Shown here one piece after another: positions 1 through 64,000 of a stretch of 64,000 nucleotides of DNA (its first letter is position 1; each line of letters opens with the position of its first letter). Below the pieces are notes generated by a model. The model ran no database searches and was not told the DNA's origin. It saw only the letters and a list, made by a program, of their open reading frames with translations. Both the position numbers and the translations under genes were made by a program. The stretch lies in contig OZ245015.1 of assembly GCA_965223705.1 (NCBI GenBank), positions 32,001 to 96,000 on the forward strand. Direction: 5' to 3'. This DNA is from Myxococcota bacterium. Its GTDB lineage: Bacteria; Myxococcota_A; UBA9160; UBA6930.

Positions 1-505
1 TTGTTCCGGAACCTCCTTCCGAACCGATCCAGAGGAGGGCGAAGACACCGGCCGCCACCCAACCGACGTAGGCGACCATGACGTCGGCCGCGAGGATCAA
101 CAAGAGAACCGCGGACGTTTCCGCCAGAACGAAAAGCGTCAGGCGGCGCCCCTGATCTCCGGGCAACGTGCGTGCCGCGAAGCAGCTGACGACCGCCGCC
201 GACGCCAGCGCGAGCGACGTAAGGCCCGCGACCGGATCGAAACGCAGACTCATCTCGGCAGAGAAGCGGACCGATTCGAACCACGTAAAGAGAGGTGGGT
301 CGTGCACGATCCGCTCTCCGGGGAGCGAGAACGTCAAGTACCAACCCGCTAGAGCGAGGATCCCGAAGACGCCTCCGGAAACCGCGACTCCGAAGTGAGC
401 GGCGTAAGCTTTGCTCACGACGGGTTGCTTCCCGGCGACTCCCAACGCCCCGACGAACGGCAATACAATCGCAACGTAGAGGAGGACGAACTCAGAACCT
501 ACCAT
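1..505 (-). CDS. nuoL: Divergent NADH-quinone oxidoreductase subunit L (NuoL)-like membrane protein, N-terminal part, runs off window start
   Basis: Hand translation from ATG 505: MVGSEFVLLYVAIVLPFVGAL...LFTWFESVRFSAEMSLRFDPVAG...LILAADVMVAYVGWVAAGV. This follows the NuoL pattern (LP..GA, FTW, L.FDPLS, L..A.N....F.GWE..G). The start overlaps the nuoK stop (ATGGTAG). Not in the ORF track because it has no stop in the window. Confidence 0.75.
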   Translation of the reverse strand, partial: MVGSEFVLLYVAIVLPFVGALGVAGKQPVVSKAYAAHFGVAVSGGVFGILALAGWYLTFSLPGERIVHDPPLFTWFESVRFSAEMSLRFDPVAGLTSLALASAAVVSCFAARTLPGDQGRRLTLFVLAETSAVLLLILAADVMVAYVGWVAAGVFALLWIGSEGGSGT

Positions 506-801
506 CGCAAACGACTCGCGGATTCGAGATCGGCAGAGCCGCGCGCGCGAACCCACGCCGCGATCAGAGCCGTCGCCACGGGAAGTTCGAGCACCGCGAT
601 CACGACGACCAGAGTGGCCAAGCCGAGAGAAGAACCGGAGCTCTCCCAACGAGAGGCGTAGCCGACGAGAGCCAGAACGATTCCACCCGTTGTCAACTGG
701 ACCGACATCCATGCGATCCAGACGTTGCGCCGGAGCAGTGCTCCCCCGATCCCGAGTCCGATCAGCAAGGCTGCGACGGCCAACGTGTGAGAAAGAGGCA
801 C
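499..801 (-). CDS. nuoK: Divergent NuoK-like protein (100 aa)
   Basis: GTG 801 overlaps the nuoJ stop (TAGTG). MPLSHTLAVAALLIGLGIGGALLRRN..MSVQL...ELPVA...LRW matches NuoK length, the LRRN motif and the C-terminus. Confidence 0.85.
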   Translation of the reverse strand: MPLSHTLAVAALLIGLGIGGALLRRNVWIAWMSVQLTTGGIVLALVGYASRWESSGSSLGLATLVVVIAVLELPVATALIAAWVRARGSADLESASRLRW

Positions 802-1262
802 TACGAATCCCGTCGCGCGCTGTCTTGCAGCGCGCTGACGGCGACGAAGGCCGCAGTGACCAGACAGGAACAAGCTCCGAGGGCGAGAAGGAGATCGCTA
901 TCGAGGACCGGGTCGGACCTGCCCCGGCTCGGAGCGCGCAGTGCGATGCCCACGACCGCGGCGGTCCCGAACGCCACGACCCCGGCGCCGATCGCCCGGG
1001 CGACGCGTCGCCCGGGCCGCGCTCTCGGCGCGACCTCCTCGGCACCGATCGTGGCGACCATCAGGAGGAGACAAGCGCAGGAGTACGCGACGAGATGGAC
1101 AACGCCCACAAGTGCTGCGCCCGACAAGAGATACAAGCCCGCGAGCGCGACCATCGAGAGCCACAGGCGGGATGCGGCGCGCGCGGGGCTCTGCGCGAGA
1201 ACGACTCCGACGCCGCCCAACAACGCAGCCGCTGCGAGCCCGTAGGGCAGCCACGCCATCAT
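801..1262 (-). CDS. nuoJ: Divergent NuoJ-like protein
   Basis: ATG 1262 overlaps the nuoH stop (ATGA). VVLAQSPARAA..L..SMVALAGLYLLSGA..VGVVHLVAY resembles NuoJ TM1-3. It lies between nuoH and nuoK. Confidence 0.75.
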   Translation of the reverse strand: MMAWLPYGLAAAALLGGVGVVLAQSPARAASRLWLSMVALAGLYLLSGAALVGVVHLVAYSCACLLLMVATIGAEEVAPRARPGRRVARAIGAGVVAFGTAAVVGIALRAPSRGRSDPVLDSDLLLALGACSCLVTAAFVAVSALQDSARRDS

Positions 1263-2275
1263 GCGGACGAGACCCACCAAGCGGTCCCCAGCGCGTTCAG
1301 AAACGCCAAGGGGATCACGGCCAACTCGACGCGCCCGAAGAACGGCGTCGATCGAGGAGCGGGAAGCACCGCTTCCGCGACGAAAAAGGCACTCATCACG
1401 ACCAAGGTTTTCGCGACAAATGCGCTCACGTGGATCACGGCGCAAATCGCAGTGCCGAGCCCGGTCCCCAGGAAGGACGCGGCTTCGATGATATGCGCCT
1501 GATCCGCGTACGGTACGGACCACGCCCCCATGTACAACGTGACGATCCAGGCCGCGATCAGGGGGCGCCACAGCAAACGCGTCGCGCGCGTCAGCTCGCC
1601 GTAGGGCCCCGACCGACCGTCCGGCACGTAGCTGCCGAAGAGCCGACACACGGTCAACGCGACAGCGACAAACAGCAAGCAGCCGATGGGTTGCAGCACG
1701 ATTCCCCAAGCGGGGAGCGGCGGGAGCGCGTCGGCGATCCGGATGACCCGATCCTGCGCGGCGGCGATTGCGGCCAGGCGCGTAGAGCCGAAGGCGATCG
1801 CAGTGCCCGCCACAATGAGGGTCCAAGCGGCGGCCGCCGCCAGCGAGAAGACCGAGCGGCCGGAGACCTTGAGCGAGCCCGCGGCGACCCAAGCAGTCGC
1901 CGTCGCGCCGGCCACCAGTACGAGTAGGCTGCCGGGGAGATCCGAAAGCGTGAGTTGGACCGTACCGACGCCAAAGCTATAAGCGCCACCGAACGGCAGC
2001 AGGGCGAACAAGGACGTCGCCCCCACAAAGCCCGCGGCAACGCCGAATCGCGAAGTGCCGCTGTGGTCGTACCCGCGCGTGTCGCTCTTCGCGGCGGCCT
2101 TCACCACGTCGGCGATCGGACGAAGGAGCCCGAACATCCGCGCGGTCGATAGCTCGATCCGATCCGGCAGCACGCGTCCTTCGACGAGCGCCGGGACCTT
2201 CCGAGAAAGCCAAGCCGCGCAGGGAAGGAAGAAGCCCAACACGACCAGGACCAAAACGATCGACGGCCCGATCAC
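1259..2275 (-). CDS. nuoH: Divergent NuoH-like protein
   Basis: RK.PA...R..PDR, GLLRPIADVVK...K.D, LPFG, WGIVLQPIG and GAWSVPY are recognisable NuoH segments. 338 aa, multiple TM helices. Confidence 0.85.
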   Translation of the reverse strand: MIGPSIVLVLVVLGFFLPCAAWLSRKVPALVEGRVLPDRIELSTARMFGLLRPIADVVKAAAKSDTRGYDHSGTSRFGVAAGFVGATSLFALLPFGGAYSFGVGTVQLTLSDLPGSLLVLVAGATATAWVAAGSLKVSGRSVFSLAAAAAWTLIVAGTAIAFGSTRLAAIAAAQDRVIRIADALPPLPAWGIVLQPIGCLLFVAVALTVCRLFGSYVPDGRSGPYGELTRATRLLWRPLIAAWIVTLYMGAWSVPYADQAHIIEAASFLGTGLGTAICAVIHVSAFVAKTLVVMSAFFVAEAVLPAPRSTPFFGRVELAVIPLAFLNALGTAWWVSSA

Positions 2276-2631
2276 GGACCCTCGGTCGTGGTTCGCGGGG
2301 GTACCCGACGGCGAGACGCGTATACGAAGCCGAGGAACCCGGGGATTCCGAGGGCCATCAACGCAGGCGTCGCCGAGCCGATCCGCGAAAGAGGCGCGAC
2401 CACGACCAACAAGAGGGCCGCCCCGACGACGAGTGTGAACAGAAGTGGAGTCGTCAACGCTGCGGAAGTCGCGGGCGGCTCCAAAGCCTCGTGGCGGCGC
2501 TCGGTGCGGGGGCCCGCCACGGGCCGTCGCCGACGCAGGGCAAGAAGGAACAACGCGGTTGCAACGCTCGCCGTCGCGACGAAGGTCGCAAAGGACGCGA
2601 GCTCACCGCGGGTGGCGAGCACTTCGGGCAT
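2272..2631 (-). CDS. nuoA: Divergent NuoA-like protein
   Basis: 119 aa, 3 hydrophobic segments. RHEALEP sits where NuoA has YECGF.P and LGFVYASRR where it has .GF.Y.W.K. GTGA overlap with nuoH. Confidence 0.6.
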   Translation of the reverse strand: MPEVLATRGELASFATFVATASVATALFLLALRRRRPVAGPRTERRHEALEPPATSAALTTPLLFTLVVGAALLLVVVAPLSRIGSATPALMALGIPGFLGFVYASRRRVPPRTTTEGP

Positions 2632-2749
2632 ACCGTGCGCTAACCCCCCGTTAGAGCAGCGGAAACGCGGCGAACCTAGCCAGCGCTCGGAACGCCGTCA
2701 AGAAAAGGCGAAGCCGAGAAAAGGCGCACGCGCGGTGTAGACTCGGATC

Positions 2750-3754
2750 ATGGCCACTCCGATCGCGGTGCTCGGTGCGGGGAGCTTCGGGACGTGTCTC
2801 GCGATGCTCTGCGCGCGAAAACACGACGTGCTGTTGTGGGCTCGCGATCCGGAAGTTGCGAAATCGATCAACGAAACGCGTCACAACCCGCGCTACTTGA
2901 CCGACGTCGCGTTGCCGACGGGCGTGCGCGCGACCTCGAGCATCGAAGAGGCGCTCGAGGGGCGCGAGCTCGTCGTGGTCTCGGTCCCGAGTCACGGCGT
3001 GCGCTCGGTGATGACGAAAGCCCACACCTACCTCGATGAAAACGCGGTTCTGGTTCTGACGTCGAAAGGCATCGAAGTCGACACGGGCCTCACGATGGAT
3101 CGGGTCTTGCGCGAAGTGCTGGATCCGATTTTCCATCCGCGCATCGTCTCGCTCTCGGGCCCGTCCTTCGCGCGCGAGATCGCCGAGGAACGACCCACAG
3201 CGGTGACCCTGGCGAGCTACGACGAGACCTACGCCATCTCCGTGCAGGCGGAAATCTCCTGCCCGTGGTTCCGGTGCTACTCCCATGACGACGTGATCGG
3301 CGTCGAGATCGGGGGCGCGATGAAGAACGTCATCGCCATCGCCGTCGGCATGTGTGATGGACTCGGGCTGGGTTTGAACGCGCGCGCGGCGCTGATGACG
3401 CGGGGCTTGCGAGAAATGACGCGGCTGGGGGAGCGCCTCGGGGCGAATCCGCTGACTTTTCAGGGCCTCTCGGGAATGGGGGATCTCCTGCTCACCTGCA
3501 CCGGGGACCTGTCTCGAAACCGAAGTGTCGGACTCGAGCTCGGCCGCGGACGGAGCTTGGCGGACATCACGTCGGGGATGAACCAAGTCGCGGAGGGCGT
3601 GCGCACCACGAGCGCGGTGTGCCGGCTGGCGGACCAACTGGAAGTGGACATGCCGATTGCTCAAGCCGTACGCCTCGTGATCGAGGGACGCGCGAATGCC
3701 ACGGAAGCCGGCGGCATCCTCATGAGCCGACAGTTGCGCGCTGAACTCGACTGA
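2750..3754 (+). CDS. gpsA: NAD(P)H-dependent glycerol-3-phosphate dehydrogenase
   Basis: GAGSFG Rossmann motif, SKGIE, SGPSFA, GGAMKNVIAIA, GDLLLTC, SRN, AEG. Confidence 0.97.
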   Translation: MATPIAVLGAGSFGTCLAMLCARKHDVLLWARDPEVAKSINETRHNPRYLTDVALPTGVRATSSIEEALEGRELVVVSVPSHGVRSVMTKAHTYLDENAVLVLTSKGIEVDTGLTMDRVLREVLDPIFHPRIVSLSGPSFAREIAEERPTAVTLASYDETYAISVQAEISCPWFRCYSHDDVIGVEIGGAMKNVIAIAVGMCDGLGLGLNARAALMTRGLREMTRLGERLGANPLTFQGLSGMGDLLLTCTGDLSRNRSVGLELGRGRSLADITSGMNQVAEGVRTTSAVCRLADQLEVDMPIAQAVRLVIEGRANATEAGGILMSRQLRAELD

Positions 3755-3774
3755 ACCCGCCGGGTCTCGTACTC

Positions 3775-3798
3775 TGATGAAATCGAATTTCACTTTCA
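3775..3798. promoter_or_regulatory. Putative Fur-type operator upstream of feoAB
   Basis: AT-rich inverted repeat TGAAAT-CGA-ATTTCA (3778-3792), resembling the 7-1-7 Fur box, about 50 nt upstream of feoA. Confidence 0.55.
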
Positions 3799-3843
3799 CT
3801 TACGAGCGACGATGAATCTCCGAACCGCAGAACAGGTCGTTCG

Positions 3844-4107
3844 ATGAGCCGACCCGATGCGCGTGCGAACCTCGCGGCCCTTCGCCCGGGCGATGCCGCG
3901 ACGGTCACCGAAGTCGTCGCGGACGGTCCCATCGCGCAGCGCCTCTGTGACCTGGGGTTCTTGCCGGGCACCGAGGTGGCGTTGCTGCGGCGCGCGCCGC
4001 TGGGGGACCCACTGTGCTTCTCCGTTCGCGGGACCGAGCTCTGCCTGCGCGGGAGCGAAGCGGCACAGGTCCTCGTCGCACCGGCGGGGTCCGCGAAGCT
4101 CTCGTGA
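3844..4107 (+). CDS. feoA: Ferrous iron transport protein A
   Basis: RL.DLGFLPG..V...RRAPLGDP....VRG..L.LR..EA. Confidence 0.95.
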   Translation: MSRPDARANLAALRPGDAATVTEVVADGPIAQRLCDLGFLPGTEVALLRRAPLGDPLCFSVRGTELCLRGSEAAQVLVAPAGSAKLS

Positions 4108-5984
4108 CCGCCGCCGCCCTTCGACTGGGCCTCCTCGGCGCGCCCAACTCCGGCAAGACCACCCTCTTCAACGCACTGACCGGTCTTCGCGCAAAAGTCG
4201 CGAACTACCCGGGAGTGACGGTCGAGCACCGCGAAGCCACCCTCGCGCTCGGAGATCGGACCGCCACCCTGATCGACCTGCCGGGGACCTACAGCTTGTC
4301 GCCCGTGTCCGCCGACGAGGCAGTCGTCTCCGATCTGCTGGCCGGACGTCTTTCGGGCAGCGCTCCGCCGGACGCGCTGGTGATCACGGCCGATGCGTGC
4401 AGCCTCGAACGCGGGGTGCTCTTCATCTCCCAGGCGCTGCGACTCGGTCTCCCGACGTGTCTGGTCCTTACGATGATCGACGAGCTCAGCGCTCGCGGGG
4501 GTCACATCGCACCGGAGGCGCTCGAAGTCGCACTCGGCATCCCGGTCGTGGGTGTCGTCGGGACCCGCGGCGTCGGACTCGATCGCCTGCGCGGTCTCTT
4601 GGATCGGCCGGAGGCGTGGCCGCGACCGGTCATCCGCCCTCCCGAGTCGGGTCCCGAACGCGACGGTTGGGGTCAATCCGTCCTCGGGCGCGGGGAATGG
4701 CGCGCCCCGGAGCCGCATCGCCCGTCCCGCCAAATCGATGCGGTTCTACTTCACCCGGTTTGGGGTCTTCTGATCTTCCTCGGCGTCATGCTGTTCTTCT
4801 TCCAGACCATCTTCGCCTGGGCCGCCCCGGCCATGGACGGGATCGACGGTGCGATCGGCGCCGCCGCCTCGGCGGTTCGCGGCGGACTTCCAGAAGGCGC
4901 GTTCGCGGACTTCCTCGCCGACGGCGTCATTGCCGGTGTCGGCTCCGTCGTGATCTTCCTGCCCCAGATCGTTCTGTTGTTCGCCCTGCTCACATTTCTC
5001 GAGGGCCTCGGCTACATGGCACGCGCGGCTTTTGTCGTCGATCGGGCGATGGCGCGGGTCGGGCTCGAAGGCCGCGCGTTCGTCGCCCTGCTGAGCTCCT
5101 ACGCGTGTGCAGTCCCCGGCATCATGGCCACGCGGACGGTCCCCTCTGCGCGGCTCCGCTTGGTCACCATCCTCGTCGCGCCGCTGATGACGTGCTCGGC
5201 CAGACTTCCCGTGTACGCACTCCTCATCGGAGCCTTCGTCCCCGCGACGGCCCACGTCGGCCCGCTCGGCGCCCAGGGACTTGCGCTGTTCGGGCTCTAT
5301 CTGCTGGGCGGTGTCGCCGCACTGGTCGCCGCACTCGTGTTGCGGCGCACCGTCGGGAAGGGCGAGGGCCTTCCCTTCTATCTCGAGTTGCCGTCCTACC
5401 GTTGGCCGCAGCCGCGCGTCGTCGCTTTGCAGGTGTGGGACCGGGCGAAGAGTTTCTTGAAGCGCGCCGGCACGATCATCCTGGCGGCTGCGATCGTCCT
5501 TTGGGTCCTACTGAACTTCCCGCGACAAGAGGGAGCGCCCGGCGTCGCGCCGGAGGAAGTCGCGCGGCATGCGATCGAAAACAGTTACGCGGGGCGGCTC
5601 GGGCATGCGATCGAACCTTGGATCGCACCCCTCGGTTTTGACTGGAAGATCGGCGTGGGCTTGGTTGCGAGTCTCGCCGCCAGGGAAGTGATCGTCGCGA
5701 CACTCGCGCAGATCTACGCGGTCTCCGATGCGGAAGAACGCTCCCTGCGAGACGCGGTGCGCAACGATCGCGATCCAGAAACGGGCGCTCCGGTCTTCAC
5801 GACCGCGACGGTGGCGTCGCTCCTCGTCTTTTTTGTGTTCGCGCTGCAGTGCACGTCCACGATTGCTGTAATCGCTCGAGAAACCCAGTCGTGGCGTTGG
5901 CCCGCCTTCGCCTTTGGCTACCTCTTGGTGCTGGCATATGCTGCAAGCTTCATCACGTATCGAGTCACCCTTGCAATCACGTAG
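4104..5984 (+). CDS. feoB: Ferrous iron transport protein B
   Basis: GTG overlaps the feoA stop. G motifs GAPNSGKT, NYPGVT, DLPG; membrane motifs FLPQI, GYMARAAF, CAVPG, CSARLPVY. Confidence 0.97.
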   Translation: MTAAALRLGLLGAPNSGKTTLFNALTGLRAKVANYPGVTVEHREATLALGDRTATLIDLPGTYSLSPVSADEAVVSDLLAGRLSGSAPPDALVITADACSLERGVLFISQALRLGLPTCLVLTMIDELSARGGHIAPEALEVALGIPVVGVVGTRGVGLDRLRGLLDRPEAWPRPVIRPPESGPERDGWGQSVLGRGEWRAPEPHRPSRQIDAVLLHPVWGLLIFLGVMLFFFQTIFAWAAPAMDGIDGAIGAAASAVRGGLPEGAFADFLADGVIAGVGSVVIFLPQIVLLFALLTFLEGLGYMARAAFVVDRAMARVGLEGRAFVALLSSYACAVPGIMATRTVPSARLRLVTILVAPLMTCSARLPVYALLIGAFVPATAHVGPLGAQGLALFGLYLLGGVAALVAALVLRRTVGKGEGLPFYLELPSYRWPQPRVVALQVWDRAKSFLKRAGTIILAAAIVLWVLLNFPRQEGAPGVAPEEVARHAIENSYAGRLGHAIEPWIAPLGFDWKIGVGLVASLAAREVIVATLAQIYAVSDAEERSLRDAVRNDRDPETGAPVFTTATVASLLVFFVFALQCTSTIAVIARETQSWRWPAFAFGYLLVLAYAASFITYRVTLAIT

Positions 5985-6822
5985 CAACCGGTTCGCGAAC
6001 GCGATTCTTCTCCTCCTGCTGTCAACCGCCGTTTCATGGCTGGCCACGGCCTGCGGCCCCAGATACGCCCGGGTCAAGGTTCAAGACTCGGGTGGGATCT
6101 CGATCAAGCTGCGCTCGCAAAAGGGCGTCGAGCGCGGCTTCGCGCATCCGGCGACGATCTCGGGAGCGCGACTCGCTCACATCCTCTCGTTCGTCGACGT
6201 CCGCGCTGAGAAAGACGGCCGAAAGCCGGCGGTTCATCTCGACTCGGTCTATCCCCTGGGCGAATCGCTGTCACGTGCGTTCGCGCGGGCCGAGTCCCAC
6301 CAGGAATTGGTCGTCGAAGTAACGCGCACCGAACGACGCCTCGGCCTGTTTACCGACAAACACCTGACGAGCTTCGTCACGTATCTCGAGGGTGATTCCC
6401 TCATCATCCATTGGTCCCGAGTGGACTGGCCGGTGCCCAAGCAACGCGAAGACGATTCCCTCGAGCCGTGGCCGAATAAACGGGTTCAGTCGTTTCGCGT
6501 TCTGCCTTCGGAGTACATCGCCGCGGTCGGCACCCAGGGCGTTTCTGTCGACTGGCGTGACAAGCGGTTCCGCCACGCGTCGAACCTGCGCTTCAGTGCC
6601 GGCGGCAAGCTGCGCCGAAAGCAAATGCTTCTCGACGCGGGAGGCGGTGCCGAGGTGGAAAACGAAGTGCGGAGTGACGAGCCGGTGTTGCCGAAGGGGC
6701 TGTCACCCGCGCAGCTCCGCGATCTTGCCGATCTCGAGGAAGCGCGACGCCAGGGTGAGGTTGCGGAAGCGGAGTATCACCGGCGACGGCGCGAGATTCT
6801 CGAAGCGGCTTCTGCGCCCTAA
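5971..6822 (+). CDS. Putative lipoprotein with C-terminal SHOCT domain
   Basis: Probable TTG start. Hydrophobic signal ends in the lipobox LATA-C. C-terminal L..L...R.QGEV.EAEY...RREIL fits SHOCT. Confidence 0.7.
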   Translation: MQSRSNRFANAILLLLLSTAVSWLATACGPRYARVKVQDSGGISIKLRSQKGVERGFAHPATISGARLAHILSFVDVRAEKDGRKPAVHLDSVYPLGESLSRAFARAESHQELVVEVTRTERRLGLFTDKHLTSFVTYLEGDSLIIHWSRVDWPVPKQREDDSLEPWPNKRVQSFRVLPSEYIAAVGTQGVSVDWRDKRFRHASNLRFSAGGKLRRKQMLLDAGGGAEVENEVRSDEPVLPKGLSPAQLRDLADLEEARRQGEVAEAEYHRRRREILEAASAP

Positions 6823-7316
6823 CGCGCCAGCTCGTCAAACAGCGCGCGCAGAGAGACGCGTTCGAGGCTGCCGTCGCCGCGCTCGCCTTCGATCTCGCGC
6901 AGCGCGTCCTCCCGCGGTCCCAGCTCGAGACAGTGCTCCGGCGGCAGCGTTTCGAGCGCCGGACCGTCTTCGTTGACCGGGCAGATATCTCGCCGTTCGA
7001 CGCGCGCGTCGTGATCGAGCCAGCGGAGCGGCAACCCTTGGGTGCGGCAAACGTAGGGGCGGCGCTCGTAGATCCGGCAGCGGCCGTCGCCGCCCAAGAA
7101 CGCACAAGCGCCCGGAGGATGCGGTGCCTGGCCCCGCAAACGGCCCGTGTTCGCCGCTCGAATTTCGTCCGCTTCGACTGTGAAGACCGTGATGTCATCT
7201 CGACAGCAGGACACGCAGCCGAGTTTGCAGCGAAGGCGACCCGCGTTACGCCGCTCGAGTTCCGCGACATCGGAATCGACACGGTCGTAGAAATCGGCGA
7301 GTCGCCCGCGGCTCAC
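6819..7316 (-). CDS. YkgJ-family cysteine-cluster protein
   Basis: CKLGCVSCC, CAFL...GRCRIYERRPYVCR; probable GTG start 7316. Confidence 0.85.
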   Translation of the reverse strand: MSRGRLADFYDRVDSDVAELERRNAGRLRCKLGCVSCCRDDITVFTVEADEIRAANTGRLRGQAPHPPGACAFLGGDGRCRIYERRPYVCRTQGLPLRWLDHDARVERRDICPVNEDGPALETLPPEHCLELGPREDALREIEGERGDGSLERVSLRALFDELAR

Positions 7317-7323
7317 AGTAGCC

Positions 7324-7848
7324 CTACAACAATCGGTCGTCGCTCGGTGAGGCCCCTTCCATCGCGAGGAGACGCCGCTTGAGCGGAAGACCGCCCCCAA
7401 AACCGCCGAGCTTTCCGCCGGCGGCGACAACTCGGTGACACGGAATCACCAACGGCAGCGGGTTCGCGCCGCTAGCTGCTCCGACCGCCCGCATCGCGCC
7501 GGGCTTTCCGATCGAGGAAGCGATTTCCCCGTAGGTCCGGGTCGCACCGTAGGGAATGGCTCGAAGCGCCGACCAGACTTCCCGCTGGAAGACCGTGCCG
7601 TAGAGCTCGAACTCGAGCTCGAAACCGTGGCGCTTGCCTTCCAGGAACTCCTGCACCTGGCGAATTGCGCCCCGATTGTGCGCATAGCCCTCTTCGATCG
7701 GCGCCGACGCCAAGTGCTGCGCGACGAACCCCTGGAAACCGCGCCCCGAGGCGCGAGGCAGACCGAGATAGATGAGTTTTCCGCAACAGCTCGCGGCCAA
7801 CATGCCGCCTTCCGATGTTTCGAAACGAGCCGTGTGGACGATCTCCAT
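7324..7848 (-). CDS. ogt: Methylated-DNA--protein-cysteine S-methyltransferase
   Basis: GT.FQ..VW..L..IPYG.T.TYG, RAVG.A...NP, active-site PCHRV. Confidence 0.95.
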   Translation of the reverse strand: MEIVHTARFETSEGGMLAASCCGKLIYLGLPRASGRGFQGFVAQHLASAPIEEGYAHNRGAIRQVQEFLEGKRHGFELEFELYGTVFQREVWSALRAIPYGATRTYGEIASSIGKPGAMRAVGAASGANPLPLVIPCHRVVAAGGKLGGFGGGLPLKRRLLAMEGASPSDDRLL

Positions 7849-7885
7849 GAGATCGCCACAATACCATGCTTGCGGAGGTTCCGGG

Positions 7886-8869
7886 TTGGCACACGTGTTG
7901 GTTACAGGCGGCGCTGGTTACATCGGGAGCCACGCACTGCGCGCGATCGTGGCGGCGGGGCATCGGGCGGTTGTCGTTGACGATCTACGCACCGGGCGGG
8001 CGGAGTTTGTCGGCGACGCCCCCCTCGAACGTTGCGACGTCGGTGACGCTGACGCGCTCGATCGAGTCTTTCGAAAGCACTCGTCGATCGACGGCATTCT
8101 CCACTTCGCGGCTTCGACGTCCGTTCCCGAATCGACCCGCGATCCGGTCGGCTATTACGACAACAACACCGTTGCGAGCCTCCGGCTACTCGACGTCGCA
8201 CGGCGCCACGGTGTGCGCGCCTTCGTGCTGTCTTCGACGGCGGCGGTGTACGGGAATCCGTCTCGCGTGCCGATCGACGAAGAAGCGGCTTGCGAGCCCA
8301 TCAATCCCTACGGCCGCTCGAAGCTCGTCTTCGAACAAATGCTCTCGGACGTCGGAGCGAGCGAACACCTCGCGTGGTGTGCGTTGCGCTACTTCAACGC
8401 GAGCGGTGCGGATCCCAACGGTGATTTGGGCGATTGTCGTCGCCCGGCATCGCATCTCGTACCGGCTGCTCTCGAAGCTGCGAGCGGCCTGCGCGAGAGA
8501 CTCGAGCTCTTCGGGACGGACTACCCGACGGCGGACGGAACCTGCATCCGCGACTATATCCACGTCAGCGATCTCGCGAGCGCACACGTACTGGCGCTCG
8601 AATCGCTGCTCGACGGCGGCGATTCCGGTGTCTTCAACTTGGGGACGGGGCGGGGCGCATCCAATCGCGAAGTCATCGAGACAGCCGCGCGCGTGTCGGG
8701 CCGCGCCGTTCCGATGGTCGAAGTGGGCCGTCGGCCCGGGGATCCCGCAGAACTCGTGGCAGATGCTTCGCGCTTCAAGCAGCGCTTCGGTTGGCAGCCT
8801 CGGCATTCATCGCTCGACGAAATCGTCGAAACGGCCTGGCGCTGGATGCGTGACGGCGGAACTCCCTAA
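7886..8869 (+). CDS. galE: UDP-glucose 4-epimerase
   Basis: TTG start with GGAGG RBS; VTGGAGYIGSH, SSTAAVYG, YGRSK, LRYFN, RDYIHV. Confidence 0.95.
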   Translation: MAHVLVTGGAGYIGSHALRAIVAAGHRAVVVDDLRTGRAEFVGDAPLERCDVGDADALDRVFRKHSSIDGILHFAASTSVPESTRDPVGYYDNNTVASLRLLDVARRHGVRAFVLSSTAAVYGNPSRVPIDEEAACEPINPYGRSKLVFEQMLSDVGASEHLAWCALRYFNASGADPNGDLGDCRRPASHLVPAALEAASGLRERLELFGTDYPTADGTCIRDYIHVSDLASAHVLALESLLDGGDSGVFNLGTGRGASNREVIETAARVSGRAVPMVEVGRRPGDPAELVADASRFKQRFGWQPRHSSLDEIVETAWRWMRDGGTP

Positions 8870-8878
8870 CCGCTAAAT

Positions 8879-8935
8879 CGCCGCGCCCCTGCGCGGGGCG
8901 GCGTAGGCGGCGAAGCGGTTGCCCGCCTCGCCGCC
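8879..8935. terminator. Two GC-rich hairpins between convergent galE and the H1-like gene
   Basis: Imperfect hairpin CGCCGCGCCCC-TGCGC-GGGGCGGCG and GGCGGCGAAGCGG-TTGC-CCGCCTCGCCGCC. No U-tract. Confidence 0.4.
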
Positions 8936-8955
8936 CAGCGATACCGCGGGGGCTT

Positions 8956-9447
8956 CTAGCGACGTGCGCGAGCGCGCGTCGTCTTTCGCCGGGCCGTGGT
9001 CGTCTTCCGCCGCGCGGTCTTCTTGCGCGCCGTAGCCTTCTTGCGCGTGGTCTTCTTGCGGGCGGTCGCCTTCTTTCGCGTCGCCTTCTTGCGACCGGTC
9101 GCTCGACGCGCGGTCTTCTTCCTCGCGGGCTTGCGGGTCGTCTTCTTGCGCGTGGTCTTCTTGCGCGCCGTGCTCTTGCGCCGCGTCGCCTTCTTGCGCG
9201 TCGCTTTCTTCCGACCCGTCCCGCGTCGCGCCATCTTCGTGCGCGCTACGTCACCGTCTTTGTCGATGAAGTAGAGCCAGCCCTCTTCGCGTTCGACTCC
9301 CGCCTTGGCGACGACTTCGCGTCGGCCTCGGCCGGGCTTCCCGCCTCCGCGCGCCATCGGCGCTCGACTCACGTGACCCTTCTTGTCGAGGTAATAGAGC
9401 CAACCCTTGGCTCGTCGGACACCGGTTTTCGCAACCTTTGTGGCCAT
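8956..9447 (-). CDS. Histone-H1-like basic protein with duplicated N-terminal domain (putative nucleoid-associated protein)
   Basis: Two repeats of VAK.GV.R..GWLY..DK.G.V.R..MAR.G followed by about 85 aa of RKKAT/RKKTT repeats; GAGGAG RBS. Confidence 0.8.
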   Translation of the reverse strand: MATKVAKTGVRRAKGWLYYLDKKGHVSRAPMARGGGKPGRGRREVVAKAGVEREEGWLYFIDKDGDVARTKMARRGTGRKKATRKKATRRKSTARKKTTRKKTTRKPARKKTARRATGRKKATRKKATARKKTTRKKATARKKTARRKTTTARRKTTRARARR

Positions 9448-9561
9448 TGGTTTCTCCTCGCTCGCTGTGCGGCGATCTCTTTTTCCACTCTGTTCGCAAC
9501 AAAGTCCGCTGGAGGGGTGGCGGACGCGGGGGGATCCCGTCGCTATCGACGGAATGGGCGG

Positions 9562-9590
9562 ATCATCGGTCGCTCCACCGACGGTGTCAA
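9562..9590 (-). promoter_or_regulatory. Sigma70-type promoter of the H1-like gene
   Basis: Minus strand TTGACA-17 nt-GATGAT (perfect -35, 4/6 -10). Confidence 0.6.
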
Positions 9591-9605
9591 TGGTTTTCCG
9601 GAGCC

Positions 9606-10565
9606 TTACACCTCGGAGTTGCGACTCGCGCGAGCTTCCACAGCGTCGATGACGCGAGCGGGATAGTCGATGCCGTCGAGGCGCGTCATCTCTTGGATAC
9701 CCGTCGGGCTCGTCACGTTGATCTCGGTGAGACGGCCGCCGATCACGTCGATACCGACGAAGAACAACCCGTCGCGCCGCAGACTCGCCGCGATCCGCGA
9801 GACGATTCGGTGGTCGGCGTCGTCGAGTTCCGCCCGAGCGGCTCTGCCACCGACATGGAGGTTCGCTCGTGCCTCGCCCTCGGCGGGCACGCGCAACACG
9901 GCACCGAGCGGCTCTCCATCGAGGAGCAGGACGCGCTTGTCGCCCTCTTTCACCTCGGGCAGGAAGCGCTGGGCCATGGCCCGTCGCGTGCCGAAGGCGG
10001 TGCTTTGCTCGAGGAGGGATTGCAGGTTGGCGTCGCCGCGCCGCAGGACGAAGATGCCCTCGCCGCCGCGACCGTCGAGCGGCTTGATGATCATTTCTCC
10101 GCCGAGCTCATCGAGGAATCCGATCAATCGTTCGCGCGAAGACGTGACCAGGGTCTCGGCCATCAGCTCGGGGAAATGCAGCGCGTAGAGTTTTTCGTTG
10201 GAGGACAGAATGCCCTCGGGACGGTTCAGCACCGTCGCGCGGTGACACAGCGTGAGGATTTGCGTCGCTGTGACGTATTCCGCATCGACCGGCGGGTCTT
10301 TGCGTTGCCAGACCACATCCGCCGCATCATCCAGCACCACGTCCTCGGGGTCGCCCAGGGAGGCCGGCTTCCCGGCGACGCGCTGAAGCGCCATCGGATA
10401 GATTCGAGCCGTCGCGCGGCCTCCTTCGACGCCGAGATCGCCGGGGTCGGCGTAGTAGACCCGATGACCGCGCGACTGTGCTTCGATCGCTAATGCAAAG
10501 GTGGTGTCCGCGTCGATATCCATGATCGACGGCGGGTCCATGACGAAGACCAGTCGAAGCCCCAT
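9606..10565 (-). CDS. gshB: Glutathione synthetase
   Basis: FVMDP, DTT, RKDPPVD, NEKL, KPLDG.GG, GD.RV, RANL..GG, EINVTSPTG. Confidence 0.97.
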   Translation of the reverse strand: MGLRLVFVMDPPSIMDIDADTTFALAIEAQSRGHRVYYADPGDLGVEGGRATARIYPMALQRVAGKPASLGDPEDVVLDDAADVVWQRKDPPVDAEYVTATQILTLCHRATVLNRPEGILSSNEKLYALHFPELMAETLVTSSRERLIGFLDELGGEMIIKPLDGRGGEGIFVLRRGDANLQSLLEQSTAFGTRRAMAQRFLPEVKEGDKRVLLLDGEPLGAVLRVPAEGEARANLHVGGRAARAELDDADHRIVSRIAASLRRDGLFFVGIDVIGGRLTEINVTSPTGIQEMTRLDGIDYPARVIDAVEARASRNSEV

Positions 10566-10631
10566 GGGGTCAGTCGGTAGCGCACGCGCTGGGGCGTCGG
10601 CTACGGTCGCCCACCCCCGAGGAGTTTTCCT

Positions 10632-13112
10632 GTGGCTCGAGGCCGCTTCCGGGTCCTGCGTTTCCTTCTGATCGGCTGCTTCGCGGTGGGCACACTCGCC
10701 GTTGCGGGTGGTATTGCCCTCTATTTTGTCTTGTTGCGGGATCTACCGGATCTGGCCCCGCTCGAGGACTATCGCCCGGCCCTGACGAGCGTCGTCCTCG
10801 ACCGAAGCGGCCAAACGGTCGGCGAGTTCTACGAGCACCGGCGCAGGATCACCCCCTTGGCCGAGCTGCCGAACCATCTGATCCAGGCCTTTGTCGCCGC
10901 CGAAGACGACACGTTCTACGAACACGCCGGCGTCGATTACGTCTCCATCGCGCGCGCTGCGTGGGCAAACCTGCGCGCCGGAGGTGAGACTCGGCAAGGC
11001 GCGAGCACGATCACCCAGCAGATGGTGAAGCAGCTCCTGCTGTCCCCTGAGCGGACCTATCGCCGCAAGCTGCGCGAGATGATCCTCGCGAGGCGTATCG
11101 AGCAGCGCTTCAGCAAGGACGAAATCCTCTTCCTGTATCTGAACGAGATCTATTTCGGATCTGGGGCGTACGGGGTCGGCGAGGCCGCGCGGACGTACTT
11201 CGCCAAGGACGTGCGAACGATCACGGTGTCGGAGGCGGCGCTCCTCGCGGGCCTGCCCAAAGCTCCCGGGCGGAATTCTCCCTACCGCAACCCGGAGCGC
11301 GCCGAAGCGCGGCGTCGCTACGTCGTCGAGCGGATGTTCGAGGAGGGCTACATCGACGCTGCGACCTACGCGGTCGCCGAGGCGGAGCAACCCGAGCTCG
11401 CGGCACCTCCCGGCGAGAGCGATTTCGACGTAGCCGCGTACTTCGTCGAAGAAGTGCGACGCAGCCTCGTCGAGCAGCTGGGCAACGAAACGGTGCTCCG
11501 TGGAGGGCTCACCGTCGAGACGACGCTCGACCTCGATTTGCAGCGAGCGGCCGTGGGGTCGGTACAGGGCGGCCTGACGCAACTCGATCGTCGCCAGGGC
11601 TACGCGGGCCCCGTGCGTCGTGTCGAACTCGCGGACCGCGACGCAGAGCTCGAACGGCTGGCGCAGCAGAACGACCTCCTGAGTGTAGAAGGCGAGCTCC
11701 TCGCCGAGTTCCCCGAGCGCGAGGCTCTGCTCGGCCTGGTCCTAGGCGTCGACCGTCGATCGCAGACTGCGGAGATCGGATTCGCGCCGGGCTTCTACGG
11801 AACTGCGCACCTCGATGACGTCGCCTGGGCCCGTCCCCGCGATCTCAAGACGCGCGCTCGCGACATGAAAGCGATCGCCGAGATCTTTTCGGTCGGCGAC
11901 GTCGCGCACTTCCGGCCCGTTCCGAACCCGGACGAAGGTGACGACGCCCTTCGGGTCGCGCTGGTGCAGACACCGGAAGCCCAGGCGGCCCTGCTGTCGT
12001 TCGACCTCGAAAGCGGGGAAGTGCTCGCCATGGTCGGGGGCTACGACTTCGCGGCTTCGGAGTTCAACCGCGCGACCCAAGCCCTCCGCCAACCCGGCTC
12101 GGCATTCAAGCCGCTCATCTACGCCGCTGCGCTCCACCACGGCTATACGCCGGCTTCGATCCTCTACGACCGGCCCGTCGTCTACGAAGACAAGACGACA
12201 GGCTTCGTATGGCGTCCCGAGAACTACGGGCGCCGCTTTCTCGGGCCGCTCACCATGACCGAGGCATTGGCCCGCTCTGTCAACAACGCGACGATTCATC
12301 TGTTGCGCGACGTCGGTGTCAGCAAGGTGATTCGCTTCGCGCGACAACTCGGAATCGAGTCTCCTCTCACGAAAGACCTCTCCCTCGCGTTGGGCTCGAG
12401 CCCCGTGACGCTCCTCGAGCTGACCCGCGCGTACGCCGTGCTGGCCGCTTCCGGAAAGCGCGTGACGCCGCGTTTCGTGCGGCGTGTGCTCGATCGCGAC
12501 GGCGAGGTATTGCTCCAGAACTTGGAGCTCCGCGCCGGCGGGGACCCGCAGGCAGCCGACCGTCTCGATCGCGAGACCGTGGCCTTCGCAGGAGACGAGA
12601 CGGACCTCACCGCACCCGACGGTGAGGGTCGGATTCTGCAGGAGCAAGAGGCCTATCTCGCGGGGAGACTCGTTCGAGCGGTAGTGGATCATCCCCGAGG
12701 CACGGGACGGCGCGCGCGCGCGCTCGGTCGACCGCTCGGCGGAAAGACCGGCACGACCAACGACCAAGGCGACGCCTGGTTCGTCGGCTTTTCGCCCGAG
12801 ATCGTGACCGGCGTCTGGGTGGGATTCGATTCCAAACAAGTCTTGGGGGTCAGTGAGACCGGCGGACGCGCCGCGCTTCCGATTTGGCTCGACTACATGA
12901 AAGCCGCCCTCGCCAACCGCCCGGTTCGCGACTTCGCGATTCCCGAGGGCATCGTATTCGCGCGGGTCGACGCGAAGACCGGCGAGCTCGCCAGCAATCG
13001 CAGTGAAGCGACGGACTTTCTCGCGTTTATTTCCGGCACCGAGCCCCGGCGAGACCGCACGGCGGGCACGACCACCGCCGAGGATCGCCGCGGCCTCCGA
13101 AGCGACTTCTAG
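10632..13112 (+). CDS. mrcA: Class A penicillin-binding protein 1A
   Basis: N-terminal TM; transglycosylase motifs EDDTF..H.G, GASTITQQ, RKLRE; transpeptidase motifs SAFK, SVN, KTGT. Confidence 0.95.
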   Translation: MARGRFRVLRFLLIGCFAVGTLAVAGGIALYFVLLRDLPDLAPLEDYRPALTSVVLDRSGQTVGEFYEHRRRITPLAELPNHLIQAFVAAEDDTFYEHAGVDYVSIARAAWANLRAGGETRQGASTITQQMVKQLLLSPERTYRRKLREMILARRIEQRFSKDEILFLYLNEIYFGSGAYGVGEAARTYFAKDVRTITVSEAALLAGLPKAPGRNSPYRNPERAEARRRYVVERMFEEGYIDAATYAVAEAEQPELAAPPGESDFDVAAYFVEEVRRSLVEQLGNETVLRGGLTVETTLDLDLQRAAVGSVQGGLTQLDRRQGYAGPVRRVELADRDAELERLAQQNDLLSVEGELLAEFPEREALLGLVLGVDRRSQTAEIGFAPGFYGTAHLDDVAWARPRDLKTRARDMKAIAEIFSVGDVAHFRPVPNPDEGDDALRVALVQTPEAQAALLSFDLESGEVLAMVGGYDFAASEFNRATQALRQPGSAFKPLIYAAALHHGYTPASILYDRPVVYEDKTTGFVWRPENYGRRFLGPLTMTEALARSVNNATIHLLRDVGVSKVIRFARQLGIESPLTKDLSLALGSSPVTLLELTRAYAVLAASGKRVTPRFVRRVLDRDGEVLLQNLELRAGGDPQAADRLDRETVAFAGDETDLTAPDGEGRILQEQEAYLAGRLVRAVVDHPRGTGRRARALGRPLGGKTGTTNDQGDAWFVGFSPEIVTGVWVGFDSKQVLGVSETGGRAALPIWLDYMKAALANRPVRDFAIPEGIVFARVDAKTGELASNRSEATDFLAFISGTEPRRDRTAGTTTAEDRRGLRSDF

Positions 13113-13117
13113 GCCCC

Positions 13118-14257
13118 ATGGAAACCGGATCGACACACGGCGCAGAGATACACGCGGCCACTCTCTCGGGGCGGCTGGCGACGCTGCGGGAGAAGACGGC
13201 GATCGAGCACGTCGCGCTCCTCGTGTGCGAGTCCGCCGAAAGCGCACGAATCGTCGCGGCCGACGGCCCCGACCGAGAGTCGCGTACCCGCCCGGGCGCT
13301 TCGTTTCCGTTGCAAGCGGGCGCGCTCGCGAGCCGCGGGGCGCGCGACGTCTCCGATTTGGGAGACGAGGGGAAACCGCTCAAAGATTTAGGCTTTTCGG
13401 GCATCGCCTTCGTTGCACTCGGCATCGACGGGGAGCGCGTACTCCTCGCCGCCGGCGGTCCCTCGGGAAAGGCTTTGCGCCCGAGAGACCTCGCCGAACT
13501 CGACGCGCTGGCCAAGCAGCTGGCGCGCGACGCGTCGAGCGAAAGCCTTTCCGAAAAGCTTGAAGGACTCGACGAGCAAGTCCGCGAGCTCGATCGGTTG
13601 GCCGCCCTCGGAAGTCTCGTCGCGGAGATCGTCCACGAAATCCGGAACCCCTTGGTCTCCGTGAAAACCCTGCTCGAGCTCCTGCCCGAACAGGGAGACG
13701 ACCCCGAGCTCATCGAAGATTTCCTACCCGTCGCACTCGATGAAGTGCGCCGCGTCGAACGCCTCCTCGAGAACGTGCTGACCCACGCCCGGCCGAGTTC
13801 GCGATCCGGAAACGCCGCAGTCGGCGAGGCGATGACCTCCGTGGTCGGGCTTCTCTCTCAACGCGCGCGCGCGCGTGTCGTCGAACTCGAGAGCGACTGC
13901 GAGAAAACGTTGCCGCCGGCGAAGATCGACGACGACAGCCTGCGCCAGGTGCTCCTCAACCTGGCGATCAATGCGATCGACGCGTCGCCCGAAGGGGGGC
14001 GTGTTCGAATCGTCGCTCGCAGGGAGGGCGACCGGCTGACGATCGACGTGAGCGATGAGGGCCCGGGCGTTCCGAAGGCGTTGCGAGAAAAACTCTTCGA
14101 ACCGTTCTTCTCGACCAAGCGTGACGCCGCTGGCGGCCTCGGGCTCGCGATCTCGAAACGGCTGGCGGACGCGTGCGGCGGACAACTCTCGGTGCGAGAC
14201 GCGGACGGCGGCGGGGCGTGTTTCCGCTTGGAAGTCCCGGCTGCCACGTCGGCCTAG
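13118..14257 (+). CDS. Cytoplasmic sensor histidine kinase
   Basis: H-box HEIRNPL, N-box QVLLNLAINA, DEGPG, FEPFFSTK, GLGLAIS; no TM segment. Confidence 0.9.
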   Translation: METGSTHGAEIHAATLSGRLATLREKTAIEHVALLVCESAESARIVAADGPDRESRTRPGASFPLQAGALASRGARDVSDLGDEGKPLKDLGFSGIAFVALGIDGERVLLAAGGPSGKALRPRDLAELDALAKQLARDASSESLSEKLEGLDEQVRELDRLAALGSLVAEIVHEIRNPLVSVKTLLELLPEQGDDPELIEDFLPVALDEVRRVERLLENVLTHARPSSRSGNAAVGEAMTSVVGLLSQRARARVVELESDCEKTLPPAKIDDDSLRQVLLNLAINAIDASPEGGRVRIVARREGDRLTIDVSDEGPGVPKALREKLFEPFFSTKRDAAGGLGLAISKRLADACGGQLSVRDADGGGACFRLEVPAATSA

Positions 14258-14313
14258 AAGCGCTCGAACCAGCGGCTGCCACGTCGGCCTAGAAGCGTTC
14301 GAACCAGCGGCTG
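14238..14313. repeat. 35-nt tandem duplication at a convergent gene junction
   Basis: CGGCTGCCACGTCGGCCTAGAAGCG(C/T)TCGAACCAG twice, plus a partial third copy. Confidence 0.9.
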
Positions 14314-14915
14314 GCAAACCGTCCGACGTCGGCCAACCCACTCGAAAAGAAATGATCCGCGCCTTCGATCACGTCGAGGGTCGCCTGGGCCGCACCCTCG
14401 CAGTGCGCCTCGAGATCTGCGAGGGCGGCGATGTCGTCGTCCTCGGCAGCGATGATCAAACACGGCGCCTCGAGATTGCGGATCGCGTCGTCCGGCAGAT
14501 ACATCGGCGGCGGCGCCACGAGGAGAATCCCGGTGACGCGAGGCTCGGTCGCGGCCGAGCGCAGCGCCGCGACCGAGCCAAAGGAATAGCCACCGACGAT
14601 GAGGTCCCCGTCGACCGTCTCCGCCAGATGCGCGAGAGCGGCGCGGTAATCCGCATCGGCGTGCTCGGCCTCGCCGCTCCGTTCCCCGGCGCTTGCGCCG
14701 ACACCGCGCCAGTTGAAGCGCAGCGACGCGAGTTCGTGCTTCCCTGCGGCATAGGCCACTTCATTCACCACGGGCGAGTCCATGCTGCCCCCGTACAAGG
14801 GGTGCGGCGGCGCCATCACAACACCGTGCGCCGACTTCCCAGACAGGAACAAACCCTCGAGAATCTCTCCCTCGCCGGCCGGGGCGATCGTCACCATTCG
14901 CTCATCGCTCGTCAT
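14289..14915 (-). CDS. Alpha/beta-fold hydrolase
   Basis: PHPLYGGSM, RFNWRGVG.S, nucleophile GYSFG, DHFF. Confidence 0.9.
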   Translation of the reverse strand: MTSDERMVTIAPAGEGEILEGLFLSGKSAHGVVMAPPHPLYGGSMDSPVVNEVAYAAGKHELASLRFNWRGVGASAGERSGEAEHADADYRAALAHLAETVDGDLIVGGYSFGSVAALRSAATEPRVTGILLVAPPPMYLPDDAIRNLEAPCLIIAAEDDDIAALADLEAHCEGAAQATLDVIEGADHFFSSGLADVGRFASRWFERF

Positions 14916-14941
14916 GTGTCTCTCCGGCTAAGCTCGCCTGT

Positions 14942-15460
14942 ATGAGTGAACGCGTAGCCTACCAGGGCCGGGTTCTGCAGGTCCTCGTCGAATCCGCTCG
15001 GCTGCCAAACGGCCGGGAAGTCGAGCTCGAGATGATTCACCACCCGGGCGCCTCTGCCGTCGTCCCGTTCGAGACGCCGGAAACCGTGCTTCTGATCCGG
15101 CAGTTCCGCCACGCGGCGGGGGGCGTGATCTGGGAAGTACCGGCGGGAAAACTCGAGGACGAAACACCGGCCGAGTGCGCGGCGCGAGAACTCGTCGAGG
15201 AAGCTGGACGATCGGCGGGCCGACTCGAAAGCCTCGGTAGCGTGCTCACCACGCCGGGATTCACGGACGAAGTCATCCATTTGTTCGCCGCTTACGACCT
15301 GACTCGAGTCGCGACGCAGCACGAAGAGGACGAGTGCATCGAGGTCGTGGCGACCCCGCTCCGCGAAGCCCTCGAGCTCGTCTGGCGGGGCGAGCTGCGC
15401 GATGCGAAAAGTGCCCTCGCGTTGATCCACGCAGCACGGCGCGCGGGGTGCCTTTCGTGA
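14942..15460 (+). CDS. NUDIX hydrolase (ADP-ribose pyrophosphatase-like)
   Basis: HPGA..VVP, QFR, Nudix box EVPAG...ETPAECAARELVEEAG. Confidence 0.92.
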   Translation: MSERVAYQGRVLQVLVESARLPNGREVELEMIHHPGASAVVPFETPETVLLIRQFRHAAGGVIWEVPAGKLEDETPAECAARELVEEAGRSAGRLESLGSVLTTPGFTDEVIHLFAAYDLTRVATQHEEDECIEVVATPLREALELVWRGELRDAKSALALIHAARRAGCLS

Positions 15461-16389
15461 AGCTCGGGGTCGCGTTCGCGTGGCATCACCTGTCGTGGCC
15501 CGAGCTGCTCTCCGTCGTTGCGAAAGCCGAGGCGTTGGGTTTTCAAGCGGCGTTCGTCGACGGCGACGTGTCGCAGCTGCCGAGCCGGGGAGACCACGAC
15601 ATCCTGGACGGCTGGACGGCGACGACCGCCCTGCTCGCAAAGACCGAGCGCATCGAGATCGGCTCCATCCGACTCGTGTATCACTGGAATGCCGCTCGCT
15701 TGGCGCAAGCCGTGGCCACCCTCGAGCGGATCGAACCGGGTCGGCTCCGCTTCATGATCTCGATCGGCGGCCAAGCCTCGGACCGGCGGTTCGGCTTCCC
15801 GAAACTGGGCGCCGGCGAGCGAATCCTCTGGCTGGAAGAAGCACTTCACGTCGTTCGGGGTCTGTGGAAAGGCGAGCGCGTCACGTTCGATGGTCGCTAC
15901 GTCCACGTGTCGGGAGCGCAAGTGCGACCGACCCCCGTCGGCGGCGCGATCCCGATCCAAATCGCTGCCCGGGGACGACGCCTCCTCGAGGTCGTCGCCA
16001 AGCACGGGGACCGTTGGGACATCAACCTGCCGCCGATTCCCGAACGGGTCGCTGTGCCGGTCGCGCACCTGGAACGCGCGTGCCGCCAAATCGAGCGGGA
16101 TCCGGCTTCGATCGAACGCTCTATGTGGATCTTCACCCGGGTCGGGCGAGACGCCACCGATCCCGCGCTCCATGCGGAATTTCGTCGACTCAACCCGTGG
16201 TTCTCGGACGTACCGGATCGCGATCTCCCGCGCGCCGTCGTGGCCGGATCCCCGGAAGCGTGTCGCGCGCGCCTCGAGGAAATCCGGGAACAGCTCGGGC
16301 TCGCGCTCCCCGTCGTGGATTTGTCCGGACTTCCCGTCGAAGAAGCGACGCGCCAGCTCGACGGGCTCGCGCCCCTCACCGCCGTCTGA
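15457..16389 (+). CDS. LLM-class flavin-dependent oxidoreductase
   Basis: GTG overlaps the upstream stop; AEALGF, DGWT...ALLA.T.RI, GR, F.GRY, P.P luciferase-like pattern. Confidence 0.85.
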   Translation: MKLGVAFAWHHLSWPELLSVVAKAEALGFQAAFVDGDVSQLPSRGDHDILDGWTATTALLAKTERIEIGSIRLVYHWNAARLAQAVATLERIEPGRLRFMISIGGQASDRRFGFPKLGAGERILWLEEALHVVRGLWKGERVTFDGRYVHVSGAQVRPTPVGGAIPIQIAARGRRLLEVVAKHGDRWDINLPPIPERVAVPVAHLERACRQIERDPASIERSMWIFTRVGRDATDPALHAEFRRLNPWFSDVPDRDLPRAVVAGSPEACRARLEEIREQLGLALPVVDLSGLPVEEATRQLDGLAPLTAV

Positions 16390-16403
16390 GCTAGGTTCGG
16401 TCC

Positions 16404-17138
16404 ATGTACGGACGAGGCTATCAGTCGGTGAGTTTCGGGCCGCCCACCACGCCGAACATCATCAAGGTCTTGATGATCATCAACGTCGGTGTGTTCATCC
16501 TCCAAGAGCTCTTCGAGAACATGTCGCTCTTCTTTGCGGCGACTCCCGCGCTGTTCTGGACAGAGGGTTATTTCTGGCAGCCGGCCACCTACATGTGGCT
16601 TCACGCGCCAAAGAGCCTCGCGCATATCGGGTTCAACATGTTGGCCTTGTGGATGTTCGGCTCGCCGCTCGCGTCCGCCTGGGGCGACAAACGCTTTCTC
16701 CGCTTCTACTTGTTGTGCGGGATCGGCGCGGGTCTGTTCATCGTCACCTGGCCTGCGTTTCCAGGTTGGTTCGGCGGGCCGAACTCTCCGAGCTATTTCA
16801 TGCCGACCGTCGGCGCTTCCGGGGCGGTGTACGGCGTCCTCCTCGCCTATTCGCTGACGTGGCCCGACCGCACGATCATGCTCTTGTTCCCGCCGATCCC
16901 GATCAAGGCGCTCTATTTCATCCCGTTCCTGTTCCTCATGAGCTACGTGTTCGGCCCGCCGAACTTGAGCCATGTCGGTCATCTGGGCGGCGTCGCTATC
17001 GGTTGGTTGCTCTTTCGGCGCCACCGCGGCGAGGGGCTCCTCCCCTCTTTGTCGTCGCTGAAATACCGTTGGCGCCGCTATCGCATGCGCCGGAATCTCC
17101 GAGCGGTGCGCGACGACGACAGCCCGTGGCAGCACTAG
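16404..17138 (+). CDS. Rhomboid intramembrane serine protease
   Basis: WQ..TY..LH, HI.FNM..LW.FG, catalytic GASG, H..HLGG. Confidence 0.95.
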   Translation: MYGRGYQSVSFGPPTTPNIIKVLMIINVGVFILQELFENMSLFFAATPALFWTEGYFWQPATYMWLHAPKSLAHIGFNMLALWMFGSPLASAWGDKRFLRFYLLCGIGAGLFIVTWPAFPGWFGGPNSPSYFMPTVGASGAVYGVLLAYSLTWPDRTIMLLFPPIPIKALYFIPFLFLMSYVFGPPNLSHVGHLGGVAIGWLLFRRHRGEGLLPSLSSLKYRWRRYRMRRNLRAVRDDDSPWQH

Positions 17139-17142
17139 GCCG

Positions 17143-17952
17143 GTGACCGAAGCCGCTCCGTTCGAGATCACGCGCGAACTCGACTCCGCGATCGACGAAG
17201 CGGCAGAACGGCTGGCGGGCTCCGAGTTTCCCATCGCGCTCACCGGCGCCGGTCTATCCGTCGAAAGCGGAATCCCACCGTTTCGAGGGCCGGGCGGACT
17301 GTGGACGAAGTACGGCGAACCCCCGCTCGACGGCTACCAGCGCTTTATGCGCGATCCCGTCGCCGCCTGGAGAGAACTGCTCGAGCCCTCGGAGCCGTGG
17401 CTCAAGGGACTGCGCAGCACACTCGACCGGGCCGCCCCGAACGACGGCCATCGGGCGCTCGTGGCCCTCGAATCGGCGGGCCTCTTGCGCAGCCTCATCA
17501 CGCAGAACGTCGACGATCTCCACCGCGAAGCCGGACAGCGAGAGCTGCTCGAGATTCACGGAAACTATCGCCTGCTCCGCTGCGTCGGATGTGGTGAACG
17601 CTTTCCCGCCGAGACGATCGAAATCGATCGCGAAAAGCTTCCGCCGGCGTGTCCGAAATGTCAGGCGATGCTCAAGGACGACACCGTGCACTTCGGCGAG
17701 CCGATTCCACCGGCGGTGCTCGTGGCGTGCGAGCGTGCGGCCGAGCGCGCCGATTGCATGCTGGTGGTAGGCACCTCGGCGACGGTCTACCCGGCGGCGG
17801 GTTTCGCCGTCGACATCGCGCGCCGGGGCGGCTGCTTGATCGAAGTGAATCCCGAACCGAGCGATCTCACGGAGCTCGCCACGATCTTCCTGCGCGGGCC
17901 CGCTGGCGCTGTGCTTCGGCGTCTGTCGGAGCGGGCGACCGCTAAGACCTAG
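17143..17952 (+). CDS. cobB: NAD-dependent protein deacylase (sirtuin)
   Basis: TGAGLS.ESGIP.FRG, TQNVD.LH, HG, two CxxC pairs, GTS..VYPAA. Confidence 0.93.
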   Translation: MTEAAPFEITRELDSAIDEAAERLAGSEFPIALTGAGLSVESGIPPFRGPGGLWTKYGEPPLDGYQRFMRDPVAAWRELLEPSEPWLKGLRSTLDRAAPNDGHRALVALESAGLLRSLITQNVDDLHREAGQRELLEIHGNYRLLRCVGCGERFPAETIEIDREKLPPACPKCQAMLKDDTVHFGEPIPPAVLVACERAAERADCMLVVGTSATVYPAAGFAVDIARRGGCLIEVNPEPSDLTELATIFLRGPAGAVLRRLSERATAKT

Positions 17953-17965
17953 CGCGGAGGCGCTC

Positions 17966-18883
17966 CTAGCGGGCGCCGACTTGTCGGCGGAGCTCTTCGC
18001 CTCCGTGTAGGAACACCACCGCCGACGGTTCGATCGACACGACGACGAGGGTGCCCACGGCATCTCCTTCGCGAAGCTCGACGCTTTCCGGGAAACCCTC
18101 GACTTCGATCCGCGCGGAGCGTCGGGTGGCGTCCGGATGCCAGGCGGTCTTGAGAACAGCGATGTCGGGCGGAGGCGGTATCACCACGGGCGTCTCGACG
18201 GGAGCCGGCCGCGGGGGCGGAGGCGCCGAGACGGCCGGCGGCTTGCCGACGGGCGCTCGGGCCGGATCGGGCACGACCTGATGCGCTGGAACAGCGGCGA
18301 CTTGCGCGGGCTCTTCCCTCGGCGGTTCGGAAGCAGTGGTCCACGCTGTGGGGGGAGGCGTTTCGACCGCCACAGGTTCTCCAAGCGGAGGCTCGGGAGC
18401 GTTCGCTTCCGCGCTCGGAAGCGGAGGCTCGGGAGCGTTCGCTTCCGCGCTCGGAAGCGGCGGCAGTGCGAAGCTCTCGACCGTATCCGGAGTCCCCGGC
18501 GCGACGTCGGGAGCGATCGCGGGTTCCCGGAGATTCGGCGCCGCCGAGACGGCGGGTCTCTCGGGATTCGGCGCCGACGACACGGCGGGTCTCTCGGGTT
18601 CGGCGGGAGCCGGCTGGCTCTCGGCAATCGTCGCGCTCTCGGGCGCGTCCCATCCCCAGTAAGCGCGCAGGCCGCCCCAGGCCACGGCCCAAAACGCCAG
18701 TACCACCAGGGCCCACACCCAAGCGCGTGTGCCCTGTTCTCGCGAGCCCCGCATGCTCGCGGGAATCGTCTCCGGATGTCTCGCGTGGGTCGCGAGCGGC
18801 ACGTCGTCGAGCAGGGGATCTCGCTCGAGCTCCGGTTCTTTTCGGGTCTCGACGCGGTCGAGAGCCTTCAGGATGGTGCTCAA
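17966..18883 (-). CDS. GspB/ExeB-like single-TM proline-rich protein
   Basis: TTG overlaps the exeA stop; N-terminal MSTILKAL..VE (GspB-like), one TM, Pro/Ala linker, C-terminal LREGD......V..I...V beta domain. Confidence 0.75.
   Translation of the reverse strand: MSTILKALDRVETRKEPELERDPLLDDVPLATHARHPETIPASMRGSREQGTRAWVWALVVLAFWAVAWGGLRAYWGWDAPESATIAESQPAPAEPERPAVSSAPNPERPAVSAAPNLREPAIAPDVAPGTPDTVESFALPPLPSAEANAPEPPLPSAEANAPEPPLGEPVAVETPPPTAWTTASEPPREEPAQVAAVPAHQVVPDPARAPVGKPPAVSAPPPPRPAPVETPVVIPPPPDIAVLKTAWHPDATRRSARIEVEGFPESVELREGDAVGTLVVVSIEPSAVVFLHGGEELRRQVGAR
18383..18597. repeat. In-frame tandem repeats within the GspB linker (36 nt x2 and 33 nt x2)
   Basis: 18383-18460 encodes PSAEANAPEPPL x2; 18532-18597 encodes PERPAVS(S/A)APN x2. 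Confidence 0.85.
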
Positions 18884-20742
18884 CCGGCACCTCCTTCCGA
18901 ATCGAGTCGCGGCGCGGGGTAGCCGGCGAGCGCACTGTAGAGCGCCATCTTCGTGACGGGGCCGACGGCGCCATCGACGCGCAGTCCGTTTCGCTCTTGG
19001 AACGCGCGAACCGCGCTGACGGTGGCTGCGTCGTAGTCGCCGTGCGGCTCGCCCCGGTAGAGGCCGAGCCCTTTGAGCGATTGCTGCAGCCACGCGACGG
19101 GCGTCCCGCGAGAGCCGCTGACAAGAACACCCGGGAGCTGCTCGAAATCTCTCCAAACGATGATCGCGTGTCCGTTCCAGCGCCGCGCGAGGCTTTGCCA
19201 CGGCACGTCGCGCGCTTCGCCGTCATCGAGGCCGTAGATCGTCGCCGATCCGCCGCGCAACCCGACCAGGGCTGCACTGCGCATCGCACCGTCGTCGGCT
19301 TCGAGCTCGACGATCGCCGGAAGGTTCAGCACTTCGAGCGTTCGGCGCGTGGATTGCGTCAGCACCAAAGGGAAGAGACCGCGATCGCGGAGCTCGCTTT
19401 GCGCTTGCGAGATCGACAGGCGGCCGGCGCGGCTCGGCGCCTCGCCCCAAGCGCGGAGAAGCCCGTTGACGGCGGCGAGCGTCGTTCGACCCGGCGTCCG
19501 CTCGGCGAGCGCGTCACCGAAATCGATCGGCGTGCGACGCGGCGCCGCCGCTTGCTCCGCCGGCGGAGGCGGCGCACTCACCGCCGGAACCGTGCTTGGC
19601 ACCGAAGCTGCCCCGGCGGCAGAGATCTCCGCGCGAGCGTCCGCCATCGACGGAAGTTCGGGTGTGATGAGGCGCGCCGGGGGTAGCGGCGCCAGAGGAT
19701 CGAGCGGCGCTGCCGCGGGCGCATCCAGCGCCGCGACTTCCGGCGCGTCGGCGGGCGACGCGGCGACGTCGGCTGTCGCGGGCGGGGCCGATTCCGCAGC
19801 CACCGCGCTCGGCGCTGCCCCGGATGCCTGCCAACGGTTGACGCCCACACCGACGGCGATTCCGAATAGCGCGATCGCGAGGGCGGGGACCGCCCAGCGC
19901 CAAAAACCCCACCAGCTCTGACCGGGTGCCGACGGGGCGGGGCCTCGCAGCTCGCGATCGGTTTGCGTGACAAGTCCCAACCCGATGGTCGACGCGCCCG
20001 CCGCGTAGCCGGCGAGAAGCGCTCGGTCGCAAAGCAAGTTGATGACGCGGGGGATCCCGCCAGAGCGGCGGTGGATTTCGCGAAGCGCCAGCTCGCTGAA
20101 AATATCCCGCGGTCCGCCCGCCGCCGTCCGCAGACGGTGCCGGACGTAGTCCCGGGTCTCGGCTGGCGAGAGGGGCGTGAGGCGCCAGCGAACGGTGATG
20201 CGTTGGCGCAGTTGGCGCAGACTCTGCGACTCGAGCATCGCGTCGAGCTCGGGCTGACCGATGAGAATGATCTGGATGAGCTTCGACGTCTCCGTCTCGA
20301 GATTCGACAGCAGGCGCACCTGTTCGAGCGTCTCGGGCGCCAGGTTCTGCGCCTCGTCGATCAACAGCAGCACCCGTCGGCCCTCGGACTTCTTCGCGAG
20401 CAGGAAGTGGTTGAGCGCTTCGTGGATCTCGCGTCGCGAGTCCGTTTCAACTCCGAGCCCGAGCTCGGATGCAATCTCCTGCAGCAACTCGGTGGCCGAG
20501 AGCTGGGGATTGAAGATGAACGCGACTTCGGTGCCGGGCTCGATGCGTTGCAACAGCGCGCGACAGACCGTCGTCTTGCCGGTGCCGACTTCGCCCGTGA
20601 TCGCGATGAAGCCCTCGCCCTGCTCGATTCCGTAGAGCAGGTGGGCGAGCGCTTCCCGATGCGAGTCGGCCAGGAAGAGGTAGCGAGGATCGGGGCCTAA
20701 ACCGAAGGGTTTTTCCCTCAACCCGTAGAACTGGGTGTACAT
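18880..20742 (-). CDS. exeA: ExeA/GspA-family AAA ATPase with C-terminal peptidoglycan-binding domain
   Basis: MY..FYGL.E.PF...PDP, GEVGTGKT, LIDEAQ, GQPEL, GIPR.IN..CDRAL; C-terminal V..FQ..NGL.VDG.VG..T. Confidence 0.93.
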   Translation of the reverse strand: MYTQFYGLREKPFGLGPDPRYLFLADSHREALAHLLYGIEQGEGFIAITGEVGTGKTTVCRALLQRIEPGTEVAFIFNPQLSATELLQEIASELGLGVETDSRREIHEALNHFLLAKKSEGRRVLLLIDEAQNLAPETLEQVRLLSNLETETSKLIQIILIGQPELDAMLESQSLRQLRQRITVRWRLTPLSPAETRDYVRHRLRTAAGGPRDIFSELALREIHRRSGGIPRVINLLCDRALLAGYAAGASTIGLGLVTQTDRELRGPAPSAPGQSWWGFWRWAVPALAIALFGIAVGVGVNRWQASGAAPSAVAAESAPPATADVAASPADAPEVAALDAPAAAPLDPLAPLPPARLITPELPSMADARAEISAAGAASVPSTVPAVSAPPPPAEQAAAPRRTPIDFGDALAERTPGRTTLAAVNGLLRAWGEAPSRAGRLSISQAQSELRDRGLFPLVLTQSTRRTLEVLNLPAIVELEADDGAMRSAALVGLRGGSATIYGLDDGEARDVPWQSLARRWNGHAIIVWRDFEQLPGVLVSGSRGTPVAWLQQSLKGLGLYRGEPHGDYDAATVSAVRAFQERNGLRVDGAVGPVTKMALYSALAGYPAPRLDSEGGAG

Positions 20743-20805
20743 GGGACGGCGCGTGACTCACTCTTCGGGGGTGGTGGACTGGCTACCGATCAAGCTTATC
20801 CAACG

Positions 20806-21699
20806 ATGAACGAATCGCGAATTCAAGCCGAATCCCTCGGGGATCGGATTCTCGGCATCGACTTGGGCGCGAGCCTGATCAAGATCGCGGAGCTTTCCCC
20901 CGAGGGAAGTCTCGCCTATCGGTCGATGGCGAGTGACCGAGCGGATGAGCTGGGCGCCGTAGTGGCGGGCAACCCCGTCGCCGTGTTGGCCGCCACCGGG
21001 GCCGGCGCCGTGCCCTGGCTCGAGCGCTTTGCGCCCACCGGAACGCACGTTCGAGAGTTCGTCGCGTGGAGCGCGGGCGGGCACGATCTCCGTCGGGCGC
21101 AACCACCGCAACCGGAACTCCCGTTTCTCTTGGTCTCGTTGGGTACCGGAACTTCGGTTCTCCGCGTCGGGGGGGAGGGAGGCGGCCGTGTCGAACGCGT
21201 CGGCGGATGCGCTCTCGGAGGTGGAACACTGTACGGGCTCGCGGTCAGCCTACTCGGTTGCCGAGACTTCTCAGCGCTGGTCGCGCTGGCGAATCGCGGC
21301 GACCGAGGCCGCGCGGATCTTCGCGTCGGAGACATCTACGGGGATCGCGGCCCCGACGCGATCGGTCTGCCGGGCGAAGTGACGGCGGCGAACCTCGGCA
21401 AGCTTCACCGCGAAGACCTAGACCGCGATGCCGCTGACGTGGCGCGCGGCATCATGGGGCTGGTCGGTGAAAACGTCGGCCTGCTCGCCGCCCACCTCGC
21501 AACACAACACGGCGCGCGTGAAATCGTTTTCGCGGGATCTCCGCTGGCTGGGAACGAACCACTCGCCGAGATCCTCATCCGCATCGCTACAGCGCTCGGA
21601 CACCGGGCGTGCGTATTGACCCAGGGCGCCTACGCGGGGGCCTTGGGCGCTTTGCTCTCGGTGTTTCCCGAAGCGCGTGCCGCGACCCCGAGCCCTTAG
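20806..21699 (+). CDS. Type II pantothenate kinase (CoaW/Fumble family)
   Basis: GIDLGASLIK, TG.GA, EF.AW..G, LVSLGTGTS, VGG.ALGGGT..GL, GDR...DL.VGDIY, GALGA. Confidence 0.85.
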   Translation: MNESRIQAESLGDRILGIDLGASLIKIAELSPEGSLAYRSMASDRADELGAVVAGNPVAVLAATGAGAVPWLERFAPTGTHVREFVAWSAGGHDLRRAQPPQPELPFLLVSLGTGTSVLRVGGEGGGRVERVGGCALGGGTLYGLAVSLLGCRDFSALVALANRGDRGRADLRVGDIYGDRGPDAIGLPGEVTAANLGKLHREDLDRDAADVARGIMGLVGENVGLLAAHLATQHGAREIVFAGSPLAGNEPLAEILIRIATALGHRACVLTQGAYAGALGALLSVFPEARAATPSP

Positions 21700-21712
21700 G
21701 CTCGGTCCTCGG

Positions 21713-23419
21713 TCAGACTTTCGGGACCGGTTCCGTCGCTTCTTCGTCGGTTCGAGCCACGGTTCTCAGTACGCGCTGCGTCCTTGCGATCGCCGCGCGC
21801 TGCACACGCAACTCTTCGCTCTGCGCGGCCAGCTGGCGCTCGATGCGATCCTTCGCCTCTTCGAGGTCCTTGAGCTTTCGTTCGAGGTGCGCGAGGCGCT
21901 CGTCGGCAAAGAGCTCTTCGGACTGCGCCGCGTTCGCACCGGAAAATGCGGGCGCGGAATCTCCCGGCGAAGCGTCGAACGGCGAGTTCGCAGCGGAGTC
22001 ATCGGCAAACGCCGCGACCGGAGCCGGCGTGTCATCGGGCGCGCCGAACGCCGGAGCGGGCGTGTCATCGGGCGCGCCGAACGCCGGCGCGGGCGTATCG
22101 TCGGGCGCGCCGAACGCCGGCGCGGGCTCGTCTTTTCGCAACAAGGGCGGCGGCGCACCCGCAGAACCCACGACTGCGGGAAGGTCATCGTCGGGATCGC
22201 CACCGAGCGGTATATCGGGTTGCGTTTGACCTTCGTGATCGACGTCGGCGGCGGGCATCGTTCCGTCGACGGCTTCGGAAACTTCCGAGGCGTCGAGCGA
22301 GAACGGCTCGTCGTTCGCAAACGGCGAGTCGGTGTCAAACCCATCGCTCCGTCGCTGACCGCGCAAAATCAAGACAATCAAAAGCAACAAGAGAACGACG
22401 CCAACTCCGCCCAGGATCAGCGGGTGGTCGATCGCTGCGGGGAGAAAGCCCGTAAAGCCCTTGCGTGGTTCCGCGGCCGACGCGGGCTCGCTGCGCCGGT
22501 CGAAGCCCGCCGCGCCCGAGCCATAGGTCGGAGCCGAATCACCCCCGCCGTAGCTCGAAGGCGATTCCCCCGTCGCGTTTTGGGCGAGCTCGATTTCTTC
22601 GCTCGCGCCGTCCGCGAGCGCGGAGCCGGCGTCGGAGTCCGCCGCTTCGAGGATCTCTCGAAAACTCGAAGTCGTGTTGAAGGCGTCGACCGCATCGCTC
22701 GCTTCGGCGAGTGCATCGCTGCTCGCGTCTCCGAGCATGCCGGCGGTATCCGACATCGCATCCGATGCGTCATCCGCGAGCTCGCCCAGGCGATCGGCTC
22801 CCTCGGCCACGCGATCCGCCACGGCGCCTCCGGCCGTAGCTGCGGTTTCACCGAAATCGCGCCCCATGCTGTCGAGTGCGCCGGTACGTCGGTGATCCCG
22901 TAGGGACTCGCGCAAAGCGCTGTCGGTCGGCATGCGGTCGGTGTCCGGTTCGATTTCGACCGGCGGTGACGTGCGGGTGGGTTCGGGCGGCGGCTCGGCG
23001 GCACGCACCGGAGCCGCTTGGGCGACGGCGGACCGCTTCAAGTCGATCACCAAGCGCGCCGGGCCGCTCAGCGACATTTCGGAATAGGAGACCCCCGAAT
23101 CGCGCAATGAAAGAACGGCGATGGTCGAGCCGTCCGGTTGCGGTTCGAGGCTCACGGAGCGCAGATGGCCCGACCCCGACGCCAGAACCCGGCGTTGACT
23201 GCTCGCATCGACCCGGACCCGCAGCTCGGCTTCGTCGGAGCGGCGGATCGAGTGTTCCACCTCACCCGTCGTTTGAAGCACGACGCGCGTGTAGCGGGGA
23301 TGCAGGCCGACGCGGACATCGACGACTTCGCCGGCCCGAGCTGCCCCTGCGATGAGCAGGGCCGCGAAGGCCAGCGAGAAGAACTTCCCCAGGTTTCCGT
23401 TACTGCCGATTCTTCGCAT
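21713..23419 (-). CDS. Signal peptide + AMIN-like domain + single TM + acidic tail and coiled coil (FimV/HubP-like layout)
   Basis: V.DVRVG.H..YTRVV...P.RLVIDL (AMIN-like), TM LILGGVGVVLLLLLIVLIL, low-complexity acidic regions, C-terminal heptads. Confidence 0.7.
   Translation of the reverse strand: MRRIGSNGNLGKFFSLAFAALLIAGAARAGEVVDVRVGLHPRYTRVVLQTTGEVEHSIRRSDEAELRVRVDASSQRRVLASGSGHLRSVSLEPQPDGSTIAVLSLRDSGVSYSEMSLSGPARLVIDLKRSAVAQAAPVRAAEPPPEPTRTSPPVEIEPDTDRMPTDSALRESLRDHRRTGALDSMGRDFGETAATAGGAVADRVAEGADRLGELADDASDAMSDTAGMLGDASSDALAEASDAVDAFNTTSSFREILEAADSDAGSALADGASEEIELAQNATGESPSSYGGGDSAPTYGSGAAGFDRRSEPASAAEPRKGFTGFLPAAIDHPLILGGVGVVLLLLLIVLILRGQRRSDGFDTDSPFANDEPFSLDASEVSEAVDGTMPAADVDHEGQTQPDIPLGGDPDDDLPAVVGSAGAPPPLLRKDEPAPAFGAPDDTPAPAFGAPDDTPAPAFGAPDDTPAPVAAFADDSAANSPFDASPGDSAPAFSGANAAQSEELFADERLAHLERKLKDLEEAKDRIERQLAAQSEELRVQRAAIARTQRVLRTVARTDEEATEPVPKV
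22018..22127. repeat. 33-nt in-frame tandem repeat x3.3
   Basis: Encodes PAPAFGAPDDT three times. Confidence 0.9.
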
Positions 23420-23500
23420 GACGACCTCGTCCTAGGCCCAATGGTAAACGACGCGCGGATCCGTGTGCCGGAGCGGAAAGGGTCCGCGCAAAAAATTCGC

Positions 23501-24289
23501 TCAGATTGTTGGGGGGACCGACCGCTCGACGAGCCCCCGCAGGACCTCGATCGCGCGCCGGATGCGAGGACCGTACCACGACACCAGAGTCCCGTCGATG
23601 CAATGAATTCGCCCGTCGCGAGCCGCGGGAATGGGCCAGCTTCGCAGCTCCGCGGCATCCGCCGGTCCGAAGCGGTACGGCTCATCGGGAAGGAGCACGA
23701 CATCCGGCCGAGCGGCGATGATTTGTTCCTCCGTCACGCGCGGATAGCGCCGATCTGGAAGCTCCGCGAAGACGTTCATGCCGCCGCAGACTTCGATGAG
23801 ACTCTGGGCATAGGTGTCATGACCCACAGACATCCAAGGATCTTTCCAAATGGGGCAAAAGACCCTCGGGCCAGGGAAAGTCACTTCAGCTTCGGCTGCT
23901 TCCAGCGCTTCGAATACTGGGTCGACCACCGCGCGGACCGCGGAGTTCGAGGCGCCGAGCTCCGCCATTTCGCCGAGCAACGTCGCTCCTTCGCGCACGG
24001 TCGTCGGGTACGTGACCCAGACATCGAGGCCCTGCTCCCGAAGCTTTGCGACGTCGCTCTTGCGATTTTCCTCTCGGTTGGCGAGGACCAAGTCGGGCCG
24101 TAGTTCCCGAATCGCGTCGAGGTCCGGATTCTTGGTTCCTCCGATTTTCGGGAGCTTCGCGACACCCGCTTCCGGGTAGATGCACCACTCGGTTACCCCG
24201 ACGACGCGCTCGCCGAGACCGAGCGAGAACAGCGCCTCGGTCAGGCTCGGCACCAGGGACACAATGCGCTCCGGGCAACGCGAACTCAC
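23501..24289 (-). CDS. Helical-backbone metal/cobalamin-binding protein (BtuF-like)
   Basis: RIVSLVPSLTE.L..LG, VGVT.WC..P, GGTKNP, PDLV.AN.EEN, EPY.F, WYG.R; start could be 24289 or 24295. Confidence 0.85.
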   Translation of the reverse strand: MSSRCPERIVSLVPSLTEALFSLGLGERVVGVTEWCIYPEAGVAKLPKIGGTKNPDLDAIRELRPDLVLANREENRKSDVAKLREQGLDVWVTYPTTVREGATLLGEMAELGASNSAVRAVVDPVFEALEAAEAEVTFPGPRVFCPIWKDPWMSVGHDTYAQSLIEVCGGMNVFAELPDRRYPRVTEEQIIAARPDVVLLPDEPYRFGPADAAELRSWPIPAARDGRIHCIDGTLVSWYGPRIRRAIEVLRGLVERSVPPTI

Positions 24290-24307
24290 GCGCACCTCCG
24301 ATAGGCC

Positions 24308-25195
24308 TCACGCGCGTGGGGCATGGAACCCGACGCTCAAAACGCCTGTCTCGACGCGAACATCGCTCACGGAAGCACCGGCGAGTGCCCCCGGTAATGC
24401 GATGCGGCGTTCGATATCACACACACGGACCAGTAAATCGCGATCTTCCAAAAAGATCGAGATGTCGTCTTCGGGAACTTCGGATACGGCGAGCTCAAAT
24501 CGGAAGCCGCCGTCGCGCTGTACGAACCGGGCAGGGTTTCCGGCGGCCAGAACGCCCTCGGCGTCGAGCTCGCCATAGACCTCTCGCGCCAGCTCGCGCA
24601 GCGCGGGCTGGCCTCGAAGCTCCCGATGCCGGAGAGTCGCCGTGAGAAGTGGCGTCGCGCCCAGCGCGCGAAGGGCGTCGAGTTCGCGCCGCTGGTGCTC
24701 CGCCCAGGACGCGAAATAGCCGTCGCAAGCGGACGCCGGCAAGACGCGGTTCGCGATGACCGCGTCGACGTGCCCGCCGAACAGCTGCAGCTGGGCGAGC
24801 GCGCGACGCGTGCGGTGGGTCGCACTCCTCGTCGGACGCGTCACCCAGCGAATGCTGGTTCGCTCTTCGGTGATCGTCCGCAGGAAACCCACGGTGGTGG
24901 CAATCGACGGACTGTCGACGACGCATACGTCGGCTTCTTCGGAGAGAGCTGTGCGTCGGAGCGCACCGAGCATCGGCGATGGGTCGTGCGACGCGAGTTC
25001 TCGTGCCGCGACTCCGGGAAAAACGGTCACGCGCGTCGCCCCGACACCCCGACCGAGAGCGCGCGCGGCGCCGCCCGCCGGATCGCCGCCGACCAGCGCC
25101 ACGCGGAGCCCCCGAAGTGCACACGCGATCGCTGTTGCGACGGCAAGGCTGGTCTTGCCCGTGCCTCGATCCCCGGTCAGCAAGATGACACGCAT
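24308..25195 (-). CDS. Degenerate ArsA/Get3d-like ATPase with C-terminal alpha-crystallin-like domain
   Basis: MRVILLTGDRGTGKTS.A.ATA, DPA, VVD, V..NRVLP, YF..W...Q; C-terminal L.V.V....R.I.LP..L beta sandwich. Confidence 0.8.
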   Translation of the reverse strand: MRVILLTGDRGTGKTSLAVATAIACALRGLRVALVGGDPAGGAARALGRGVGATRVTVFPGVAARELASHDPSPMLGALRRTALSEEADVCVVDSPSIATTVGFLRTITEERTSIRWVTRPTRSATHRTRRALAQLQLFGGHVDAVIANRVLPASACDGYFASWAEHQRRELDALRALGATPLLTATLRHRELRGQPALRELAREVYGELDAEGVLAAGNPARFVQRDGGFRFELAVSEVPEDDISIFLEDRDLLVRVCDIERRIALPGALAGASVSDVRVETGVLSVGFHAPRA

Positions 25196-25208
25196 GGGGG
25201 CGGAGGGG

Positions 25209-26201
25209 TCAACTCGCGAGGGCTGCGAGGTTGTCCTCGAAGCGCGGTACCAAACGGGGCGTCGCGGAAGAGACGGCGGACGGCGCCTCCCGGCCGAAGA
25301 GGCCATCGGCATGGCGGCCGAGACGCTCGAGCCCTCGCACTTCGTCTTCTTGCAGGACGCCGTGCAGGACGGGCATGGCAGCGAAGCACTCGGCGAGGCG
25401 CGCTTCACAGTCGCGCTGAACGGCCCACCATTCGCGGAAGAACGGCTCTCGAGCGGCAACGGGTGGTAGCAGCCGGTTGATGACGACACCGTCGCAGCGA
25501 ATGCCGAAGCCTTGCAGATCGGCATACACGCGTTGCGCCTCATCGACCGCTGCACTTTCCGGCGTCACCACGAGACGCATCGTCGTTCGAGCATCTGAAA
25601 ACAGCGCCTGGAGCGACTGGAAGCTTCGCCGAAAGAGTGCGTCGACCTCGTGGAGAGGACGCCGATCACAGGCCGGCCGATGCTCGATCTCGCTCCGGAA
25701 CCCCGCGGCCGCAGCGGCGACTACACGGCCCGCGCGGATGAACGCACTGCGCGTGGCGCGCGCGGCGCGCGGGGACATGAGCCAGTGCAACAATGCGCGG
25801 CTCGGAGCGCAATCGACCACAACGATGTCGTACTGACCCGACCTTGCCCGCTCGTCGGCCACCAACAGCGTGGTCAGTTCTCGAGCCCCCGGTAGCCACG
25901 CGAGCTCTCTCGCAAATACGTCCTCGGCACCGCGATCGCGAAAGGCCTCGAAAAATCTGCGAGCCGTTGTCGACGGCCGATCCACTCCGGTGGATCGATC
26001 GACCTCGATGGCGTCGAGGCGCGTTGCCACCCGTGTCGCGCGACGTGACAAGCGCCGCTGCAGAATGGTGTGAAGACCATGTGGCGACGCGCCCGAAACG
26101 ACGAGCACGCGCTCTCCGCGCCGAGCGGCCCAAAGTGCCGTAGCCGCCGCCGTTGTGGTCTTGCCGACGCCGGCGGGGCCTGTGTAGAGCACCACGCGCA
26201 T
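25209..26201 (-). CDS. Degenerate ArsA/Get3-like ATPase
   Basis: MRVVLYTGPAGVGKTT.AAATA, LPG..EL, YD.VVVDCAP, RLV.TPE...V.EA.R, V.NR.LP; GGAGG-like RBS. Confidence 0.85.
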   Translation of the reverse strand: MRVVLYTGPAGVGKTTTAAATALWAARRGERVLVVSGASPHGLHTILQRRLSRRATRVATRLDAIEVDRSTGVDRPSTTARRFFEAFRDRGAEDVFARELAWLPGARELTTLLVADERARSGQYDIVVVDCAPSRALLHWLMSPRAARATRSAFIRAGRVVAAAAAGFRSEIEHRPACDRRPLHEVDALFRRSFQSLQALFSDARTTMRLVVTPESAAVDEAQRVYADLQGFGIRCDGVVINRLLPPVAAREPFFREWWAVQRDCEARLAECFAAMPVLHGVLQEDEVRGLERLGRHADGLFGREAPSAVSSATPRLVPRFEDNLAALAS

Positions 26202-26234
26202 GTCTCTTCCCTCCCCGAGGTGGTGCGTCCGCAC

Positions 26235-26438
26235 CTACGCGGCGGACACGGCGGGAGGTTCCGCAACAAAACGAACAGGCACCGTGACGCGCCGCACCTC
26301 TCGGTGCCGACAACGCGAGCACTCGCTGAGACGCCAGTGTCGATGCCCGTCGACCACATCGTCTCGCTCGATGTCGGGACAGCCGCAGACCGCGCAGGGG
26401 AGTTCGCAAGGAAATTCGGAAGGGGAAGTCGAAAGCAT
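26235..26438 (-). CDS. Small zinc-ribbon-like protein (67 aa)
   Basis: CAVC...CSRC; strong RBS AGGAGGT; heads the ArsA-like pair. Confidence 0.7.
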   Translation of the reverse strand: MLSTSPSEFPCELPCAVCGCPDIERDDVVDGHRHWRLSECSRCRHREVRRVTVPVRFVAEPPAVSAA

Positions 26439-26450
26439 GGCTCACCTCCT

Positions 26451-26494
26451 GGGTGACACCCAAGAAACCCCAGTCGGGTGACACCTCCGGTCAC
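26451..26494. promoter_or_regulatory. Candidate operator array upstream of the Zn-ribbon/ArsA operon
   Basis: GGGTGACACC at 26451 and 26476; palindrome GTGAC-N7-GTCAC at 26478-26494. Confidence 0.4.
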
Positions 26495-26530
26495 GCCCGC
26501 AAAAAAAAGAACGCCGTTTCGAAGCGAGGA

Positions 26531-27088
26531 TCAGGACAGAGGAAGATCGCCGCGCCCGAACAGGGCCTCGAGCTCGAGACCACGCGCGGCGAACGCCTCA
26601 CGCGCTCCCTCACCCCGATCGACCAGGCAGAGCACCCGAGCCACCTTGCCCCCGGCCTCCTCGACGCGCGCCACGGCGTCGAGCGTCGAGCCGCCAGTGG
26701 TCGTGGTGTCCTCGACGAGAGCCACCTGCTGCCCCGGCTCGAAGCCCCCCTCGATGACGCGGCCGAGGCCGTGGGATTTCGCTTCTTTGCGAACGAAGAA
26801 ACCTACGAGTTCCGAGGCCTTAGGCTCCTGCGCGGCAGCGGCCAGCACTGCGGCGACAAACGGCACCGCGCCGACGGCCATCCCGCCGACGGCCGCGACG
26901 GGCGGCCCGGAGAGAAGACGCTCGAGCGTCAAACGCCCCGCCAGCGCGAGCCCTCGCGGCCGCATCAGGGTCTGGCGCAGATCGAGGTAGAAATCACTTT
27001 CGCGGCCACTCGCGAGAACCACTTTGCGGCGCTCGAACGACACGTCGAGGATGAGTTGGAGCAGCTCTGCGCGGTCCGTCTCGGCCAT
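26531..27088 (-). CDS. pyrE: Orotate phosphoribosyltransferase
   Basis: LASG..S.FY.D, VRKEAK.HG, PRPP-binding VEDTTTTGGS. Confidence 0.95.
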   Translation of the reverse strand: MAETDRAELLQLILDVSFERRKVVLASGRESDFYLDLRQTLMRPRGLALAGRLTLERLLSGPPVAAVGGMAVGAVPFVAAVLAAAAQEPKASELVGFFVRKEAKSHGLGRVIEGGFEPGQQVALVEDTTTTGGSTLDAVARVEEAGGKVARVLCLVDRGEGAREAFAARGLELEALFGRGDLPLS

Positions 27089-27224
27089 GAGGCGATCTCC
27101 CCCTTGGGGCAATGGGTTCGGCCCTACAAACGCCTTTGCGCGAGGCCTCGAAGACCGCAATTATCTAGCGCCCTTCGAGCGCAGGCCACACCCACGGACG
27201 GCCGCGAGAACAAGAGGAAAGCGC

Positions 27225-27827
27225 GTGAGGTTCAACGGAGCCAAAGTCAAGCTGTCGCGAAAGCTCGGTGTCGCCCTGACGGCGAAAGCCGCAAAGTACA
27301 TGGAGCGCCGCCCCTACGGGCCGGGCGTCCACGCTTCGGGCGGACGTCAAAGACGGTTGTCGGACTACGGCGCACAGCTCCTCGAGAAACAGAAGCTGCG
27401 CTTCCAGTACAACGTTCACGAGCGGCAGATGCGCAACTACTACAAGAGCGCATCGCAGATGAAGGGGCGCACCGGCGATAATTTGGTGCTTCTCCTCGAG
27501 ACGCGCCTCGATTCCATGGTGCTGCGCGCGGGTCTCGCCCCGTCGATCTTCGCCGCCCGCCAGGTCGTCGGGCACGGACACATCCTGGTCAATGGCAAGA
27601 AGGTCGACATCCCGTCGTACCGGGTCAAAGTGAACGACTTGATCTCGGTTCGGCCGAAGAGCCAGAACCTGCAGAACTTCGACCTCGACTACGAGTCCTA
27701 CCAGTTGCCGTCCTATATGGAGCGCGGCGAGACGAACTTCGAAGCGAAGCTGACGTCGTATCCGGTTCGCGAAGAAGTACCGATCATCTGCGACGTGCAG
27801 TACGTCGTCGAGTACTACAACCGGTAA
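27225..27827 (+). CDS. rpsD: 30S ribosomal protein S4, Cys-free (C-) type
   Basis: GTG with AGAGG RBS; K.SR.LG, PG.H, SDYG.QL.EKQKLR, LE.RLD, ARQ.V.HGH..VNG..VDIPSY, VVEYY. Confidence 0.97.
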   Translation: MRFNGAKVKLSRKLGVALTAKAAKYMERRPYGPGVHASGGRQRRLSDYGAQLLEKQKLRFQYNVHERQMRNYYKSASQMKGRTGDNLVLLLETRLDSMVLRAGLAPSIFAARQVVGHGHILVNGKKVDIPSYRVKVNDLISVRPKSQNLQNFDLDYESYQLPSYMERGETNFEAKLTSYPVREEVPIICDVQYVVEYYNR

Positions 27828-27832
27828 GCCCG

Positions 27833-27961
27833 ATGAAAAAATCGACGAAGCTGCCCCACCGAAAGCGCAACAAGAGCGCGCGCCACCGCTCGAAGCTCAA
27901 GGCGAAACACCGCCGAGCGCGACTCCGGCGAAGCTCTGGCCAGCGCAAAACCTACCGCTAG
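27833..27961 (+). CDS. Small strongly basic protein (42 aa), unknown function
   Basis: ATG 5 nt after the rpsD stop: MKKSTKLPHRKRNKSARHRSKLKAKHRRARLRRSSGQRKTYR*. It fills the rpsD-pyrF gap almost exactly. Below the ORF-track size cutoff. Confidence 0.65.
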   Translation: MKKSTKLPHRKRNKSARHRSKLKAKHRRARLRRSSGQRKTYR

Positions 27962-27962
27962 C

Positions 27963-28892
27963 TCACGATAGTCGGACGGCCCGCCCGAGATCTTCGGACG
28001 CTGTGGCGACCGCGGCATCGATCGCCCGTTCCCACGTGGCGACGTCGTCCGCAACCGCGGCTTCCGCCGGAAACAGCACCGAACGCGATGCGTTGACGAG
28101 ACCCCCTTCGAGGAACCCGACGGGCCCCGGAACGAAGCCCGCCACGGCGTCCTTCGCCGAACCGCCCTGTGCACCGTAACCGGGTACCAAGAAAAGCGAG
28201 CGGGGCAGGGCAGCGCGCAGCCGCGCGGCATCGGTCGGGTAGGTCGCACCCGCCACCACGCCGAGGTTCGACCACGCCTCGGTGCCGGTCAAACGGTCGG
28301 CCAGCGGCGCGAGTGCGGCCGCCACGCGCGCGAAGAGCGGGTCCGCTCCGACGATTAAATCCTGGAAGTCCCGTGCACCGGGGTTGCTCGTTCGGACGAG
28401 GACGAAGAGCGCTTTCCCGTGTGCGCTCGCTCGAACCACGAACGGTTCGAGGGCTTCGACACCGAGGTAGGGATGCAGCGTGAGTGCGTCGGCTTCGAGG
28501 GGCGCCCCCGGCTCGAGATACGTCGCGGCGTAAGCATCGGACGTCGCTCCGATGTCACCCCGCTTGGCGTCGAGGATGACGAGTAGACCGGCCTCTCGCG
28601 CCCTGCGCGTCACGTTCTCCAGGACTTCGAGCCCGCGCCAGCCGAGACATTCGAAATAGGCGCTCTGCGGTTTCACCGCCCCCACCCGCCCGGCGAGTCG
28701 CTCGATCAGCGCGAGACAGAATCGACCCACCGCCGTCGCGGCCGACGCCGCGTCGCGTTCCGGCCCGTCGAAAAAGAGGGCCGGTATCCGGTCGGCGCGC
28801 GGATCGAACCCGACGCAAAGGGGATGCCCCAGAGACCGTTCTGCGGCGATCCAGCGAGCCGCAAAGGAATCGGTGTCGTCGGGGTTCCGCAC
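27963..28892 (-). CDS. pyrF: Orotidine-5'-phosphate decarboxylase (subfamily 2)
   Basis: LCVG.DP, KPQ.AYFE, DAKRGDIG.T, RTSNPG, GATYP, LVPGYGAQG, N.SR. Confidence 0.96.
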   Translation of the reverse strand: MRNPDDTDSFAARWIAAERSLGHPLCVGFDPRADRIPALFFDGPERDAASAATAVGRFCLALIERLAGRVGAVKPQSAYFECLGWRGLEVLENVTRRAREAGLLVILDAKRGDIGATSDAYAATYLEPGAPLEADALTLHPYLGVEALEPFVVRASAHGKALFVLVRTSNPGARDFQDLIVGADPLFARVAAALAPLADRLTGTEAWSNLGVVAGATYPTDAARLRAALPRSLFLVPGYGAQGGSAKDAVAGFVPGPVGFLEGGLVNASRSVLFPAEAAVADDVATWERAIDAAVATASEDLGRAVRLS

Positions 28893-28949
28893 GGTCGGCA
28901 GAGTACCGAATTCGCTCTCGCGAGCGTCCGAGAGCTACGCTTGCGCGCC

Positions 28950-30092
28950 ATGCCGCGCCGCCTGCCGAACCCGATCCGTTTCTCTCTCGAAGCGCGAGAC
29001 GATCACGCGCGCGCGGCGCGCCTATCGACGCCTCACGGCGATGTCGAAACGCCTGCATTCATGGTCGTCGGCACCCACGCTGCGGTTCGTGCCCTCACGC
29101 CGGAACAAGTCGATGCGACGGGCACGGATGTCGTTCTCGCGAACACGTACCACTTGATGTTGCGCGGTCGCAGCGGGGTCATCGAGAAACTCGGCGGCCT
29201 GCACGACTTCATGAACTGGCCGAAAACCATCCTGACCGACAGCGGAGGCTTTCAGGTCTACTCGCTTCCGAAGAAGGCGATCACCGAGCGCGGTGTCACG
29301 TTCAAGAACGAACTCGACGGCTCGGAGAGCGAGCTCACGCCCGAGCGCTCGATTGAAGTTCAAAACGCACTCGGCGCCGATATCATCATGGCGTTCGACG
29401 AATGCACGCCGTTTCCCGCGACGGAGAAGGAGGCGCAGCGTGGCGTGGGTCGCACGCTCCGGTGGCTCGAGCGGTGCCTGCGCGCGCACGAGAAGCCGAG
29501 GGAGCAGGCGCTCTTCGGCATCGTCCAGGGGAGTGTGTATCCGGATTTGCGGGCTTCCTGCGCCCAGGGTGTCGTCGCGATGGATCTACCGGGGTACGCG
29601 ATCGGCGGCGTTTCGGTCGGCGAGGGACACGAGCTTCTATGCGACATCACACGTCGCACCGCGCCGCTCTTGCCGGAGAACAAGCCCCGCTATCTGATGG
29701 GCGTCGGACTTCCGGAAGATCTCGTCGCCTGCATCGGCTACGGAATCGACCTGTTCGATTGTGTGATCCCGACGCGCTACGCGCGCTCCGCCAGCGTCTT
29801 CACCCGAAGCGGGCGGCTCCGCCTGACGCACCGGCGATTCCGGCGCGACCGCTACCCGATCGATACGCGCTGCCCCTGCGCTGTATGCAGTCGCGGTGTG
29901 TCGCGCGCGTACTTGCACCACCTGTTTCAGGCCAACGAAATCCTGTCCGCGGTCTACGCGTCGATTCACAATGTCCACTTCTATCAGGAACTCCTGCGGG
30001 ACGCGCGACACGCTGTGGCTCGCGGCGACTACAAGGCGTTCCAAGAGGATTTCCTCGGCCGTTACGGCGCCGCCGGAGGGGGCTCGTCTTGA
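28950..30092 (+). CDS. tgt: tRNA-guanine transglycosylase
   Basis: TP.FM.VGT, LANTYHL, TDSGGFQV, FGIVQG, PRYLMGVG, FDCV.PTR, CPC..C...H zinc site. Confidence 0.96.
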   Translation: MPRRLPNPIRFSLEARDDHARAARLSTPHGDVETPAFMVVGTHAAVRALTPEQVDATGTDVVLANTYHLMLRGRSGVIEKLGGLHDFMNWPKTILTDSGGFQVYSLPKKAITERGVTFKNELDGSESELTPERSIEVQNALGADIIMAFDECTPFPATEKEAQRGVGRTLRWLERCLRAHEKPREQALFGIVQGSVYPDLRASCAQGVVAMDLPGYAIGGVSVGEGHELLCDITRRTAPLLPENKPRYLMGVGLPEDLVACIGYGIDLFDCVIPTRYARSASVFTRSGRLRLTHRRFRRDRYPIDTRCPCAVCSRGVSRAYLHHLFQANEILSAVYASIHNVHFYQELLRDARHAVARGDYKAFQEDFLGRYGAAGGGSS

Positions 30093-30143
30093 GGGCGCGT
30101 CGTCCCTTGCGCCGACGGACCGATCCCCCTACCTAAAGCGCCC

Positions 30144-31247
30144 ATGGCTCTCCGCTGCGGCATCGTCGGACTACCGAACGTCGGAAAGAGCACGCTCTTC
30201 AACGCGCTCACAGAGGCCGGTATCGCCGCGGAGAACTACCCGTTCTGCACGATCGAGCCGAACTCCGGCGTCGTTCCGGTGCCCGATCCGCGGCTCGCCG
30301 CACTCGACGCGATCGTCCACTCGGCCCAGGTCATCCCGGCGACGGTCGAGTTCGTCGATATCGCGGGGCTCGTGCGCGGCGCCTCCCAGGGAGAGGGCCT
30401 CGGCAACCAGTTTCTCGGTCACGTGCGCGAAACCCGCGCCATCCTTCATGTGGTCCGGTGCTTCGACGATCCGGACGTCACCCACGTCGACGGCGGCGTC
30501 GATCCCGTGCGGGACACCGCGACGATCGAGACCGAGCTGGGATTGGCCGATCTCGAAACGCTGGAGAAACGCCTCGAGCGCCTGCGCAAGAATGCGAGAG
30601 CCGGAGGGAAGGCCGGGGAAGAAGCGCGACGCGATGTGGGCTTCCTCGAAGAACTCGTCGCCCACGTGGGCGACGGCCAGCCCGCGCGGAGCTTCGAAGT
30701 CGCCGACGCGTTCGTCGATTTGTTCCACAGCTGCCATCTGCTGACCGCGAAGCCGGTCCTCTACGTCGCCAACGTCGACGAAAAAGGGCTCGAAGAAGAC
30801 GATGTTGCCACCCGAGCTCTCGAGGCGCATGCCGCCGCGAACGGCGCGGGCTGCGTGCGCATCTGCGGAAAAATCGAAGCGGAGCTCTCCGAGCTTTCGG
30901 CTGAAGAACGCGCGCTCTTTCTCGAAGATTTGGGCGCCTCAGAGCCCGGCCTCCACCGCCTCATTCGCGCCGCCTACGAACTTTTGTCGCTCATCACCTA
31001 CTTCACCGCGGGACCGAAGGAAGTGCGTGCCTGGACGATTCGGCGCGGCACGCTGGCGCCGCAGGCGGCGGCGGAGATCCATACGGATTTCGAGCGGGGA
31101 TTCATCCGCGCTGAGATCATCCCGTTTGATGCGTACATCGAAGCCGGCGGCGAAGCGGGCGCCAAGGCGGCGGGAAGAATGCGCGTCGAAGGCAAAGACT
31201 ACGTCGTACAGGACGGCGACGTCGTGCTCTTCCGCGTGGGAACCTGA
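30144..31247 (+). CDS. ychF: Ribosome-binding ATPase YchF
   Basis: [45 protein letters not shown]. Confidence 0.98.
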
Positions 31248-31738
31248 TGTCGCGCCGCCCCTCCCCCTTGACTCCGGAAGAAGTGCTCGACCGCTACACG
31301 AGCGGCCCGACGACCGGGGTGTTCACCGACGGTTCGTGTGAGGGGAATCCCGGTCCGGGGGGTTGGGCCGCGGTCTGGGTCGACGGCGACGTCGTCGTTC
31401 GCGAAGAGAGCGGCTCCGAGGCCGATACGACGAACAACCGCATGGAGCTCGCGGCGATGATCGCCGGCTTGCGCATGCTCTCCGCCGATTCGGAAATCAC
31501 GCTCTATTCCGACAGCAACCTGTGCGTCCAGACCGTGAATCAGTGGGCAAAAGGGTGGGAAGCGCGTGGTTGGAAACGAAAAAGCGGCCCCATCGCGAAC
31601 CTCGAACTCGTCCAAGAGCTGTATCGGCTGAAACAGGAGCGTCCGCGGGTACGCATCATGTGGATTCGAGCGCACGACGGCTCTCGTTGGAACGAATACG
31701 CCGACGCACTGGCTTTTCAGGCGTCCCCGGCCTCGTAG
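31247..31738 (+). CDS. rnhA: Ribonuclease HI
   Basis: TDGSC.GNPGPGGW, TTNNRMEL, DS, W...H....NE.AD. Confidence 0.95.
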   Translation: MSRRPSPLTPEEVLDRYTSGPTTGVFTDGSCEGNPGPGGWAAVWVDGDVVVREESGSEADTTNNRMELAAMIAGLRMLSADSEITLYSDSNLCVQTVNQWAKGWEARGWKRKSGPIANLELVQELYRLKQERPRVRIMWIRAHDGSRWNEYADALAFQASPAS

Positions 31739-32385
31739 CGCTCCCACGAAAGCAGCGCATCGATGGATTTGCGCGGCGGCCGACCGTAGCGTCCCAAGGG
31801 CCATCCGATCGGAAGCAGTGCACACGTCGGAATTTCCGGCGGTAAGCCCAAGCGACGATCGAGCTCCGGACCGAATTCACGGTGGATCGTCGTGAGCGAC
31901 GCTCCGAGCCCCACGGCTCGGCAAGCGAGCAGAATATTCTGCACCGCGGGCATCAGCGCCTGGAGTTGCGGCTTGCCGCGGCGGGTAAAGCCCGCGACGA
32001 ACAAGTGGACGGGCGCTTCGTGCATGTGGTCTGCGAGGTAGATCGCCGCGCGTTGCATTTTTCGCCGCGCCTCGGGAAACGCCGGGTCGCGCGCCAACTC
32101 GACGGCCGGCGCGATGTAGCGGTGGAAGACCTCGCGGTAGCGCGAGCCGATCCACGCACGCTGCTCGGTGTCGGTCACGGCGATAAACCGCCACGGTTGC
32201 CGGTTGCCGCCGCTCGGCGCGAACGACCCCGCCTCGCAGACCTTGCGGATCAGCGCGGGGGGGACAGGGTCGGGACGCAGACGGCGAATGGCGCGTGCCG
32301 TGCGAATTCCTTCGAGGAGCGGCACGTCTTCGCCGAGGGTATCGATGTCGAGTGAGTCGACGGCGATCGGATCAGCCTCCTTCAC
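31717..32385 (-). CDS. Nitroreductase family protein
   Basis: R.IR....DPVP, APSGGN.QPW.F, QNILLA.RA.GLG. Confidence 0.9.
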   Translation of the reverse strand: MKEADPIAVDSLDIDTLGEDVPLLEGIRTARAIRRLRPDPVPPALIRKVCEAGSFAPSGGNRQPWRFIAVTDTEQRAWIGSRYREVFHRYIAPAVELARDPAFPEARRKMQRAAIYLADHMHEAPVHLFVAGFTRRGKPQLQALMPAVQNILLACRAVGLGASLTTIHREFGPELDRRLGLPPEIPTCALLPIGWPLGRYGRPPRKSIDALLSWERYEAGDA

Positions 32386-33235
32386 CGACCGAGCGGATCA
32401 ACCCCTCTTGAGCCACCGAAGCGACGAGCGTCCCGTCCTCCGTGAAGAGCTCGCCGCGCGTGAAGCCCCGCGCGCCGCCGCTCCGCGGACTCACCTGGGA
32501 ATAGAGCAACCACTCGTCGGCGCGGAACGCGTCGTGGAACCAAATGGCATGGTCGAGACTCGCCATCATGAAGTTTTCGCTCGACCACGAAATGCCGTGA
32601 GGGAGCAGGGCCGTATCGAGCAGCGTCATATCCGATGCGTACGCCACGACGCACTGGTGCAGCTCGGGGTGATCGGGCAGGCGTCCGTCCGCGCGGAGCC
32701 AAACACAACGTTCCGGCGAGGCGGGTTCCGTCGACGTGATGCCCAAGGGCCCGATGTGGCGCACGTCGATCGGCCGGTCGCGCTCCCAGATTTTTCGCCA
32801 CTCCGCGGGTATCTGATCGCGCATTTCGGCGATTCGCTCGCGCCACGTGGGCAACGTCTCGGGGCCGGGAACGTCGGGCATACGGCTTTGGTGGCTCACC
32901 CCCGCTTCCGGAACGTGAAACGACGCGGACAAATGAAAGATTGCGCGACCGTGTTGGAGGGCCGAAACGCGTCGCGTGGCGAACGACCGACCGTCGCGGA
33001 TGCGGTCGACTTGGTAGACGATCGGCACCTTGGGATCGCCGGGCAACAGAAAATACGCGTGGAGCGAATGCACCGAGCCGCGCTCGACCGTACGGCATGC
33101 AGCGACCAGCGCTTGACCGGCCACCTGACCGCCGAACACGCGCTGGCGGTCCTCGTCGGGACTGTTGCCGCGAAAGAGGTTCACCTCGAGCGCCTCGAGG
33201 TCGAGAATGTCGATCAGCTCGTCGAGCGGTTTCAA
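32372..33235 (-). CDS. tesB: Acyl-CoA thioesterase II
   Basis: VFGGQV.GQAL, HSLH.YFL, RDGRSF.TR, YASD, SLDHA.WFH, QEG. Confidence 0.95.
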   Translation of the reverse strand: MKPLDELIDILDLEALEVNLFRGNSPDEDRQRVFGGQVAGQALVAACRTVERGSVHSLHAYFLLPGDPKVPIVYQVDRIRDGRSFATRRVSALQHGRAIFHLSASFHVPEAGVSHQSRMPDVPGPETLPTWRERIAEMRDQIPAEWRKIWERDRPIDVRHIGPLGITSTEPASPERCVWLRADGRLPDHPELHQCVVAYASDMTLLDTALLPHGISWSSENFMMASLDHAIWFHDAFRADEWLLYSQVSPRSGGARGFTRGELFTEDGTLVASVAQEGLIRSVGEGG

Positions 33236-33236
33236 T

Positions 33237-33659
33237 TCAACGGACCTTCGTTTCGCCGAGTTTCAGCACGTGATCGAACTCTTCCCTCGTGACGGGCTGC
33301 ACCGAGAGTCGCGCCTGACGGACGAGCGCCATATCGCGCAGCTTCGCGTCTGCCTTCACCGCGGCGAGGGTGACGGGCACACGAAGCGGTTTCACCGGAG
33401 CGACATCGACCACGACCCAGCGATCGTCGTCGCTCGTGGGATCGGGGTAGGACTCTCGGGTCACCTTCGCGATGCCGACGACCTCCTTTCCCTCGTTCGA
33501 GTGGTAGTAGAGGAGGAGATCGCCCTTTTTCATCGCGGCGAGGTTGTTGCGGGCGCCGTAGTTTCGGACGCCGTCCCAATAGGTCGACCCGTCTTTCACG
33601 AGATCGTCCCAGGAGTACTTGAAGGGTTCGGACTTGACGAGCCAGTAGCTGCGAGCCAT
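33237..33659 (-). CDS. EVE domain-containing protein
   Basis: YWL.KSEP, WDGVRNY.ARN, YHS, RLSV.PV. Confidence 0.95.
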   Translation of the reverse strand: MARSYWLVKSEPFKYSWDDLVKDGSTYWDGVRNYGARNNLAAMKKGDLLLYYHSNEGKEVVGIAKVTRESYPDPTSDDDRWVVVDVAPVKPLRVPVTLAAVKADAKLRDMALVRQARLSVQPVTREEFDHVLKLGETKVR

Positions 33660-33676
33660 ATCGTGAGTGTAGCGAC

Positions 33677-34576
33677 ATGACAGAAGCGAACAGCGACCGA
33701 ATCATCGGACATACACAGATCCTCATGGCTCCCGACGGCGGCAAGTACCCGGCGGGCAACTCGCTGTGGGTTCGCGGTAGCGCCGAGTCGATCTTGATCG
33801 ACCCGGCGCTCCCTCTCGGCGCCCGGAACAAACGGCCCGAGGGTGTCGACCGCATCCTCCACAGCCATTGCCACGAGGATCATTTCGCGGGCACGCACTT
33901 GTATCCCGACGCGGCGTGGTACTACCACGAGGCGGATCTACCGGCGAGCCGCTCCCTCGACGCACTGATCGAGCTTTACGGATACGACGACGACATCGAG
34001 GTCGCGTGGCGAAAGCGCCTGGTCGAAGAGTTTAACTTCGTCCCCTGCGAAGACCCCGTGCCGTTTCGAGACGGTGACGTGTTCGTGCTCGGCGGATGCG
34101 AAGTTCACGTCATCCACTTGCCGGGGCACACGCGCGGACACTGCGTGTTTCACATCCTTCCAGACGACATTTTGTTCCTCGGTGATATCGACCTTTCGAG
34201 CTTCGGACCGTACTACGGCGATACGTGGTCCGATCTGGAAGATTTTGAACGCAGCATTACTCGGGTTCGCGACATCAAAGCCACGCACTACGCGACCTTT
34301 CACCACATCGGGCTCGTCGATCGCGAAACTTTCGTGAGCCGCCTCGATCGCTTTTCGGGAAAAATTGCGAGCCGCGAAGAAGCGCTACTCGCGTTCCTGT
34401 CCGAGCCGCACGATCTCGCGGAGATCGTCGAGCACCATTTCGTCTACCGCCCGGGAGATTCGGGCTTGTTTCTCGATTCCGTGGAGCGCCGCAGCATGGA
34501 ACTCCACCTCGAGCGCCTGCAGCGCGCCGGTCGGGTACGAGAAGTCGAGGCGGGCCGTTACCTCGCGACCGGCTGA
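33677..34576 (+). CDS. Metallo-beta-lactamase-fold hydrolase
   Basis: HCHEDH, PGHT.GH, GDIDL..FGP.YGD. Confidence 0.9.
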   Translation: MTEANSDRIIGHTQILMAPDGGKYPAGNSLWVRGSAESILIDPALPLGARNKRPEGVDRILHSHCHEDHFAGTHLYPDAAWYYHEADLPASRSLDALIELYGYDDDIEVAWRKRLVEEFNFVPCEDPVPFRDGDVFVLGGCEVHVIHLPGHTRGHCVFHILPDDILFLGDIDLSSFGPYYGDTWSDLEDFERSITRVRDIKATHYATFHHIGLVDRETFVSRLDRFSGKIASREEALLAFLSEPHDLAEIVEHHFVYRPGDSGLFLDSVERRSMELHLERLQRAGRVREVEAGRYLATG

Positions 34577-34610
34577 CCTATGGTAGTTTTCCATCCCCGA
34601 AGGAGAAGCT

Positions 34611-34802
34611 ATGAAGATCGTTGTCGACTACGACTTGTGTGAGGCGAACGCCATCTGCATGGATCTCGCGCCCGAGATCTTCAAGGTCGATGACAACGAC
34701 GAGCTCCAGCTGCTCGCGGAAAACCCGCCCGAGAGCCTGCGTGCGAAGGCCGAAGAAGCGGTGCGCCTGTGCCCGCGGCAAGCGATCTCGATCGAGGAAT
34801 AG
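34611..34802 (+). CDS. Single-cluster [3Fe-4S]-type ferredoxin
   Basis: VD...CEANAIC...AP..F...CP..AI; AAGGAG RBS. Confidence 0.92.
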   Translation: MKIVVDYDLCEANAICMDLAPEIFKVDDNDELQLLAENPPESLRAKAEEAVRLCPRQAISIEE

Positions 34803-34810
34803 ACGGCGAC

Positions 34811-35212
34811 CTATCGCGGCTCGCGATCGAGCTTCAGCGCCAGCGAATTAATGCAGTAGCGGAGCCCCGTCGGCGGCGGGCCGTCCGGAAAAACGTGCCC
34901 CAGGTGCGCTCCGCACGCGCCGCATTTCACCTCGGTCCGGATCATCCCGTGGCTTTGATCCGTGTGCTCCTCCACGTCGGCGCCGACGGCTGGCTGCGAA
35001 AAGCTCGGCCAGCCGGTACCGGAATCGAACTTCGCGAGCGACTCGAACAACGGTGTCTCGCACGCCACGCATCGATACGTGCCGGTGTCTTTGCAGTCGT
35101 GATACTCGCCTGAAAACGGCGGCTCGGTCGCGGAGCGAAAACAGACGTCGAACTGTTCGGGAGAGAGCTTTTCGCGCCAACGTTCTTCGGGTTGCTCTTT
35201 CGTGCGGCTCAT
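34811..35212 (-). CDS. msrB: Peptide-methionine (R)-S-oxide reductase
   Basis: [32 protein letters not shown]. Confidence 0.97.
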
Positions 35213-35225
35213 CTTTTCCTCCGGG

Positions 35226-35597
35226 TTACTGACAGGCGCGCATCGCGGAGCCGATCAGCATCAAGATCGCGGTGACAATCCAAACGGCGCTCCGGCCTGC
35301 GCTCGGCCGAAACTCTTCGTCGTCGCTGCCCTCGATCGGCGGACCGGGGCCGACTTCGACGATGGGAACGGCCCGCCCGACTCGCCGCCCACAGTGCACG
35401 CATTGTTTCGTGCCGGGTGCGAACGACGTGTCGCAGTGATGACAGCGAACCTCATAGGGGTTCGGCGGTGGTGCGAGCTTCTGGGCGATGGCCTCGGGCA
35501 CGCCTCCCTCACTCGGCGTATCGACGCCACCCCTTCCCGCACCTTCGATCGGGCGACGGCGGCGTCTTCGAATGCGCTCGCGCGGCAGCATGGCCAT
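35226..35597 (-). CDS. Small double zinc-ribbon-like protein with C-terminal TM
   Basis: CHHC...CVHC, hydrophobic C-terminus. Confidence 0.6.
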
Positions 35598-35698
35598 GGC
35601 GACAAGATACCGAGGACGCGCGACGAACGCCTACCACCGGGCCTGTCGGCGCTCGGCCCGTGGAACTATCCTCAAGCGTTCGACGATCAGGAGAGAAC

Positions 35699-36607
35699 AT
35701 GACCGGAATTCAATCCGCGGGCTGTGGCGCAATCGGCGGGACCGAGAAACGGGCGCGCTTGGCTGCGCGTCTGCGCAACCGAGAGTTCACCGTAGCACCC
35801 GGAATCTTCGAGATGATCTCCGCCCGTGTAGCTGACACCTTTGGCTTCGAGTGCCTGTACATGACGGGGTACGGAACCGTGGCGTCGTATCTGGGCCTCC
35901 CCGATGCGGGCCTGGGCTCCTTCTCCGACATGGTCAATCGCGCGGGGTCGATGGCCGACGCGACGCGAGCCCCACTCATCGCCGACGGCGATACCGGCTA
36001 CGGCGGACTCTTGAACGTGCGCCACACCGTGCGGGGCTACGAAACCGCGGGGGTCGCGGGAATTCAGCTCGAAGACCAAGAGTTCCCGAAGAAGTGCGGT
36101 CACACCCCCGGACGTCGGGTGATCCCTTTCGACGACGCGGTCCGAAAAATCGAAGTCGCCGCCGATGCGCGACGCGATGACAACATGTTGATCGTCGCTC
36201 GAACCGATTCTCGAACCTCGCTCGGTCTCGACGAAGCGATCCGCCGCGGCCAGGCCTTTCAACAAGCGGGCGCGGACGTCGTCTTCATCGAGAGTCCCGA
36301 AACCCCCGACGAGTTCCGGCGAATCGGACAGGAGATCGACGCGCCGCTGCTCGCGAACATGGTCGAGGGCGGGCGCTCCCCGGTTCTGTCGAAAGAAGAT
36401 CTCGTCGACATGGGATTTACGATCGCGATCTATCCCGGAACGGGTTTTTGCGCCGCCGCCGAGGCCCTGCGCAGAAGCTATGCCCATATTCATGCGAAGG
36501 GCACCAGCCTGGGCTCCGACGTGCCGCTCTACGACATCGGCGACATGCACGGGCTGATGGGCTTTGACGAAGTGTGGGAGTTCGAAAAACGCTGGGCCGA
36601 GGATTAG
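35699..36607 (+). CDS. Isocitrate lyase/PEP mutase family lyase (2,3-dimethylmalate lyase/PrpB-like)
   Basis: YMTGYG, G.PD.G, D.DTGYG, EDQ.FPKKCGH, ARTD, NMVEGG; ATG with GGAG RBS. Confidence 0.9.
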   Translation: MTGIQSAGCGAIGGTEKRARLAARLRNREFTVAPGIFEMISARVADTFGFECLYMTGYGTVASYLGLPDAGLGSFSDMVNRAGSMADATRAPLIADGDTGYGGLLNVRHTVRGYETAGVAGIQLEDQEFPKKCGHTPGRRVIPFDDAVRKIEVAADARRDDNMLIVARTDSRTSLGLDEAIRRGQAFQQAGADVVFIESPETPDEFRRIGQEIDAPLLANMVEGGRSPVLSKEDLVDMGFTIAIYPGTGFCAAAEALRRSYAHIHAKGTSLGSDVPLYDIGDMHGLMGFDEVWEFEKRWAED

Positions 36608-38016
36608 TGGGCCAGCTCTTCTTCGACAAGGTCTGGGATCTCCACAAGGTGCTCGATCTCGGGGACGGCTTCGATCTCGTTCACGTCGATCGCCACATGA
36701 TGCACGAGCTCACCGGCAGCGGCGGTTTCGAGTTTCTCGAGCGAGGCGCGCATCGCTTCCGAAATCCGAAGCTGACGTTCGGGACGCCGGACCACGTCGT
36801 GTCGACGGGAAAAGGGCGCCACGACGACTCGCTTCCCGAATTCTCGAACATGATCTCGGGTTTCCGAAAAAACGCGAACCAATACGGGTTCACGTTCTTC
36901 GATCTCAACGACACGCGGCAGGGCATCGTCCATGTCGTCGCTCCGGAACAGGGGATTGCGCTGCCGGGAACGACGCTTGTCTGCGGCGACAGTCACACCT
37001 GCACGATCGGCGGCGTCGGAGCCGTCGCCTGGGGCGTCGGAACCAGCGACGTGCTCCACGTCCTGGCCACGCAGACCCTCGTGCAGCGTCGCCCCGAAAC
37101 CATGCGCGTCCGCTTTGATGGAGAGGCCGCTTCCGGTGTCTCGGCAAAAGACCTGATCCTCTACCTGATCGGCCGACTCGGTGCGGCCGCCGGAGACGGC
37201 TACGCCGTCGAATACGCGGGCACCGCCGTCGAAGCGCTCTCGGTCGAAGCGCGTCTCACGCTCTGCAATCTCTCCATCGAACTCGGAGCGCGCATGGGTT
37301 TCGTCGCACCGGACGAGATGACCTACGCGTACCTCGAAGGGCGTCCTTTCGCGCCCCAGGGTGCACGGTGGGAGCAGGCACTCGCCCACTGGCAGACGCT
37401 CCCGAGCGACCCGGACGCCCGGGCGGATCGCGAAGTACGGCTCGACGCGGAAGAGGTCCGTCCGCAAATCACGTGGGGAACGAGTCCCGAGCACGTGGTC
37501 GCCGTCGACGAGAACATCCCCAATCCGGCCGCTGCGGACTCCGCGACCCAGCGCACCGCGGAAGAGCGTGCCCTCGAATACATGGGCCTCGATGCGGGCC
37601 GACCGATCGCCGGCACGCCGATCGATGTCGTCTTCATCGGCTCGTGCACGAACAGCCGTTACTCCGACTTGGAGCTCGCGGCGGAAGTCGTCCGCGACCG
37701 CAAAGTGGCCGCCGGCGTTCGCGCGCTCGTGGTCCCGGGCTCGGGGGAAGTGAAGCGAGCTGCCGAAGCCTCGGGTGTCGCAGAAATTCTGCAAAGTGCC
37801 GGTTTTGAATGGCGCGAGCCCGGTTGCTCGATGTGCGTCGGTCTCAACAAGGATCTCGTCGATCCGGGGAAACGCTCGGTATCGACGTCGAACCGAAATT
37901 TCGAAGGGCGCCAAGGCCCGGGGGCCCGCACGCACCTGGCGAGCCCCGCGACGGCCGCCGCCAGCGCCATCGAAGGAGCGATTTGCTGCGCCGCCGATCT
38001 GGGCGCCCGCGCATGA
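36607..38016 (+). CDS. LeuC-like [4Fe-4S] dehydratase large subunit
   Basis: GTG overlaps the upstream TAG; DH, QGIVHV..PE, CGDSHT, GSCTN, GCSMC, STSNRNFEGRQG. Confidence 0.92.
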   Translation: MGQLFFDKVWDLHKVLDLGDGFDLVHVDRHMMHELTGSGGFEFLERGAHRFRNPKLTFGTPDHVVSTGKGRHDDSLPEFSNMISGFRKNANQYGFTFFDLNDTRQGIVHVVAPEQGIALPGTTLVCGDSHTCTIGGVGAVAWGVGTSDVLHVLATQTLVQRRPETMRVRFDGEAASGVSAKDLILYLIGRLGAAAGDGYAVEYAGTAVEALSVEARLTLCNLSIELGARMGFVAPDEMTYAYLEGRPFAPQGARWEQALAHWQTLPSDPDARADREVRLDAEEVRPQITWGTSPEHVVAVDENIPNPAAADSATQRTAEERALEYMGLDAGRPIAGTPIDVVFIGSCTNSRYSDLELAAEVVRDRKVAAGVRALVVPGSGEVKRAAEASGVAEILQSAGFEWREPGCSMCVGLNKDLVDPGKRSVSTSNRNFEGRQGPGARTHLASPATAAASAIEGAICCAADLGARA

Positions 38017-38627
38017 AGCCCTTTCGGCGCGAATCGGGCGTCGCGGTGGCCCTTCACCGCAGCAACGTCGACACGGACGCCATCATCCCGATCGAATTTT
38101 GCGTCAACCGCAGCCGTCCTCACTTCGGAGAGGGGCTTTTTCATCGCTGGCGCTTTTCAGCGGACGGCGAACCGATCGAGTTCCCCTTGAACGAAGAGCG
38201 CCACCGAGACCCGGTGTTTCTCGTGGCGGGGGAGAACTTCGGTTGCGGCAGCTCCCGCGAGATGGCGGTCTGGGCCCTGGCCGATTTCGGGTTCCGTTGT
38301 GTGATCGCGCCGAGCTTCGGCGAGATCTTCTTCAACAATTGTTTCAACAACGGTGTCTTACCCGTCCGGCTGGACCGGGACGCGGCCCTGTCGCTCTTGA
38401 ACGAGCTCGCCCAGGCGGAGGCGCCGCGCTTGACCGTCGACCTCGAGGTGTGTTCTATCGTCACGAGCGATGGCCGAGAGTTCGCGTTCGACATCAATGC
38501 ACTGCGCCGCCAGGCACTGCTCGACGGGCTCGACCCCGTCGAAGCGACCCTCACCCGAGCCGAAGCCATCGACGATTTTCAGCGCCGGGATCGCGAAGCG
38601 CGACCCTGGATCTACCGAGAGGATTGA
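38013..38627 (+). CDS. LeuD-like dehydratase small subunit
   Basis: NVDTD.IIP, NFGCGSSRE, APSFG.IF..N, V.DL. Confidence 0.92.
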   Translation: MKPFRRESGVAVALHRSNVDTDAIIPIEFCVNRSRPHFGEGLFHRWRFSADGEPIEFPLNEERHRDPVFLVAGENFGCGSSREMAVWALADFGFRCVIAPSFGEIFFNNCFNNGVLPVRLDRDAALSLLNELAQAEAPRLTVDLEVCSIVTSDGREFAFDINALRRQALLDGLDPVEATLTRAEAIDDFQRRDREARPWIYRED

Positions 38628-38628
38628 G

Positions 38629-40377
38629 ATGAACTACCGCACTGTCGCCCAGATCACCGCTCTTTGTATCGCGCTTCTCTTCAGCGCGACGGCCTCACAC
38701 GCCGAAAGCGGAGAAGCCATCGTCAAGAGCGGGCACTGGAAAGCGGAACAACCGGTCGGCGGCGGTCTGCCGCCCGTCAGCTCCGAAGCGCTGGCCGCAA
38801 CCCCGAGAAACGGATCGGAGTGGCTCCACTTCGGCGGCGATCTCCGCGGCCTCCGGCACAGCCCACTTACGAGCTTGACGCCCGAAAGCGCGAAGAAGCT
38901 CGAGATCGCCTGGGCCTTCCAGACAGGGGTCCCCGGGCAGCTCGAGGCGAACCCCATCATCTACGACGGCGTCATGTACACGACCTCTTCCCACAACCGG
39001 TTGTTCGCACTCGATCCGACGACCGGCGAGGTGCTCTGGCGCTACGACCACCCGCGCCCCGAGGGCCGACTCCTCTGCTGCGGTCCCGCGAACCGTGGCG
39101 TCGCCATCTCCGGCGACGCCATCTTGATGGGTACGCTCGACGCCCGCCTCGTCGCCCTGCATCGGCGCACGGGGGAGATCCTGTGGAATACCGAAGTGGC
39201 CCCGTTCGAAGACGGCTACAGCGTCACTTCGGCACCGTTCATCGTGAACGGGATCGCCGTCATGGGTGTCGGAGGCGCCGAGTACGGCGTCCGCGGTTTC
39301 TTCGACGGCTACGACGTCAAGACCGGAAAGCGCGTCTGGCGTCACTACACCGTGCCCGCCGCCGGAGAACCCGGAGCGGAGACATGGGCCGGGAACTCCA
39401 ACGAGAAAGGCGGGGGTTCGAGTTGGGCCACCGGCGTCTACGACGCGGAGCTCGATACGCTGTACGTCGCTGTGGGGAACCCCGCACCGGACTGGAACGG
39501 CGACGTCCGCGCCGGCGACAACCTCTACACCGATTCGCTCCTCGCCATCGACCCGAAGACCGGCGAGCGCAAATGGTATTTCCAGTTCACGCCGCACGAT
39601 GTCTGGGACTACGACGGGAACTCGGAACTCTGGTTGGTCGACTTGACGATCGAGGGTCAACCGGTGAAAGCCATCGCCCAGGCGAACCGCAACGGTTACC
39701 TCTACATCATCGATCGCACGAACGGAGCGTTCGTCCGAGCGACGGCCTACGTCGATCAGATCAACTGGGCGACGATCGACGACAAAGGCCGCCCCGTCGT
39801 CAACCCGAAGATGGTTCCGGTAGATCCTGGGCAGACGCCCCCGCGCATCTGCCCGGGAATCGCGGGTGGCAACAACGCGGCCTACGCGGGCTCGGTGAAT
39901 CCCTCGAACAACGTCGCGTTTGTCACGGTCATCGAAAGCTGCACGGAGCTCACGAAATCGAGCCCGGTGTGGGTGAAGGGCGTGCCCTTTTTCGGTGGCG
40001 TGTTCGAATTCCCCGACGCGACGGACGGCTCCGCTTACGGACACGTTTCGGCTATCGATCTCGACACGGGCGAAACCGTCTGGAAGCACCGTGAGGACTA
40101 CCCGATGATGGCGGGCTCGCTTTCCACCGAGGGCGGTGTCGTCTTCACCGGCACGTCCTCGGGTGACGCCCTAGCGCTTGACGCCGCAACGGGCGAGGTG
40201 GTGTGGCGGTTCCCGATGGGCTCCGGCGTTCGCAGTCATCCCGTGGCTTACGAAATCGACGGAACGACCTACGTCGCCATCGGCTCGGGCGGTGGAGGAC
40301 TCGTACAAACCTTGGTGGGCGAACCGGACAGCCTGCCTTACGGCAGTACGCTTTTCGTGTTCCGCGTTTCGAAGTGA
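38629..40377 (+). CDS. Periplasmic PQQ-dependent alcohol dehydrogenase with lanthanide-type active-site motif
   Basis: Signal peptide, vicinal CC (CCGPANRG), GAEYGVRG, GNPAP, PHDVWDYDG, NRNG, Trp-docking beta-propeller repeats; no heme c motif. Confidence 0.9.
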   Translation: MNYRTVAQITALCIALLFSATASHAESGEAIVKSGHWKAEQPVGGGLPPVSSEALAATPRNGSEWLHFGGDLRGLRHSPLTSLTPESAKKLEIAWAFQTGVPGQLEANPIIYDGVMYTTSSHNRLFALDPTTGEVLWRYDHPRPEGRLLCCGPANRGVAISGDAILMGTLDARLVALHRRTGEILWNTEVAPFEDGYSVTSAPFIVNGIAVMGVGGAEYGVRGFFDGYDVKTGKRVWRHYTVPAAGEPGAETWAGNSNEKGGGSSWATGVYDAELDTLYVAVGNPAPDWNGDVRAGDNLYTDSLLAIDPKTGERKWYFQFTPHDVWDYDGNSELWLVDLTIEGQPVKAIAQANRNGYLYIIDRTNGAFVRATAYVDQINWATIDDKGRPVVNPKMVPVDPGQTPPRICPGIAGGNNAAYAGSVNPSNNVAFVTVIESCTELTKSSPVWVKGVPFFGGVFEFPDATDGSAYGHVSAIDLDTGETVWKHREDYPMMAGSLSTEGGVVFTGTSSGDALALDAATGEVVWRFPMGSGVRSHPVAYEIDGTTYVAIGSGGGGLVQTLVGEPDSLPYGSTLFVFRVSK

Positions 40378-41168
40378 GGCAGGTCCGGGCGAGCGTCCTT
40401 CTGTCGGTGCTCCTCGCGGTGGGCGCGAACGCCGACGGGCTCAGACTCTGCGCGCTTGAGAACGATGCGCCGCGAGCCGTCCGAGAGACGGACCGCGGAA
40501 TCGACCTCGATGTGCTGCGCGAACTGGCCGATGCGACGGGGAAGACACTCGAGGTGGTCTGGGTCCCGAACCCGATCCAGATTCTCGAGATCGAAGACAG
40601 CGATCTTCCCCTCGGCCGGTTGGTACGGGGCGACTGCGACGTCGTCGCTTCGGTCCCCGGGGAAGAATCCCTCGCCCACTTCGCGAATCGCACTTCGCTG
40701 ACAAAGCCCTACTACGGCCTGGCGTTCGAGCTCGTCGGAGCGGGCGATCTTCCGGATCGCGCGGAGCGCCTCGGCCAAACGCGAACCGCCGTTCAACTCC
40801 AAACCTTCGCGCACCAGGCGCTCGAGCAATTGGGCGTCCCGTGGCACGCAGCGACCAGCACAGAAGCGGCGCTCGGCGTGCTCGATCGCGGCGACGTGGC
40901 GGCGGCTCTGGTTTGGGGCCCGGATCTCGGACCGCTCGGTCGGACGCCTCGCGCGGGCTTCGTCCCTTCCCCGGCGCTGCGATGGAACGCCCACCTCGCG
41001 ATGCGACGCGACGATCCCCGGCTTCCCGCGCTCGACGCTGCGCTCTCGGCACTCGCGAGTTCGGGAAAGATCGAGGCTTTACTCGGAGCGCACGGCATTC
41101 CTTACCGAGCGCCGTTCTCGTCCGTGTCGAATCCCGTGGCGCGGCGAAAACTACGTATCGCGCCCTAG
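40374..41168 (+). CDS. MxaJ/XoxJ-like periplasmic substrate-binding protein
   Basis: GTG overlaps the ADH stop; signal peptide, LRLCA, L..G.CDVV, T.PYY, A.VWGP. Confidence 0.75.
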   Translation: MRQVRASVLLSVLLAVGANADGLRLCALENDAPRAVRETDRGIDLDVLRELADATGKTLEVVWVPNPIQILEIEDSDLPLGRLVRGDCDVVASVPGEESLAHFANRTSLTKPYYGLAFELVGAGDLPDRAERLGQTRTAVQLQTFAHQALEQLGVPWHAATSTEAALGVLDRGDVAAALVWGPDLGPLGRTPRAGFVPSPALRWNAHLAMRRDDPRLPALDAALSALASSGKIEALLGAHGIPYRAPFSSVSNPVARRKLRIAP

Positions 41169-42389
41169 CGGGGGGCGCCGAACTCTCTGGTTCGGGGTGT
41201 AGGCCTCCATGACTTTCCCGCCGGCGAGGGTCAGGGTGCTCCTCGGGAGCAAGCGCGCGCCGAGGTTCGCCCGCGTCCAGTTCCACCAGCCGCAGGTGAC
41301 GGAAGGCTGCTGACCCAACGCGTCGAACGCATCCTCCACGACGCTCGCCGGAGCCGCCCCCGGGTGGTCCAACTGATCGGCCCGTTCAGAGAACTCCGTC
41401 CGCGTCGCGCCGGGCAACACGGAGAGCACGTCGACGCCCGTGCCTGCGAGTTCGGCCCACAGCGCTTCCCCGAGGAGATTGTCGAACGCTTTGCTCGCCG
41501 CGTAGAGGGCGTGTAGGGGGAGCGGCTGAACACCCGCCACCGAGCCCAAGAACAACACGGCGCCCCGGCCGCGCTCGAGCATCGGAGTGACGAAATGCGA
41601 CGTCAGCAGCACCGGCGCGAGACAATTGACCTTCACGAGATCCGCGAGTCGGTCGGTCTCCTGGGCATCGAAGCGCCCCGCGTAGCCGACGCCGGCGTTG
41701 TTCACGAGGACGCCGATTTCGAGATCGGCGACCGACGTGAGAACGCGCGCGGTGTCTTCCTCGCGGGTGAGGTCTGCGGTGACGATTCGCGTCTCGACGC
41801 CGAAACTTCCCTCGAGCTCCGTCGCGAGCGCCCGAAGCTTGTCCTCTCGCCGCGCGACGAGTACGCACGGGAGCCCTTCTCGCGCGAGCGCTCGTGCGAA
41901 CTCCGCGCCGATGCCCGCTGATGCGCCCGTGATGAGGGCCCACCCTCCGTAGCGATCGCCCAGCCGTTGCCGAGGTGCCTCGAACCGAGGCTGGGCGCGC
42001 CACAGCGCGACGGTCGGGATGACGAAAGCTCCGCCGGCCAAGGCGCCCAAGAAGAATCGGCCCGGTCCCTCGCCGTAGAGAACGGGCCAGACGGCCATCG
42101 AGATCGCAACTTGCGCCGTGTACACCGCTGCCCACGGCCACATCCAGGATTTCATTCGCCAGAAACCCCACGCGCCGAGCGCGTAGATCAAACCGTGGGG
42201 AACGGCGAGCCATTTGGCGGTCACCCCGTGGAAGAGAACGCCGAACCACACTTCTTCGTCCATGTGGACGGGCTTGACGAACAAATCCCAGGGCACGTAG
42301 ATCAAGGCCATGTAGGCGCAAAAAAGCATCAGGAGGTTCATCCACGTCGGCCGCTTTGCGGCTTGAGCGCGCAACCAATCGAGCAACAC
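41151..42389 (-). CDS. Short-chain dehydrogenase/reductase fused to an N-terminal 4-TM domain
   Basis: About 140 aa hydrophobic N-terminus, then TGASAGIG, NNAG, YAASK. Confidence 0.9.
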   Translation of the reverse strand: MLLDWLRAQAAKRPTWMNLLMLFCAYMALIYVPWDLFVKPVHMDEEVWFGVLFHGVTAKWLAVPHGLIYALGAWGFWRMKSWMWPWAAVYTAQVAISMAVWPVLYGEGPGRFFLGALAGGAFVIPTVALWRAQPRFEAPRQRLGDRYGGWALITGASAGIGAEFARALAREGLPCVLVARREDKLRALATELEGSFGVETRIVTADLTREEDTARVLTSVADLEIGVLVNNAGVGYAGRFDAQETDRLADLVKVNCLAPVLLTSHFVTPMLERGRGAVLFLGSVAGVQPLPLHALYAASKAFDNLLGEALWAELAGTGVDVLSVLPGATRTEFSERADQLDHPGAAPASVVEDAFDALGQQPSVTCGWWNWTRANLGARLLPRSTLTLAGGKVMEAYTPNQRVRRPPLGRDT

Positions 42390-42432
42390 GAGCCTCCTGG
42401 GGAATCGACCGCGACGCGGTCCCGGCGAAGCG

Positions 42433-43467
42433 TTAGCGCGGACGCTCCCAAGTGTCGACGCGACAGCCGAGCTTCCGAAGTCGCTCCTTCGCCGCGTCGG
42501 CGTCGATCAAGGCCTCGAACGGAATCCAACCGGCGCTGGGCGTGCCCGGCTCCGCGAGTCGCTCGAGCGCCCATACCGGCGGCGATGCGGGAACGTTCAA
42601 GCCGTCGCGATCGGCGCGCACTTCGAGGCTCGCGACGCATCCTCCTGCCGCGTCCCGCGCGTCGAGCGCCAGACGTCCGACGCGGCCTCCAAAGGGTCGG
42701 CCCGCGTTTGCCGCGAGGCTCCCGATACGGCTCAAGAAGTGCAGTCGAGAATCGGCGATGCGCGGGAGCCAGCTCGCCGCCCGTCGCAACACGTGTGCGA
42801 GCAGTGCGCGGTCGAAGCCCGCGTAGAAGCGAAGTGGAAGGTCTCGCTCACCGACCCGAACCCGAGAGCCTCGCCGCGGGAAGGGATAGCGCCCGTAAGC
42901 GAGCGTAGTGCCCTCCGCGGCGTCGCGACGGAAGACGCGCGAGAAGGCGCGCTCTCCGTCGGGAAGTGTCTCACCGAGCGGGCGGAGCAAACCGAACAGC
43001 AGCGCTGGCGTCGCGGGATTGTCGGTTCCGATCGACAGCCATGCGTCGATGCTCTCAACACCGGGCGTGGCGAGGAACTCGCCCGCGAGGGATGCGAGCA
43101 ACCCGGGCGATGTCGAAGCCCCGCACACCACGGCCACCCCCGCGCCGGCTGCATCGTACTTCCGGGAAGCTTCTTCGGCTTCTTCGACATAGCGAGGGAG
43201 CTCTGCGAGATCGACGTAGTGGCACCGCGCCTCGGCGCAGGCTCGAAGGATCGGGGATGGATCGTAGTCGTAGGGGCCGACGGCGTTCACCAGGGCGTCG
43301 AAGCCTTCGAGGCGGCCCGCGAGTCCGTCCGCGTGTAGGTCCAACCGCTCGCCTCCGCGGCCTCGACGTGAGGCCGGTACGACGTCGAGCGTCGGCGCGA
43401 GGCGCTTGCACAGGGCCCGTACCCGGCCTCCGAGAGCGCCGTGGCCCCCTGCGATCACCACCTTCAC
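42433..43467 (-). CDS. Saccharopine-dehydrogenase-like NAD(P)-binding oxidoreductase
   Basis: GGHGALG, NAVGPY, AC......HYVDLA, GAST.PGL. Confidence 0.8.
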   Translation of the reverse strand: MKVVIAGGHGALGGRVRALCKRLAPTLDVVPASRRGRGGERLDLHADGLAGRLEGFDALVNAVGPYDYDPSPILRACAEARCHYVDLAELPRYVEEAEEASRKYDAAGAGVAVVCGASTSPGLLASLAGEFLATPGVESIDAWLSIGTDNPATPALLFGLLRPLGETLPDGERAFSRVFRRDAAEGTTLAYGRYPFPRRGSRVRVGERDLPLRFYAGFDRALLAHVLRRAASWLPRIADSRLHFLSRIGSLAANAGRPFGGRVGRLALDARDAAGGCVASLEVRADRDGLNVPASPPVWALERLAEPGTPSAGWIPFEALIDADAAKERLRKLGCRVDTWERPR

Positions 43468-44330
43468 TACGGAGTGTCGCTCGTCTCCGGCTCAGGTGAC
43501 GCCGGCGCCCCATCGGGCGCTTCTTCCGCACTTCCGTCATCGACCGGAAGCTCGAGAGGACAATCGCGGAAGCTCGCGCAGCCGATGAAGCGGTGTGCGC
43601 TGTGATAGGCCAGGTAGTGTTCTCGGACGCGATCGGCCGTCGACGCCACCGGGTTCTCTTCGAACTGGCCTTCCAGCACGGCTTTCACCGTGGTCGCCCA
43701 AGGCGAGGGAGGAATCGTCGCGTACGTGATGCCGGCCGCCATCAACATCACCCGCTGCTGCAGCGCGTACCCCGGCTGGGCCAGCGCCGGCAAGTACGGA
43801 TTCGCGACACCGGCTCGCGCATCGGGGATTTCTTCCTCCAACGTGTAGCTGTGGTCGGGCAACCAGGTCGTGTCGCGCGCATCGGAGAACGAAACCGCGA
43901 CAGCGACCGCGAACGCCGGAACGAGCGCGGCATAGAGCCCGGGGTGCGGAGGCTTCGTCAGCCAGGAGAACGCGACGACGGCGATCACGTGGAGCAGCGC
44001 AACCGCACACAGAAAGACGGGATAGACCGCCACCGGAAGTCCGGTCCCGAGTTGCATCCACTCACCGATGCTCGCGACGTGGCCCGAGAACACCATGATC
44101 GGGAAGTACGCGATCCGCCAGACCACGAGCGCACCGACGGCCAGCACGATCTGAGCGATCACGGACTTGAAGCGCTGCGCGGCGAGGGCGACACCCAGCG
44201 CGGTTCCGCCCAACGATGCGAGCTGAAGCGCCGCGAAGAGTTGTGTCTGCCCGAGGCTCTCCGCTTGATCGATCGCGCTGCCCCAAAAGGAGAGCACCAC
44301 CAGGAACAGCAGGAGCAAGCCGACGCGCAC
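43467..44330 (-). CDS. Hypothetical membrane protein
   Basis: About 5 TM segments; GTG 1 nt after the desaturase stop; TAGTG overlap with the next gene. Confidence 0.7.
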   Translation of the reverse strand: MRVGLLLLFLVVLSFWGSAIDQAESLGQTQLFAALQLASLGGTALGVALAAQRFKSVIAQIVLAVGALVVWRIAYFPIMVFSGHVASIGEWMQLGTGLPVAVYPVFLCAVALLHVIAVVAFSWLTKPPHPGLYAALVPAFAVAVAVSFSDARDTTWLPDHSYTLEEEIPDARAGVANPYLPALAQPGYALQQRVMLMAAGITYATIPPSPWATTVKAVLEGQFEENPVASTADRVREHYLAYHSAHRFIGCASFRDCPLELPVDDGSAEEAPDGAPASPEPETSDTP

Positions 44331-44331
44331 T

Positions 44332-45129
44332 CTAGAACACCAGCTTGCTGCGCAGTTCCGGCGCGACACCGTCGAGGCGAGCCGACAACTCGCCGAGCTT
44401 GCAGGTGGGGACCGTCGGGAAGAGATGATGCTCGACGTGATAGAACATGTCGTAGGTCACGAACGACTTCAGCGGGTTCCGAATCGTCCGCGCGATGTAG
44501 TGCGAGCGATCGCAATCGTGGTGCACGGTCCACACGGCGAAGAACGCGGAGAAGCACTGGCCGACGGTCATCGCGATCACGTGGTATTTGAGAAAGGGCA
44601 GGTCGAGGACAAAAAACGCCAACACGACCATGCCGACCATCGAAGCCAGCTCGAAATGGATCCAGCGCCGTACGCGCGCGTTCCCTTTCTTGAGCGCGGT
44701 CGCGTGCAACATGATCGGGAACTGGGGCCCGGTGAGAAGCGCCTTCCAGCCCGGCATCAACGCACTTCGCGCTTCGACATCTTCTTCGTCCATGCAGTGG
44801 CGGTGATGCCGCAGGTGGTTCCACTGCACGGCGTGCATCGAACTCATCATCAACGGGCTCAGAACAAACATCAGCCACTCGTGCGCGCGCGGCGAGACGC
44901 CGCAGGCGTAGTGGTACGCGCCGTGGACTTGGCGCAACCCGCACAAGAAGAACATGAACGAAGCCGCAAGGGCGGGGAGGTACCAGCCGATATGGGCGAG
45001 GGCCAGCGAAACAACGAGCCAGGGCAGGTAGATCAGAACCTCCCGCACGACCTCGCCGCGCGTCATCTGACACAGGTCCTTCCACTCGATTTCCGAGAGT
45101 CGGGGATCGCGCAGGATCTCGAGAGCCAT
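44332..45129 (-). CDS. Membrane fatty-acid desaturase family protein
   Basis: Three His boxes HGAYH, HLRHH, HVEHH(LFP). Confidence 0.92.
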   Translation of the reverse strand: MALEILRDPRLSEIEWKDLCQMTRGEVVREVLIYLPWLVVSLALAHIGWYLPALAASFMFFLCGLRQVHGAYHYACGVSPRAHEWLMFVLSPLMMSSMHAVQWNHLRHHRHCMDEEDVEARSALMPGWKALLTGPQFPIMLHATALKKGNARVRRWIHFELASMVGMVVLAFFVLDLPFLKYHVIAMTVGQCFSAFFAVWTVHHDCDRSHYIARTIRNPLKSFVTYDMFYHVEHHLFPTVPTCKLGELSARLDGVAPELRSKLVF

Positions 45130-45202
45130 GGTGCCGCGGTACTCCGCTCGCGCGAGTGGGCACGCTCGGTCAGGTTCGCTCGGCGAGCCGCCTTGCCCGG
45201 TT

Positions 45203-45958
45203 CTAGACCGGGTAGTGAGGTCGCGTCTGAGCGTCTAGGGCGCTCGGGCGAGCCACGCGGGCGTGAGGTTCCCTCACACGCGAAGCCGCCGTCGGGCCGA
45301 CCGGCGCTGTCCCGGCACTGACGTCGCGCGGCGGCGAGCTCACCATGCGGGTCCGAGACCCGCGGAGTGTAGAAGTGTTGGTCTGCTGACGCACGGTGGC
45401 CCCGGTGGCGGTCTGCTGACGCACGGTGGCCCCGGTGGCCGGCCGGTGCCGGCCCAGCACCTCGAGGTAGTAGCGAAGGCGGAAGTTTCGGGTGTTGCGA
45501 TCGATGGCCACGCGAAGCTTGAGCCGTCGGGTCCCTCGGAACTTCGGTACCCCCGGACACGGGCGAAAGCTCCCGTTTCGCCAGACCGAGGTCGCCAGAA
45601 CCTCCCCCACGACGCGATCGAGTTCAGGTCGGGACGGTCGGGCGCCCGGCGCGACCAAGGCAAGGTCTGCGACGCTCCAGCGCGCGGTCTGATCGCGCGG
45701 GGCCACGGCCAGCTCGATATCGTAGGCCGCGCGACGCGCGTCCGAGAGTTTCGGCAGCGGGCGAACCGCCACTTCGCGCAGTACCGCCCCTCGCAGTGCG
45801 GCGCTCCGCCGCAGCAAGGGGCCCAAGTAGAGCTTTCGAAACAACGACCGGCGAGCGATCGACGCGCCCAGCCAACAGAAGCCGGTCACCGCGCTGTCGA
45901 GCAAAAATCTGGGCGCGCCGAGGACGTGCCAGCAAAACGATCGTCTGCGGGTGGCCAT
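45203..45958 (-). CDS. Hypothetical protein
   Basis: Same strand as neighbours and fills the gap. The C-terminal third contains a 30-nt duplication and looks non-conserved. Confidence 0.45.
   Translation of the reverse strand: MATRRRSFCWHVLGAPRFLLDSAVTGFCWLGASIARRSLFRKLYLGPLLRRSAALRGAVLREVAVRPLPKLSDARRAAYDIELAVAPRDQTARWSVADLALVAPGARPSRPELDRVVGEVLATSVWRNGSFRPCPGVPKFRGTRRLKLRVAIDRNTRNFRLRYYLEVLGRHRPATGATVRQQTATGATVRQQTNTSTLRGSRTRMVSSPPRDVSAGTAPVGPTAASRVREPHARVARPSALDAQTRPHYPV
45380..45439. repeat. Perfect 30-nt tandem duplication
   Basis: GGTCTGCTGACGCACGGTGGCCCCGGTGGC x2. Confidence 0.9.
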
Positions 45959-46013
45959 GGCCGGTACATCGACCCGATGACCCTCGGTCTTGATGCGGGC
46001 GGGACGTGTCCGT

Positions 46014-46496
46014 CTAGAGCTTTGCGACGCTGTCGAAGGCTCGGACCACCTCGGGCGGCGCCTGCACCAACTCGATCAGAACGCCCTCGCCTCCAATCGG
46101 CGCTGCCTCGTTTCCCTTGGGGTGGATGAAACACACGTCAAATCCTGCGGCGCCCTTGCGAATGCCCCCGGGCGTGAAGCGCATGCCCTGTGCGGTAAGC
46201 CAGTCCACCGCGGCGTGGAGGTCGTCGATCCAGAGACCCACGTGGTTCAGGGCGGGATCGTGGACCTTGGGCTTTGCATCGGGGTCGATGGGCTGCATCA
46301 GATCGACTTCGACTTTCAAGGGGCCGCTGCCGGCGACGGCGATGTCCTCGTCCACGTTCTCGGATTCGCTCCGAAAATTGCCGTGGAGCTCGAGGCCCAA
46401 AGTATCGACCCAGAGCCGCCGCAGACCCTCCTTGTCCGCGGCGCCAACCGCGATCTGCTGAATTCCCAAGACGCGAAACGGGCGCTCGCCACTCAT
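46014..46496 (-). CDS. VOC-family protein (glyoxalase/methylmalonyl-CoA epimerase-like)
   Basis: [48 protein letters not shown]. Confidence 0.88.
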
Positions 46497-46548
46497 CCGG
46501 AACCTCCTCGGCCCCGGAATGTACTCGAACCCGGTACCCTCCGGCGCG

Positions 46549-47934
46549 ATGCCCGCCGAACCCACTCCTCCGACGACTCCCGCCACGGAATGGAAGGGTG
46601 CGGTGTTCTTCCGCTCCCTGGGTTGCCCGAAGAACCAGCTCGATACCGAAATCATGCTCGGGTCCCTCGCCGCTGCGGGCTACGGAATCGCCGAGCGGAT
46701 CGAAGACGCGGAAATCGCGGTGATCAACACGTGTTCGTTCATCGAGAGCGCGCGCGAAGAGTCGGTCGAGGCGATCCTCGAAGTCGCGGACTTGCGAGAT
46801 GAGGGATCGCTGCGTTCTCTGATTGTCGCCGGCTGCCTCCCCCAGCGTTACGGGGCCGAACTCGCAAAAGAACTGCCCGAGGTCGACGCCTTCATCGGAA
46901 CCGCTGCGTTCCGGGACATCGCTTCAATCCTCGATGAAGCCCTCGCCGGCAACTCTCGCGGAGTCTACGTCGAAGCGGGCCGCACCCACCTCTACGACGA
47001 GAGCGCGCCGCGGGTGCTCTTGGGCGCCGGGCACTCGGCGTACATCAAGATCGCCGAAGGTTGCGATCGCGTCTGCGCCTTCTGCGCGATTCCCGGAATC
47101 CGCGGCGCTTTCCAGAGCCGGAGCCTCGATTCCGTGGTCGCCGAAGCGCGTCAGCTCGCCGAACGCGGCGTTCGGGAGATCAATCTCGTCGCGCAAGATT
47201 CGACGTCGTGGGGCAAAGATTTACCGGCGGTTCCGCAACGCGGCCGGTCGCGCCTCGCCGACTTGCTGCGCGCGCTCGACGACGTACCGGGGCCGGAATG
47301 GATTCGGCTCCTCTACGTCTACCCCACGGCCGTCGATGACGCGCTGATCGACGCGCTCGGCCACGGTCAGCGCGTCTTGCCCTACGTGGATATCCCCCTT
47401 CAGCATGGAAGCGATGCGATGCTTCGGGCGATGCGTCGCGGGACGACGGCAGCGCGGCAACGCGACCTCGTCGCGAAGCTCCGCGACCGGATCCCGGGTT
47501 TGACCCTGCGGACGACGGTCATCGTCGGTTTCCCGGGCGAAACGGATCGCGATTTCGAAGAGCTTCTCGCCTTCGTCGAAGAAAGCCAGTTCGATCGACT
47601 CGGTGTGTTTCGCTATTCGGACGAAGAAGGTACCGCCGCCGAACGTCTCCCGAACAAGGTGCCGCGCGCCGTGGCGCGCGAGCGCTATCGCCGTCTCACC
47701 GCGTGCCAGCAAGACATCATGAAACGCCGGTTGTCGACGGAAGTCGGCCGGCAAGACCTGGTGTTGGTCGATTCCGTGCTCGGCCGCGAACGCGCGATCG
47801 GGCGGTTGGCGTCTCAGGCGCCCGAGATCGACGGCGTCGTGCACCTGACAACGAAGACGACGGCACAAGTCGGCGAACTCCGACCGGTCCGCATCACAGG
47901 TGTCCGCGACGTCGATCTCGTAGCCTCTGGCTAG
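46549..47934 (+). CDS. rimO: Ribosomal protein S12 methylthiotransferase
   Basis: SLGCPKN..D.E, NTC.FI..A..ES, GCL.QRY, radical [21 protein letters not shown] domain. Confidence 0.96.
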
Positions 47935-48560
47935 CCGCGCTCGCCGCCGGTGAAGCCGCGCGCCAATAAATACCGCTCGGACGATCCTTTCCGCGTGGCG
48001 CGGACATTGACCACCTTGCAAGAACTGAAGCTCGCTTGTAGCGATTTGCGGATGCCCTCCGCTTCCGGACAGTCGAGCAGCTTGAGGAGCAAGTCGCCGC
48101 CCGGACAGAGGACGAGCGGCACAAGCGCGGTGATGCTTTGCAAGAGCGCTTCTTCCCGCGCGCGGTCGGTGGCGCGGACGCCGGTGGTCTTCGGCGCGGC
48201 GTCGGACAACACGACCTGCGCGGCCCCTCCCAGGGCCTCTCGCAACCTCGCGGGTGTCTCCGGCGCTGCGAGATCTCCCACCAGCGTTGTGACCTGCGTT
48301 TCCTCGAGAGGCGGCTCGACTTCCGCCTGATCGATACCCACGACCCTGCCGCGAGCCCCGACAACCCGCGCGGCGATCTGGAGCCAACCGCCGGGCCAGC
48401 AACCGAGGTCGAGCACGCGCTGTCCCGGTCGGAGCAGGCGACGCGTTTTCTGGATCTCTTCGAGCTTGTAGGCCGCGCGAGAGCGATAACCCTCGCGCTT
48501 CGCGCGCTGATGAAACGCGTCTTTGCGGTTGTAACCCGCGGGTTTACCGTGCCGCGACAG
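47931..48560 (-). CDS. rlmE: 23S rRNA Um2552 2'-O-methyltransferase (start codon uncertain)
   Basis: In-frame D.F...AK.EGYRSRAAYKL upstream of DLGCWPGGW; LSD.AP, LLK and SSE.Y give the K-D-K-E tetrad. 48560 is a candidate CTG start. Confidence 0.88.
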   Translation of the reverse strand: MSRHGKPAGYNRKDAFHQRAKREGYRSRAAYKLEEIQKTRRLLRPGQRVLDLGCWPGGWLQIAARVVGARGRVVGIDQAEVEPPLEETQVTTLVGDLAAPETPARLREALGGAAQVVLSDAAPKTTGVRATDRAREEALLQSITALVPLVLCPGGDLLLKLLDCPEAEGIRKSLQASFSSCKVVNVRATRKGSSERYLLARGFTGGERG

Positions 48561-48577
48561 CGGCTTGCGGCCTGCGG

Positions 48578-49219
48578 CTACCGTGCCGCGACAGCGGAAC
48601 GAACGCAGACGAGGCCGTTCGGGTGGCCCGGAACCGCCCCGCGGACGAGGAGCAGATTGCGGTCCGCCTCGACAGCGACGATTTCCAGGTTGCGCACGGT
48701 CACTTGGCTCGCGCCCATGCGACCGAACATGCCCATCCCTTTGATGACCTTGCCCGGGTAGGCGCCGGCGCCGATGGAACCGCCGTGGCGAAACGACTCG
48801 TGCGTTCCATGGGTCTTGCGTTTCACCGCGAAGTTATGCCGTTTGACCGTGCCCGCCGTTCCGCGGCCCCGCGACGTGCCGATGGCGTCGATCTTCTGAC
48901 CGGGCGAAAAGACATCGGCGGTGATCTCTTGGCCGACCTCGTAGCCCGACAGCTCGTCCTCCGAAACGCGGCACTCGCGTACGAATCGCTTCGGCGACGT
49001 GCCAGCTTTTTCGAAGTGACCGAGCTGACCTTTGCCGAGGGTCTTGGCGCGCCGTTCCCCGAAACCCAACTGGACGGCGTTGTAGCCGTCTTTGTCGGCG
49101 GTCTTGGTCTGTAGCACCGTGTTCGGTCCTGCTTCGAGGACCGTGACCGGAATGCTTTGCCCATCTTCGCTGTAGTAACGGGTCATGCCGACCTTGCGGC
49201 AGAGGAGTTCGATCGCCAC
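48578..49219 (-). CDS. rplC: 50S ribosomal protein L3
   Basis: K.GMT, PVTV, DGY.AVQ, S.GRG..G..KRH.F, GSIG....PG.V.KG..M.G.MG, GAVPG. Confidence 0.97.
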   Translation of the reverse strand: MAIELLCRKVGMTRYYSEDGQSIPVTVLEAGPNTVLQTKTADKDGYNAVQLGFGERRAKTLGKGQLGHFEKAGTSPKRFVRECRVSEDELSGYEVGQEITADVFSPGQKIDAIGTSRGRGTAGTVKRHNFAVKRKTHGTHESFRHGGSIGAGAYPGKVIKGMGMFGRMGASQVTVRNLEIVAVEADRNLLLVRGAVPGHPNGLVCVRSAVAAR

Positions 49220-49307
49220 GCTTCTCTCCGACGTTGCGACGCGCTGAGGCGACGCGGACGGCAGGTGTTGCCTTGAGGACCCGCGAGGGTAGGAGGAATC
49301 CAGGAAC

Positions 49308-50312
49308 GTGTCGAGTCATCGTGTAACCCTGATCCAGGGCGACGGAATCGGGCCCGAAGTCACCGGGGCCGCGGTCCAGGTACTCGAGGCCGCAGGCGTC
49401 CGCATCGAATGGGAATCCGTCGAAGCCGGCGCCGAGGTGGTCTCCAAATACGGGACTCCGGTCCCCGATACCGTCCTGAACTCGATTCGGGGGACGGAGG
49501 CGACCCTGAAAGGCCCCATCGGAACCCCCATCGGCGGCGGCTTCCGCAGCGCGAACGTCCACCTCCGCCAGGCCCTCGATCTGTACGCCTGCGTCCGGCC
49601 CGTGAAGAACATCGTCGGCGTCCCGAGCCGGTACGACAATGTCGACCTGGTCGTGGTTCGAGAGAACACCGAAGGCCTGTATTCCGGGCTCGAGCATCGC
49701 GTGGCGCCGGGGATCGTCGAGAGCTTGAAGATCGTGACAGAGAAAGCGTGCCTGCGAATCGCTCGCTACGCGTTCGAGCTCGCACGGCGCGAAAAACGAG
49801 CGGAGGTCTGTGCCGTCCACAAGGCGAACATCATGAAGCTGTCCGACGGCCTCTTTCTCGAGTGCACCCGCCGGGTCGCGAAAGATTTCCCGGATGTGGA
49901 ATACCGCGAGATGATCATTGACGCTTGCGCGATGCAACTCGTTCGAAACCCACAACAGTTTTCCGTCCTCGTGCTGGAGAACCTCTACGGCGACATCATG
50001 TCCGACTTGTGCGCGGGCCTCGTGGGCGGGCTCGGTGTCGTGCCCGGGTCCAACATGGGGGAAGACTGCGCGGTGTTCGAGGCCGTGCACGGCAGCGCGC
50101 CGGATATCGCAGGACGCGGATTGGCGAACCCGACGGCGGTCATCCTGTCCGGAGTCCAGATGCTTCACTTCCTCGGCGAAAGCGATGCGGCGACGCGCGT
50201 CGAGAAAGCGGTCCACGCCGCACTGGCCAAACCGGAAAACCGCACCCGCGACATCGGCGGCGAAGCCGACTTGCGCGGGATTACGGACGGCATCATCGCC
50301 GAGCTGACCTAG
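49308..50312 (+). CDS. Isocitrate/isopropylmalate dehydrogenase family (NAD-dependent IDH-like)
   Basis: GDGIGPEV, LKGP..TP, RENTEGLY, HKANIMK, NLYGDIMSDL, EAVHGSAPDIAG. Confidence 0.92.
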   Translation: MSSHRVTLIQGDGIGPEVTGAAVQVLEAAGVRIEWESVEAGAEVVSKYGTPVPDTVLNSIRGTEATLKGPIGTPIGGGFRSANVHLRQALDLYACVRPVKNIVGVPSRYDNVDLVVVRENTEGLYSGLEHRVAPGIVESLKIVTEKACLRIARYAFELARREKRAEVCAVHKANIMKLSDGLFLECTRRVAKDFPDVEYREMIIDACAMQLVRNPQQFSVLVLENLYGDIMSDLCAGLVGGLGVVPGSNMGEDCAVFEAVHGSAPDIAGRGLANPTAVILSGVQMLHFLGESDAATRVEKAVHAALAKPENRTRDIGGEADLRGITDGIIAELT

Positions 50313-50331
50313 AGACGGGGCGACCCTCCCG

Positions 50332-53300
50332 ATGACCCGAGAACTCTTGGCGCTGCTGTCGCAGATCGCCGGACGAGAGGGTCCCGTCACGGTGTCCGGC
50401 CTGCGCGGCAGTGCTCGGGCGTTGCTGGCCCTCGAGCTCGTCGCGCGGGAGAACCCGAACGCGCTCCTCTTCATCACGCCGAGCAGCAAAGATGGCGACC
50501 CGGTGCGAGACGACCTCGCCAGTTTCATGGGCCACCTGCTCCCCACTGGCGACATCGCCCCCGACGCGCCGCTTCGCGTGTTCCCGCGCCACGACGTCGG
50601 TCCGTATGACCGCTTCTCTCCGCAACCGTTCGTCACGGCGTCTCGAACCGAAGTGCTCCATCGCTTGTTGCGGTTGACCGAGGCGCCGCCGCGTGAAACA
50701 CCGGTGATCTTGGCGCCGTTCACGGCGCTCTTCGCCCGAGTTCCCGGGCGCGATCTCCTCGCGCGCCACACGATCTGCGTCGAGCGAAACGAAGACGTCG
50801 ACCGAGACGAACTCCTCGAACGACTCATTCGAGCGGGCTACGCGCGCCAGCCCGTCGTCGAAGACGCGGGCGAAGTCGCCGTGCGCGGCGGGATCATCGA
50901 CGTCTTTCCGCCTCACGCCGCGCGCGCGCTGCGTTTCGAATTCTTCGGCGATGAAATCGAATCGATTCGCGAGATGGACCCGGCGAGTCAACGTTCCGGG
51001 GCGCACCACGAGCGAGCGGTAATCCCACCCGCGCGCGAGCTTCTCGGCGATCGAGAGTGGATCATCGAACGCGGCGATGACATTCGCGCGCTGGGAGCCC
51101 GCCGCGGCCTTCCGGAGTCCGAGGCGGATGTCGCGATCGATGCGCTGTTGCGGGGCCACATCCCGCCGGGCGCTGAATCCCTCGCGGACCTCCTCCAACC
51201 GAGTCTCGACTCGTTCTTCGACTACCTGCCGCCGAAGACCCTCATCGTGATGGACGAACCCGCGCGGATCGCCGAACACGCCGCCGAATTTCGCTCCGAG
51301 ATCGAGGAAAATTTTGAGGCCGCGGTAAGCGGCGGCCGCTTGGTTTCCGACCCCGACGCGTTGTACCTGACGGAAGAAGAGGTTCTCTCGCGAATCGAGG
51401 AGCGAAACAGCGTGGTCTTCGATCGGCTGGGCGTCTCGGCCGATGCTTCAGAGCTTCGGTGTGAAGCTCGAGTTCACGGCCACGAAGAACTCTCGGCGGC
51501 GCTCAAGCTGGCTCGACGCGCGGAGCGCGCCCTCGTTCCACTGGTGGAGGCGGTCAGTCGATTCGAATCCGACGGGCTTCGCGTGTCACTATGCGCCGCG
51601 ACGCTGTCCGGAGCGACGCGACTCGGCAAACTCCTCGGTGAATACGGCTACGACCTCGAACCCGTCCGCAATAGCGCCCCGGTATCCGACTGGGCGCCTT
51701 CGGGTCTCGAACTGCGCGTCGCGAAGTTGTCGAGCGGCTTCTCGTTTCCCATCGCCCAACGCGCCATCGTCACCGAAGAAGAGATCTTCGGCGTGCGAGA
51801 GAAGCGGAGGCGCGGCGCCGCCACGAAACGCTTGGGCGACGCGCCCGAGCTCGCCGACTTGACGAATGGCGATTGGCTCGTCCACGCCGAACACGGCATC
51901 GGCATCTACCGCGGCCTCGTTCCGTTGACGCTCGGTGCGCTCACGGGCGAATTCCTCCGTATCGAGTACGAGGGCGGCGACCGGCTGTTCCTGCCCGTCC
52001 ATCGGCTGAACTTGGTCCAGCGATACGTCGGGGCCGATGGCAGCGCACCGAAAATCGACCGGCTCGGCGGCGTCACCTGGGAGAAGACGAAGCGACGCGT
52101 CAAGAAATCGGTTCTCAAGCTCGCCGGCGAACTGGTCTCGTTGCAGGCCAAGCGCGAGCTCGCTCGGGGTTTCGCGTTTTCTTCTCGAGACGCAACCCAA
52201 ACAGAATTCGAAGCGGGGTTCCCCTTCGAAGAAACGCCGGATCAGCTCGCGGCAATCGAGGACACCCTCGAAGACATGGCACGACAGCGCCCGATGGACC
52301 GGCTCGTTTGCGGCGACGTCGGCTACGGGAAAACCGAAGTCGCGATTCGGGGAACGTTTCGTGCGGTGATGGACGGAAAGCAGGTCGCCGTACTGGTTCC
52401 GACGACAGTCCTGTGCCAGCAGCACTTCGAAACATTCCGCAAGCGCTTCGAGGGATACCCCGTGGTCGTGGAATCGCTTTCGCGCTTCCGTTCCGCGAAA
52501 GAAGTCCGCGGAGTCTTAGAAGGCTTGGCGTCGGGGAGAGTCGACGTGGTCGTCGGCACGCACCGCCTGCTGCAAAAAGGCATCGCGTTTCGCGATCTGG
52601 GCCTTCTCGTCGTCGACGAAGAACATCGCTTTGGCGTGACACACAAGGAACGGATCAAACAGCTACGGACGGCGGTCGACGTGCTGACACTCACCGCGAC
52701 ACCGATTCCGAGAACGCTACAGATGGCCTTTTCGGGCCTCCGCGACCTCTCGGTGATTCAGACGCCGCCCCCGGATCGCTTGTCGATCCGGACCCAAGTC
52801 GCGCGCTTCGACGAAGTGCTGATCCGCGAGGCGATCTTGCGCGAAGTGCGTCGCGGCGGTCAGGCTTTCTTCGTGCACAACCGCGTGCACTCGATCGAGG
52901 CGATCGCTGAGCTACTGCGGCGGATCATGCCGGAGGTCCGCATCATCGTGGCCCACGGACAGATGCGAGAACGCGACCTCGAAGATCGGATGCTCGCGTT
53001 CGCGCGGGGCGAAGCGGACGTGCTGCTGTGCACGACCATCGTCGAGAGTGGACTCGATCTCCCGAACGCGAACACGATGTTGATCGACCGTGCCGACGCG
53101 ATGGGTTTGGCGCAGCTCTACCAGCTGCGGGGCCGAATCGGCCGCAGCGGACGCAGGGCTTACGCGTACTTGTTGGTTCCGGGCGAGGATGCCCTGACGG
53201 AAGATGCGACGCGACGACTCGAAGCGATCCGGGATCTATCGGAGCTCGGCAGCGGGTTTCGTCTGGCCAATCTCGACCTCGAAATTCGCGGCGCGGGAAA

Positions 53301-53847
53301 CCTCCTCGGCCCCGAGCAGTCGGGCAACATGGGCGCGGTCGGGTACGAAACCTACATGGGTCTCCTCGAAGAGACTGTAGAGGAGCTGCGCGGCCAAGCG
53401 CGTCCTGTGGAGATTGATCCCGAGATTCGCTTGCCGGTGACCGCACAGTTTCCCGAGCGCTACGTCGAAGACGTGGGACAACGCCTGGTCCTCTACAAGC
53501 GGCTCGCGAGCGCCCCCGACAGCGACGCGATTGCCGAACTTCGGGACGAGCTCCTCGATCGTTACGGGCCGCTTCCCGACGAGGCCGCGAACCTCATTCG
53601 CGTCGTCGAGCTCAAGATCTGTGCGCGCGACGCGGGGATCGCGTGTGTAGATTTCGGCGGCGGTGAACTCTTCCTGACGCCGGACGACCATGGCCGTATC
53701 GATCCCACGCGACTCCTACGACGCATCGAGGATCCGAAGGATCCGCTGCGCATGACGCGCGACCAGAAGCTCTCCATGCGCGTCGATTGCAAACCCGGTC
53801 CCGAACTCTTCGAGTTGGCAAGAGACCTGATTCGAGGCCTCCTCTAG
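50332..53847 (+). CDS. mfd: Transcription-repair coupling factor
   Basis: VH..HGIG.Y RID domain, GDVGYGKTE, DEEHRFGV, TATPIPRT, QLRGRIGR, DLEIRGAGN, TRCF C-terminus. Confidence 0.98.
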   Translation: MTRELLALLSQIAGREGPVTVSGLRGSARALLALELVARENPNALLFITPSSKDGDPVRDDLASFMGHLLPTGDIAPDAPLRVFPRHDVGPYDRFSPQPFVTASRTEVLHRLLRLTEAPPRETPVILAPFTALFARVPGRDLLARHTICVERNEDVDRDELLERLIRAGYARQPVVEDAGEVAVRGGIIDVFPPHAARALRFEFFGDEIESIREMDPASQRSGAHHERAVIPPARELLGDREWIIERGDDIRALGARRGLPESEADVAIDALLRGHIPPGAESLADLLQPSLDSFFDYLPPKTLIVMDEPARIAEHAAEFRSEIEENFEAAVSGGRLVSDPDALYLTEEEVLSRIEERNSVVFDRLGVSADASELRCEARVHGHEELSAALKLARRAERALVPLVEAVSRFESDGLRVSLCAATLSGATRLGKLLGEYGYDLEPVRNSAPVSDWAPSGLELRVAKLSSGFSFPIAQRAIVTEEEIFGVREKRRRGAATKRLGDAPELADLTNGDWLVHAEHGIGIYRGLVPLTLGALTGEFLRIEYEGGDRLFLPVHRLNLVQRYVGADGSAPKIDRLGGVTWEKTKRRVKKSVLKLAGELVSLQAKRELARGFAFSSRDATQTEFEAGFPFEETPDQLAAIEDTLEDMARQRPMDRLVCGDVGYGKTEVAIRGTFRAVMDGKQVAVLVPTTVLCQQHFETFRKRFEGYPVVVESLSRFRSAKEVRGVLEGLASGRVDVVVGTHRLLQKGIAFRDLGLLVVDEEHRFGVTHKERIKQLRTAVDVLTLTATPIPRTLQMAFSGLRDLSVIQTPPPDRLSIRTQVARFDEVLIREAILREVRRGGQAFFVHNRVHSIEAIAELLRRIMPEVRIIVAHGQMRERDLEDRMLAFARGEADVLLCTTIVESGLDLPNANTMLIDRADAMGLAQLYQLRGRIGRSGRRAYAYLLVPGEDALTEDATRRLEAIRDLSELGSGFRLANLDLEIRGAGNLLGPEQSGNMGAVGYETYMGLLEETVEELRGQARPVEIDPEIRLPVTAQFPERYVEDVGQRLVLYKRLASAPDSDAIAELRDELLDRYGPLPDEAANLIRVVELKICARDAGIACVDFGGGELFLTPDDHGRIDPTRLLRRIEDPKDPLRMTRDQKLSMRVDCKPGPELFELARDLIRGLL

Positions 53848-53892
53848 CGGCATGTCTTGTGGTGGCGCGACCACATGCTATCCCGAAAGCGT

Positions 53893-55527
53893 ATGAACGA
53901 GGCGAACCCTGCCGCCGAAGTAGCCGGAGCGATCGACGCACGCGAGCGAAACGCCGCTCTTCACGCGCTCGAGGACGAAGTCTTTGATTGCGTCGTCATC
54001 GGCGGCGGCATGACGGGTGCCGGCATCGCGTGGCAGGGCGCGGCGCGGGGCTTGCGCGTGGCGTTGCTCGAAGCTGCTGATTTCGGAGAAGGCACGTCGA
54101 GCCGTTCGACAAAGTTGATTCACGGCGGTTTGCGCTATCTCGCCCAGGGCGACATCGGGTTGGTGCGAAGCACGGCGCGCGAACGCAAGGTCGTGCACCG
54201 ATTGGCTCGGCACCTGGCGCAACCGCGTTGGCTGATCGTACCCGCCGAAAATCGCCGAGCGCTGTGGAAACTCCGCATCGGCGTCGGCCTGTACGAACGC
54301 TTGGGAGCGGTACCGGCGCGTCATCGGCATCAACGCTGGAACCGACGGGACCTCGCGAGGGAGGAGCCCGCGCTGAGTCCGGCACCGCCCTTCGCGTGCG
54401 TCTACCGAGAGTACGCCACGCACGACGCGCGCCTGGTGGTCTCCGTACTGCGCGCGGCGAAAGCCCACGGCGCCGTCGTCGCGAGCCGGCTGCGCGCGAC
54501 GGAGCTCTTGCTGTCCGGTGAACGCGCTGCCGGGATTTTCGCGCGTTGTGGCGAGACCGGTGCCGAGATTCGCGTGCGTGCTCGCGTCGTGATCAACGCC
54601 GCCGGCCCTTGGGTCGACGCCGTCAGGCGTCTCGAGCAGCCCGGAAGCCGCCCGCGGCTCCATCTTTCGAAAGGGATCCACTTGGGGATCCACCGAGAAC
54701 GCTTGCCGCTTCGTCACATGGCGCTGCTCGACGCCCCCGACGGACGCCGCGTCTTCGCCGTCCCGGCTGGCGATGTCACGTACGTCGGAACCACGGACAC
54801 GACGCACGCTGGCGAGCCGGAGCTGTGGCCCACGGTGCATCGATCCGACGTCGACTACCTACTCGCCACGCTGCGCGAGCGCGTCCCCGACGCTGGCATC
54901 GGCGAAGACGACATCGTGAGCACGTGGGCGGGGCTTCGGCCCTTGATCGCGCAACCTGGCAAAGGGCCGAGCGAAATCTCCCGCAAGGATGAGACGTGGG
55001 TCGGGGCCCGAAACGTGATCCATATCGCAGGCGGAAAGCTCACCGGCTTCCGACCCATGGCCTTGCGTGCACTTCGGCTCGCTTGCAGCCAACTCGAGCG
55101 GCGATTCGAAGACATCCCGGACGCGCCGCTACCGGGCGGTGACTTCACCGGCAGCGTCGACGCGTTGGCCGGACGTCTGCGCCACGGAAAGTCCCTCCCG
55201 GCCCCGGAAGCCAGGAGACTCGCGGGGCTATACGGCACGGAAGCGGGTGCGGTGCGCGCACTCGGCGAGGAGCGAGTCTCCCCCGAAACCTGGCTGCTGC
55301 GCGGCGAAGTCGCGTGGGCGGTGTGCGTCGAGGGCGCTCGAACGACAGCGGACTTCTTGTACCGGCGAACCGGCGCCGCGCTACTCGAGCCGCAAGCGCG
55401 GCGTCACGCGGTGAAGCCGGTTGCGACCCAGCTCGGTGCACTGCTCGGCAGGAGCCCCGATCGCGTCGACGAGGATATCGCCGCGACCGAGGCGCGCCTC
55501 GCCGCAGATCTCACGTTCACCGACTGA
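53893..55527 (+). CDS. glpD: FAD-dependent glycerol-3-phosphate dehydrogenase/oxidase
   Basis: IGGG.TG, GTSSRSTKLIHGGLRYL, DARL, NAAGPW.D, GTTD, AGLRPL, GGKLT. Confidence 0.88.
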   Translation: MNEANPAAEVAGAIDARERNAALHALEDEVFDCVVIGGGMTGAGIAWQGAARGLRVALLEAADFGEGTSSRSTKLIHGGLRYLAQGDIGLVRSTARERKVVHRLARHLAQPRWLIVPAENRRALWKLRIGVGLYERLGAVPARHRHQRWNRRDLAREEPALSPAPPFACVYREYATHDARLVVSVLRAAKAHGAVVASRLRATELLLSGERAAGIFARCGETGAEIRVRARVVINAAGPWVDAVRRLEQPGSRPRLHLSKGIHLGIHRERLPLRHMALLDAPDGRRVFAVPAGDVTYVGTTDTTHAGEPELWPTVHRSDVDYLLATLRERVPDAGIGEDDIVSTWAGLRPLIAQPGKGPSEISRKDETWVGARNVIHIAGGKLTGFRPMALRALRLACSQLERRFEDIPDAPLPGGDFTGSVDALAGRLRHGKSLPAPEARRLAGLYGTEAGAVRALGEERVSPETWLLRGEVAWAVCVEGARTTADFLYRRTGAALLEPQARRHAVKPVATQLGALLGRSPDRVDEDIAATEARLAADLTFTD

Positions 55528-55535
55528 AGGGCGCG

Positions 55536-56144
55536 TTACATCACGGACAGTCGGGCGTGCGCGATCGCGTCACCCATCCGATCGTTTCCCCAGAAGAGCT
55601 CGTCTCCGACGCGAAAACTCGGCGCGCCGAAAATTCCCATGTCGCGGGCTTGCTCTGTCGCCTCGCGCAACATGGCTTTCACGGGATCGCCGCCCGCCTC
55701 CTCGACCAGTGCTTCTCCGGGTTGATCCAGAGCGCCGAGGATGCCCCCGATCACGTCGGGGGACGCGATATCGCGGTCGTGCGCGAAGTTCGCGGCGTAC
55801 ACCGCTCGCGCGAATGCGGGCAGCCACGGCGCATCCCGGTGTGCGCAAGCGATACGAGCCGGCAAGAGCCCATTGCGCGGGAACACGCTCGGTCGCGCGA
55901 AGGCCAAACCGTACCCCTCGCACAACCGCTCCATATCCCGCCACATGTACGCACCCTTCTCGGGGGAGAGATTAAAGGGGGAGTCATCCCACCCTTGGGC
56001 TTTGAAGATCGGGCCGAGCAAGAACGGTCGCCAGTGGATTCGAACCCCTGCGGCTTGGCACGCGGCTTCGATTCGCGACGCGGTGAGGTAGGAGTACGTA
56101 CTCCCGAACTCGAACCAGAATTCGATGTCGAGGGGTGTCGCCAA
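55536..56144 (-). CDS. 2-hydroxychromene-2-carboxylate isomerase (DsbA/GST-kappa family)
   Basis: TTG with AGGAGG RBS; FWFEFGSTYSY, W.PFLLG, GIFGAPSF, FWGNDR. Confidence 0.9.
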   Translation of the reverse strand: MATPLDIEFWFEFGSTYSYLTASRIEAACQAAGVRIHWRPFLLGPIFKAQGWDDSPFNLSPEKGAYMWRDMERLCEGYGLAFARPSVFPRNGLLPARIACAHRDAPWLPAFARAVYAANFAHDRDIASPDVIGGILGALDQPGEALVEEAGGDPVKAMLREATEQARDMGIFGAPSFRVGDELFWGNDRMGDAIAHARLSVM

Positions 56145-56155
56145 AGTTCTTCCTC

Positions 56156-56557
56156 CTATTCGAGTCTCGCGATATACGCGCCGGCTTCGTTGCGTGTGAA
56201 CGCCTCGCGATCCCAGGGCGTTTCCGTGAGAACACCGGCCCGCTCTTCGGGAATGACGTACGCCCACGCAATCGATCGGCCGCGTTGTACCCGCCAGATG
56301 GGAATTTCGCGACGCTCGTATTCCGAACCTTCGAAAGCATCGAGCCTCGCTAAGTGCTCCCGATCGAGGCCCTCGTACACGCGGCCGGTCGTCACCCGGC
56401 CCGGATGAGGTGTCATCCCGGGATAGACGCGCCGTCGCAGTAGCGCGCGCCGGAAATCGGGAGCGAAAGCCGGGCTATAGGCCTTTCGCACGCCGGCCAC
56501 CGAGTAGAAAACTTCGGGCAACTCGAGCGTTCCGTAGACAAACAGCGCGAACGACAC
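56156..56557 (-). CDS. Gamma-glutamylcyclotransferase (AIG2-like) family protein
   Basis: FVYGTL, YPG, LD.FEG..Y.R, A..YV. Confidence 0.88.
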   Translation of the reverse strand: MSFALFVYGTLELPEVFYSVAGVRKAYSPAFAPDFRRALLRRRVYPGMTPHPGRVTTGRVYEGLDREHLARLDAFEGSEYERREIPIWRVQRGRSIAWAYVIPEERAGVLTETPWDREAFTRNEAGAYIARLE

Positions 56558-56624
56558 AGAACCTTTCTGCACAGGCGATGCGAGCAGCGCGGACGTCGCG
56601 AGACGTTTCTGCAACACTGCCGAC

Positions 56625-57440
56625 GTGGCGATGGAGACTACCGCTTTAGCGCGCCCCCGCGCGACCGGACACGCCGTTGCAGAGACGGTCGTCTACGCGA
56701 GCGTCCTCGCCGGCGGTGTTGGCGCTTCGCTGGTCGCTCTCACCGAGCGCGTTCTATTCGAACGCAATTCCTTAGCGCCGGTGCTTGTTGTCTTCTTGGG
56801 CACGCTCGTCGTCTACAATATCGACCGGCTTCGCGATCGCGATCGTGATCGAAACACCGCGCCCGAGCGCACGCGGTTCGTCGAAGTGCATCGCGACGCG
56901 TTGCGGGGCGTCGTGGCGATCGCAGGGTTGCTCGGAGCACTCCTTCTCCTTCCCTACGGCGCCGGCTCCGCTCTGGCGTTCACTCCGATTCTCGGCCTCG
57001 GCCTCTTGCACCGGCGTTTGAAGCGCTGGCCGTTCGCGAAAGCCGTCTATGTGGCGGTGGCGTGGACAACGGCGGTCCTGATCGCGGCGCGCCTGCCGGG
57101 GCCCGTGGCGACCGCCCCGAGCCCGGCCTTCGTCGCCGTACTCGCGCTGTCACTCCTCGCGAACACGGCCGTCACGGGCTCGCAGCGGATGCGGCGCGGC
57201 GGCGCGCTCGTGGCAGCGCTCTGCGGAACACTCGCCGCCGGGCTCGCTCTTCTCGAACCGACGGTGGCCGGCGGCGTCGTTTGTCTTCCACTCGGTGCTC
57301 TCGCGGCGCTTCGCGGCGGCAGTGAGACGGAGTGCTTGCGGCTCGCTCGCGGCGGCAGTGAGACGGAGTGGGTGAGGCTCGCTCGCGGCGACGCGACACT
57401 GGGCCTCGGCGCTCTCGCGGCTCTTGTCACATTCCTTTAG
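56625..57440 (+). CDS. UbiA-like multi-TM membrane protein
   Basis: Y..DR..D...D..T.P.R motif, RLK..P..K..YVA..W, about 8 TM segments. Confidence 0.65.
   Translation: MAMETTALARPRATGHAVAETVVYASVLAGGVGASLVALTERVLFERNSLAPVLVVFLGTLVVYNIDRLRDRDRDRNTAPERTRFVEVHRDALRGVVAIAGLLGALLLLPYGAGSALAFTPILGLGLLHRRLKRWPFAKAVYVAVAWTTAVLIAARLPGPVATAPSPAFVAVLALSLLANTAVTGSQRMRRGGALVAALCGTLAAGLALLEPTVAGGVVCLPLGALAALRGGSETECLRLARGGSETEWVRLARGDATLGLGALAALVTFL
57311..57390. repeat. 36-nt in-frame tandem duplication
   Basis: Encodes RGGSETECLRLA / RGGSETEWVRLA. Confidence 0.85.
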
Positions 57441-57879
57441 GGGTTCTCGCCACGAGCAACGTGACTTCTTGTCTCAGCACCTCATCCCCCGCTTGGTTTC
57501 GCAAACCGTCCTTGAAACGAACGATGCCGCGATCGGCTTGGCTGCGGGATTCGCGAGCCTCGATGCACTCGGCTCGGTAGGTGAGGATATCTCCGGGACG
57601 GGCCGGTGCGGGAAAGACCAGGGCGTCTTTACCGAGCATCGCGAGAATCGCCGGAGCATCGATCAACCGATGGAAGAGTGCCGTACAGATCGCCACGATG
57701 TGGCAAGACGACGCCGTGAGCCCGCCGAATACGGAGTCTTTCGCCGCCGCCTCATCGACGTGGAACGGATAGGGATCCCACTTTCGCGCGAACGCCACGA
57801 TCTCGTCTTTTTCGACCGCGTAGCCGCCGACTTCGAGCGTGCGGCCGACAGGTAGATCTTCGAAATACAGCTTCGCCAC
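57427..57879 (-). CDS. MaoC-family dehydratase
   Basis: YFEDL.VG, FA..WDP.PFH.D...A, FGGL.AS, F..P..PGD, NQ.G..V. Confidence 0.9.
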   Translation of the reverse strand: MAKLYFEDLPVGRTLEVGGYAVEKDEIVAFARKWDPYPFHVDEAAAKDSVFGGLTASSCHIVAICTALFHRLIDAPAILAMLGKDALVFPAPARPGDILTYRAECIEARESRSQADRGIVRFKDGLRNQAGDEVLRQEVTLLVARTPKGM

Positions 57880-57881
57880 GT

Positions 57882-59333
57882 CTACGCAAAAGCCGGCGGC
57901 GGCGTGAAGCCGCCGAGCCGCGCTTCGATTCGGCGGGCCACGTCGAGCGCGGTGAGATCCTCGAGGAACGGCGCCACAACCTGTACGCCGACGGGCAACC
58001 CGTTGGCATCTTGACCGACGGGGACGACAGTCGCGGGCAGATACGAGACACCGACCAAGCCGACCCACTTCAACTGGTCGAAGTAGGGTCGCGTTTCTCC
58101 GTCTACAAGAATCGTTCGTTCGGCCATCGGCTGGCTGTGGTCGTGGGGAATCGCCGCGGTGGGCATCGCGGGCATCAGCACCGCGTCCCACGAACCGAAA
58201 AACGCGTGCCACGCGGCGCGCATCTGCAGGCGTTTCTCGTTCGAGGAGAGCCAGCCACGATGGCGCTGCGCGGCGTGCTTCGCGGCGATCGCGCGCGCGC
58301 CTTCCCCGGCGGCGCCGCGCTCCGCCAGCTTCTCAATCGCCTGATGGCTGAACGCGCCGCACATCGCAGCTCCCAAGAGCCGGTCGAAGATCTCGACGGC
58401 GTGCTCGAACGTGAAATCGGGGCGCACCTCCCCGTCGATGCGTGCACCATCTTCTTCGAGCGCCCGAGCGGCCGTGAGAACGGCGTTCCGGATTGCGGGT
58501 TCGACCGGACACGTCGGCTCGTCGAGCCAAACCGCGACGCGATAGTCCCGGGTGTTCCGGCCCCGGGGCGGCGGAAGATCCAGTCGATAGGCCTTCGCGT
58601 GCCAATCGTCGGGGCCGGCGAGAATCGACAGCCCGAGCTCGGCGTCGTCGACCGTTCGCGCCATCGGTCCGGCGACCGCGAGATCCGCCTGGGTCAAAGA
58701 ACCCGGAGGTCCGGGAATTTGCCCGATCGCCGGCACCAGGCCGTAGCTCGGTTTGTGTCCGACAACGCCGCAGTGATGCGCAGGCCCGCGGATCGAACCG
58801 CCGATGTCGCTTCCCAGCTCGAGGGGCGTAAAGCCGGCCGCGAGCGCACCGGCAGAGCCGCCGGACGAACCGCCCGGCGTTCGCGCGAGACCCCACGGAT
58901 TCGAGGACGTTCCGAATACTTCGTTGTAGCTCTGCGTATCTCCCGCATAAATCGGCAGGTTCGTTTTCCCGAGAACGATGGCCCCGGCCTCCCGGAGTCG
59001 CGCAACGGGAACCGCATCCGTTTCCGGCACGAAGTCCGCAAGTTCCGGAGCTCCCGATGTCGTACGCATGCCTTCCGTCATGAAGGAATCTTTGATGGTC
59101 ATGCCGACTCCGTGAAGCGGCGGTAGCGGGGCGCCGCTCGCTCGCAGCGCGTCCGCGGCGTCGGCTTCGCGGAGAGCGCGTTCCGGGTCGCGGGTCACGA
59201 CCAGATGGGTCTCAGCATCGAGCGAGCTGATGCGCTCAAGCTGCGCCGACACGAGTTCTCGGCTGCTCAAGCGTCCCTCTCGAATGTCACTGGCCAATCC
59301 GCGCGCCGAACGAAAACTGAATGAAATGCCCAT
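57882..59333 (-). CDS. Amidase-signature family enzyme
   Basis: PLHGV..TIKD, GKTN.P, PGGSSGGS, GSDIGGSIR; AAGGAGG RBS. Confidence 0.95.
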   Translation of the reverse strand: MGISFSFRSARGLASDIREGRLSSRELVSAQLERISSLDAETHLVVTRDPERALREADAADALRASGAPLPPLHGVGMTIKDSFMTEGMRTTSGAPELADFVPETDAVPVARLREAGAIVLGKTNLPIYAGDTQSYNEVFGTSSNPWGLARTPGGSSGGSAGALAAGFTPLELGSDIGGSIRGPAHHCGVVGHKPSYGLVPAIGQIPGPPGSLTQADLAVAGPMARTVDDAELGLSILAGPDDWHAKAYRLDLPPPRGRNTRDYRVAVWLDEPTCPVEPAIRNAVLTAARALEEDGARIDGEVRPDFTFEHAVEIFDRLLGAAMCGAFSHQAIEKLAERGAAGEGARAIAAKHAAQRHRGWLSSNEKRLQMRAAWHAFFGSWDAVLMPAMPTAAIPHDHSQPMAERTILVDGETRPYFDQLKWVGLVGVSYLPATVVPVGQDANGLPVGVQVVAPFLEDLTALDVARRIEARLGGFTPPPAFA

Positions 59334-59421
59334 TTGGAACGTCTCCTCCTTCAGGTGTCGAAACGCGGCACCTAGGATAAGCCAACGGCGCGATCCGTTG
59401 GGCAAGAGATGAGGTGCACTC

Positions 59422-59865
59422 TTGAAACGCTGGATCTCGCTCGCCGTGATCTTGGTCGTTGGCTGGGCGTCCATCGGTTGCGCCACGTTTCCGGGCTTTC
59501 GCGACCCCGAAGTCTATTTGGTCAACGTGGTGCCGGTGGGATCGACGCCTTTCGAACAACGCGTTCGAGTCGATCTCCGACTTCGCAACCCGGACCACCG
59601 CGATTGCACGTTCGCGGGTTTGGATTTCGTTCTCGAACTGAACGGCGAGCCGATGCTGCGCGGTTACGCGAGCGAAGGCGGAACACTACCCGCTTACGGA
59701 GAGCTGGTGGTATCGACGGAAGCGAGCAGTAGCGTGATCGATCTGGTACGCCAATTCAGCGCGTTGTCCGACAGCGAGCGACGGCGCTCGGGCGTCGACT
59801 TGTACGGCCGGCTCCACGTCGACGGCATCTTCCAGCGGACCGTGTACTTCGAGAGCCCTTACTAG
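59422..59865 (+). CDS. LEA type 2 (WHy domain) lipoprotein
   Basis: Lipobox SIG-C, P.V.L, FEQ.....L...NP, G....LELNG. Confidence 0.8.
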   Translation: MKRWISLAVILVVGWASIGCATFPGFRDPEVYLVNVVPVGSTPFEQRVRVDLRLRNPDHRDCTFAGLDFVLELNGEPMLRGYASEGGTLPAYGELVVSTEASSSVIDLVRQFSALSDSERRRSGVDLYGRLHVDGIFQRTVYFESPY

Positions 59866-61190
59866 CGTCCGCGGCGCTTCAACCGAGACGTGTCGTAGTA
59901 GCGCCGACTGTCCTCGATCGAAAAGTTGAGAATGTTCATCGTGTCGAACTGGCCCATGTTCGACGCGCCGGTCTGGACATTGACGATCATCACGTTCGCT
60001 CCGAGAAACGTAAAGCGTCCGTGGTTCTCCGGGATCGCGCTGTCTTCGCTCCAGCGACCCACGGAACCGATCAGCTTGTACGGCGCTCCGGCTCGGTCAT
60101 ACGCGACGGCGAGACCGGGCGCCATGGTTTCCTTGTCGTACCAGATCTGTTTTCTGCTGTAGGGGTGCCCCTTCTGCCGGGGGATATCGTCGAGCCGAAA
60201 GGCATTCCGCTTTTGCCATTCCTCTCCCACCATGGGCATCGCGCCGTAGGGGTCGAATCGGCAGGAGCGCCACTCCTCCTCGGTACCGAGTCGGATCATC
60301 CGCGTCGTCGAGATCTCCCCCAGGACGCTCGGAAAGCACTGACGCTTGCTGTTCGCGGCGGCCAGCAGAACGCGCTCACCGTGATATTGCCAATCGTGAT
60401 CCCACACGTAGCCCGAAAAAAGATAGAAATCTTCGAGAGTGAATTCCGTGCCGAGCAATGAATCCGACTTTTGCGTCGCGGCGATCCTCCGGACACGTCG
60501 CAGGGCGGGAATGTACGCCCACGTGTCGTCCTCTTTCCCGTCGGTGTAGCGGTACAGCAGAAACATCGTGCCGCGGAGATCGAACGGCGTCTTCACATCG
60601 AAAAACTCGGCCCACTCCACGGTCGTTCCGGGTTCGAGCTCGTGGGTGTCAGGAAGCAGGTCGGCTCGGTGGCTGTAGTAGGTGCGCCGGTATTCCCCCT
60701 GCGAGATCCGCCAGGTTTCCGCGCCTTGGTTCCTCATGTTCGAGAAACCCCAGTGCGGCAAGTTGAATCCCGCGCCGCCCTGCCAACGGAAATTGACGTT
60801 CCATGCGAGCTTGAGTCCGATATCCGGATCGTCGGGTGAGAGGTCGCACGCGTGACCGGTCACCTCCTTCGCCCATTCCGAGAAGGGAAACGGCTGCCCG
60901 GCGACGTAGTTCTCGAGTCGTCCCTCGGCGTTGATCGTAGCCTGACACGCGTACTTCGCCGTCGCCTCGATGTATTTCGGATGGACCGGATACTCCTCGC
61001 TCTCGACGATCTGCATCAGGAGGTCGGGGAACGGCTCGACCGCGTACGTGTAGACCTCGTCCGGCAAGAGATCGCGAACGAGCTCGCGGTTCTCCGCGGT
61101 GATGGTGTCTCCAGGAGAAACGTCGGCGGCGCCCGGGCTCGCCCAGCAGAACAGGATCACGAGAACACCGAAAGCTCTGGTTCCGATCAT
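59862..61190 (-). CDS. DUF1329-family exported protein
   Basis: Signal peptide, G..IT..N, G.PFP, W.Y.PALRRVRR, D, HPYS; start ATG 61190 or GTG 61193. Confidence 0.85.
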   Translation of the reverse strand: MIGTRAFGVLVILFCWASPGAADVSPGDTITAENRELVRDLLPDEVYTYAVEPFPDLLMQIVESEEYPVHPKYIEATAKYACQATINAEGRLENYVAGQPFPFSEWAKEVTGHACDLSPDDPDIGLKLAWNVNFRWQGGAGFNLPHWGFSNMRNQGAETWRISQGEYRRTYYSHRADLLPDTHELEPGTTVEWAEFFDVKTPFDLRGTMFLLYRYTDGKEDDTWAYIPALRRVRRIAATQKSDSLLGTEFTLEDFYLFSGYVWDHDWQYHGERVLLAAANSKRQCFPSVLGEISTTRMIRLGTEEEWRSCRFDPYGAMPMVGEEWQKRNAFRLDDIPRQKGHPYSRKQIWYDKETMAPGLAVAYDRAGAPYKLIGSVGRWSEDSAIPENHGRFTFLGANVMIVNVQTGASNMGQFDTMNILNFSIEDSRRYYDTSRLKRRGR

Positions 61191-61300
61191 CACGAGATGA
61201 TACCGCGGAGCGCCTCAAGCCCTGGAAGCCGTCCTCCGAATACAGCGTCAGCGGAAGGCAGCCGAGTCACGGTAAGCACTCGGAGCGCCTGGGGGGTGCG

Positions 61301-61996
61301 GTGTCGATCCTACATCGGGGAAAGTACGGAATTCAGCTTCCGGAGGGTGCGAGTCACGCTCGCGCCGACCGCCGGTTCGCGCCGGTCGGTCCGGAGATCG
61401 CGTTCGCCTGCGCGGCGCTTGCGGCCGCCTTCCTCCTCGGCAGCGCTCTACACATTCTCGGAATGGAAGGTCAGGCCGCGATTCCGCACTTCGTGCTCGT
61501 CAACCTCTGTGCACTGACCCTCCTGATCGTCGCCGGGCTCTCCTGGTTTCGACACGACGATCTGGGTTCTTCCGAGAGCGATCTGCTCCATCGACTCGCG
61601 TCGCTCTTTGCCCTGGCCGGACTCGAAACGCTGGTCATTCTCTCGATCGTCGACGCGCCCATTGTCGGATGGTGGGCGCTCATCACCGGGACATTGGCCC
61701 TCTCGGTTTTTTTCGCGCTCCTCACCCTCGCAACGCTCAGCTGGTCGGACGGAACGCGTGCGGTGTTATGGATCGCCGCCGGCGCGGGTTTCCTCGTCCT
61801 CGGTCAATTCGCTCTCGAAAACTCGAGCGTGGCGCGCCTTTGGCCCACCGAAGCTTTCGTGGCGCTCATGCGATACAGCGGCGACGCGGCATCGCTCGGC
61901 ACATTGATCTACGGACTGGCGACGAGCCTCATGTGGGTCGCCGGTGCCGGCGTGTGGGTCGCGCGCGGGCTCGGAATGATTCGCTCGCCGCTCTAG
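61301..61996 (+). CDS. Hypothetical membrane protein (about 6 TM)
   Basis: Hydrophobic segments throughout; fills the intergenic space. Confidence 0.6.
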   Translation: MSILHRGKYGIQLPEGASHARADRRFAPVGPEIAFACAALAAAFLLGSALHILGMEGQAAIPHFVLVNLCALTLLIVAGLSWFRHDDLGSSESDLLHRLASLFALAGLETLVILSIVDAPIVGWWALITGTLALSVFFALLTLATLSWSDGTRAVLWIAAGAGFLVLGQFALENSSVARLWPTEAFVALMRYSGDAASLGTLIYGLATSLMWVAGAGVWVARGLGMIRSPL

Positions 61997-62045
61997 AGCG
62001 AGCGTCGCGAGGTCGCACGGGCGACCTCGCTCGGCACGGTCCGCA

Positions 62046-62450
62046 CTACTCGTGATGCTTGTCCCAGTGCTTTTCGAAACGGTCGCCCGCGCGGTCGAGT
62101 TTTCGGTCCGCGCGACTGCCCTTGCGATCCAAGCGGCGGTCGATTCGGTCGCCCCGCCGATCGAGGCGGCGGTCGATGCGATCGCCCTTCCGGTCTAGGC
62201 GATCCGCGAGCTTGTCCTTGCCCGCCGCTGCGGCGCGGTTTGACGCGCGATCGAGACGGCGATCGATGCGGTCTCCCTTCCGGTCGAGTCGGCGATCCAC
62301 GCGGTCGCCCCGCCGGTCGAGGCGCCGCTCGACGCGGTCGCCTTTGCGGTCGAGCTTGCGGTTCACACGATCTCCGGGATCGGCGAAGCTCGGGACCGAG
62401 ATCAGAAGCGCGGTGGAAAACATGAGTGCGATGGCTGCGATACGTGACAT
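62046..62450 (-). CDS. Secreted protein made of 11-residue DRxDRRLDRxG repeats
   Basis: AAGGAG RBS, signal peptide ending SFA, about 9 repeats of 33 nt. Confidence 0.85.
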   Translation of the reverse strand: MSRIAAIALMFSTALLISVPSFADPGDRVNRKLDRKGDRVERRLDRRGDRVDRRLDRKGDRIDRRLDRASNRAAAAGKDKLADRLDRKGDRIDRRLDRRGDRIDRRLDRKGSRADRKLDRAGDRFEKHWDKHHE

Positions 62451-62608
62451 GCGGTTCTCCTTGTCCGGTTTTGGCTTATCCCCTGCCATCCCCCTCAAAC
62501 CGCCCGCCGCGTGAACGGTTGCGCCGCTCGCGAGAAAAAAGCGCTCCGCGCCACGTGACCGATACGCAACAGCAGCCGTAACACCTTGCATTCGTTGTGA
62601 GATCGGGA

Positions 62609-63373
62609 TTAGGAAGTACTCGTGTCGGCGTTTTCCGGATCGGAATCGATCATGAAGCGGTAGACCCAGCCGTTTTGGCTGTCCCGTAAGGCCGCCCCGA
62701 TCATGTCGTCGGGGTCACACGTTTCGGCGCGGCGAACCAATCGATCGAAGGCTTGGCGGAAATTGCGTGTGTGGCGCTCGCGAACTTGCGTTCCGTAGAA
62801 CAAATCCCGTGGCGCGACCTCACCACTGAAACACAACGCGATGATGCGCAGGCTGAACGCGTTGCGGTCTCCGGCGCCGAGTCGGTCCCAAAGGCCGATC
62901 GAAGGTCGCTCCTCGCCGGGAGGGATCGCGTCCGCTTCCCACGACGTCACGATGAGGCCGGCGACCACGCCGAGCTGTTCCGTCACCACATCGGCGACGC
63001 GGAGGTAGGTGTCTTGCCGGGAGTGGAGCTCGTCGGCGGCGATCGCCCGGGATTGCACTTCGGCTTGCTCCGCCGCCTGGCGCATCACGTCGAGCTGTCG
63101 CTCGACGACCCGGGTGTTTTGGCTCAGTTGGCTCTGCTGCATGAAGAAGCCGACGACCAACCAGAGAAAGGCGAGGGGCGCGAAGGCTCCTTCGAGAAAT
63201 CCGCCCAGGGACGGGGCGTTCAGATGAGCAAAGTCGACCCACCCGACCACGGAAGTGATGTAGAGCAGCCCCAGACTCGTCCAGATCGCGGTGATCCCCA
63301 AGCTGAGACGGAGGCGCCAATCGAGCTCTACGTTGGACGGGGAGGGCCCCGACGGAGCGGTTTCGGTCGTCAT
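62609..63373 (-). CDS. Hypothetical 2-TM membrane protein with coiled coil
   Basis: G.FLEGAFAPLAFLWLV.G.F.QQ..L..N pattern followed by a helical soluble domain. Confidence 0.75.
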   Translation of the reverse strand: MTTETAPSGPSPSNVELDWRLRLSLGITAIWTSLGLLYITSVVGWVDFAHLNAPSLGGFLEGAFAPLAFLWLVVGFFMQQSQLSQNTRVVERQLDVMRQAAEQAEVQSRAIAADELHSRQDTYLRVADVVTEQLGVVAGLIVTSWEADAIPPGEERPSIGLWDRLGAGDRNAFSLRIIALCFSGEVAPRDLFYGTQVRERHTRNFRQAFDRLVRRAETCDPDDMIGAALRDSQNGWVYRFMIDSDPENADTSTS

Positions 63374-63456
63374 GACGCAAGCTTACCGCCGGACCGCCAG
63401 AATGGGCCCGGACCGGGCGGCACCGTGGCATACTCCGGGGTCGCAGGGGAGACAGC

Positions 63457-63855
63457 ATGAGCGAGCGTGAAGACATCTATTCTGGGAACAAGATCGAATG
63501 GCGGTGGGTCATTGTGGGTTCCCTCATCGTCGTGGGCACCCAGACGCTGATCGGCGCAGCCCTTTCCGCACTCGGGGTCGACGTGTCGTCCCTGGGTGCC
63601 TTCATCGTGGCCGCATCGGTGGGCTTCTTCGTCGGCGGCTTTTTGATCGGCTGGATGTCGCCCGGATACACCGCGTGGGAAGGCGGCTTTGCGAGCGTGA
63701 TCGCGGCGGCGGGGAGTGTGTTCGTCGCGTCGAGACTGCTCGCTTTTGCCGGCGGACTGGTGTCGCTGATCCCGGTCGCCGTGGGGTGGGGCCTCCTATG
63801 CGGACTCCTCGGGGGTTTCATAGGTGAGAAGTTCCAAAACGCCCTCGAAAGCTGA
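63457..63855 (+). CDS. Small 4-TM glycine-rich membrane protein
   Basis: GGAG RBS; F.VGG...G..SPG, terminal GG.IGEK. Confidence 0.75.
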   Translation: MSEREDIYSGNKIEWRWVIVGSLIVVGTQTLIGAALSALGVDVSSLGAFIVAASVGFFVGGFLIGWMSPGYTAWEGGFASVIAAAGSVFVASRLLAFAGGLVSLIPVAVGWGLLCGLLGGFIGEKFQNALES

Positions 63856-64000
63856 TTCCCAAGAGGCCGGTCGCTGTCCGCTGTGCGAGCAGCCGAACGA
63901 ATGCGCACTGGCCCAGGGCGCTGCCGACCCCTGTTGGTGCGTGTCGGTAGAAATCTCCGATGCGCTCAGGCAGCGCGTTCCCGCCGGCAGTAGCGAGCGC
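63824..64000 (+). CDS. Cysteine-rich CWC family protein, runs off window end
   Basis: Hand translation RCPLCEQPNECALAQGAADPCWCVSVEIS.ALRQRVP; the only in-frame start seen is GTG 63824. Confidence 0.7.
   Translation, partial: MRSSKTPSKADSQEAGRCPLCEQPNECALAQGAADPCWCVSVEISDALRQRVPAGSSER

Follow-up and report, generated by a model that had tools for sequence, protein, structure and literature searches.

Gene Content of the Locus

The window, i.e., the whole stretch of 64,000 nucleotides analyzed here, starts within an operon for complex I's membrane arm, which comprises an A-like open reading frame (ORF) followed by nuoH, nuoJ, nuoK, nuoL, nuoM, and nuoN and extends over 7.0 kb with seven intact frames (Table 1). 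An earlier reading of the letters (the sequence-only reading) had described the A-like, H, J, K, and L ORFs together with four tight junctions (GTGA, ATGA, TAGTG, and ATGGTAG). All five were recovered as described on the minus strand with intact stop/start overlaps of the translational-coupling type, the stop codon of the A-like ORF overlapping the GTG start of nuoH in the first of them (GTGA). The absence of nuoB, nuoC, nuoD, and nuoI from the operon, also noted there, is real, and such a split is usual in this lineage. In the adjoining DNA, to which the same reading had pointed for nuoL to nuoN, the operon indeed runs on, with its Lys and Glu residues largely replaced. No promoter was detected in the gap between the operon and the divergent gpsA-like gene; a consensus scan of the locus returned one site, located elsewhere, compared to 0.6 expected by chance, and promoter and terminator counts were at chance level.

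Table 1. Features of the nuo operon and its surroundings; positions refer to the window unless given for contig C1.
Feature	Position	Strand	Length	Remarks
A-like ORF	2272..2631	minus	119 aa	first operon gene, nuoA position
Divergent NuoH/ND1 homologue	1259..2275	minus	338 aa	PF00146
Divergent NuoJ homologue	801..1262	minus	153 aa	PF00499
Divergent NuoK homologue	499..804	minus	101 aa	PF00420
NuoL homologue, N-terminal 168 codons	1..505	minus	604 aa	continues off the window to G000:C1:30691
NuoM	C1:29114-30694		526 aa	PF00361; beyond the window, after NuoL
NuoN	C1:27591-29111		506 aa	PF00361; beyond the window, after NuoM
Intergenic gap, nuo operon to divergent gpsA	2632..2749	.	118 bp	promoter presumed
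gpsA-like gene	2750..3754	+		synteny anchor; tblastn matches with 61-73% identity in relatives

In this stretch, which has a GC content of 65-69%, each of the six reading frames contains many long open stretches. Still, the nuo ORFs are real genes and not chance frames of GC-rich DNA. Their GRAVY (0.77-1.0) and GC3 (0.71-0.82) values resemble those of canonical or neighboring genes, and the coding frames show canonical membrane hydropathy, in contrast to the strong hydrophilicity of the alternative frames. Pfam models matched NuoH (PF00146, 56.2 bits, cut-off 27), NuoK (PF00420, 40 bits, cut-off 26.1), and, marginally, NuoJ (PF00499, 35.4 bits, cut-off 33.2). The three antiporter-like proteins NuoL, NuoM, and NuoN scored 70, 89.1, and 147 bits with PF00361 (cut-off 21.5), the lowest values for complete genes among the arms of the family. 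The NCBIfam equivalog cut-offs were missed by far, NuoH reaching 31.8 of the required 305 bits. An AlphaFold2 model of NuoH (pLDDT 90.4, pTM 0.91) found its best Foldseek matches in NdhA/ND1/NuoH chains (TM 0.61-0.76), so that the protein combines membership in the NuoH/ND1 family with the 8-9 TM fold. The predicted fold is thus confident and the same as that of the ND1 family.

PF00507 (NuoA) has no match anywhere in the genome at E<=1, a custom NuoA HMM built from five sequences did not match the A-like ORF when 42,794 ORFs of the genome were searched at E<=100, and tblastn with canonical NuoA yielded no match at its position. Its designation as "A" is based solely on position, size, and hydrophobic pattern (GRAVY 0.5). 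The sequence-only reading had claimed that the NuoA motifs are lost. Both motifs (FECGE and FDxE) are indeed missing from this ORF, but the alignment to NuoA from which the loss was read is statistically unsupported. In the stripped locus of the related genome G006, a recognizable NuoA occupies the equivalent position.

Charged Residues of the Proton Pathway

The operon proteins were aligned with MAFFT to those of E. coli K-12 and of five to six canonical relatives, and 38 charged positions that are key to the quinone cavity, the E-channel, and the Lys/Glu axis were scored, their roles being taken from passages of PMC8357420 and PMC9271201. Only 11 of the 38 positions are kept (H 3/14, K 1/2, L 2/9, M 1/6, N 4/7) and 27 are replaced, whereas canonical relatives keep 37-38. 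For NuoH, the scored positions (E. coli numbering) were E36, R37, E71, D72, R148, E157, D213, E216, E218, E220, E228, R293, D295, and K303, of which only R37, D72, and R293 remain, compared to 13-14 in six canonical relatives. The substitutions which the sequence-only reading had proposed by eye were reproduced in these alignments: E36S, the change of KED to KSD, the deletion or replacement of the E157 region, and the replacement of the acidic TM5-6 loop, accompanied by an 11-residue deletion, in NuoH; E36Q with retention of E72 in NuoK; and E144V in NuoL. NuoL additionally shows loss of K229, H338F, K342F, K399R, and D400G, with D178 and H334 kept. NuoM carries K234R, K265L, H322S, H348Y, and E407K and keeps E144, and NuoN carries K247R, K295T, and K395R and keeps E133, E154, K217, and H305. 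The antiporter-like subunits therefore lack the combination of a TM5 Glu/TM7 Lys pair, a Lys or His at the center, and, on TM12, Lys (NuoL, NuoN) or Glu (NuoM). The residues of the E-channel, the quinone cavity, and the Lys/Glu axis are accordingly largely gone and not merely shifted by misalignment.

Because these residues have largely disappeared, it is very unlikely that the complex works as a canonical redox-driven proton pump. The loss of any one residue is no proof of inactivity, since E. coli complex I carrying NuoM E407K alone still pumps, with lower stoichiometry, according to a passage of PMC9271201. The argument against a pump thus rests on the sum of the losses and not on single residues.

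Copy Number and Synteny

In the genome, of which about 5% may be missing, PF00146 marks a single locus and PF00361 three genes, each of which belongs to this operon. The sequence-only reading had considered a paralogue beside a canonical set; copy number and synteny rule this out, as the genome has no membrane arm other than the one encoded by this operon, which shares gpsA and the downstream gene with the canonical operon. That reading had further taken the finding of an only nuo membrane set as speaking against its interpretation. The set is indeed the only one, yet the substitutions stand. gpsA is the divergent neighbor in five of five canonical and four of four other stripped loci and adjoins the arm in nine of the ten relatives' loci searched with tblastn, and the gene downstream of nuoN is likewise common to the relatives' loci. 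Since both genes flank either version, the operon is orthologous, in situ, to the canonical nuoA-E-F-G-H-J-K-L-M-N operon of the relatives, minus nuoEFG. In canonical relatives, nuoF and nuoG lie between nuoA and nuoH in all five loci and nuoE in four of them; here, nuoEFG are missing and the A-like ORF overlaps nuoH directly. As synteny shows, this absence goes back to a recent deletion in descent from an ancestor with 14 genes. The sole E/F/G-like genes of the genome, at C1:483-488 kb, comprise a fused E-F gene, an ORF which by eye alone was called AOR-like, and a G-like gene, so that no N-module (NuoE-F-G) is encoded with the complex.

The Q-module is represented by single copies of nuoB, nuoC, nuoD, and nuoI at C1:1.41 Mb. 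Its ligands are kept, namely four Cys in NuoB, eight Cys in NuoI, and His and Tyr in NuoD, which covers N2, N6a/b, and the His/Tyr pair. NuoD, however, carries a 22-residue deletion and is 50-52% identical to its relatives, compared to 80% among them. In the seven nuoD loci of relatives examined, nuoD lies with nuoI and nuoC, apart from the arm, and in six of them also with a DUF1285 gene. The genome further encodes a haem-copper oxidase, SdhAB, and two Ndh-like flavoproteins, from which it can be argued that the arm is dispensable. The two flavoproteins are NDH-2 candidates by sequence; NCBIfam assigned them to generic pyridine nucleotide-disulfide oxidoreductase models only, without a specific name.

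Divergence and Constraint

NuoH is 31-32% identical to the NuoH of relatives, which share 74.5% among each other and even 41% with E. coli NuoH. NuoL (31%), NuoM (36-37%), and NuoN (39-41%) are similarly distant, compared to 60-75% between two canonical relatives. In contrast, the DUF1285 neighbor is not accelerated (56-60% vs. 58%), and gpsA retains 61-73%. The arm proteins have hence diverged several-fold faster than neighboring genes. Despite this, canonical NuoH to NuoN each align end to end in one frame without alternative-frame HSPs, no frameshifts, internal stops, or truncations were found in the operon, which speaks against a pseudogene, and all indels are in-frame. A core of residues that determine the fold persists as well. 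In 44 representatives of stripped NuoH, P94, Q174, W190, G191, P196, G250, P255, K289, P322, and N327 are conserved at 90-100%; a 75-row alignment of stripped, intermediate, and canonical NuoH shows no variation at P94 and Q174 and a conservation of at least 90% at seven others.

Rough Nei-Gojobori estimates, which are near saturation in this GC3-biased genome, gave dN 0.70 and dS 1.49 for NuoH of the stripped congeners G006 and G015, a dN/dS of 0.86 for NuoH of G017 against G008, and 0.5-0.6 for the present arm against G009, the latter indicating weak constraint. The proposal of the sequence-only reading that selection is relaxed with frames kept fits the fast divergence, the single-frame alignment, and these ratios. 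Selection on this particular arm can be inferred only indirectly, because its closest relative (P0003) is only 48% identical in NuoH. Pattern scans of genome and metagenome contigs, based on an alignment of the present NuoH with P0003 and P0004, returned as NuoH relatives with DNA only loci of 30% identity or less, and a word-indexed search with the present NuoH found only itself and one 26% match. Population variants for dN/dS were not obtained either: a high-share sequencing run gave none usable within the operon, and three low-share runs yielded only short fragments identical to the window.

Stripped Arms in Related Genomes

Four other genomes of the family contain similarly stripped arms, and all four lack PF00346 NuoD; in G016, NuoH is missing. 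In G002, which belongs to the same genus, and in G007 the whole operon is cleanly excised, and gpsA directly abuts the gene found downstream of nuoN here. Exchanges of E to Q recur at K-36 (here and in three of the four others), L-144 (four of four others), and M-144 (two of two others).

In a NuoH tree of 87 rows, 44 stripped and 13 intermediate representatives formed one clade without any canonical member (SH-aLRT 97), and a K+L+M+N tree under LG+C20 united the present arm with those of G006 and G016 (100/100). In the RpoB tree, however, the present genus adjoins a canonical genus (SH-aLRT 99) with the other stripped genera elsewhere, and the end branches of the arm tree are long (0.8-2.1 vs. 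0.2-0.46); for these reasons the stripped-arm clade may be a product of long-branch attraction. The present arm proteins do not resemble the stripped proteins of G006 more closely than they do canonical ones.

As a rule, complex I is either found in conserved form or missing altogether. Within one family and at one syntenic locus, the whole path from complete complex I to its absence can be followed here: the canonical 14-gene enzyme; an arm that lacks the N-module, together with a fast-evolving Q-module, as seen here; orphan stripped arms that lack the Q-module too; an arm from which NuoH is gone; and clean deletion. In full-text searches, no description of stripped complex I arms from myxobacteria was found.

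Possible Role of the Stripped Arm

Taking gene order, residue losses, and constraint together, the sole arm of this genome, an in-situ orthologue in a degenerate state, is probably a non-pumping relic under residual selection, perhaps still seating NuoB/I/C/D. Such an arm would no longer act as a redox-driven proton pump, while its proteins would still be made and be kept by weaker purifying selection at the level of the fold. Most plausibly, it would remain the membrane seat of the NuoB/I/C/D module in this genome, which in turn would reduce quinone with no pumping, or have hardly any activity. This state would represent a late stage in a series of losses whose end point is clean deletion, as seen in the genome of the same genus. 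Anchoring of the Q-module cannot be the general cause of arm persistence, because the other stripped genomes lack NuoD.

Plain neutral decay, in which the operon would be functionless DNA that by chance is still unbroken by mutation or deletion, is an improbable explanation. It would agree with the excision of the operon in G002 and G007, the loss of nuoH in G016, the absence of N- and Q-modules from the other stripped genomes, the high dN/dS values, and the abundance of long open frames at this GC content. On the other hand, approximately 60-70% of the residues have been replaced over 7 kb with zero frameshifts and in-frame indels only, canonical hydropathy is confined to the coding frame, the start/stop overlaps are intact, core residues persist across the 44 stripped NuoH representatives, and pN is smaller than pS between two stripped congeners. 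The stripped stage therefore lasts long enough to exchange about two thirds of the residues without a break in the frames, which argues that a constraint other than pumping acts on these membrane proteins.

Such a constraint could also reflect a neofunctionalized module with a long-lived, fold-dependent but redox-independent job, e.g., as a scaffold or as a passive or differently gated conduit, which the stripped arms would have in common through shared ancestry or through lateral replacement at this locus. The common NuoH clade, the K+L+M+N grouping, the lack of NuoD in the other stripped genomes, the recurrent E to Q exchanges, and the persistence of core NuoH residues all point in this direction. 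We nevertheless consider it unlikely, as the clade may be long-branch attraction and is at odds with the RpoB tree, the present arm is no nearer to the stripped proteins of G006 than to canonical ones, no new conserved polar residues stand out in the 44 NuoH representatives, no new partner gene occurs in the operon of the loci compared, and sister genomes delete it. Somewhat better, though still doubtful, are the prospects of a related view, according to which several Myxococcota lineages would have lost the NADH and quinone modules but kept the stripped seven-subunit arm, in dozens of 50%-identity clusters, as a fold-dependent non-pumping module with its own job, for instance that of anchoring or scaffolding within the respiratory membrane, the present arm being a Q-module-attached intermediate.

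That the arm is still a working ion pump, using other residues or another coupling ion, appears highly improbable. NuoN E133, E154, K217, and H305, NuoM E144, NuoK E72, NuoL D178 and H334, and the cofactor ligands of the Q-module are kept, but both ends of the coupling path are gone (E36, E71, E157, and the loop between TM5 and TM6 in NuoH; the motifs of NuoA; and E36 in NuoK), and all central and distal Lys/Glu residues of NuoL and NuoM are replaced, several by Arg. Moreover, Lys residues in or near hydrophobic segments are fewer and not relocated (two in NuoL compared to 4-11, by a crude, coarse count).

Comparison With Known Systems

Among the closest known counterparts of the relic proposed here is the canonical split NDH-1 of related Myxococcota, with nuoA-E-F-G-H-J-K-L-M-N beside gpsA and nuoI-C-D and nuoB elsewhere. 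Both share the locus, gene order, orientation, the Pfam families of NuoH to NuoN, the predicted NuoH fold, and the lpd/E2/lipB/DUF1285 context of the Q-module genes; they differ in that nuoEFG are absent here, 27 of the 38 positions are replaced, and NuoA is unrecognizable by sequence. Cyanobacterial and plastid 11-subunit NDH-1 complexes are working pumps and keep the E-channel and the Lys/Glu axis. The present arm, by contrast, does not retain them, and its loss of EFG is recent. Complex I relatives of 11 subunits without NuoEFG, such as the cyanobacterial/plastid NDH-1, are described in PMC3144371, and this genome has the same inventory (A-like, B, C, D, H, I, J, K, L, M, N) and no dedicated N-module in its nuo loci. 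Mrp antiporters and MBH/MBX modules also combine PF00361 subunits with a NuoK/MrpC-like subunit, and the Lys/Glu needed for antiport are replaced here too. An Mrp operon (MrpA-G without NuoH/NuoJ) was ruled out by the presence of NuoH and NuoJ homologues and by the gene order and locus, which are those of nuo.

If the host or a relative can be cultured, it would provide a natural complex with all pump residues mutated, in which the part of the arm in assembly, quinone-module docking, and membrane organization could be probed. For annotation, the locus illustrates that the label "NADH-quinone oxidoreductase subunit H/L/M/N", given by family match, can hide a protein that is not part of a pump.

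Operon Layout, Copy Number and Orthology

The minus strand of window positions 1–2631 holds five tightly coupled ORFs, the last being the start of a NuoL-like gene (see table), and the junctions GTGA, ATGA, TAGTG and ATGGTAG named in the sequence-only reading were found again on re-reading. Past the window, which spans G000:C1:32001–96000, NuoL, NuoM and NuoN complete the operon. Since this stretch has a GC content of 65–69% and long open frames arise by chance in every frame, homology decides whether the ORFs count. NCBIfam equivalog cut-offs were missed by far (e.g., NuoH, 31.8 vs. 305 bits), and the A-like ORF yielded no family or homology match with Pfam, the NuoA HMM or canonical NuoA queries.

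Complex I-related and other features (C1, contig OZ245015.1 of the source genome G000)
Feature	Position	Strand	Match or basis
A-like ORF, 119 aa	window 2272–2631	-	ORF call
NuoH-like, 338 aa	window 1259–2275	-	PF00146, 56.2 bits, above gathering score
NuoJ-like, 153 aa	window 801–1262	-	Pfam, 35.4 bits, above gathering score
NuoK-like, 101 aa	window 499–804	-	Pfam, 40 bits, above gathering score
NuoL-like, 604 aa	G000:C1:30691–32505; starts at window 505, leaves window	-	PF00361, 70 bits
NuoM-like, 526 aa	G000:C1:29114–30694; GTGA overlap with NuoL		PF00361, 89.1 bits
NuoN-like, 506 aa	G000:C1:27591–29111; beyond window		PF00361, 147 bits
gpsA-like gene	window 2750–3754
Candidate FeoA/FeoB-like genes	window 3844–5984	+	by eye from translations
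Candidate methyltransferase-like ORF	window 7324–7848	-	by eye from translation
Basic repeat ORF, 163 aa	window 8956–9447	-
E/F/G-like genes	C1:482980–488452
NuoB, NuoI-C-D	C1:1.41 Mb
NuoD	G000:C1:1417033–1418133

The source genome (4.56 Mb, two contigs, 95% complete) carries one PF00146 locus and three PF00361 genes, all within this operon, so that no second, canonical nuo set was found. In relatives with canonical arms the order is A-E-F-G-H-J-K-L-M-N, with nuoF and nuoG detected in 5/5 loci and nuoE in 4/5. The gpsA-like gene is the arm's divergent upstream neighbor in nine of the ten relatives' loci searched (all five canonical and four other degenerate arms). This shared neighbor and the gene order indicate that the operon is the ancestral one minus nuoEFG and not a second copy. 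The earlier suggestion of a paralog, which would stand beside a canonical set, is thereby refuted.

Within g11, the canonical sister genus, gpsA is matched at best with 45–46% identity (L240 of G022, L241 of G012), compared with 61–75% in the rest of the family; the gpsA-nuo neighborhood of g11 may differ. Inside gpsA, on a short conserved stretch (L196 8155–8530, window ~3155–3530), many metagenome contigs from other organisms pile up with many third-position differences and loose ends, reflecting cross-mapping at a conserved gene and not strain variation. Genome G012 has a second canonical-looking nuoH straight after a nuoB (C20, L019, ~9084–10867), separate from its full operon on C16; E. 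coli queries found no J-N genes downstream of it.

Loss of Key Residues

The arm proteins were aligned (MAFFT L-INS-i; E. coli numbering) with those of E. coli K-12 (NC_000913) and of 5–6 family- or order-level relatives. Of 38 scored positions, 11 are kept, vs. 37–38 in each canonical relative, and the substitutions noted from sequence alone in NuoH, NuoK and NuoL proved real. NuoH carries E36S and E71S and retains R37, D72 and R293; the region around E157 is shortened, with Ala at that point, another sequence, 11 residues shorter, stands in place of the TM5-6 loop PFDxPEGESE...YHxEYSG, and RPRYDQ reads APRSTP. NuoK has E36Q and keeps E72. NuoL shows E144V, H338F, K342F, K399R, D400G and loss of K229, with D178 and H334 kept; NuoM shows K234R, K265L, H322S, H348Y and E407K, with E144 kept; NuoN shows K247R, K295T and K395R, with E133, E154, K217 and H305 kept.

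Two papers supplied the roles of the scored positions. Passages of PMC8357420 name H-Glu157 as invariant, A-Asp79, and the chain J-Glu55/K-Glu36/K-Glu72/N-Glu133. Passages of PMC9271201 list the ion pairs E133/K217 (N), E144/K234 (M) and D178/K229 (L), central K247 (N) and K265 (M) together with H322 (M), and distal K395 (N), E407 (M) and K399/D400 (L). Because E407K alone, according to these passages, merely reduces the H+/e- stoichiometry, the case against pumping is the sum of the losses and no single one. With 27/38 key positions gone, the view that the arm would not be a working proton pump is well supported by the alignments.

Evolutionary Rate and Constraint

Global identities (%) to canonical relatives G014 and G009
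Protein	Own vs. G014/G009	G014 vs. G009
NuoH	31–32	74.5
NuoJ	35–36	67
NuoK	34–36	70
NuoL	31	65
NuoM	36–37	67
NuoN	39–41	60
NuoD	50–52	80
NuoI	40–49	73
NuoC	44–47	68
DUF1285 neighbor	56–60	58

At 41% identity to the two canonical relatives, E. coli NuoH resembles them more than the NuoH studied here does. Set against the DUF1285 neighbor, gpsA (61–73% to relatives) and RpoB (76–88%), the acceleration is confined to complex I, with the arm most affected. Searched in full with HMMER, 1.84 billion cluster representatives gave just 111 matches to this NuoH at E ≤ 1e-3; its closest, P0003 (48%) and P0004 (40%), are stripped too.

The operon is nevertheless not a dead pseudogene. Each canonical subunit H-N aligns end-to-end and in a single frame to its DNA, indels are in-frame only, and no alternative-frame HSPs indicating compensated frameshifts were found across these alignments. 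GRAVY values (0.77–1.0) are as in canonical proteins, whereas translations of the other two frames come out strongly hydrophilic, and GC3 (0.71–0.82) is near that of gpsA (0.81). Among 44 stripped NuoH representatives with roughly 25–30% overall identity, P94, Q174, W190, G191, P196, G250, P255, K289, P322 and N327 (own numbering) are 90–100% conserved; a 75-row alignment that combines stripped, intermediate and canonical NuoH shows no variation at P94 and Q174 and at least 90% conservation at seven others. The AlphaFold2 model from this alignment (pLDDT 90.4, pTM 0.91) best matches NdhA/ND1/NuoH chains in the PDB (TM 0.61–0.76). Rough Nei-Gojobori estimates between the stripped congeners G006 and G015 were dN 0.70 and dS 1.49 for NuoH and 0.12 and 1.21 for gpsA, and ratios between the source genome and G009 were 0.5–0.6 for the arm and 0.17 for gpsA; near saturation, these figures allow no finer reading than a relaxed constraint that stays below the neutral level. 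The proposed relaxed selection with frames kept also fits.

Stripped and Deleted Arms Across the Family

In the family (33 genomes), four others have a nuoEFG-less, similarly depleted arm at the same locus, namely G006 and G015 (genus g5), G008 (g7) and G016 (g6), the last also without NuoH. For instance, Q stands at K-E36 in three of them, with V in the fourth, and at L-E144 in all four. A PF00346 search of five genomes (85–91% complete) found NuoD in the canonical control G017 and in none of the four stripped ones. In G002, from the same genus (RpoB 87.7% identical over a partial 810 residues), and in G007, gpsA directly adjoins the homolog of the gene beyond nuoN, which indicates clean excision of the whole operon. 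No PF00361 genes were found in G001, G002 or G007; the G001 contig ends at the arm locus.

A stripped operon common by descent or through lateral replacement could explain why, in the 87-row NuoH tree, the 44 stripped and 13 intermediate sequences all group in a single clade (SH-aLRT 97) adjacent to canonical NuoH of the family, and why the K+L+M+N concatenate (LG+C20) joins the source genome with G006 and G016 at 100/100. In the RpoB tree of 20 genomes, however, the neighbor of the source genome's genus is a canonical one (SH-aLRT 99), with g5+g6 and G008 placed elsewhere, such that at least two starred branches require separate changes, and the gpsA tree gives a similar picture. Given that the arm proteins are no closer to those of G006 than to canonical ones, and that end branches on the concatenate are long (0.8–2.1 vs. 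0.2–0.46), the trees are most simply reconciled by long-branch attraction among lineages that accelerated independently; the shared-operon explanation keeps some room beside it.

Remaining Complex I Genes and Respiratory Context

NuoB and NuoI-C-D are single-copy, beside lpd, a lipoyl-E2 gene, lipB and a DUF1285 gene; at seven nuoD loci of relatives, nuoI and nuoC adjoin nuoD in 7/7 and the DUF1285 gene is present in 6/7. NuoB keeps its four N2 cysteines, NuoI its eight cysteines and NuoD its His and Tyr. NuoD lacks 22 residues present in all five aligned relatives, around E. coli D-part positions 300–327, and retains the His/Tyr quinone ligands and C-terminal GECDR. The genome's sole E/F/G-like genes lie apart from the arm, in the order NuoE-F fusion, candidate aldehyde:ferredoxin oxidoreductase (by eye) and NuoG-like; this cluster looks like a separate NAD-linked enzyme and not the missing N-module.

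A CyoB-like heme-copper oxidase (37.5% identity, E 1.5e-100), heme O synthase, SdhA/B, 2-oxoglutarate dehydrogenase and two flavoproteins with Ndh as best E. coli match are encoded. With the oxidase, SdhA/B and Ndh-like flavoproteins present, it is plausible that the organism respires without complex I pumping. Most likely, the arm would be a non-pumping relic of the ancestral one, late in a loss series and still under fold-level selection, possibly as the seat of the remaining Q-module.

Elsewhere in the window, candidate genes for a FeoA/FeoB-like ferrous iron transporter were observed, and an ORF that carries a PCHRV motif is a candidate for an O6-alkylguanine-DNA methyltransferase-like protein. 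A 163-aa ORF combines two N-terminal GWLY(Y/F)(L/I)DK.G.V.R repeats with a long and strongly basic tail of KKATRKKTT-type repeats, presumably resembling histone-H1/AlgP-like basic repeat proteins.
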